Below the pieces are notes generated by a model that did not search any database, was not told the DNA's origin, and saw nothing but the letters and a program-made list of their open reading frames with translations. Of a DNA stretch of 20,000 nt, positions 1 to 20,000 are shown one piece after another; positions within the stretch are counted from its first letter, which is position 1, and every line of letters begins with the position of its first letter. Made by a program: the position numbers and the translations under genes. The stretch is from an uncultured virus (IMG/VR IMGVR_UViG_3300032030_002667) (lineage: Duplodnaviria > Heunggongvirae > Uroviricota > Caudoviricetes). The stretch is taken from IMG/VR virus record IMGVR_UViG_3300032030_002667. One strand, written 5' to 3'.

Positions 1-33
1 TACTTTTGTTTATTAGGTCATACTGCTGCCTTC

Positions 34-236
34 GCCTCATTTTTACTTTGCAAAGGTAGCCAAGCCCGTGCCCTGCAAGTACCATTCATCCTTCATTATT
101 AGCGCACTTTTTTCAAAATCTTTTGGGACAAGCCTCAAAACATTTGCTTTGCCCTCTCGGTGAAATAAGTTCTCAATTCCTTGCATCTGCGCACTTTCCA
201 CTTTCGGCTCTCGTATTGCACGTAAAAATCAGAGGC
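34..236 (+). promoter_or_regulatory. Long imperfect inverted repeat (~200 nt) upstream of the ardC-like gene; candidate ssDNA promoter or structured leader
   Basis: GCCTC-ATTTTTAC-TT-TGCAA (34-53) pairs with TTGCA-C-GTAAAAAT-CA-GAGGC (216-236). TGCAAG (74-79) pairs with CTTGCA (180-185). Apical hairpin TTTTGGGAC-AA-GCCTCAAAA (121-140). All three are centred at ~130-135. Confidence 0.6.
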
Positions 237-275
237 TCAATGGCCTACAGTATTAACATTTTAATAAACAAAATT

Positions 276-1373
276 ATGAGTACTTACAAGACAAGAAAAG
301 CGCAGGCTAAGAAGGCTGGCGCAGGTGCTAACAGCGAAAGCGCACAAGAGAGAGCATTGAATCTCTTCGCGGACATGATGATCGAGAAGATTGAGTCTAT
401 CATGACAGATTGGAGCAAGCCTTGGTTCACAGAGGGCATCGCTTCGTGGCCGAAGAATTTATCTGGCAGATGCTACAATGGTATGAACAGCCTCATGCTC
501 CTGATGCACTGTGAGAAGCAAGGGTACAAGTACCCGGTGTTCTGTACATTCGACAGAGTGATGGGTCTCAATTACAACAAGACATCGGTGGGCAATGTGC
601 CTGCAGTGGATGCCGAGGGGAATAAGCGCCCGATGGTGTCGGTCAACAAGGGCGAGAAGAGTTTCCCTGTCTTCCTTACTTGCTTTACGGTCGTCAACAA
701 GGACACGAATGAGAAGATTAAGTACGAAGAGTACAAACAGATGCCTGAAAGCGAGAGGGAGCATTACAATGTCTATCCGAGCACAGTGGTTTACAATGTC
801 TTCAACATCGATCAGACAAACATGAAGGAGGCAAGGCCGGAGATTTACGAGAAAATCATCCTGGAGAATGGCGGGAAGAAGCAGGAGCACAAGGGAGAAA
901 TGTTCCATTTCGATGCTATGGACAGAATGATGGAAGAAAATCTCTGGATTTGTCCTATCAAGCAGCTGCATGGGGATAGTGCTTTCTATAGCATCTCCAA
1001 GAAGTTAATCGTGCTTCCAGAGTTCTCGCAGTTCAAGGATGGTGAGTCGTTCTACGGCACGGCGTTCCATGAAATGGCGCACAGCACGGGAGCGGAGGAG
1101 CATCTGAATCGGCTGAAGCCTGCTTCTTTCGGAAGTGCCGAATACGCACAAGAGGAATTGGTGGCAGAGCTGACAAGTGCGATGGTTTGCCAGTACTGCG
1201 GTATGGACAAATACATCAAGGAGGACAGTGCGCCTTATCTCAAATCATGGCTCTCTTCACTTCAGCAGGATGCACAGTACATCAAGACAATCCTGCTCGA
1301 TGTCAAGAGAGCATCGGCCATGATTACAAAGGCAATCGAGGATTGCACCAGTCAGGCAGCACAGGCTGCTTGA
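276..1373 (+). CDS. ardC: ArdC-like antirestriction protein (N-terminal ssDNA-binding DUF1738 domain + zincin-like metallopeptidase domain)
   Basis: W-x-K-P-W...P-x-N-x-SGR-x-Y-x-G-x-N N-terminal motif, VFNIDQT, HEMAHSTG (HExxH), YAQEELVAE. Start placed at ATG 276 after an AT-rich leader. Confidence 0.88.
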   Translation: MSTYKTRKAQAKKAGAGANSESAQERALNLFADMMIEKIESIMTDWSKPWFTEGIASWPKNLSGRCYNGMNSLMLLMHCEKQGYKYPVFCTFDRVMGLNYNKTSVGNVPAVDAEGNKRPMVSVNKGEKSFPVFLTCFTVVNKDTNEKIKYEEYKQMPESEREHYNVYPSTVVYNVFNIDQTNMKEARPEIYEKIILENGGKKQEHKGEMFHFDAMDRMMEENLWICPIKQLHGDSAFYSISKKLIVLPEFSQFKDGESFYGTAFHEMAHSTGAEEHLNRLKPASFGSAEYAQEELVAELTSAMVCQYCGMDKYIKEDSAPYLKSWLSSLQQDAQYIKTILLDVKRASAMITKAIEDCTSQAAQAA

Positions 1374-1393
1374 TTGGTTCCTCTCTGCTTGAT

Positions 1394-1420
1394 AGCCTGG
1401 GCTTCGGCTCAGGCTTTTTT
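1394..1420 (+). terminator. Intrinsic terminator after ardC
   Basis: AGCCTGGGC-TTCG-GCTCAGGCT stem with a cUUCGg loop, followed by a T run. Confidence 0.85.
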
Positions 1421-1421
1421 G

Positions 1422-1457
1422 TGTCTTTCCGTACTGAAAGGAAAAGCGGTATTTTTG
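1422..1457 (+). promoter_or_regulatory. Element promoter, copy 1 (TGTCTTT-N21-TATTTTTG)
   Basis: Bacteroidetes -7 box TAnnTTTG at 1450-1457, with TGTCTTT starting 28 nt upstream of the box start. Confidence 0.7.
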
Positions 1458-1480
1458 CAGCAACCAAAAATGATTATACT

Positions 1481-2338
1481 ATGAGGCTCATCACTTCTAA
1501 CGAACAGCTTAACGCACTGCTCCCGAACATTCAGGTGACAGTCACAGGGGAAACACCCTTATTTGACAAGATTTCGCCTTTTCTCGCCGCAACCGAGAAA
1601 TGGCTCATTGAGACATTTACATCGGACAGGACGTTCAGCACCATTTGCGGATATACTGAGGACAATCCTACAAAGGTTCTGGCAAGGCAGATTGTCTGCT
1701 ATGAGGCATTCAGGAGGGCTTTGCCACACCTGGATGTCATCCTCACGCCTAATGGGTTCGGCATAGTCAACAATCAGAACATCGTTCCGGCAAGCAAGGA
1801 GCGGATAAACCGACTCCTTGACACGCTGCTGGAAAACCGGGACGCAGCGCTCTTGCAGTTCATTCCATTGCTCTATGCGGCTTCGCAGTGGAATAAGTCG
1901 GAACAATGTAAGTTCTTTGCCGCTACGATGTTCCCGAATATGGAGGTTACGCTGCGCCTTCCGAAACCTTCAGAAGGGCGCTGGATGCTTTACCTCGCCA
2001 TTCGGGAAAAGGCTATCGTCATTGAGCAGTTCTTCGCTGCGCAGTACCTATCAGTGGAACTGATGGACGTGCTACGCTCTGAGGTACAGGCTGGACAGTA
2101 CCGCTCAATGCTCCACCAAAGGATTTGTCGCACGCTGCAGGCGGTGGAGATTCGTTGCTTGCAAAGCACCGACCCCACGGCCTGGATGCACTTCGAGCAC
2201 AATGCTCTCTTTGACATCGTGAATACCATCAAGGATAATCCGGAGGAGTTTCCTGAATGGCATAGCTCGGCGACTGCCGAACTGTACAATCCTACAATCT
2301 TCGAGAATAAAAAGGAATCCAAAGGGTTTTGGTTTTGA
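1481..2338 (+). CDS. Conserved Bacteroidales prophage protein (DUF6712-like, possible head-tail connector)
   Basis: 285-aa ORF directly after a promoter, with element-like base composition. The family is recalled from resemblance only. Confidence 0.5.
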   Translation: MRLITSNEQLNALLPNIQVTVTGETPLFDKISPFLAATEKWLIETFTSDRTFSTICGYTEDNPTKVLARQIVCYEAFRRALPHLDVILTPNGFGIVNNQNIVPASKERINRLLDTLLENRDAALLQFIPLLYAASQWNKSEQCKFFAATMFPNMEVTLRLPKPSEGRWMLYLAIREKAIVIEQFFAAQYLSVELMDVLRSEVQAGQYRSMLHQRICRTLQAVEIRCLQSTDPTAWMHFEHNALFDIVNTIKDNPEEFPEWHSSATAELYNPTIFENKKESKGFWF

Positions 2339-2339
2339 A

Positions 2340-2414
2340 AAACTCAGCCATCTTCACAGACAGCTGAGTTTCATGATAAATCCCGATAACATTTTATTGT
2401 ATCGGGATTTTATC
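2340..2414. terminator. Two tandem hairpins between convergent genes
   Basis: AAACTCAGC (2340-2348)/GCTGAGTTT (2363-2371) and GATAAATCCCGATA (2375-2388)/TATCGGGATTTTATC (2400-2414). Confidence 0.7.
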
Positions 2415-2429
2415 AGGAAGAAAACAAAG

Positions 2430-2738
2430 TTATTTTTTGTCAGGTATTCCATATTCTGGCCATCGAGCTTGCGGATAATAGCCTTTCAGAGTTTTTTTCT
2501 TTTCTTTGTAGGCTTCATTCAGACGATTCATCACAGCATGCATATTTCTCACCTTATTGGTAAGTTCTACACGCAATTGATCCACTTCGGCATTAGCTAA
2601 TAGAAGATCTTTGATACTTTGTTCCATTGCGCTGATTTCGTCATTTGTCACTCCGCCGCCTTTGCCCTGAAGGTGCTTGCGCATACCCTCTGCCAGATTG
2701 TGACTCTTCTCAATTAGTTGTTCTACTGTCTTTGGCAT
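2430..2738 (-). CDS. Small coiled-coil hypothetical protein (102 aa), independently transcribed cargo gene
   Basis: ATG at 2738 preceded by an AT-rich leader, with its own -7 box (2825-2832). Opposite orientation to neighbours; heptad-like helical sequence. Confidence 0.75.
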   Translation of the reverse strand: MPKTVEQLIEKSHNLAEGMRKHLQGKGGGVTNDEISAMEQSIKDLLLANAEVDQLRVELTNKVRNMHAVMNRLNEAYKEKKKTLKGYYPQARWPEYGIPDKK

Positions 2739-2824
2739 AATACTGATAATTAAATAATTAAATGTTAATTCTGTCTTTGAGTCTGTGATGCTTAACACAC
2801 TAGAACTCTAAAACATTTTCTATA

Positions 2825-2832
2825 CAAAAATA
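2825..2832 (-). promoter_or_regulatory. Bacteroidetes -7 box (TATTTTTG) for the 102-aa gene
   Basis: Plus-strand CAAAAATA equals TAnnTTTG on the minus strand, ~87 nt upstream of the ATG. Confidence 0.55.
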
Positions 2833-2954
2833 GGAAAAAATGACGATTTATAGAACTATATATATGCTCATTTTTTTTGTTTTTTTAACGCTATTTGAGA
2901 CATTAGACAACAAATTTTTGAATAAAAAACGGCTCTTTTTCGGTCTCTTCATTC

Positions 2955-2990
2955 TGTCTTTTCGCGCGTCTGGCTGCTTCCGTACCTTTG
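2955..2990 (+). promoter_or_regulatory. Element promoter, copy 2 (TGTCTTT-N21-TACCTTTG)
   Basis: TGTCTTTT at 2955, -7 box at 2983-2990, ATG only 4 nt later. Confidence 0.72.
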
Positions 2991-2994
2991 CGGT

Positions 2995-3726
2995 ATGAAA
3001 ACAGTCATCGATTTATCTGTACCTAAGTCTTGGCAGGAACTGCCAGACAAAGAACTGCGCTTCGTGTTCCACCTTCTTAATGGCAGCTTCACGCTTACGC
3101 AGGTAAAAACAAGATGTCTCTTGCGATGGGCAGGCCTGCACGTGGTACGGCAGGAAGGCGCATTGTTTGTCGTACGAAGGGGAAAGCAGGTCTTCCCAAT
3201 CTCCGCACTGCAAATCACTGAGGCCATTTCAAACCTTGAATGGCTCGGTGATTTCCCTGTCTATCCTGTACGCCTCTCGCGTATCGGCTTCCACCGTGCT
3301 GTAAATGCGGACCTGCAGAATGTATCCTTCGAAGATTTCCTTACGCTCGATAATCTTTATCAGGGGTATCTCCAGACGCAGAAGGAAAACCTTCTGCATG
3401 ACATGGCGCTCATCCTGTACCAGGCTCGTTTCATCCGGCTCTCTAAAGAAGAAGCAACCTGCATCTTCTATTGGTTCACCTCTGTCAAGAGATACTTCGC
3501 TTCGCTCTTCACGCATTTCCTTGGCATCTCCCCAAGTAACGGGGAGAATGCTGCCTTATCCTACAAGCAACTGCAGGATAACGTCAATACGCAAATCCGC
3601 GCACTTACAGGTGGCGACATCACGAAGGAACGTGATGTCTTACGCATGGACTGCTGGCGTGCGCTCACTGAGCTGGACGCGAAAGCTAAAGATTATGACG
3701 AGCTTCAGAAGGCTACTAAAAAGTAA
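2995..3726 (+). CDS. Prophage hypothetical protein (possibly tail assembly chaperone-related)
   Basis: 243-aa ORF, first gene after a promoter. C-terminal ALTGGDITKE...ALTEL segment resembles Bacteroidetes phage proteins. Function is inferred. Confidence 0.6.
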   Translation: MKTVIDLSVPKSWQELPDKELRFVFHLLNGSFTLTQVKTRCLLRWAGLHVVRQEGALFVVRRGKQVFPISALQITEAISNLEWLGDFPVYPVRLSRIGFHRAVNADLQNVSFEDFLTLDNLYQGYLQTQKENLLHDMALILYQARFIRLSKEEATCIFYWFTSVKRYFASLFTHFLGISPSNGENAALSYKQLQDNVNTQIRALTGGDITKERDVLRMDCWRALTELDAKAKDYDELQKATKK

Positions 3727-3777
3727 ATTTCATTTCAATATTCATTATTAAATTCTTCATTCTTAATTTAATTCATC

Positions 3778-4608
3778 ATGGACAAACAATTCACATTGAA
3801 GCTGCAGGAGTGGTTGAATACTCCTGCTGAAAAGAGAGATCTTGAAGTCGGAGCTACGCTCTTGCTCCAGCTCACTAACAACAAGATTCTCTATCGGAAC
3901 ATCAAGAGCAATCTCAAAGGTCATGCTGACTTCATCGAGTTCAAGCTGAAGCGTTACCTCCAGTATCGCCTTCAGGAGCTGACGCACGAGGAGGTCGAAG
4001 CCATGCAGAAGCAGGTAGATGGCATCGTGGGTAAGTTCGCGCTTGACAAGGCAAAGGCTTCCTCTAAGAAGGGCAAGGCGCCTAAATCCGAAGCCCAGGA
4101 ATGGAAGGGAGGCAAGCGTGCCGATCACGACACGCTGCCTGATGAAATACAGGCGCTCTATGTCGAGAATGCCAGCATCATGCAGAAGATGCGGGAACTT
4201 CATCTTCAGCTGCGCAATCTCTCTACCAAGGCTTCTACCTGCCCGGACTCCGACCGCTATCCATTCCTCAAAGAGATTATCGAACTGGATAAGCGGTATC
4301 ATAAGAATTGGCAGGCTTACGACAGCTTCACAGCATCTTCGGACGCTGCCGATACTGGTAGCGGTGAAACCGCTCCCACGCCAGCTGCTCAGGCTGAAGC
4401 TAAGCCAGAGGTTGGTCAACAGACGCTTGACGAGACTGCGCGTCTTGAACAAAAGAACATCCTTCGCCAGATAAACCTGGCTAAGGGGCGCTACAAGAAG
4501 TCGCCTTCAGAGAAACTGAAGGACTCTATCCTCGCGCTGTACAAGCAGCTCACCGCTCCTTCGGATGCTTTGACTGCTGACTTGAAGCAATTGGGTATTC
4601 TTAATTAA
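3778..4608 (+). CDS. Prophage hypothetical helical protein
   Basis: 276-aa ORF with an AT-rich leader; helical segments joined by Lys/Ala- and Ala/Thr/Pro-rich linkers. Confidence 0.75.
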   Translation: MDKQFTLKLQEWLNTPAEKRDLEVGATLLLQLTNNKILYRNIKSNLKGHADFIEFKLKRYLQYRLQELTHEEVEAMQKQVDGIVGKFALDKAKASSKKGKAPKSEAQEWKGGKRADHDTLPDEIQALYVENASIMQKMRELHLQLRNLSTKASTCPDSDRYPFLKEIIELDKRYHKNWQAYDSFTASSDAADTGSGETAPTPAAQAEAKPEVGQQTLDETARLEQKNILRQINLAKGRYKKSPSEKLKDSILALYKQLTAPSDALTADLKQLGILN

Positions 4609-4623
4609 TAATCGCTACGCTCT

Positions 4624-4854
4624 ATGAAAACTCCAGTAAAAATTCAATACTTCATCGCCGTCGCTGCCTTCCTGGCAGCGGTCGGCTTTGGTATTGCAGG
4701 ATTCATTGTACCGCCTCCTGGACAGGTACATGACTCTGTGCTTTATCTCATAGCACAATTCCTGCTGCTCACTGCATCTATACTCGGTGTAGGTGCTATG
4801 TTCGCATCTCAGAAATTGAGTATCAAACAATCTCTTGAAAAGAAAGATCTATGA
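4624..4854 (+). CDS. Putative holin (two TM helices)
   Basis: 76 aa with two hydrophobic segments separated by PPPGQVHDS and a charged C-terminus, upstream of the endolysin. Confidence 0.6.
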   Translation: MKTPVKIQYFIAVAAFLAAVGFGIAGFIVPPPGQVHDSVLYLIAQFLLLTASILGVGAMFASQKLSIKQSLEKKDL

Positions 4855-5144
4855 ATTATCAACAAATCAATTTCACCTTGGACAATGGCAAGTATGTTGC
4901 CTCTGTTCAGCTGAGCGATGTGGCTGCACTGCACATCGAAAGGGAAGCCGCTGGCAATTTCAGTGCAAAGCAATCATCGCTGCCGGCTTCCTACAATCCT
5001 GCCTTTGCCAATCTCGAAGGGCTGTCTGATTGCTGCTTCATGCCTTCTGTGATGGACTTTGAACTCGCATTCGCTGTCTATCCTAAGTTCATCGAACTGC
5101 GCTCAGCTACACCGATCAAAAAAGCGTATCTGATTACACAGTAA
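4851..5144 (+). CDS. Hypothetical beta-rich protein (97 aa)
   Basis: ATGA overlap with the preceding gene, suggesting translational coupling. Confidence 0.7.
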   Translation: MNYQQINFTLDNGKYVASVQLSDVAALHIEREAAGNFSAKQSSLPASYNPAFANLEGLSDCCFMPSVMDFELAFAVYPKFIELRSATPIKKAYLITQ

Positions 5145-5151
5145 ATCCTAT

Positions 5152-5186
5152 CTCTTAACTCTTAACTCTTAACTCTTAATTCTTAA
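5152..5186 (+). repeat. Heptamer tandem repeat (CTCTTAA)x4 + TTCTTAA
   Basis: Read directly; ends 10 nt before ATG 5197. Confidence 0.9.
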
Positions 5187-5196
5187 CTCAACTCCC

Positions 5197-5925
5197 ATGG
5201 GAATTCTCATCAAATCCTTCTCCACTCAGCCTTCGCTAGTGGGACTGGCGAGGGCTGCCTTGTCAAAGGTATTCAACCCCTCCAACTATTACAGCAAATC
5301 GGAGGTGGATGTGCGTGTCAATGCCAGGCAGCCGGATGTTCATCTGACTGCTACTAACAAGGACACGCTCATGTATAACAATGCGGGCAATCAGGTTACG
5401 CAGGAGCGTGATGTCTATAACGGCACAGCCTTCGGAACAAACAACACGCTCACCAACTACGGTGCCTTCGCTGGCGGACATAGCTGTCAGGTGGGCAACA
5501 GGGCAGCTGCTTTCAATTCAAACAACACAGCATCGGGCACTAACGCCTTCGCTGAAGGTGGTAGTAACACCGCTAGCGGTGAATGCAGCCATGTCGGCGG
5601 TCAGCAGAGCAGAGCTGGCGGTAAGCGGGCTTTCGCGCATGGATATCAGTGCCAAGCTTCAGGAGAAAACTCCATCGCTATGGGCACTGCTCTTCGCACA
5701 CAGAACGATGGTGAAGCTGCCTTCGGACGCTTCAACAGCACTGGTGCCAACATCCGCTTCAGCGTTGGAGGTGGCTCGTCAGACTCGGACAGAAAGAATC
5801 TCCTTCAAATCGATGCAGATGGCACCATCTACATCCTGATGAACGGCACACCCTTGTCACTGCAGGAGTGCTTGAATTTACTGGCTGACAGGATAGACGC
5901 TCTGCAAGGTCCAGGGATAAAGTAA
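5197..5925 (+). CDS. Trimeric fibre/adhesin-like protein with YadA-head-type beta-roll repeats
   Basis: YYSKSEVD fibre-type motif, ~14-aa repeats (NTASGTNAFAEGGS, NTASGECSHVGGQQ, SRAGGKRAFAHGYQ, CQASGENSIAMG), FSVGGG..DRKN motif and a C-terminal coiled coil. Confidence 0.7.
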   Translation: MGILIKSFSTQPSLVGLARAALSKVFNPSNYYSKSEVDVRVNARQPDVHLTATNKDTLMYNNAGNQVTQERDVYNGTAFGTNNTLTNYGAFAGGHSCQVGNRAAAFNSNNTASGTNAFAEGGSNTASGECSHVGGQQSRAGGKRAFAHGYQCQASGENSIAMGTALRTQNDGEAAFGRFNSTGANIRFSVGGGSSDSDRKNLLQIDADGTIYILMNGTPLSLQECLNLLADRIDALQGPGIK

Positions 5926-5950
5926 ATTCTTCAAATTGTACATTATTGCT

Positions 5951-7003
5951 ATGCGTAAGATTAATGAAATCATCGTCCATTGTGCTGCCACGCGTGAAGG
6001 CAGAGACTTCACTGTCGAGGACATCACACGATGGCACAAGGCCAGGGGCTTCGTCACAATTGGCTATCACTATGTGATATATCGTGATGGGAGCATCCAC
6101 GAGGGCCGCCCTCTTGAACAAATAGGTGCCCACTGCGTGGGACACAACAAGCATTCCATTGGCATCTGCTACATCGGAGGCTGCGCCTCTGATGGCAAGA
6201 CACCAAAGGATACGCGCACGCCAGAGCAGAAGGAGGCATTGCTCGCTCTACTCAGGCGTCTCAAAGCGCGGTTTCCCAATGCCACGATACACGGACATAG
6301 GGATTTTGCTGCGAAGGCGTGCCCCTCGTTTGATGCCAGGTCTGAGTTTCGCAGTCTGGCAGTGACCATCCTGCTCGCTTTTTCGTGGATGCTCCTTTCT
6401 TCGTGTCGCTCCACAAAGCGGGTAGTGAAAGAAAAGGTTGAGGTTGCAATGCAGCAGACTGTATCGCAATCAGCCACTTCTTTCGCTACGGACAAGTTCC
6501 TCCAGAACATTGTACTGCATATCGATAGCATCGTGCTTACATCGATGTCTGTGCCGCAGGTGTCCGAAAACGTCGATGGCACAGTGCTTATCGGACGGAC
6601 TTCGGACAGCAGCGGCTTGGAGCCTTGTGCTCGGGAAACTCGCACAAGTGGTTCTTCAGCTAAAGCTTCAGGCGCAGGCGAAGCATCTCTACGCTCAGGC
6701 GCAGGGAAGGCGCTACCGCGCATTGATGTATCTAAGATAAAGGTGAGCGGCATTCGCCTCCAGTCTGTTACTGCTGACAGCTCCAGCTCCACTACAGCAG
6801 TCAGCAGCGAGGGTAATCTACAAGCCAGCGGACGCTCGCTTGCTAAAGCGAAGGAGGCTAAGAAGCCTTCTACGCTTGCATTCTATTGGATAGTATTCTT
6901 AATAATCATCGCCATAGCTGTGGCTGTCGCCTTTGCTGTGGCTTCAAAAGCAAACCCTTTTCGCTCGGCTGTTCGCTTCATCGTACGGAAAGTTTTGACG
7001 TGA
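5951..7003 (+). CDS. T7-lysozyme-type N-acetylmuramoyl-L-alanine amidase (endolysin) fused to a lipobox + C-terminal TM (u-spanin-like) domain
   Basis: IIVHCAAT, IGYHYVI, GAHC-x-G-x-N, SIGICYIGG and GHRDF..KACPSFD amidase_2 motifs (aa 1-130). Then LAVTILLAFSWMLLSSC (Cys152) and a C-terminal hydrophobic helix FYWIVFLIIIAIAVAVAFAVA. Confidence 0.85.
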   Translation: MRKINEIIVHCAATREGRDFTVEDITRWHKARGFVTIGYHYVIYRDGSIHEGRPLEQIGAHCVGHNKHSIGICYIGGCASDGKTPKDTRTPEQKEALLALLRRLKARFPNATIHGHRDFAAKACPSFDARSEFRSLAVTILLAFSWMLLSSCRSTKRVVKEKVEVAMQQTVSQSATSFATDKFLQNIVLHIDSIVLTSMSVPQVSENVDGTVLIGRTSDSSGLEPCARETRTSGSSAKASGAGEASLRSGAGKALPRIDVSKIKVSGIRLQSVTADSSSSTTAVSSEGNLQASGRSLAKAKEAKKPSTLAFYWIVFLIIIAIAVAVAFAVASKANPFRSAVRFIVRKVLT

Positions 7004-7587
7004 GCCATTGCCATCTGTAAGTGTCAGTGAGCACACGGCGAAGAGGACATGAGCCTGCATCACATTCCTTCGGGAAAGAGGTGCAGGCTTTCTTCATGTC
7101 CTTTCCTCTGTGGCTCTTATACTTGGCACATGCAGATGTCACCGCGCAATGTGTGCTTTGGCTCACGCTCACTTTCCTGTGTTTTCGCTCATCATACACA
7201 CGCGAAAGGCTTGCACCGCACATCGCTTTGAAAGAGTGGGCAAAGTGTTTCCTACATATTCCGCTATCATTTGGGGCGAGTTCCCAAAGGGGCGATGCAG
7301 GGCGGTCGGGGGGTGGTTACACGGAAACGAGGGGAAAATTCTTTTTCCCTCGACCCTTTTGTTTTGATTTTCAGTGCGTTGGGTTTTTGAGTCCTGGAAA
7401 ATTTCAATTTCTTCTAAAAACGTGGTAAGCGTAATTTTTGGGGGGGAACTTATTTGTATATCATATTATATTGAAATTTAAACACACAAGCAATTAGACA
7501 GTAAACCATGGGTTACTATCTTTTGAATTATTAGGAACAAAAGACAAGTATTTTTCCCTTCTTATTATATATATCGCAAATAATTTG

Positions 7588-7595
7588 TACCTTTG
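7588..7595 (+). promoter_or_regulatory. Bacteroidetes -7 box (TACCTTTG) for the two-component cassette
   Basis: Consensus TAnnTTTG ending 18 nt before ATG 7614; the TGTCTTT element is absent. Confidence 0.7.
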
Positions 7596-7613
7596 CAAAA
7601 AAAAGAGAAAAAT

Positions 7614-8285
7614 ATGACCCCCATTATTAAAAATCCATTTTCAAAACTTTTGACTGTAAGAGATTTGGCCACAAAATCATACCAATTAAAATCTCAAAAC
7701 AAAAATTTAGTTAAAATACTTATCATTGATGATAATGATTTCGAGTATGAAAATGAGATGAGAGTATGTGGTTTTAATATTAATTGCGTGCGGGACCTTG
7801 AATACTTTAATATGGCTGAACCTTATCATATTATTATCAGTGATATTACAGGAGTAGGGAAAAAACTAAATTGTAAATACGAAGGTGTAGGGTTAATAAA
7901 TGCTTTAAAAAAACAATATCCATATAAGCTTTACGGAGTATATACTGGCAATAAGGTTAGTATTGACATTGCTACAGTGTTAAAAGATGTCAAGATTATC
8001 ACTAAAACCGGATTTGATAAAGACGATTGGGAATCTTTACTTGACGAATTCGTAAAAGAGAATAATGATCCGAAAACATGGTGGCTTAAATTACGAGGGG
8101 CTCTGCTTGATGAGGATATTTCATTATATGAATTAACATTATTAGAACATAAATATGTTAATTATATACTTCATAATAAAACTGATTTCAAAAAATTCCT
8201 TGAAGATAATCTTTCTAATGAATTGAAATCAGTTCTAATAAATATCAATTTTAACTTTAATAATTCAATCTTGTCAATAGCATGA
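7614..8285 (+). CDS. Response-regulator receiver domain protein with unrecognised C-terminal domain
   Basis: KILIIDD acidic pocket, IIISD phospho-Asp, EGVGLI, VYTG and IITK conserved positions; AT-rich. Confidence 0.78.
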   Translation: MTPIIKNPFSKLLTVRDLATKSYQLKSQNKNLVKILIIDDNDFEYENEMRVCGFNINCVRDLEYFNMAEPYHIIISDITGVGKKLNCKYEGVGLINALKKQYPYKLYGVYTGNKVSIDIATVLKDVKIITKTGFDKDDWESLLDEFVKENNDPKTWWLKLRGALLDEDISLYELTLLEHKYVNYILHNKTDFKKFLEDNLSNELKSVLININFNFNNSILSIA

Positions 8286-9412
8286 TAATATCTCCATTTC
8301 CATATAAAGTCATAGGTACAGATGAGATAAAAGATGGGTGTGTATTTAACATACCAAATTTTTGCGCAAAAAGACAGAAGAGTATGGATTGTAAACTTTT
8401 TTACTCCAAATTGAAATCTTCTATCGGAATTCAGAAATGCCCATTTGGATTTTGTGCCGAACGTGTACAATTTGGGGATCAGGATATTTATTTTACATGT
8501 CTTAATATTGAAAAACATAGCAAAAAGAAAGATGCACTTCGACGAATAAAAAATACTGATTTTAATCCTCGTATTTCACTTTCTAAATACGAACAGTTAA
8601 AATCATTGTTTAAGGAATCTTTGACTAGTAATTGTAATGTGCCAGTTGAATTTAATGAGGCAAAACAATCTGCTCTCTTACAAAATGAACGTGAAGCATT
8701 AGATAACGCAATACATGAGATTAACAACTTGACTAATCAATTAATCAGCAGAGCTGATAAGTTATCTGATGAAGTATCTGGGAATTTTGATAGAGAACAA
8801 ATCGAAGTTTTATCGAAAAACATCTATGCATTATCTAATCTTTTATCAATAAGGCTTGGTTCTTATAATCTTGAAGTTGATCCTTCCATTATCAAACAAA
8901 CAACGGAAATAGATATTGCAATTTTTAAGAAAATAGAAAAAGCATATAAATGCTTACAAGACAGTATAAATAAGAATAAAATTCAAGTTAACCTAAAAGG
9001 GAATAGTTATAACAAATACAAATCTGGTTCCATGCTTGAAATAGCATTCTTTATTATTTTGGAAAATGCAGTAAAATATTCTCCTAGGGGAGAAACTGTT
9101 GATGTTAATTTTTCAGAGATTGATGATTCATTAACTGTTACTTTTATTAATTGGGGGCCTAAACCCAGTGATGACGAAATAAAAAAATTGAATATGCGAG
9201 GATATAGGAGTAGAAATGTTCAAAATCAAACTGACATTCAGGGAAGAGGCATCGGTTTGTTTTTGGTACAACAAATATGTGATGCATACAATATCCAATT
9301 TCAATATTCAATCGAAAAAACATATAAAAAATTTAATGGAATTATATATGCTCCATTTTCTATTAAACTCATGTTTAAAAACATGATAGTTAATGGTTCA
9401 CAAATAAATTAG
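8282..9412 (+). CDS. Soluble sensor histidine kinase with Cys-rich (PocR-like) N-terminus
   Basis: H box AIHEINN, N box ILENAVKYS, G1-like NWG, G2 GRGIGLFLV; no TM helix; ATGA overlap with the receiver gene. Confidence 0.85.
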   Translation: MIISPFPYKVIGTDEIKDGCVFNIPNFCAKRQKSMDCKLFYSKLKSSIGIQKCPFGFCAERVQFGDQDIYFTCLNIEKHSKKKDALRRIKNTDFNPRISLSKYEQLKSLFKESLTSNCNVPVEFNEAKQSALLQNEREALDNAIHEINNLTNQLISRADKLSDEVSGNFDREQIEVLSKNIYALSNLLSIRLGSYNLEVDPSIIKQTTEIDIAIFKKIEKAYKCLQDSINKNKIQVNLKGNSYNKYKSGSMLEIAFFIILENAVKYSPRGETVDVNFSEIDDSLTVTFINWGPKPSDDEIKKLNMRGYRSRNVQNQTDIQGRGIGLFLVQQICDAYNIQFQYSIEKTYKKFNGIIYAPFSIKLMFKNMIVNGSQIN

Positions 9413-9526
9413 TTTTTCCTTCATTTTACCGATTCTATTCACTCTGACTAACGATATTATTGTTATCCAGATAATTCATGAAAGGGTTAATAGAATTATT
9501 AATTAAATCCGTATATACAAGTCATA

Positions 9527-9553
9527 TGGCGTTCTGATAAGAACGCTATTTTT
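9527..9553 (+). terminator. Intrinsic terminator after the kinase
   Basis: TGGCGTTCT-GATA-AGAACGCTA followed by TTTTT. Confidence 0.75.
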
Positions 9554-9554
9554 G

Positions 9555-9590
9555 TGTCTTTTCTAGTTTGATAATTCAGTTGTTTATTTG
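9555..9590 (+). promoter_or_regulatory. Element promoter, copy 3 (TGTCTTT-N21-TTTATTTG)
   Basis: TGTCTTTT at 9555, with a one-mismatch -7 box at 9583-9590 at the same spacing as copies 1 and 2. Confidence 0.62.
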
Positions 9591-9617
9591 TGCTGAATTA
9601 TCAAATTAAACGCAAAA

Positions 9618-12600
9618 ATGAGTGATTTGACATCTAAGGCAACCGTCGAGTTGCTTATTAACGGACAACAGGCACAGCAAACACTGGCACAGCTGCGGCA
9701 TAACGCGCTCCAGTTAGAGACCGCTATTGCTAAGGCTGCGGCTACTGGCAACAAGAGCGACCTGAAGCGGCTGCGTAAGGAATTGGCTGATACCAAGAGG
9801 CAAATAAGGGAGATGGAGTCTGCTACACAACAGGTGGAGCAGACTCTGCGTAATCTTGATAAGGCTACGCCGCGTGAGTTGAACAAGACCCTCCAGACAC
9901 TGACACGGCAATTGGAGTACATTGAACGTGGCTCTGATGCTTGGAAGGCCCATGTAGAAAAGATTAAGCTAGTAAAGGCGGAGCTGCGACAGATGAATGC
10001 GCAGCTTCGAGACGGGGAAGGCTTCTTTGACCGCATGAACAGAAAGCTCAATGAATGGCAGACTTCTCTAATGGCTGGCATCGCTGCGCTCTCTGGGCTG
10101 GTGCTTGCCGGGCGCAATGCGGTGAAGGCTTTTGCCGAGATGGAGGAGGAACTTGCCAACACCCGAAAATATACGGGGATGACTGAGGAGAAGGTGCTTG
10201 AACTCAATGAGGCATTCAAGAAGATGGACACGCGTACTTCCCGTGAACAACTTAATGAGCTGGCACAGGAAGCGGGACGACTGGGTAAGAACACGCTCGA
10301 AGATGTGAAGGGATATGTGGAGGCTGCGGACATCATCAATGTGGCGCTGGTTGACCTCGGTGATGGTGCCACTCAGACGATTGCCAAGCTGACGGACATC
10401 TTCGGGGTGTCGGAGCTGATGGGGACACGCGATGCAATGCTGGCCGTAGGTTCTACAGTGAATGTGCTGTCACAGAACTGTACGGCATCAAAGCCTTATC
10501 TTGTGCAGTTCGCTCAGCGTATGGCTGGTGTAGGTGCTCAGGCTGACCTTACGATTCCCCAACTGCTTGCCTTCGGCGCTACGCTGGATGCCAATGGTCA
10601 GAAGGTGGAGATGTCGGCTTCTGCGCTCGGTAAGCTTACCATGAATCTCTTCCAGAAGCCCCGGGAGATTGCAAAGCAGGTTGGGCTGGATGTGGAGCTA
10701 TTCACGGAAACACTCAAAAAGAGCACCTACGAAGGCTTGATGATGTTCTTGCAGCGCATTCACGACCTGGGTTCTGCTGACGGCCTCGCTGTCCTGGCGC
10801 CTATGTTCAAGGACCTTGGCTTGGATGGTGTCCGTATGTCGCAGGTGCTCTCTACGCTTGCCGAACACCTGGACATGGTAAAGTGGGAAACACAGGAGGC
10901 TAACAAGGCGTTCAAGGAGGCGACATCGGCCACGAATGAGTACCAAATCTTCAACAATACGGTGCAGGCTGATCTTGACAAGGCACGGAAGCGCATCAAA
11001 GAACTTGCTATTGAGCTGGGCGAGAAGCTGCTGCCTGTCATGCGTCATGTCTATACTTCTACGTCATTGACGCTTAGGTTCCTCAGTACGACGGTGTCGT
11101 TCATATCGGAACACAGGGTGGCACTTATCTCGCTTACGGCTGCTATTGTAGCCTACAATGTGGCTGTCAATCTGAGCACTATCAGGTTGAAAGCGCATAA
11201 TGCCTGGGTAGCCATTACAACTGCTGCTTCTAAGGCTTACGCTGTGGTGGTGACACATCTCAAAACGGCTCACCTTGCTTTGCAGGTGGCGATGGCAAGA
11301 TTGAGTGGTAATTGGGCCCGGGAGAATCTGCTGATGGGTGAGCTGAAGAAGAATGGGGCTGCACTTACTAATGTGTATGCGCTCCTTGCTGCCGCTGTCA
11401 TTGCGGCTGGTGTGGCTATTGTGGCTTCACTCAACAGGCAGAGCAAAGCGCAGAAGCTGCTTGCTGACATTGAGAAGGAGGCTCGCAGTAATACGGCTGA
11501 GGATGTCAAGCGCATTGAAATCCTCAAGACTGTCATCGAGGATGAGACGGCCAGCATACACAGCAGGCGAAAGGCTATCGAGGAGCTTCAGAGCATTATC
11601 CCTGACTATCATGCAAGTCTGTCTGAGGAGGGCAAACTGATAGGTCATAATGCGGAAGTCCTGTCTATCTATGTGGAGCAGCTGAAGAACAAAGCGAAGA
11701 TTGATGCGGCACTGGCTAAATTGCCCGAGGCAGAAGAGAAACTTCGGAAGGTGGAAAAAGAGGCCCCGGACAATCTGAAGGATGCGCTCGTCTATGAAAA
11801 AGCAGAAGGAATGTCCGAAGATGAAGCTGCAGGCAAGGCAAATGCTTCGCCTACGGCTTATCGTGTCTTCAAGAAACGTCTTGAAGAAGCCGATGCTGAG
11901 GTACGGCAGCTTAACGGCATCATTGACTCGCTTTCTGCCAAGAATCAGGAGCTGTCTGACAAAGCTCATAATATGACTGCAGGGAATGGTACTTCTGGTG
12001 GTGATGGCTCAGGCTCTGGTGGTGGAGGTGAAAGCGATGATGGGGGCAAGAGTGCCAAAGACAAGTTCGCTGCTGAAGCTGAATGGAAACAAAGGGAAGA
12101 GGCGCTGAATCGTATCTCCTATGCCAAGGGGGAAAAGAATTTCCTTGACTATACCAAGCGGATGCAGGAGATTGAGGTGGAGTTCAACAAGCAGAAGCTG
12201 GAGCATACGGACCTGACTGAGAACGAACGCCTTTCCATTGAGGCTGCATACTATGAGGCGCTGAAGAAACAGTCGGAGCAGGCTGTCAAGACTACTGTCG
12301 AGGAAGAGGAAGCTCTCTATAATGAGGTGATGGCTGTGCAGAAGCAGCGATACATCGATGGGAACATTTCATACACTGTCTATGAGGAAACCATAGAGCA
12401 GCTGGAGATTAGGCATCTGAATACGATGGTTTCTCTCTATGAGAAAGGTTCCAAGGAGCAGCTTCAGGCGCAGCGTTCTCTGCAGGACAAGCTTCTTGCC
12501 AATCAGCGCAAGCATCAGAAGGAATATGAGGAGGCTGAGAAGCGGCATCAGGATGCGCTGGCCAAGATGAAGGAGAAGTACTTCGGGGACAATCCTGCGG

Positions 12601-13688
12601 AGCGTCGCGCGAAGTATGATGCTGACCTGCTTCTCCTGCGGGAGGTCTATCACAAGGAGGTGCTGGCTGCTGGGGACAATGCCAAGGAGAAGCTGCGCAT
12701 CGAAAAGGCGTTCCAGAAGGCTCGTATTGCGCTCATGGAACATTACAACATCGAGGGGGCAGAGCAGAACAAGAACTTCCTCCAAGATTGGAATGATGAT
12801 ATGATGTCCTTCCTGCAGTCGGACTTCGGGCAGGCTGTATCGGGTACGCTCGATACGCTTGTATCGGGCATGAGCAGCATCTTCCAGCAACTGACTACCA
12901 TCGTGCAGGCTGAACTGCAGATACAAACTGCCGGCATCGAGAAGAAGTATGACCGGGAGATTTCGCTTGCCGAAGGGAATAACTACAAGGTCAAGAAGCT
13001 GGAGAAGCAGAAAGAGAAGGAAATTGCCAAAGCCAAGAACGAGGCTAACAAAAAAATGTTTGCCATGCAGGTCATTCAGGCTGTGGCTCAGACGGCCACG
13101 AATGCCATCAATGCCTATGGCTCGGCTGCGGCAATTCCTGTAGTGGGCTTTGTGATGGCGCCTATAGCGGCTGCTATGGCAATAGCTGCTGGTATGATAC
13201 AGATTGCTGCCATCAAGAAGCAACAGCAGGCTTCGGAAGCTCAGGGCTACATGGCCGGAGGCTTCACAAAAGAAGGCAGGAAAGACGAAGTGGCTGGCAT
13301 TGTCCACGCTGGGGAATGGGTTGCTTCGCAGGAACTGGTGAAGAGTCCTGTGGCAAGGCCATTACTCGAAGCTTTGGACTATGCGCAGAAGACAAATACT
13401 GTCGGAAGGCTTAATGCTAATGATGTGTCGCGTACGATTACGGCTCCGCATGTATTGGCAGATTCTGCTGTACGCTCTCAGAACGTGCCGCAGCAGGTGA
13501 TTGTGCAGAATGCGCCTGCCAATACCGAGGACAATGGATTGGCTGAGACGATACGCCTTCTTCGGGACAGACTGGATGAGCCGTTCCTGACTGTCAACTC
13601 CGTAACAGGAGAGACAGGCATGAAGCAGGCACAGGATGAATATGACAAACTGATTCGTAACAAAACTCCTAAATCTCGTCGCGCATGA
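9618..13688 (+). CDS. Phage tail tape measure protein (TP901-type core)
   Basis: 1356-aa Ala/Leu/Glu/Lys-rich helical protein. EEELANTRKYTGMT core region, central hydrophobic Ala-rich segment, C-terminal GGFT..AGIVHAGEWV motif. Confidence 0.92.
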   Translation: MSDLTSKATVELLINGQQAQQTLAQLRHNALQLETAIAKAAATGNKSDLKRLRKELADTKRQIREMESATQQVEQTLRNLDKATPRELNKTLQTLTRQLEYIERGSDAWKAHVEKIKLVKAELRQMNAQLRDGEGFFDRMNRKLNEWQTSLMAGIAALSGLVLAGRNAVKAFAEMEEELANTRKYTGMTEEKVLELNEAFKKMDTRTSREQLNELAQEAGRLGKNTLEDVKGYVEAADIINVALVDLGDGATQTIAKLTDIFGVSELMGTRDAMLAVGSTVNVLSQNCTASKPYLVQFAQRMAGVGAQADLTIPQLLAFGATLDANGQKVEMSASALGKLTMNLFQKPREIAKQVGLDVELFTETLKKSTYEGLMMFLQRIHDLGSADGLAVLAPMFKDLGLDGVRMSQVLSTLAEHLDMVKWETQEANKAFKEATSATNEYQIFNNTVQADLDKARKRIKELAIELGEKLLPVMRHVYTSTSLTLRFLSTTVSFISEHRVALISLTAAIVAYNVAVNLSTIRLKAHNAWVAITTAASKAYAVVVTHLKTAHLALQVAMARLSGNWARENLLMGELKKNGAALTNVYALLAAAVIAAGVAIVASLNRQSKAQKLLADIEKEARSNTAEDVKRIEILKTVIEDETASIHSRRKAIEELQSIIPDYHASLSEEGKLIGHNAEVLSIYVEQLKNKAKIDAALAKLPEAEEKLRKVEKEAPDNLKDALVYEKAEGMSEDEAAGKANASPTAYRVFKKRLEEADAEVRQLNGIIDSLSAKNQELSDKAHNMTAGNGTSGGDGSGSGGGGESDDGGKSAKDKFAAEAEWKQREEALNRISYAKGEKNFLDYTKRMQEIEVEFNKQKLEHTDLTENERLSIEAAYYEALKKQSEQAVKTTVEEEEALYNEVMAVQKQRYIDGNISYTVYEETIEQLEIRHLNTMVSLYEKGSKEQLQAQRSLQDKLLANQRKHQKEYEEAEKRHQDALAKMKEKYFGDNPAERRAKYDADLLLLREVYHKEVLAAGDNAKEKLRIEKAFQKARIALMEHYNIEGAEQNKNFLQDWNDDMMSFLQSDFGQAVSGTLDTLVSGMSSIFQQLTTIVQAELQIQTAGIEKKYDREISLAEGNNYKVKKLEKQKEKEIAKAKNEANKKMFAMQVIQAVAQTATNAINAYGSAAAIPVVGFVMAPIAAAMAIAAGMIQIAAIKKQQQASEAQGYMAGGFTKEGRKDEVAGIVHAGEWVASQELVKSPVARPLLEALDYAQKTNTVGRLNANDVSRTITAPHVLADSAVRSQNVPQQVIVQNAPANTEDNGLAETIRLLRDRLDEPFLTVNSVTGETGMKQAQDEYDKLIRNKTPKSRRA

Positions 13689-15460
13689 TTATATTGATTA
13701 ATAAACAGAGGGCTGTCCTGAAGAAGGGCACTTCTTTTGATTTCATCTCCGAGAACCACTACTTCACGGGGGCTGACAGTTATACGCTCTCCATTACGTT
13801 TCCTATCAAGGGATGTGCTGAGAACATCGCTATCTTCGGGCATATCTACCGAAAGGACTTCAACTTCGACACGGAGCTGCTGGACTGTGAGATACATGAC
13901 CAGGACTTCCACAAGTACGGCTCTGTGTCCATCGTGTCTGTATCTGACTCTGAGGTGAAGACGCAGTTCCTGGAAGGACGCTCTGCATCTAACTATCACT
14001 CTTCCCTTGATGAAATCTATATCAATGAGCTGACGATGCCGTCTCTGCATGATCAGGCGCATTGGCAGGCTTCACATTACTTGCGGCCCTATGCCGAGCA
14101 GATGCGGGATGGCAATTACCTCGGCTATGTCTGCCCGCCGTGGGTGAACAACACTTCCGGTAACATTCAGAATCCGATGGGGGCGTATGGCTCCATCTAT
14201 TACTATCAGGGTGGAGATCCTTCTTATGACCCGCCAATCGTTGGCTTCCCGTTCCTTATTGAGGTGATTAAGCAGGTGCTTTCGCGCTCTGGCTATCACT
14301 ATGACCTTTCTGCCATCGAGAACTCGGGTTTCTCTAACCTTATCATCTGTCAGGCTTTTCCCTATGTGTGGCACATGCCTTACATGAATCAGATCCTGCC
14401 GCATTGGACGGTGAGCGAGTTCCTGGAGCAGCTGGAGCTATTCCTGAACGGCACCTTCGAGATTGACCACAAGGCGCGTGAGGTGTCGTTCTCGTTCAAT
14501 GCGGGTTCTCTTGCTGGGATGAATATAGTGCAGATTGACGAGGTCCTTGACAGTCACTCGGTGGAGATTGCCAAGGAGGAGGATATCAAGGACAGCTATG
14601 TGGAGCAGAAGAACATCGCTTATCAGGACTGCGAACATCACATGTGGAAATTCTATTCTTGCGATTGGGCTACGTCATGTCTTCCGATGCAGGTTTACGC
14701 CAATTATGCTGCTATGAAGAGTCAGCTCAATAGTCTGCTTGTCTGTGCAGGGCCTCTGAATGCATGGCAGTATCGATACATCCACTATTGCAGGGAGGAA
14801 GATACGCACTTCGTGCTGAAGTGTGACCATACTGAGACTGTTGGGGATGTCATTCATCACTATATGCACATCCAGCCTGTCAATATGTTCAGGCCACGCA
14901 TCTTCAACGGCAATGACAATGCTGATGTGGTGGAGCTGGGCATCGTGCCGGCTTGTATTGACTTTACAGACGAAGTAAATGGCAGTATGCTATTTGTTGA
15001 CTGCGGCACGCTGGGGGATGACGTGGAGGATGCGGAAGACAGGGATGAGAACCAGACGCAGGCTGTCAATACGCTTGCCATCGGAGAACAGGAGAAGAAG
15101 GAGGAGTACTTCGACAAGATTCATGTGGGCTTCTGGGATGGTACTTACATCAAGTATCATCCACAAATGCCACACCCGTATGTGGACAGGCATGAAGTGA
15201 GGCCTGACAATACTTATACTTACAATATGTATTCCATGCGGCTTGCTGGCAAGGAAATGGCTACCACAAGGACTACGCATTTCTTCGTGAATCAGCAGCG
15301 GAAGTTCACGTTCTCGTTCCTCGCTGATACTGTACCCGATGTGCATAGCATCTTCCTCATTCACGGCAAGAAGTACCTGGCTGAGAAGATAGCAGCGACC
15401 TTCTCTGCCGAAACAGGAAGGTCGCGTGTGTTGAAGCTTGTCTGCTATCAGATGTTCTAG
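13685..15460 (+). CDS. Probable phage tail tip/baseplate hub protein
   Basis: 591 aa, ATGA-coupled to the tape measure gene; N-terminal ENHYF..SYTLSITFP motif typical of post-TMP tail proteins. Confidence 0.65.
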   Translation: MIILINKQRAVLKKGTSFDFISENHYFTGADSYTLSITFPIKGCAENIAIFGHIYRKDFNFDTELLDCEIHDQDFHKYGSVSIVSVSDSEVKTQFLEGRSASNYHSSLDEIYINELTMPSLHDQAHWQASHYLRPYAEQMRDGNYLGYVCPPWVNNTSGNIQNPMGAYGSIYYYQGGDPSYDPPIVGFPFLIEVIKQVLSRSGYHYDLSAIENSGFSNLIICQAFPYVWHMPYMNQILPHWTVSEFLEQLELFLNGTFEIDHKAREVSFSFNAGSLAGMNIVQIDEVLDSHSVEIAKEEDIKDSYVEQKNIAYQDCEHHMWKFYSCDWATSCLPMQVYANYAAMKSQLNSLLVCAGPLNAWQYRYIHYCREEDTHFVLKCDHTETVGDVIHHYMHIQPVNMFRPRIFNGNDNADVVELGIVPACIDFTDEVNGSMLFVDCGTLGDDVEDAEDRDENQTQAVNTLAIGEQEKKEEYFDKIHVGFWDGTYIKYHPQMPHPYVDRHEVRPDNTYTYNMYSMRLAGKEMATTRTTHFFVNQQRKFTFSFLADTVPDVHSIFLIHGKKYLAEKIAATFSAETGRSRVLKLVCYQMF

Positions 15461-16587
15461 AGTATGGATGAAGCCAGAACTTCAGAATGTCGTTGAACTG
15501 TGGTCTTCAGAATCTTACAATAAATTTGAGTCGTTTTTATGTCACTATGGCCTAACATCCGTGAAATGTCCTCTATTGGCACGTCATGGGCTAAGGCCAA
15601 TGTGGCAAAGCTGTGACGAGCCAAATGGAAGGTCAGACTCTTCTTGAATCCGCATTGCACCTCAATGACATGAAGATAGTCATTCGCCTTCTGATTCGTT
15701 ATCTTCGGCAATTTGAAATCGTATTTCTTCAAGACATCCATGGCTGGTTTCAAAATGGGTGTATAAAACTCTGTTCCTGTCTTTAAGCGTTCACTGTCTA
15801 TGTAGTACAGACGTCCAATTTTGTGTGTCATTTTCTTAAAGTCAAAGCGTTGTACATCTGCATAAGCCATACCAGTATAGGCTGCAAAGATAAATAAGTC
15901 ACGCACGCGGTCTAACTTGTCTATTAACTGTACCTTGCGCATTTTCAGTAATTCCTGTTCTGTTAGCGGAGTCCTTGGCTTGCTATGCCCACGAGAAATC
16001 TTGCAATACTCATAAGGGTCATGTTCTATAATTTCATTGAGCTTCAGAATGCGAGTGTACTTCTTGATGCGCTTGTGATAGTTCCATATAGTTACTTCTG
16101 TACGCTCTCCTGTGTCGTGGAGCCAACGGTCAAAGGCTCGGATATTGGCAGGAGTGAGGTCAGCTATTGTCTTGATCTTACCATAGGACACTAAGGTATC
16201 AAGAACAAGTTTTTTGTGACGCAATGTGCCTTCCCGCAATTTCTCGCGTTTGATTTCACTACGCATGAATTCAATAAAATCTCGTTCAAGGGGAGTTTCT
16301 TTAACTTTTTTACACTTCTCTTCTTCAATATAGGCATTGAAATTTTCGATAGTCAAATCCTCACCAAGAATCCTCATGGCACGGACAATTTCCTCATAGT
16401 GCTCTAGCTGAAGTTCAAGTTCTCTGCTGTGCTGATAGGTTTTCCAACCTGCTTTTGTAGTTGAGCCGACAACAATGTACTTACGAACATTCCTATCAAG
16501 GTAAACCCTAATCTCAACTTTGCCACGTCCTTTCTTTGCCGCGACACCCTTCCTGTCAAAAATGACTGATACGTTTTTTTGCTGCAT
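15457..16587 (-). CDS. Tyrosine recombinase / phage integrase (Bacteroidetes type, arm-binding + SAM + catalytic domains)
   Basis: RDLFIFAAYTGMAYAD, RLKT, TFHLARHSFAT, MLGHSDIKTTQIY; adjacent to a tRNA 3' end. Confidence 0.95.
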   Translation of the reverse strand: MQQKNVSVIFDRKGVAAKKGRGKVEIRVYLDRNVRKYIVVGSTTKAGWKTYQHSRELELQLEHYEEIVRAMRILGEDLTIENFNAYIEEEKCKKVKETPLERDFIEFMRSEIKREKLREGTLRHKKLVLDTLVSYGKIKTIADLTPANIRAFDRWLHDTGERTEVTIWNYHKRIKKYTRILKLNEIIEHDPYEYCKISRGHSKPRTPLTEQELLKMRKVQLIDKLDRVRDLFIFAAYTGMAYADVQRFDFKKMTHKIGRLYYIDSERLKTGTEFYTPILKPAMDVLKKYDFKLPKITNQKANDYLHVIEVQCGFKKSLTFHLARHSFATLALAHDVPIEDISRMLGHSDIKTTQIYCKILKTTVQRHSEVLASSIL

Positions 16588-16640
16588 TTTTTGCGTTTTT
16601 TAGGCATCCTAAGTTACACATTGTCAACGGAATAAATGCG

Positions 16641-16710
16641 TTTTGTGTACATTTTGTGTACACAACTTGTGTACATCGCCGATGAATGTACACAAAATGA
16701 TGTACACAAA
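16641..16710. repeat. Cluster of TGTACACAA/TTGTGTACA direct and inverted repeats; likely integrase arm-type sites
   Basis: TTGTGTACA at 16643, 16654 and 16667; TGTACACAA at 16657, 16687 and 16701; located between the integrase start and the tRNA. Confidence 0.7.
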
Positions 16711-16838
16711 TGTCGTTTTCTGTCCTTTTCCGTCTTTCTGTGTCGCTCTTGATGCGAGTTAAACATTTACCTCGTCTAACCCTCACAAATCACTGAAAAT
16801 GCGATATTTATATATGAATATCAGGCCTTTATAAACAC

Positions 16839-16866
16839 AAAAAGAGAGCTCTTTTAAGAACTCTCT
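16839..16866 (-). terminator. Terminator downstream of tRNA-Thr
   Basis: Minus strand AGAGAGTTCT-TAAA-AGAGCTCTCT followed by a T run. Confidence 0.75.
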
Positions 16867-16880
16867 AATTGCGTTTTCTG

Positions 16881-16954
16881 AGCCTCTTGTCGGATTCGAA
16901 CCAACGACCCCGAGATTACAAATCACGTGCTCTGGCCAACTGAGCTAAAGAGGC
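16881..16954 (-). tRNA. tRNA-Thr (anticodon TGT)
   Basis: Reverse complement GCCTCTTTAGCTCAGTTGGCCAGAGCACGTGATTTGTAATCTCGGGGTCGTTGGTTCGAATCCGACAAGAGGCT: acceptor stem, D arm, TGT loop and TTCGAAT T-loop. Confidence 0.97.
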
Positions 16955-16957
16955 GGG

Positions 16958-17055
16958 TGGGAAAGCTTACTATATCGCGCCGCTACGACCTGCTGCCCTT
17001 GCTGCGGTCAAGCCCTGGGGGATTCACAAGGAGCATGCCGTATAGGACTTTCCCA
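16958..17055 (-). ncRNA. ffs: Bacterial small SRP RNA (4.5S)
   Basis: ~98-nt hairpin closed by TGGGAAAG/CTTTCCCA, with helix 8 motif CAGG-GCT-TGAC-CGC-AGCAA. Confidence 0.85.
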
Positions 17056-17069
17056 TGATTTTGCGGGTG

Positions 17070-17100
17070 CAAAGGTACAACTTATAATTCAAAATTCAAA
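17070..17100 (-). promoter_or_regulatory. Bacteroidetes promoter for ffs-tRNA-Thr
   Basis: -7 box TACCTTTG (17070-17077, minus strand) and TTTG (17097-17100) 19 nt upstream. Confidence 0.75.
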
Positions 17101-17117
17101 ATTCAAAATTCAAAATT
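17086..17117 (+). repeat. Heptamer tandem repeat (AATTCAA)x4 + AATT
   Basis: Read directly. Confidence 0.9.
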
Positions 17118-17172
17118 GTTTCTTTAAAGAGTTTTTTTTGCCCTTTATACATTATTTATATTATAAATTTCG

Positions 17173-17180
17173 TACCTTTG
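17173..17180 (+). promoter_or_regulatory. Bacteroidetes -7 box for the host envelope operon
   Basis: TACCTTTG ending 19 nt before ATG 17200. Confidence 0.7.
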
Positions 17181-17199
17181 TCCGCTCATAGAATAATCA

Positions 17200-17748
17200 A
17201 TGGACAAGAAGGTTCCCTCTATAATGGATGCTGCCGGCTGGATGGCTCTGCCGATTGGACTGATGTGGTCGGCAAGCTTCCTCTGTACAATGTACGGAGC
17301 AGAACGTCCCTTACTCTCGATGCTCAGCACGGCTCTGGGCATCATCAGCATCTACACGCTCTACAAGCAGCTGACAAACTACCGCAAGTTCTATCCTTCG
17401 GTCAGTTGGCTCCACGTCCTTCGGCTCTCGTTCGTAACGTGTCTGCTGGCAGGCTTACTGACCGATGCCGTTCAATACCTCTACTTCCTTTATCTCGACA
17501 ATGGGCGTTTGCTCTCGTTGCTCGGTAATGCTTTCCAAAGCGAGGAATATCGCGAAGCATGGAAGCAGATGATGCCCGACGTGAATCTGGACGAAATGCA
17601 GAAGCTGGTGCAGTCCATGACCGTCCGCGACATTATGCTCCAGCTCGTGTTCTACAACGTCTTGCTGGCTTTGCCCGTCTCTCTGATTGCTGCCCTGCCT
17701 GTAAGAGCGCCTCAACCGCCTAATAAAGAAATCAATAATAAATCGTAA
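17200..17748 (+). CDS. DUF4199-like membrane protein
   Basis: Four hydrophobic segments; typical Bacteroidales position upstream of a GT2 gene. Confidence 0.7.
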   Translation: MDKKVPSIMDAAGWMALPIGLMWSASFLCTMYGAERPLLSMLSTALGIISIYTLYKQLTNYRKFYPSVSWLHVLRLSFVTCLLAGLLTDAVQYLYFLYLDNGRLLSLLGNAFQSEEYREAWKQMMPDVNLDEMQKLVQSMTVRDIMLQLVFYNVLLALPVSLIAALPVRAPQPPNKEINNKS

Positions 17749-17758
17749 TCCGACGAAT

Positions 17759-18721
17759 ATGGATATAAGTGTAGTTGTTCCCCTTTATAACGAAGACGAG
17801 TCGTTGCCCGAGCTCTTTAGCTGGATTAAGCGAGTGATGGAAAGTCACGGCTTCAGCTATGAGGTCATCTTCGTTAGCGATGGCAGTACAGACCGCTCTT
17901 GGGAAGTCATCGAAGAGCTCAAGGCAGAGAATCCCGAAACCGTTCACGGCATCAAGTTCCGTCGCAACTACGGCAAGAGCCCTGCCCTATATTGTGGCTT
18001 TGGTGCAGCAAAAGGCGATGTGGTCATCACGATGGATGCCGACCTGCAAGACTCGCCCGACGAGATTCCCGAACTCTACCGCATGATAACGCAGGAAAAG
18101 TACGACCTCGTGAGCGGCTACAAGATGAACCGCAGCAAAGGCGACCCGCTTTCGAAGACTATTCCGACAAAGCTCTTCAACGCTACGGCAAGACAAGTGA
18201 GCGGCATACACAACCTGCACGACTTCAACTGCGGCTTGAAGGCCTACAGGAAAGATGTGGTGAAAAACATTGAGGTCTATGGAGAGATGCATCGCTACAT
18301 TCCTTATCTTGCCAAAAATGCAGGTTTCGACAAGATTGGGGAGAAGCGCGTGCACCATCAGGCTCGCAAGTTCGGCAAATCGAAGTTCATGGGCTTGAAC
18401 CGCTTCGTGAACGGCTATCTCGACCTCCTCTCGCTTTGGTTCCTCAACAACTTCGGACTAAAACCGATGCACGTCTTCGGCTTCATCGGCACCCTGATGT
18501 TCATCATAGGTTTCTTGGCAGTTTGCGTCGTAGGCGGCACGAAGCTCTATTGCCTCGCGAAAGGCATCCCCCACCCGCTCGTTACCCGCAGCCCTTACTT
18601 CTTCATCGCATTGACCATGATGATTCTGGGAACGCAACTTTTCGTAGCAGGTTTCCTCGGAGAACTTATCAGCCGCAACTCCGCCGAACGCAACAACTAT
18701 CAGATTGAGAAGACGATATGA
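17759..18721 (+). CDS. Glycosyltransferase family 2 (polyprenol-phosphate glycosyltransferase, DPM/ArnC/GtrB-like)
   Basis: ISVVVPLYNE, DGSTD, RNYGKS, MDADLQD, HDFNCGLKAY, two C-terminal TM helices. Confidence 0.93.
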   Translation: MDISVVVPLYNEDESLPELFSWIKRVMESHGFSYEVIFVSDGSTDRSWEVIEELKAENPETVHGIKFRRNYGKSPALYCGFGAAKGDVVITMDADLQDSPDEIPELYRMITQEKYDLVSGYKMNRSKGDPLSKTIPTKLFNATARQVSGIHNLHDFNCGLKAYRKDVVKNIEVYGEMHRYIPYLAKNAGFDKIGEKRVHHQARKFGKSKFMGLNRFVNGYLDLLSLWFLNNFGLKPMHVFGFIGTLMFIIGFLAVCVVGGTKLYCLAKGIPHPLVTRSPYFFIALTMMILGTQLFVAGFLGELISRNSAERNNYQIEKTI

Positions 18722-19188
18722 AGCAAAGGCTTCTCTATATAGTTTCAATTGTCTTGCTGCTCGTGGCTTGCGAGTCGTACGATTGCACGCTCTACAATCA
18801 CGTGGGGTGCTATGGCGCGTTCGACAAAAACGGAACGGCAGTGCAAATCGTAGACACGCTTACCATTACATCCGGCAAGAACGGTCCAACTTTGCTCAAC
18901 AGGTCCGTGAATACAGCCAGCCTCAACCTTCCCTTGAGCTACTGGCAAGACGAAGACACGCTTGTATTCACAATCAAAGGCGAAGACTATATCCTTCAGG
19001 ATACCGTATGGATAGCGAAGACCAACCAAGTGCATTACGAGTCGCCTGACTGTCCGACGACTCTCTTCCATGAAATTCAAAGCGTTCGCTCCACTCACGA
19101 ATTCATCAAATCCATTACCGTAACACGCTCCTCGGTAAATTATGAACTCATCAACAACCTGCAAATACATTTGTTCTCTGCTGATTAG
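18718..19188 (+). CDS. Lipoprotein (DUF6452-like)
   Basis: Signal peptide II MKQR...LLLVAC; ATGA overlap with the GT2 gene. Confidence 0.75.
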   Translation: MKQRLLYIVSIVLLLVACESYDCTLYNHVGCYGAFDKNGTAVQIVDTLTITSGKNGPTLLNRSVNTASLNLPLSYWQDEDTLVFTIKGEDYILQDTVWIAKTNQVHYESPDCPTTLFHEIQSVRSTHEFIKSITVTRSSVNYELINNLQIHLFSAD

Positions 19189-19900
19189 CCTGCTTTGCCT
19201 CTCTTTGCAAGCACAGGAACAGCAGCCCCAGCAGACGCAACCTCAGCAGAAAAAGGAAAAAGCGCCTCTGCTGAGCGGCGTTGCGGTGAGTGCTGACCTA
19301 GTTGGCTTTGCCATGAAAGCCGTCGGAGCAAAGTTTGCGAATATGGAAGTGGGAGCACGACTGAACCTCTTCGACAAGTACTTCCCTGTTGCAGAGCTTG
19401 GCATTGGTGATAGTCATAGGGAAGGCGCAGAGACGGGCAACACGTTCTCAACGACCTCGCCTTATATGCGCTTCGGTATCGACTACAATTTTAACAAGAA
19501 GCACAACGGCAACCGCATCTTCGGTCTCGTCCGTTATGGTTTCAGCTCGTTCAAGTACGACATTGGAAACGAAGCCTTCGTTGACCCTTATTATGGCACG
19601 ACCGTTCCTCTAAACATCAACAGCGAGAAAGCTACCGGACATTGGCTGGAGTTCGGTGTTGCAGTCGAGACAAAGCTTTGGAGCTTCATTCGCTTGGGTT
19701 GGAGCTTGCGCTATAAGTTCCGCCTTGCCCTCAGTCATCCCGACGGCGGAGAGCCCTACTTCATTCCGGGCTTTGGCAAGAACGACAGCAACTGCTTTGG
19801 CGGAACAGTGAATGTTATCTTCGACGTCGGGCAAAACATCATTAAGAAGAAGAAAAAGCAAGAGGATCTGACAAGCAAGATATTGGAGGACAAGCAATGA
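19142..19900 (+). CDS. Outer-membrane beta-barrel-like protein (DUF6048-like)
   Basis: Signal peptide ending SLQA, alternating aromatic beta strands, YFIPGFG motif. Confidence 0.72.
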   Translation: MNSSTTCKYICSLLISLLCLSLQAQEQQPQQTQPQQKKEKAPLLSGVAVSADLVGFAMKAVGAKFANMEVGARLNLFDKYFPVAELGIGDSHREGAETGNTFSTTSPYMRFGIDYNFNKKHNGNRIFGLVRYGFSSFKYDIGNEAFVDPYYGTTVPLNINSEKATGHWLEFGVAVETKLWSFIRLGWSLRYKFRLALSHPDGGEPYFIPGFGKNDSNCFGGTVNVIFDVGQNIIKKKKKQEDLTSKILEDKQ

Positions 19901-20000
19901 AACAACGCAGTTTATTTATAGCTCTTCTTGCTGTTGTCGCCATTCTATGCCTGCTCTTCCTTGGACGGCAGAACAGCAAAGAGGGTACAAGATATCAGCA
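19897..20000 (+). CDS. Partial CDS with N-terminal membrane anchor (truncated by window; possibly ApbE-like)
   Basis: ATGA overlap; MKQRSLFIALLAVVAILCLLFLGRQNSKEGTRYQ is open to the window end. The product guess is weak. Confidence 0.5.
   Translation, partial: MKQRSLFIALLAVVAILCLLFLGRQNSKEGTRYQ

Follow-up and report, generated by a model that had tools for sequence, protein, structure and literature searches.

The fold-back upstream of the anti-restriction gene ardC in a Prevotella-type prophage is only the turn of an imperfect inverted repeat of about 2 kb, in which the left half carries a complete Bacteroidota promoter and a broken copy of ardC, and the right half the intact gene and no promoter. 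The reading that we favor, and regard as reasonably likely, is that the fold-back is a single-strand promoter on the minus strand, with the mirror arm standing in for the non-template strand. The two parts of this reading do not stand equally, such that the core probably works as a single-strand promoter, while the stand-in role of the mirror arm is more doubtful. The gene-length mirror arm may be new in kind.

The Element and Its Genomic Setting

The window, that is the whole stretch of 20,000 nt analyzed here, is the terminal 20 kb of a 66,477-nt virus record, which is a Prevotella-type prophage. Genome loci with the promoter-arm motif have titles that are mostly Prevotella, Prevotellaceae and Hallella, with related prophages in records named Hallella multisaccharivorax and Prevotella lacticifex, and the public runs best matching the stretch are mostly sheep and cattle gut metagenomes. 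The phage genes of the record include a primase, a ClpP-type head protease, an amidase and a tape measure protein, with a weak terminase match, and a related 429-aa protein has capsid clusters as its nearest neighbors in the Atlas (0.90; a lead only). The gene behind the fold-back encodes ArdcN and MPTase-PolyVal domains. At the other end of the window, the region 15457-17200 holds a minus-strand gene (15457-16587), which we take from its motifs to be tyrosine-integrase-like, and then host-like DUF4199, glycosyltransferase, DUF6452 and DUF6048 genes; beyond 17.2 kb the genes are host-like, and the right attachment site probably lies between the integrase-like gene and the host-like genes. The fold-back had initially been likened to elements of conjugative leading regions, a setting that is not apparent here: the window is prophage DNA, and the record and three related phage records gave no match to three relaxase families. 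Contig sets from four RNA runs show flat coverage over the stretch and may hold DNA, so that no start, strand or level can be read from them.

Several other features of the record were observed. In the tail region, an AT-rich two-gene insert (window 7593-9412), of which the second gene is a histidine-kinase-like ATPase, has its own -7 box at 7588; the mirror scores that the contig scan gives for it are modest (at most 123). A 7-nt unit forms a short tandem run directly after a stop codon (window 5142-5190). Outside the window, right after the terminase, the record carries about 20 kb of cargo (record ~13.7-35.3 kb), including genes with Abi_2, PHP, FRG and Fic domains.

Architecture of the Promoter Core

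The primary-sigma promoter of Bacteroidota is described with TTTG at -33 and TAnnTTTG at -7, and the rows of the start-site table in the same source place starts 4-5 nt after TTTG (PMC7366714). In the fold of the minus strand, which is the template of ardC, TTG (within CTTG, 79-76), 17 nt and TACCTTTG (58-51) follow each other on the predicted non-template arm and face into ardC (Table 1). From the published distance of 4-5 nt past TTTG, the start is predicted at G222, giving a 54-nt leader; a G occupies this position in 40 of 41 homologues, partly through selection. The inverted repeats on which the first-pass annotation had built its proposal are present where it placed them, with 34-53 opposite 216-236, a perfect 74-79/180-185 and an imperfect hairpin at 121-140, and 51-58 indeed lies opposite 211-218, with 54-57 mismatched. 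Its strand logic has to be reversed, however: a plus fold would make 51-58 the template and send the polymerase away from ardC, and only the minus fold points into the gene, so that the idea was right and the strand wrong. Its extent of about 200 nt was likewise too short, since the pairing takes in most of ardC on one side and about 750 nt beyond the left edge of the window on the other.

Table 1. Parts of the fold-back and of the ardC unit, in window coordinates.
Feature	Position	Strand	Remarks
Mirror arm, inner end	1..46	-	non-coding, deletion-riddled copy of ardC leader and gene
Incidental TAnnTTTG inside mirror arm	1..8	+	268 nt before ATG; not conserved
Outer stem, left arm	34..53		pairs with 216-236; covariation
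Consensus Bacteroidota -7 box, TACCTTTG	51..58	-	predicted non-template arm; first bases face mismatches, predicted pre-opened bubble
17-nt spacer	59..75	-	two short covarying helices with 186-210
-33 box, CTTG on minus	76..79	-	paired with 180-185
Variable inner loop and internal hairpins (incl. 121-140)	80..179		length and sequence differ across family
Predicted template arm: -33 complement, bulged spacer, non-consensus face of -7 box	180..221	-	
Predicted start G222 and 54-nt AU-rich leader	222..275	+	paired with 1-46 in fold
ardC	276..1373	+	248-1179 (strict) or up to ~1270 (relaxed) complementary to mirror arm
Intrinsic-terminator-like hairpin and T run, end of unit	1394..1421	+	L142 12871-12892

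Folded as DNA, the minus strand of 34-236 is more stable than expected (z -3.2, none of 300 dinucleotide shuffles as good), compared with z -1.2 and 37 of 300 for the plus strand; for 1-275 the minus strand reaches z -4.9 (0/200 shuffles as good). When 1-300 was folded as plus-strand RNA, 9 of 200 shuffles were as good (z -1.8). A structured RNA leader had been offered as the alternative, and the search of Rfam 15 over 1-300 returned no match at E up to 5. The SorX/SorY matches at 1340-1422 are weak, stay below the gathering score and cover the terminator, and were rejected. No sigma-70-type site was found in the element. A plus-strand TAnnTTTG near the start of ardC, which had been said to be missing, does exist at 1-8, and it is not conserved, as such boxes occur within 300 nt upstream in six of 51 elements against a chance expectation of 6.6; the forward box could allow leaky double-strand transcription in the window copy.

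Conservation, Covariation and Strand of the Core

Exactly three matches at strong scores are found by the covariance model in the record, which holds three fold-backs. The homologues analyzed are a non-redundant set of 41 viral and genome loci, filtered from 58, for which both arms and less than 92% identity were required, so that conservation of the selecting motifs is partly circular. In an unbiased scan of the 4,956 column pairs of this set, none of the top seven Watson-Crick signals falls outside the predicted register, and 82.5% of cells are paired, compared with 38-48% in slid controls. Compensatory changes, without which the first-pass idea would have had to be given up, are frequent: 141 two-sided changes were counted against 47.9 in shuffles, with none of 500 shuffles reaching this number. 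The spacer measures 17-18 nt in 37/41 homologues, and the promoter spacing is fixed on the gene-distal arm, with extra bulges on the gene-proximal arm, which in no case (0/41) reads plus-strand TAnnTTTG. The minus strand folds lower than the plus strand in 38 of the 41, and in 37 beyond the shuffle difference, counts that are not independent because the homologues are related. Default RNAalifold on the 41-sequence alignment returned no pairs on either strand, while ribosum scoring recovered the stem, on both strands. Wobbles in the core lean slightly to the plus strand (40 G-T against 23 A-C in the 41 homologues, both types below the 16% null; 41 against 29 in a second count).

Two other sets are less circular, namely loci selected on the terminase and viral matches picked on the promoter arm alone. 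Among 80 loci chosen by terminase alone (two of them on contigs that also supplied training sequences), the model matched 25 times in 15 loci, and 11 of the 31 loci of at least 15 kb carry a match within the DNA examined. All 25 matches lie on one strand, compared with a 253/144 split for ordinary -7 boxes, although the phage genes here all run one way and co-orientation is expected anyway. The 24 distinct matches show the same covariation on the model-fitted alignment.

Outside this group, the model did not match either of two phages that are more distantly related (26-33% identity in the terminase), one of them an isolated phage. Phage BT-TP2 is described in PMC12694917. The order-wide search matched at least two of 151 genomes, with 15 candidates scored per genome, and for that reason is uninformative on range. 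A scan with a 3'-arm pattern listed 120 of about 640 stretches, mostly chance matches, and a 5'-arm-like motif was present in 46/130 matches. No match to 16-275 was returned by blastn against 72,556 plasmids and 50,697 phages, and Rfam gave nothing at the gathering score in 133 kb of plasmid and ICE relatives.

The two paralogous fold-backs of the record lie outside the window, at 35698-35933 (L142 698-933) and 43544-43745 (L142 8544-8745), and precede a 74-aa gene of unknown function and a gene with a MutS_I domain; their mirror arms are weaker (z 13 and 9). The 74-aa family (L142 961-1182) heads most of the phage cassettes, is without Pfam or PHROG match and falls into an unnamed viral cluster of the Atlas. 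Genes with a phosphoribosyltransferase domain also recur behind the fold-back (L146 10757-11278; L143 7550-8071).

The Gene-Length Mirror Arm

The mirror arm reaches about 745 nt past the left edge of the window (contig ~45,735-46,523), up to the stop codon of the preceding gene. This upstream tract is non-coding and pyrimidine-rich on the plus strand, and gives a reversed, collinear alignment with ardC and its leader at a score of 409, compared with 80 +/- 10 in 200 shuffles and at most 87 across 112 other contig tiles. Under strict scoring, the arm from window -663 to 25 aligns to 248-1179; about 61% of the gene bases are paired, with 89% identity in ungapped columns. For the minus strand, the predicted hairpin spans about 2,000 bases, and a piece of 1,481 nt folds as one rod (-341.5 kcal/mol on minus, -323.1 on plus, as DNA). 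The duplex energy of the long arm is nearly equal on the two strands, both as DNA (-379.5 plus, -383.5 minus) and as RNA (-706 plus, -723 minus). Among 325 mirror tiles in the record, the six top scorers, one AT-rich tile apart, lie at the three fold-backs. A 76-nt island common to the upstream tracts of the window and of the related phage locus L002 was considered as a transfer origin and rejected, being part of the ardC mirror.

The arm is present in 49/53 viral or prophage elements, in 3/19 plasmid or ICE elements and in 0/25 ordinary promoters, after five of 77 elements that were too short had been dropped. The three plasmid or ICE copies with a long arm all precede ssb (L162; L166; L188 11095-11306), and the other 16 indicate that the arm is not needed for the promoter. 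The scan with the promoter arm alone yielded 77 viral matches, of which 66 are distinct and 63 have the partner arm, and the mirror arm was found in all 62 testable distinct matches. Relatives within the set were found for 73/74 ORFs on the side from which the promoter points away, where the intact, conserved gene lies; on the promoter-facing side a single ORF of 55, a 35-aa remnant, matches the gene family.

Each arm is matched to the gene that it accompanies, which is its best match in 50 of 52 cases. The ardC genes of the window and L002 are 82% identical, and the two arms score 75 to each other against 250 and 400 to their own genes. The own-gene claim rests on these scores, because the direct count of tracking (2,092 against 141) was made on alignments to the own gene and is biased by them; aligned to the other gene it reads 174 against 407, in far fewer cells.

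Fold-Backs in Conjugative Elements

In conjugative elements the model matches lie on the strand of the relaxase gene throughout (17/17), comprising six of six in three related records with a MobV gene, eight of eight full-length matches in NZ_OY725888.1, and three of three weak full-length matches in pMMCAT, which lie on the strand of mobC and its relaxase. The strand of the relaxase gene would mark the transferred strand. Behind these hairpins lie ssb, pcfK/pcfJ, DUF4313, LPD11, LPD28 and unnamed small genes.

On plasmid p5482 a strong and similar, though more loosely related, hairpin (L189 31322-31515) lies 330 nt before ardC; it was recognized by eye and in the fold, whereas the model missed it. 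In the supplement of PMC7366714 a minus-strand start at 31,349 is listed from its distal arm, in mid-log only, and the ardC of p5482 has an ordinary promoter at 31,783; among the locus rows and the orphan list of that supplement there is no plus-strand start at the fold-back. The mapped leftward start means that the distal arm is a working promoter sequence, directed away from the gene in resident DNA. The concern of the first-pass annotation that 51-58 might simply drive a leftward gene is thus borne out in part: the p5482 arm fires leftward in growing cells, but there is no conserved leftward protein-coding gene at the fold-back here.

Diverged fold-backs were also seen on pMMCAT (L186 7812-8000, 14114-14302 and 26287-26476), as well as before L187 27888 and L186 25460; near-identical copies precede LPD28, pcfK and DUF2958, and one before ssb was seen by eye. 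In L188, further fold-back-like regions upstream of 9531, 13181 and 15630 were noticed by eye and are absent from the model list, so the element may carry more than eight. Prophages of other families, with tape measure, portal or capsid, amidase and reverse transcriptase genes, lie inside or beside MobV conjugative elements in G004 (~31-81 kb) and G005 (~45-83 kb).

A Model for Expression From a Folded Single Strand

In duplex DNA the promoter would point off ardC, leaving the gene silent. Once single-stranded, the minus strand would fold and reunite promoter and gene, so that both boxes, the -33 and a pre-opened -7, come to lie on the non-template arm, and the host RNA polymerase would begin near G222 and transcribe ardC. 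Less securely, the mirror arm may serve as a stand-in non-template strand, such that the mRNA peels off instead of staying hybridized, and the regular bulges may keep perfect helices short and thereby the repeat stable in double-stranded DNA. For archaeal and Thermus polymerases, RNA displacement is described to depend on re-annealing of the non-template strand (PMC2241882; PMC1557819). Paired at about 65%, the mirror arm could lose out to a perfect RNA-DNA hybrid. A possible origin of the arm is copying of the gene primed by the fold-back, from which the match of arms to their own genes would follow. The model leaves the source of single-stranded DNA in the phages unexplained, given that no relaxase was matched in the record and the three related phages; our guess is strand-displacement replication after induction or entry. 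It is possible, and we put it forward tentatively, that a clade of tailed phages of Prevotellaceae builds pseudo-duplex genes, that is, anti-defense cassettes with selected, bulged mirror copies that form foldable transcription units. Should this be true, these phages would have an unrecognized single-stranded stage, in entry, packaging or replication, that expresses ArdC and small early proteins.

Two serious rivals concern the arm, RNA silencing and a decaying scar. The arm could act in RNA, whether or not the core is a single-strand promoter, such that in a plus transcript reading through from phage promoters upstream the arm pairs with the ardC mRNA and silences ardC, and a transcript from the leftward consensus promoter could bind the arm and free the gene. 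We find this rather improbable, although the arm covers the translation start, p5482 has its mapped leftward start, and the plus strand can fold into a rod as well (-323 kcal/mol as DNA); also, few ICE copies have the arm, while nearly all phage copies do, and these sit in long runs of co-directional genes. Moreover, on pLS20 structured leaders before ardC are described to stop read-through (PMC8708921). Wobble pairs speak against an action in RNA, since G-U is not enriched on the plus strand, both types in the core stay below the 16% null, and isolated mismatches in the long arm favor minus-strand wobble (133 against 77 of 405, mostly A-to-G changes). Neither a conserved plus-strand promoter nor an Rfam match was found, and the fixed promoter spacing, the bubble and the arm-less ICE copies would be left without explanation. 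Perfect palindromes are unstable in double-stranded DNA, and a fold-back copy primed by the free 3' end of the hairpin would for that reason decay, so that the arm beside a genuine single-strand promoter could be the scar of such an event, which we regard as unlikely. This accounts for the own-gene matching of arms that, as in the window and L002, barely match each other; near-perfect arms would break assemblies and very decayed arms would go undetected, so that the pairing range of 60-77% may be a filter. Neutral decay fits less well with an arm retained in 62/62, and with interruptions that are more even than in simulated decay: the longest perfect arm-gene run of the window is 11 nt, against at least 18 in 60 simulated neutral decays, and is shorter than random (below the 5% level) in 17 of 33 loci. 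The window arm preferentially lacks T-rich pieces (37% against 21%), and the number of gap events (1,791) comes close to that of mismatched columns (2,214). Part of the interruption pattern could stem from selection that does no more than remove long perfect runs.

Two further explanations dispense with a promoter in the folded strand. One takes 51-79 as an ordinary double-strand promoter that makes a leftward RNA, either non-coding or antisense, with ardC expressed by read-through and the pairing incidental; the consensus is perfect on the minus strand and the p5482 relative has its mapped leftward start, but the two-sided covariation and the lack of conserved ORFs on the promoter-facing side (1/55 against 73/74 opposite) make it very unlikely. 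The other is inversion. Bacteroides phase variation uses invertible promoters, for which both orientations occur in a population and which are flanked by perfect inverted recombination sites, and recombination between the inverted homologies could here turn the promoter toward ardC. The promoter type, the inverted homology and the tyrosine-integrase-like gene of the element would suit such a switch, which we nevertheless hold to be scarcely credible: no flipped copy occurs among the 77 assembled viral matches or the 25 terminase-selected ones, all of them assemblies, the arms are imperfect, with no perfect arm-gene match longer than 11 nt, although short recombination sites may be present, and, as a weak argument, the four RNA-run contig sets contain no strand-switch joint.

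Implications

Studies of single-strand promoters concern E. coli-type plasmids. One in Bacteroidota, a major phylum of the gut, would provide a testable rule for the expression of establishment genes when its conjugative elements, including pMMCAT, arrive in a new cell, and a sequence marker for their transferred strand; the p5482 fold-back with its mapped leftward start is a ready test case in a laboratory strain. The phage copies add a non-coding mirror of a whole gene, matched to the own gene in each lineage. If functional, this arm would be a natural answer to the release of mRNA from a single-stranded template, and would hint that phages taken to stay double-stranded throughout pass through a single-stranded phase; an arm that acts in RNA would instead be a kilobase-scale cis-antisense switch.

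Comparison With Known Systems

Neither a Bacteroidota single-strand promoter nor a gene-length mirror arm was encountered in the literature searched, which covers few subscription papers. The term "bacteroid" is absent from the main text of PMC11541004, and the supplements of that paper and of the bioRxiv study cited below could hold Bacteroidota candidates.

Several systems share individual traits with the fold-back. As described in PMC8708921, EGeRS1 of the pLS20-family plasmids is also structured non-coding DNA before ardC and establishment genes, repeated and without a constitutive forward promoter. EGeRS1 is, however, branched, measures 400-750 bp, has no promoter in the fold, and has the transferred strand as its non-template strand, while the fold-back forms one rod, the distal arm of which carries a consensus promoter. 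The establishment promoters of p576 that are repressed by Reg576 are likewise a route to transient ardC expression, but they are described as ordinary forward promoters with repressor boxes (PMC6294495), whereas the fold-back has no forward consensus promoter. To the ordinary primary-sigma promoter of Bacteroidota, 51-79 corresponds on the minus strand, and the p5482 relative is used as one in the start-site data (PMC7366714); in contrast to such promoters, it points off the gene in the duplex and is paired with a covarying, non-consensus arm.

The closest systems are Frpo1/Frpo2 (ssp1) and ssp2 of F, ssi of ColIb-P9, and the Frpo-like candidates of Samuel et al. (PMC9849209; PMC11541004; bioRxiv 10.64898/2026.01.09.698686). 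As far as these sources describe them, they too are non-coding stem-loops predicted to rebuild the boxes of a housekeeping promoter on one folded strand, and they lie in several copies per element upstream of ssb and anti-restriction genes, just as the fold-back heads anti-defense or establishment genes, ardC here and ssb and pcfK/pcfJ in relatives. The boxes differ, being sigma-70 -35/-10 in the described elements and Bacteroidota -33/-7 in the fold-back, which also lacks a nucleotide match to the 72,556 plasmids and occurs in prophages without a relaxase match. The stem moreover extends by 300-900 nt as a gene mirror in the phage copies, unlike Frpo as described. The proposal of the first-pass annotation that the fold-back is a Bacteroidetes analogue of Frpo therefore holds for the promoter in the fold, which covariation and strand support; it had the strand reversed, and the conjugative leading region that it assumed is not apparent in this prophage. 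The fold-back would work like Frpo/ssi and is not a member of that group, as it has other boxes, no sequence match and, here, a non-conjugative context.

Follow-up and report, generated by a model that had tools for sequence, protein, structure and literature searches.

A T7-lysozyme-type zinc amidase is joined in frame to a lipoprotein-like protein in a lineage of gut Bacteroidales prophages, and this endolysin-lipoprotein fusion is real and under selection. The gene lies in the window (the whole stretch of 20,000 nucleotides that was analysed), which sits in a 66.5-kb virus record holding a complete Bacteroidales prophage of ~62.5 kb. As noted in the preliminary description of this DNA, the amidase frame runs without a stop codon into the lipoprotein-like half, positions 5951-7003 forming one ORF of 350 amino acids. 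The relevant features of the window are:

5951..7003, + strand: fused amidase-lipoprotein ORF (P0001), a stop-free 350-aa translation; fused in 25/25 distinct coding sequences (CDS) available as DNA
5951..6358, + strand: T7-lysozyme-type zinc amidase, residues 1-136 (Amidase_2 and 1lba matches; its end is the stop position of split relatives)
6350..6403, + strand: internal lipoprotein-type signal, with Arg134 as the n-region charge and Leu136-Ser151 as the h-region (KD15 peak 2.19)
6395..6406, + strand: lipobox LSSC, with Cys152 as the predicted lipidation and cleavage site (from the conservation of the Cys)
6407..6889, + strand: predicted periplasmic region (from alignment A4 and column statistics)
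6890..6946, + strand: C-terminal TM helix, residues 314-332 (KD19 3.09; a helix in both AlphaFold models)
6947..7003, + strand: basic cytoplasmic tail and stop codon (from the count of K/R versus D/E)
4624..4854, + strand: holin-like gene, 76 aa with two TM segments (Phage_holin_3_6 at E 0.047, below the Pfam cut-off)
15457-16587: integrase
16879..16903, no strand assigned: right attachment repeat of 25 bp at the 3' end of tRNA-Thr(TGT) (16880-16954), with an identical 25-mer at contig 813-837

The junction (6330-6410) was checked on assembled contigs: an independent contig from another study (run X2, record 17) matches positions 5958-6501 with 0 differences, and a relative's contig from an RNA library (X15, record 1) also bridges it. 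Searches with the C-terminal half matched 338 and 343 proteins, and the best 120 of each, a set leaning towards close relatives, comprise 221 distinct proteins. Among these listed matches, 212 carry amidase end and lipobox on a single polypeptide and 2 more do so by inspection, while the 7 non-fused ones are 2 N-terminal fragments and 5 proteins without an amidase (P0125, P0171, P0126, P0202 and P0203). Looking for the coding DNA of P0125, P0171 and P0126 gave no match. The fusion is present in 23/23 distinct CDS with DNA, and with L109 and L110 in 25/25, so that the count of fused against split homologues suggested in the preliminary description speaks for a conserved fusion and not an error. 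The six most distant fused CDS tested have 52–66% identity overall and 34–55% in the C-terminal half. The isolate carrying the fusion is Prevotella sp. P4-67 (protein OYP70666.1), and other relatives of the gene come from Bacteroidaceae and Prevotellaceae MAGs. The ESM Atlas holds Amidase_2 clusters of 307–317 aa in Bacteroidota, which may be the fused family described here or other fusions. Profile A1 matched 9/401, 9/301 and 6/179 genomes; two of its weak matches, L103 and L104, were rejected as housekeeping loci, and the weak matches L102 and L105-L107 fall outside the inspected set. Candidates for independent fusions were likewise rejected: the INPHARED amidases H11, H19, H33 and H39, which seemingly run past the amidase, all have a stop, and 15 long-frame amidases and 4 further regions (one of them a repeat of L116) are extended at the N-terminus only.

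Pooled pairwise dN/dS, a measure that takes no account of relatedness, comes to 0.12 for the amidase. Residues 134-350 as a whole give 0.49, with 0.46 for the signal region, 0.36 and 0.48 for two conserved blocks of the periplasmic region, 0.75 for the loop and 0.42 for the C-terminal TM helix (TM2) and tail.

The N-terminal half matches Pfam Amidase_2 (PF01510) over residues 2-125 (E 2e-16, 60.8 bits against a cut-off of 26) and the T7 lysozyme structure 1lba over residues 5-131 (E 1e-31). It belongs to the same amidase_2 fold family as T7 lysozyme (gp3.5), with the zinc ligands and catalytic Tyr aligned, but differs from it in that the fused protein does not end at the normal C-terminus and goes on into a signal and another protein. 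The zinc and catalytic set is intact (His10, Tyr39, His116, Lys122 and Cys124, whose roles we take to be those of their T7 lysozyme counterparts), and the amidase site motifs are found in 203–206 of the 206 full-length members among the matches listed. The N-terminus of the fused protein is an amidase beta strand and its earliest hydrophobic stretch begins at residue 136; the N-terminal signal-anchor-release helix that defines a SAR endolysin is absent from it. The end of the amidase had been placed at CPSFDA (~6337), which has to be corrected: the commonest end of the non-fused amidases lies at 13 residues, counted from the catalytic zinc Cys (EYxxL followed by the stop), and corresponds to Leu136 here. 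RSEFRSL is therefore the amidase's own C-terminus, and the second half is attached where a stop would normally stand.

The same C-terminus, in its EY[R/K]xL form, supplies the basic n-region residue of the internal signal. Among the matches listed, E[YF][RK] stands ahead of the h-region in 208/212, and zinc Cys and lipobox Cys are spaced by 28 in 210/212, the two exceptions having long Ser/Ala/Thr linkers without loss of frame. The lipobox consensus used was [LVI][ASTVI][GAS]C following a hydrophobic stretch. In the 212/212 motif-parsed proteins among the matches listed, the lipobox reads FSSC (108), LSSC (76), LSAC (20) or otherwise (8), position -3 being F or M in 111/212, plus one consensus-conform ISAC. 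Some catalogued spanins likewise deviate at -3, according to the available part of PMC6139136. With P0020 and P0129, where it was recognised by eye, the lipobox Cys proposed in the preliminary description is conserved in 214/214 fused proteins among the matches listed, and Ser or Ala occupies -1 in all 214 of them, though most neighbouring h-region positions vary. Two members, L045 and P0123, have linkers of 59 and 93 aa between amidase and signal, both staying in frame and retaining the lipobox and a Lys ahead of the h-region. The linkers in these two (L045:4117-5403 and P0123) are of the Ser/Ala/Thr/Pro type, and a Cys-rich insert is seen within the amidase. The residues after the lipobox Cys are basic (RSTKR in 179/212 among the matches listed). 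The surface-export motif of Bacteroidota lipoproteins is acidic, so the basic residues fit a lipoprotein that faces the periplasm.

Between Cys152 and the TM helix lie 158 aa with 27% Ser+Thr, in agreement with the Ser/Thr-rich stretch of ~160 aa described previously. Two conserved beta-former blocks in this region (residues 187-197 and 263-270) flank a variable loop rich in Ser, Thr and Gly. TM2, judged by hydropathy only, is found in 212/212 of the matches listed (KD19 minimum 2.18), and K/R exceed D/E in the tail of 211/212 among them. The variable loop carries at least one Cys in 208/212 among the matches listed, whereas periplasmic Cys is absent from 58/58 u-spanins catalogued in the available part of PMC6139136, where this is a trait and not a formal criterion. 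Searches of the C-terminal half against Pfam, PHROG, NCBIfam, PDB sequences and INPHARED gave no match at a useful level, and an Atlas search gave scores of only 0.85–0.86, to unnamed clusters. The AlphaFold2 model of the full protein (34 alignment rows) has a mean pLDDT of 53.7, with residues 151-307 below 50, and that of the mature half (32 alignment rows) a mean of 51.4; neither model has strands of the beta-rich fold expected of u-spanins in the periplasmic region, which is modelled at pLDDT <50. In P0124 and P0172 the periplasmic part is only 57 residues long and both conserved blocks are absent, and these proteins may represent a natural minimal-length variant or a decayed copy. On its sequence features the lipoprotein half is a probable u-spanin, with the periplasmic Cys, the weak models, the shortening in P0124/P0172 and the lack of direct similarity to a tested spanin as the evidence against.

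The relatives of the C-terminal half support its place in a family of lipoproteins with a C-terminal TM helix adjoining endolysins in Bacteroidales lysis cassettes. In the sister prophage L061, the amidase (76% identical) stops at EYSNI and is followed by TAA, 12 nt and an in-frame ATG, which opens a second gene for a 187-aa lipoprotein in frame with the amidase gene. A profile made from fused members only scores the split lipoproteins of L061 and L054 at 27.4 and 23.2 bits, against ≤9.9 bits for shuffles (100 shuffles of each of 16 candidates). Those of L056 and L060 were within the shuffle range in the first round and joined the profile after one iteration; L002, L005 and L018 have lipoproteins that stayed outside the iterated C-half profile. 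The split C-half homologues adjoin four unrelated endolysin classes (amidase_2, DUF5675, GH108 and phage-lysozyme). One relative, L053, matches a gene annotated 'spanin' in Porphyromonas phage005, located behind holin and endolysin (30%, E 6e-6). Against the fused-only profile this gene reaches 2.4 bits, rising to 11.0 after one iteration, with a shuffle maximum of 6.4, and its label is a bioinformatic prediction (available part of PMC10367356); the fused family is thereby linked to a named spanin in two steps only, via L053. The split Bacteroidales cassettes (L061, L054, L056/L060, L075, L088-90 and phage005) have homologous holin-like, amidase and lipoprotein genes in the same order, but keep the last two as separate genes, the lipoprotein having its own MK-type start.

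Among the 30 top-scoring amidase loci of a family sample of 401 genomes, one is fused (the centre, in L016's genome), one is unparsed and the others stop normally. In an eighth of IMG/VR, the 80 best amidase loci include no fusion to a lipoprotein; a separate lipobox-plus-TM gene comes next in 21 of these (2 doubtful), 2 have other tails and 1 is unparsed. Taken together, these loci indicate that the split state is common and that the fusion is confined to one group, with its join at the old stop. In the amidase tree the fused and split rows form an open polytomy, with L045 and L015 grouping with the split L088-90, and the C-half tree, which has long branches, is compatible with one fused clade without recovering it (p-AU 0.29), a single origin of the fusion being shown by neither tree. 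Several split pairs (L075, L088-90) have K-H-L or K-Q-L in common between the amidase end and the lipoprotein start, and the fused L109 reads EYKHLFL at the junction; it is plausible that the fusion arose by a short deletion between such repeats. Other arrangements were seen in the course of this comparison. An unrelated amidase (L157:1501-2100) has an 82-residue tail ending in a TM helix, with no lipobox, and represents another type of membrane-anchored endolysin. In L055, L057 and L058 a lipoprotein, a phage lysozyme and a holin-like gene make up a small island, where the lipoprotein precedes the endolysin and no further phage gene occurs within 3 kb, and the microvirus-sized genomes L064 (PQ006540.1) and L065 have the same amidase family as a stand-alone endolysin.

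The prophage encodes a primase, head protease, terminase, tape measure protein and integrase. The 76-aa two-TM gene upstream of the fusion is a holin candidate: its motif is found upstream in 26/29 fused loci, abutting the fusion in 21, and the three loci that miss it are two with only ~1.1 kb of upstream sequence and L017, which has none within 5 kb. An Atlas search with this gene returned unnamed phage clusters at 0.95. PHROG scans of 48 other ORFs gave no match in the lysis category (the 320-aa ORF at contig 8582 was outside these scans and six window ORFs were checked against Pfam only). A scan for lipobox plus TM gave no other spanin-shaped ORF in the contig, and a further endolysin gene was not found in the prophage. 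In the window, a 97-aa gene and a 242-aa YadA-head-repeat gene lie between holin and fusion (4851-5925, ~1.1 kb), as they also do in L023, L024 and L027; between these two genes is a short tandem run of a 7-nt unit in ~6 copies (5149-5190), and similar runs occur at 17085-17115.

We lean slightly towards a reading in which a single precursor receives a lipid and is cleaved by signal peptidase II, yielding a u-spanin and an amidase stub, the stub probably being freed by RseP. Its fuller form, a lysis polyprotein that signal peptidase II splits at an internal lipobox lying 151 residues in and behind a folded enzyme, with RseP freeing the endolysin from its u-spanin partner, we hold to be evenly balanced. 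The stretch 136-151 would act as an internal signal-anchor, leaving the amidase in the cytoplasm while the middle region is carried across the inner membrane, until helix 314-332 would stop the transfer with the basic tail inside. Lgt would then lipidate Cys152 and signal peptidase II would cut ahead of it, giving a lipoprotein attached to the outer membrane through its lipid and to the inner one through its TM helix. This product would have the arrangement modelled for u-spanins, which bridge the outer and inner membranes (available part of PMC6139136), and unimolecular spanins are the only ones used by Bacteroidetes phages according to the available part of PMC12596118. RseP would subsequently cut the stub of amidase plus signal in the membrane to yield an ordinary cytoplasmic endolysin; otherwise the stub would stay tethered. 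Finally, the two-TM holin would let the amidase reach the wall, after whose destruction the spanin would fuse both membranes.

The preliminary description had the amidase tethered to the inner membrane until holin action. A tether is possible, but it need not last, because the stub is N-in/C-out without a periplasmic tail, which is the form that RseP cleaves, and RseP is above cut-off in 3/5 host MAGs examined. RseP is described as cleaving type II segments after periplasmic trimming, remnant signal peptides included (available part of PMC8144685). Release by RseP would give a soluble, canonical endolysin that needs the holin.

The dual-start reading, in which initiation near Leu136-Leu141 gives a free u-spanin and the full-length product is only a membrane-tethered endolysin, is unlikely. 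Both in-frame starts named previously were located, GTG at 6362 and Met147 at 6389, ahead of the Cys152 codon (6404-6406). An in-frame ATG, GTG or TTG lies 9–16 codons before the Cys in 16/25 CDS, but the candidate codon moves (-16, -14, -12, -11, -9), the signal region has none in 9/25 (L017, L037 and L110 among them), and the products would have 9–14 residues there, mostly without a basic n-region. No internal start is conserved. Shine-Dalgarno signals are rarely used by Bacteroidota. The codon for Leu136 (6356 in the window) is CTG in 23/23 CDS and is aligned with the start Met of P0125 and P0171, and the spacing from Leu136 to the Cys (16) equals that from Met to Cys in the split L018 lipoprotein. 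This invariant CTG was nevertheless rejected as a hidden start, for single-codon columns are common (8/56 comparable invariant columns of 4-6-fold degeneracy) and L109 has TTG there. P0125 and P0171, called from a Met at the Leu136 column and having neither amidase nor basic n-region, may be split relatives or truncated calls; since the fused L110 shares the short, 13-residue spacing of P0125, and P0125 is known as a protein only, P0125 is no proof of a split. The 16/25 CDS with some in-frame start do affect the 1:1 stoichiometry of endolysin and spanin proposed in the preliminary description: a second start is possible in part of the members, and we therefore keep this ratio as inference only.

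A fusion that signal peptidase II never cuts, and that remains in the inner membrane with two TM segments and its amidase in the cytoplasm while the outer membrane is broken otherwise or its breakage is unneeded, is distinctly unlikely. In its favour, the literature covered on lipoprotein processing gave no report of signal peptidase II cutting downstream of a folded domain in the cytoplasm, P0124 and P0172 have lost most of the periplasmic part, and the pooled pairwise dN/dS values (relatedness ignored) of the signal (0.46) and middle loop (0.75) are far above that of the amidase (0.12). Against it stand the lipobox Cys with Ser or Ala at -1 throughout the 214 fused proteins among the matches listed, set among mostly variable h-region neighbours, and the finding of no other spanin-shaped ORF in the prophage. 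It is improbable, too, that the lipoprotein half is processed but is not a spanin, serving the envelope in some other way, for example in lysis timing or superinfection exclusion. The periplasmic Cys and the missing beta fold in the models set it apart from the catalogued u-spanins, and it has no direct similarity to any tested one; yet the lipobox and C-terminal TM make up the u-spanin topology (available part of PMC6139136), the family adjoins the four unrelated endolysin classes, and a gene of like shape follows 21 of the 80 best other amidases (2 doubtful).

Programmed frameshifting or early termination at the junction, giving free amidase beside the full-length protein, is very improbable. 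The window has a +1-frame TGA at 6363-6365 (GTGA) resembling the -4 overlaps of split relatives, and a weak terminator-like hairpin at 6358-6375, but GTG occurs at that column in only 4/23 CDS, the codons of the junction show no slippery run, and the hairpin has only 5 pairs, in a region with 6 terminator-like matches against 2.5 +/- 1.9 in shuffles. An assembly error or one-off mutation in a decaying prophage is practically inconceivable: the window does derive from assembly, but the independent contig is identical over 5958-6501, the 25 distinct fused CDS reach down to 52% identity and are joined by the isolate protein, and purifying selection acts on both halves.

As a precursor cut in two, the fusion is predicted from its sequence to work like holin-endolysin-u-spanin lysis, yet its signal is not at the N-terminus of a gene of its own. 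With the u-spanins of the T1 gp11 type (Kongari et al. 2018, available part of PMC6139136) it has in common the lipobox Cys, the periplasmic region, the C-terminal TM and basic tail, and the position of the gene, which closes a holin-endolysin cassette with no two-component spanin found alongside. It differs in that the signal is internal, behind a 135-aa enzyme (the Cys is residue 152, whereas the split homologues have the N-terminal signal on their own gene), in having no sequence link to a tested spanin and in the periplasmic Cys of 208/212 proteins among the matches listed. The spanin gene architectures distinguished in the available part of PMC6139136 are embedded, overlapped, separated and unimolecular, with none fused to an endolysin. 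As in SAR endolysins, the enzyme would be held at the inner membrane before lysis by a signal-like helix, but the anchor comes after the enzyme and would leave it on the cytoplasmic side, while SAR anchors are N-terminal and their enzyme periplasmic (same source, available part). The literature covered on endolysin-spanin fusions, unimolecular spanins and Bacteroides phages, with supplementary tables and subscription papers outside its scope, does not describe the fusion.

Two proteins are made from one bacterial gene by a cut at an internal signal in the case of the FbcH cytochrome b-c1 precursor of Bradyrhizobium japonicum. This precursor differs from the protein described here in being of the signal peptidase I type and neither a lipoprotein nor a phage protein. 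Lysis in Bacteroidota phages is poorly characterised, and the spanins there largely lack functional testing; the present family is a candidate u-spanin lineage whose natural split and fused versions are directly comparable, with Prevotella sp. P4-67 as a cultured carrier. If the proposed processing is true, the fusion would add one more architecture to those of spanin genes and prove by a natural example that a whole cytoplasmic domain is accepted as n-region by Lgt and signal peptidase II (Lsp), which would widen the substrate rules of the bacterial lipoprotein pathway. It would also mean that internal lipoproteins are hidden in proteins annotated merely as 'amidase', to which N-terminal-only predictors are blind, and would show how a phage couples the output of endolysin and spanin. 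Endolysins of the fused type cloned whole as enzybiotics would bring two membrane anchors with them.

The remainder of the prophage holds several genes outside the lysis cassette. An ArdC-type anti-restriction protein (ArdcN plus zincin domain) is encoded at 243-1373. Between the lysis gene and the tape measure gene, a low-GC (29–37%) pair at 7614-9412 encodes a 223-aa receiver-like protein and a 376-aa histidine-kinase-type ATPase, and is likely cargo. Some 20 kb of low-GC cargo lies mid-prophage (contig 13661-35318; L113, L114) and includes an Abi-family gene, two repeated pairs of related secreted-type ORFs, and leucine-rich-repeat-like and lipoprotein sensor genes.
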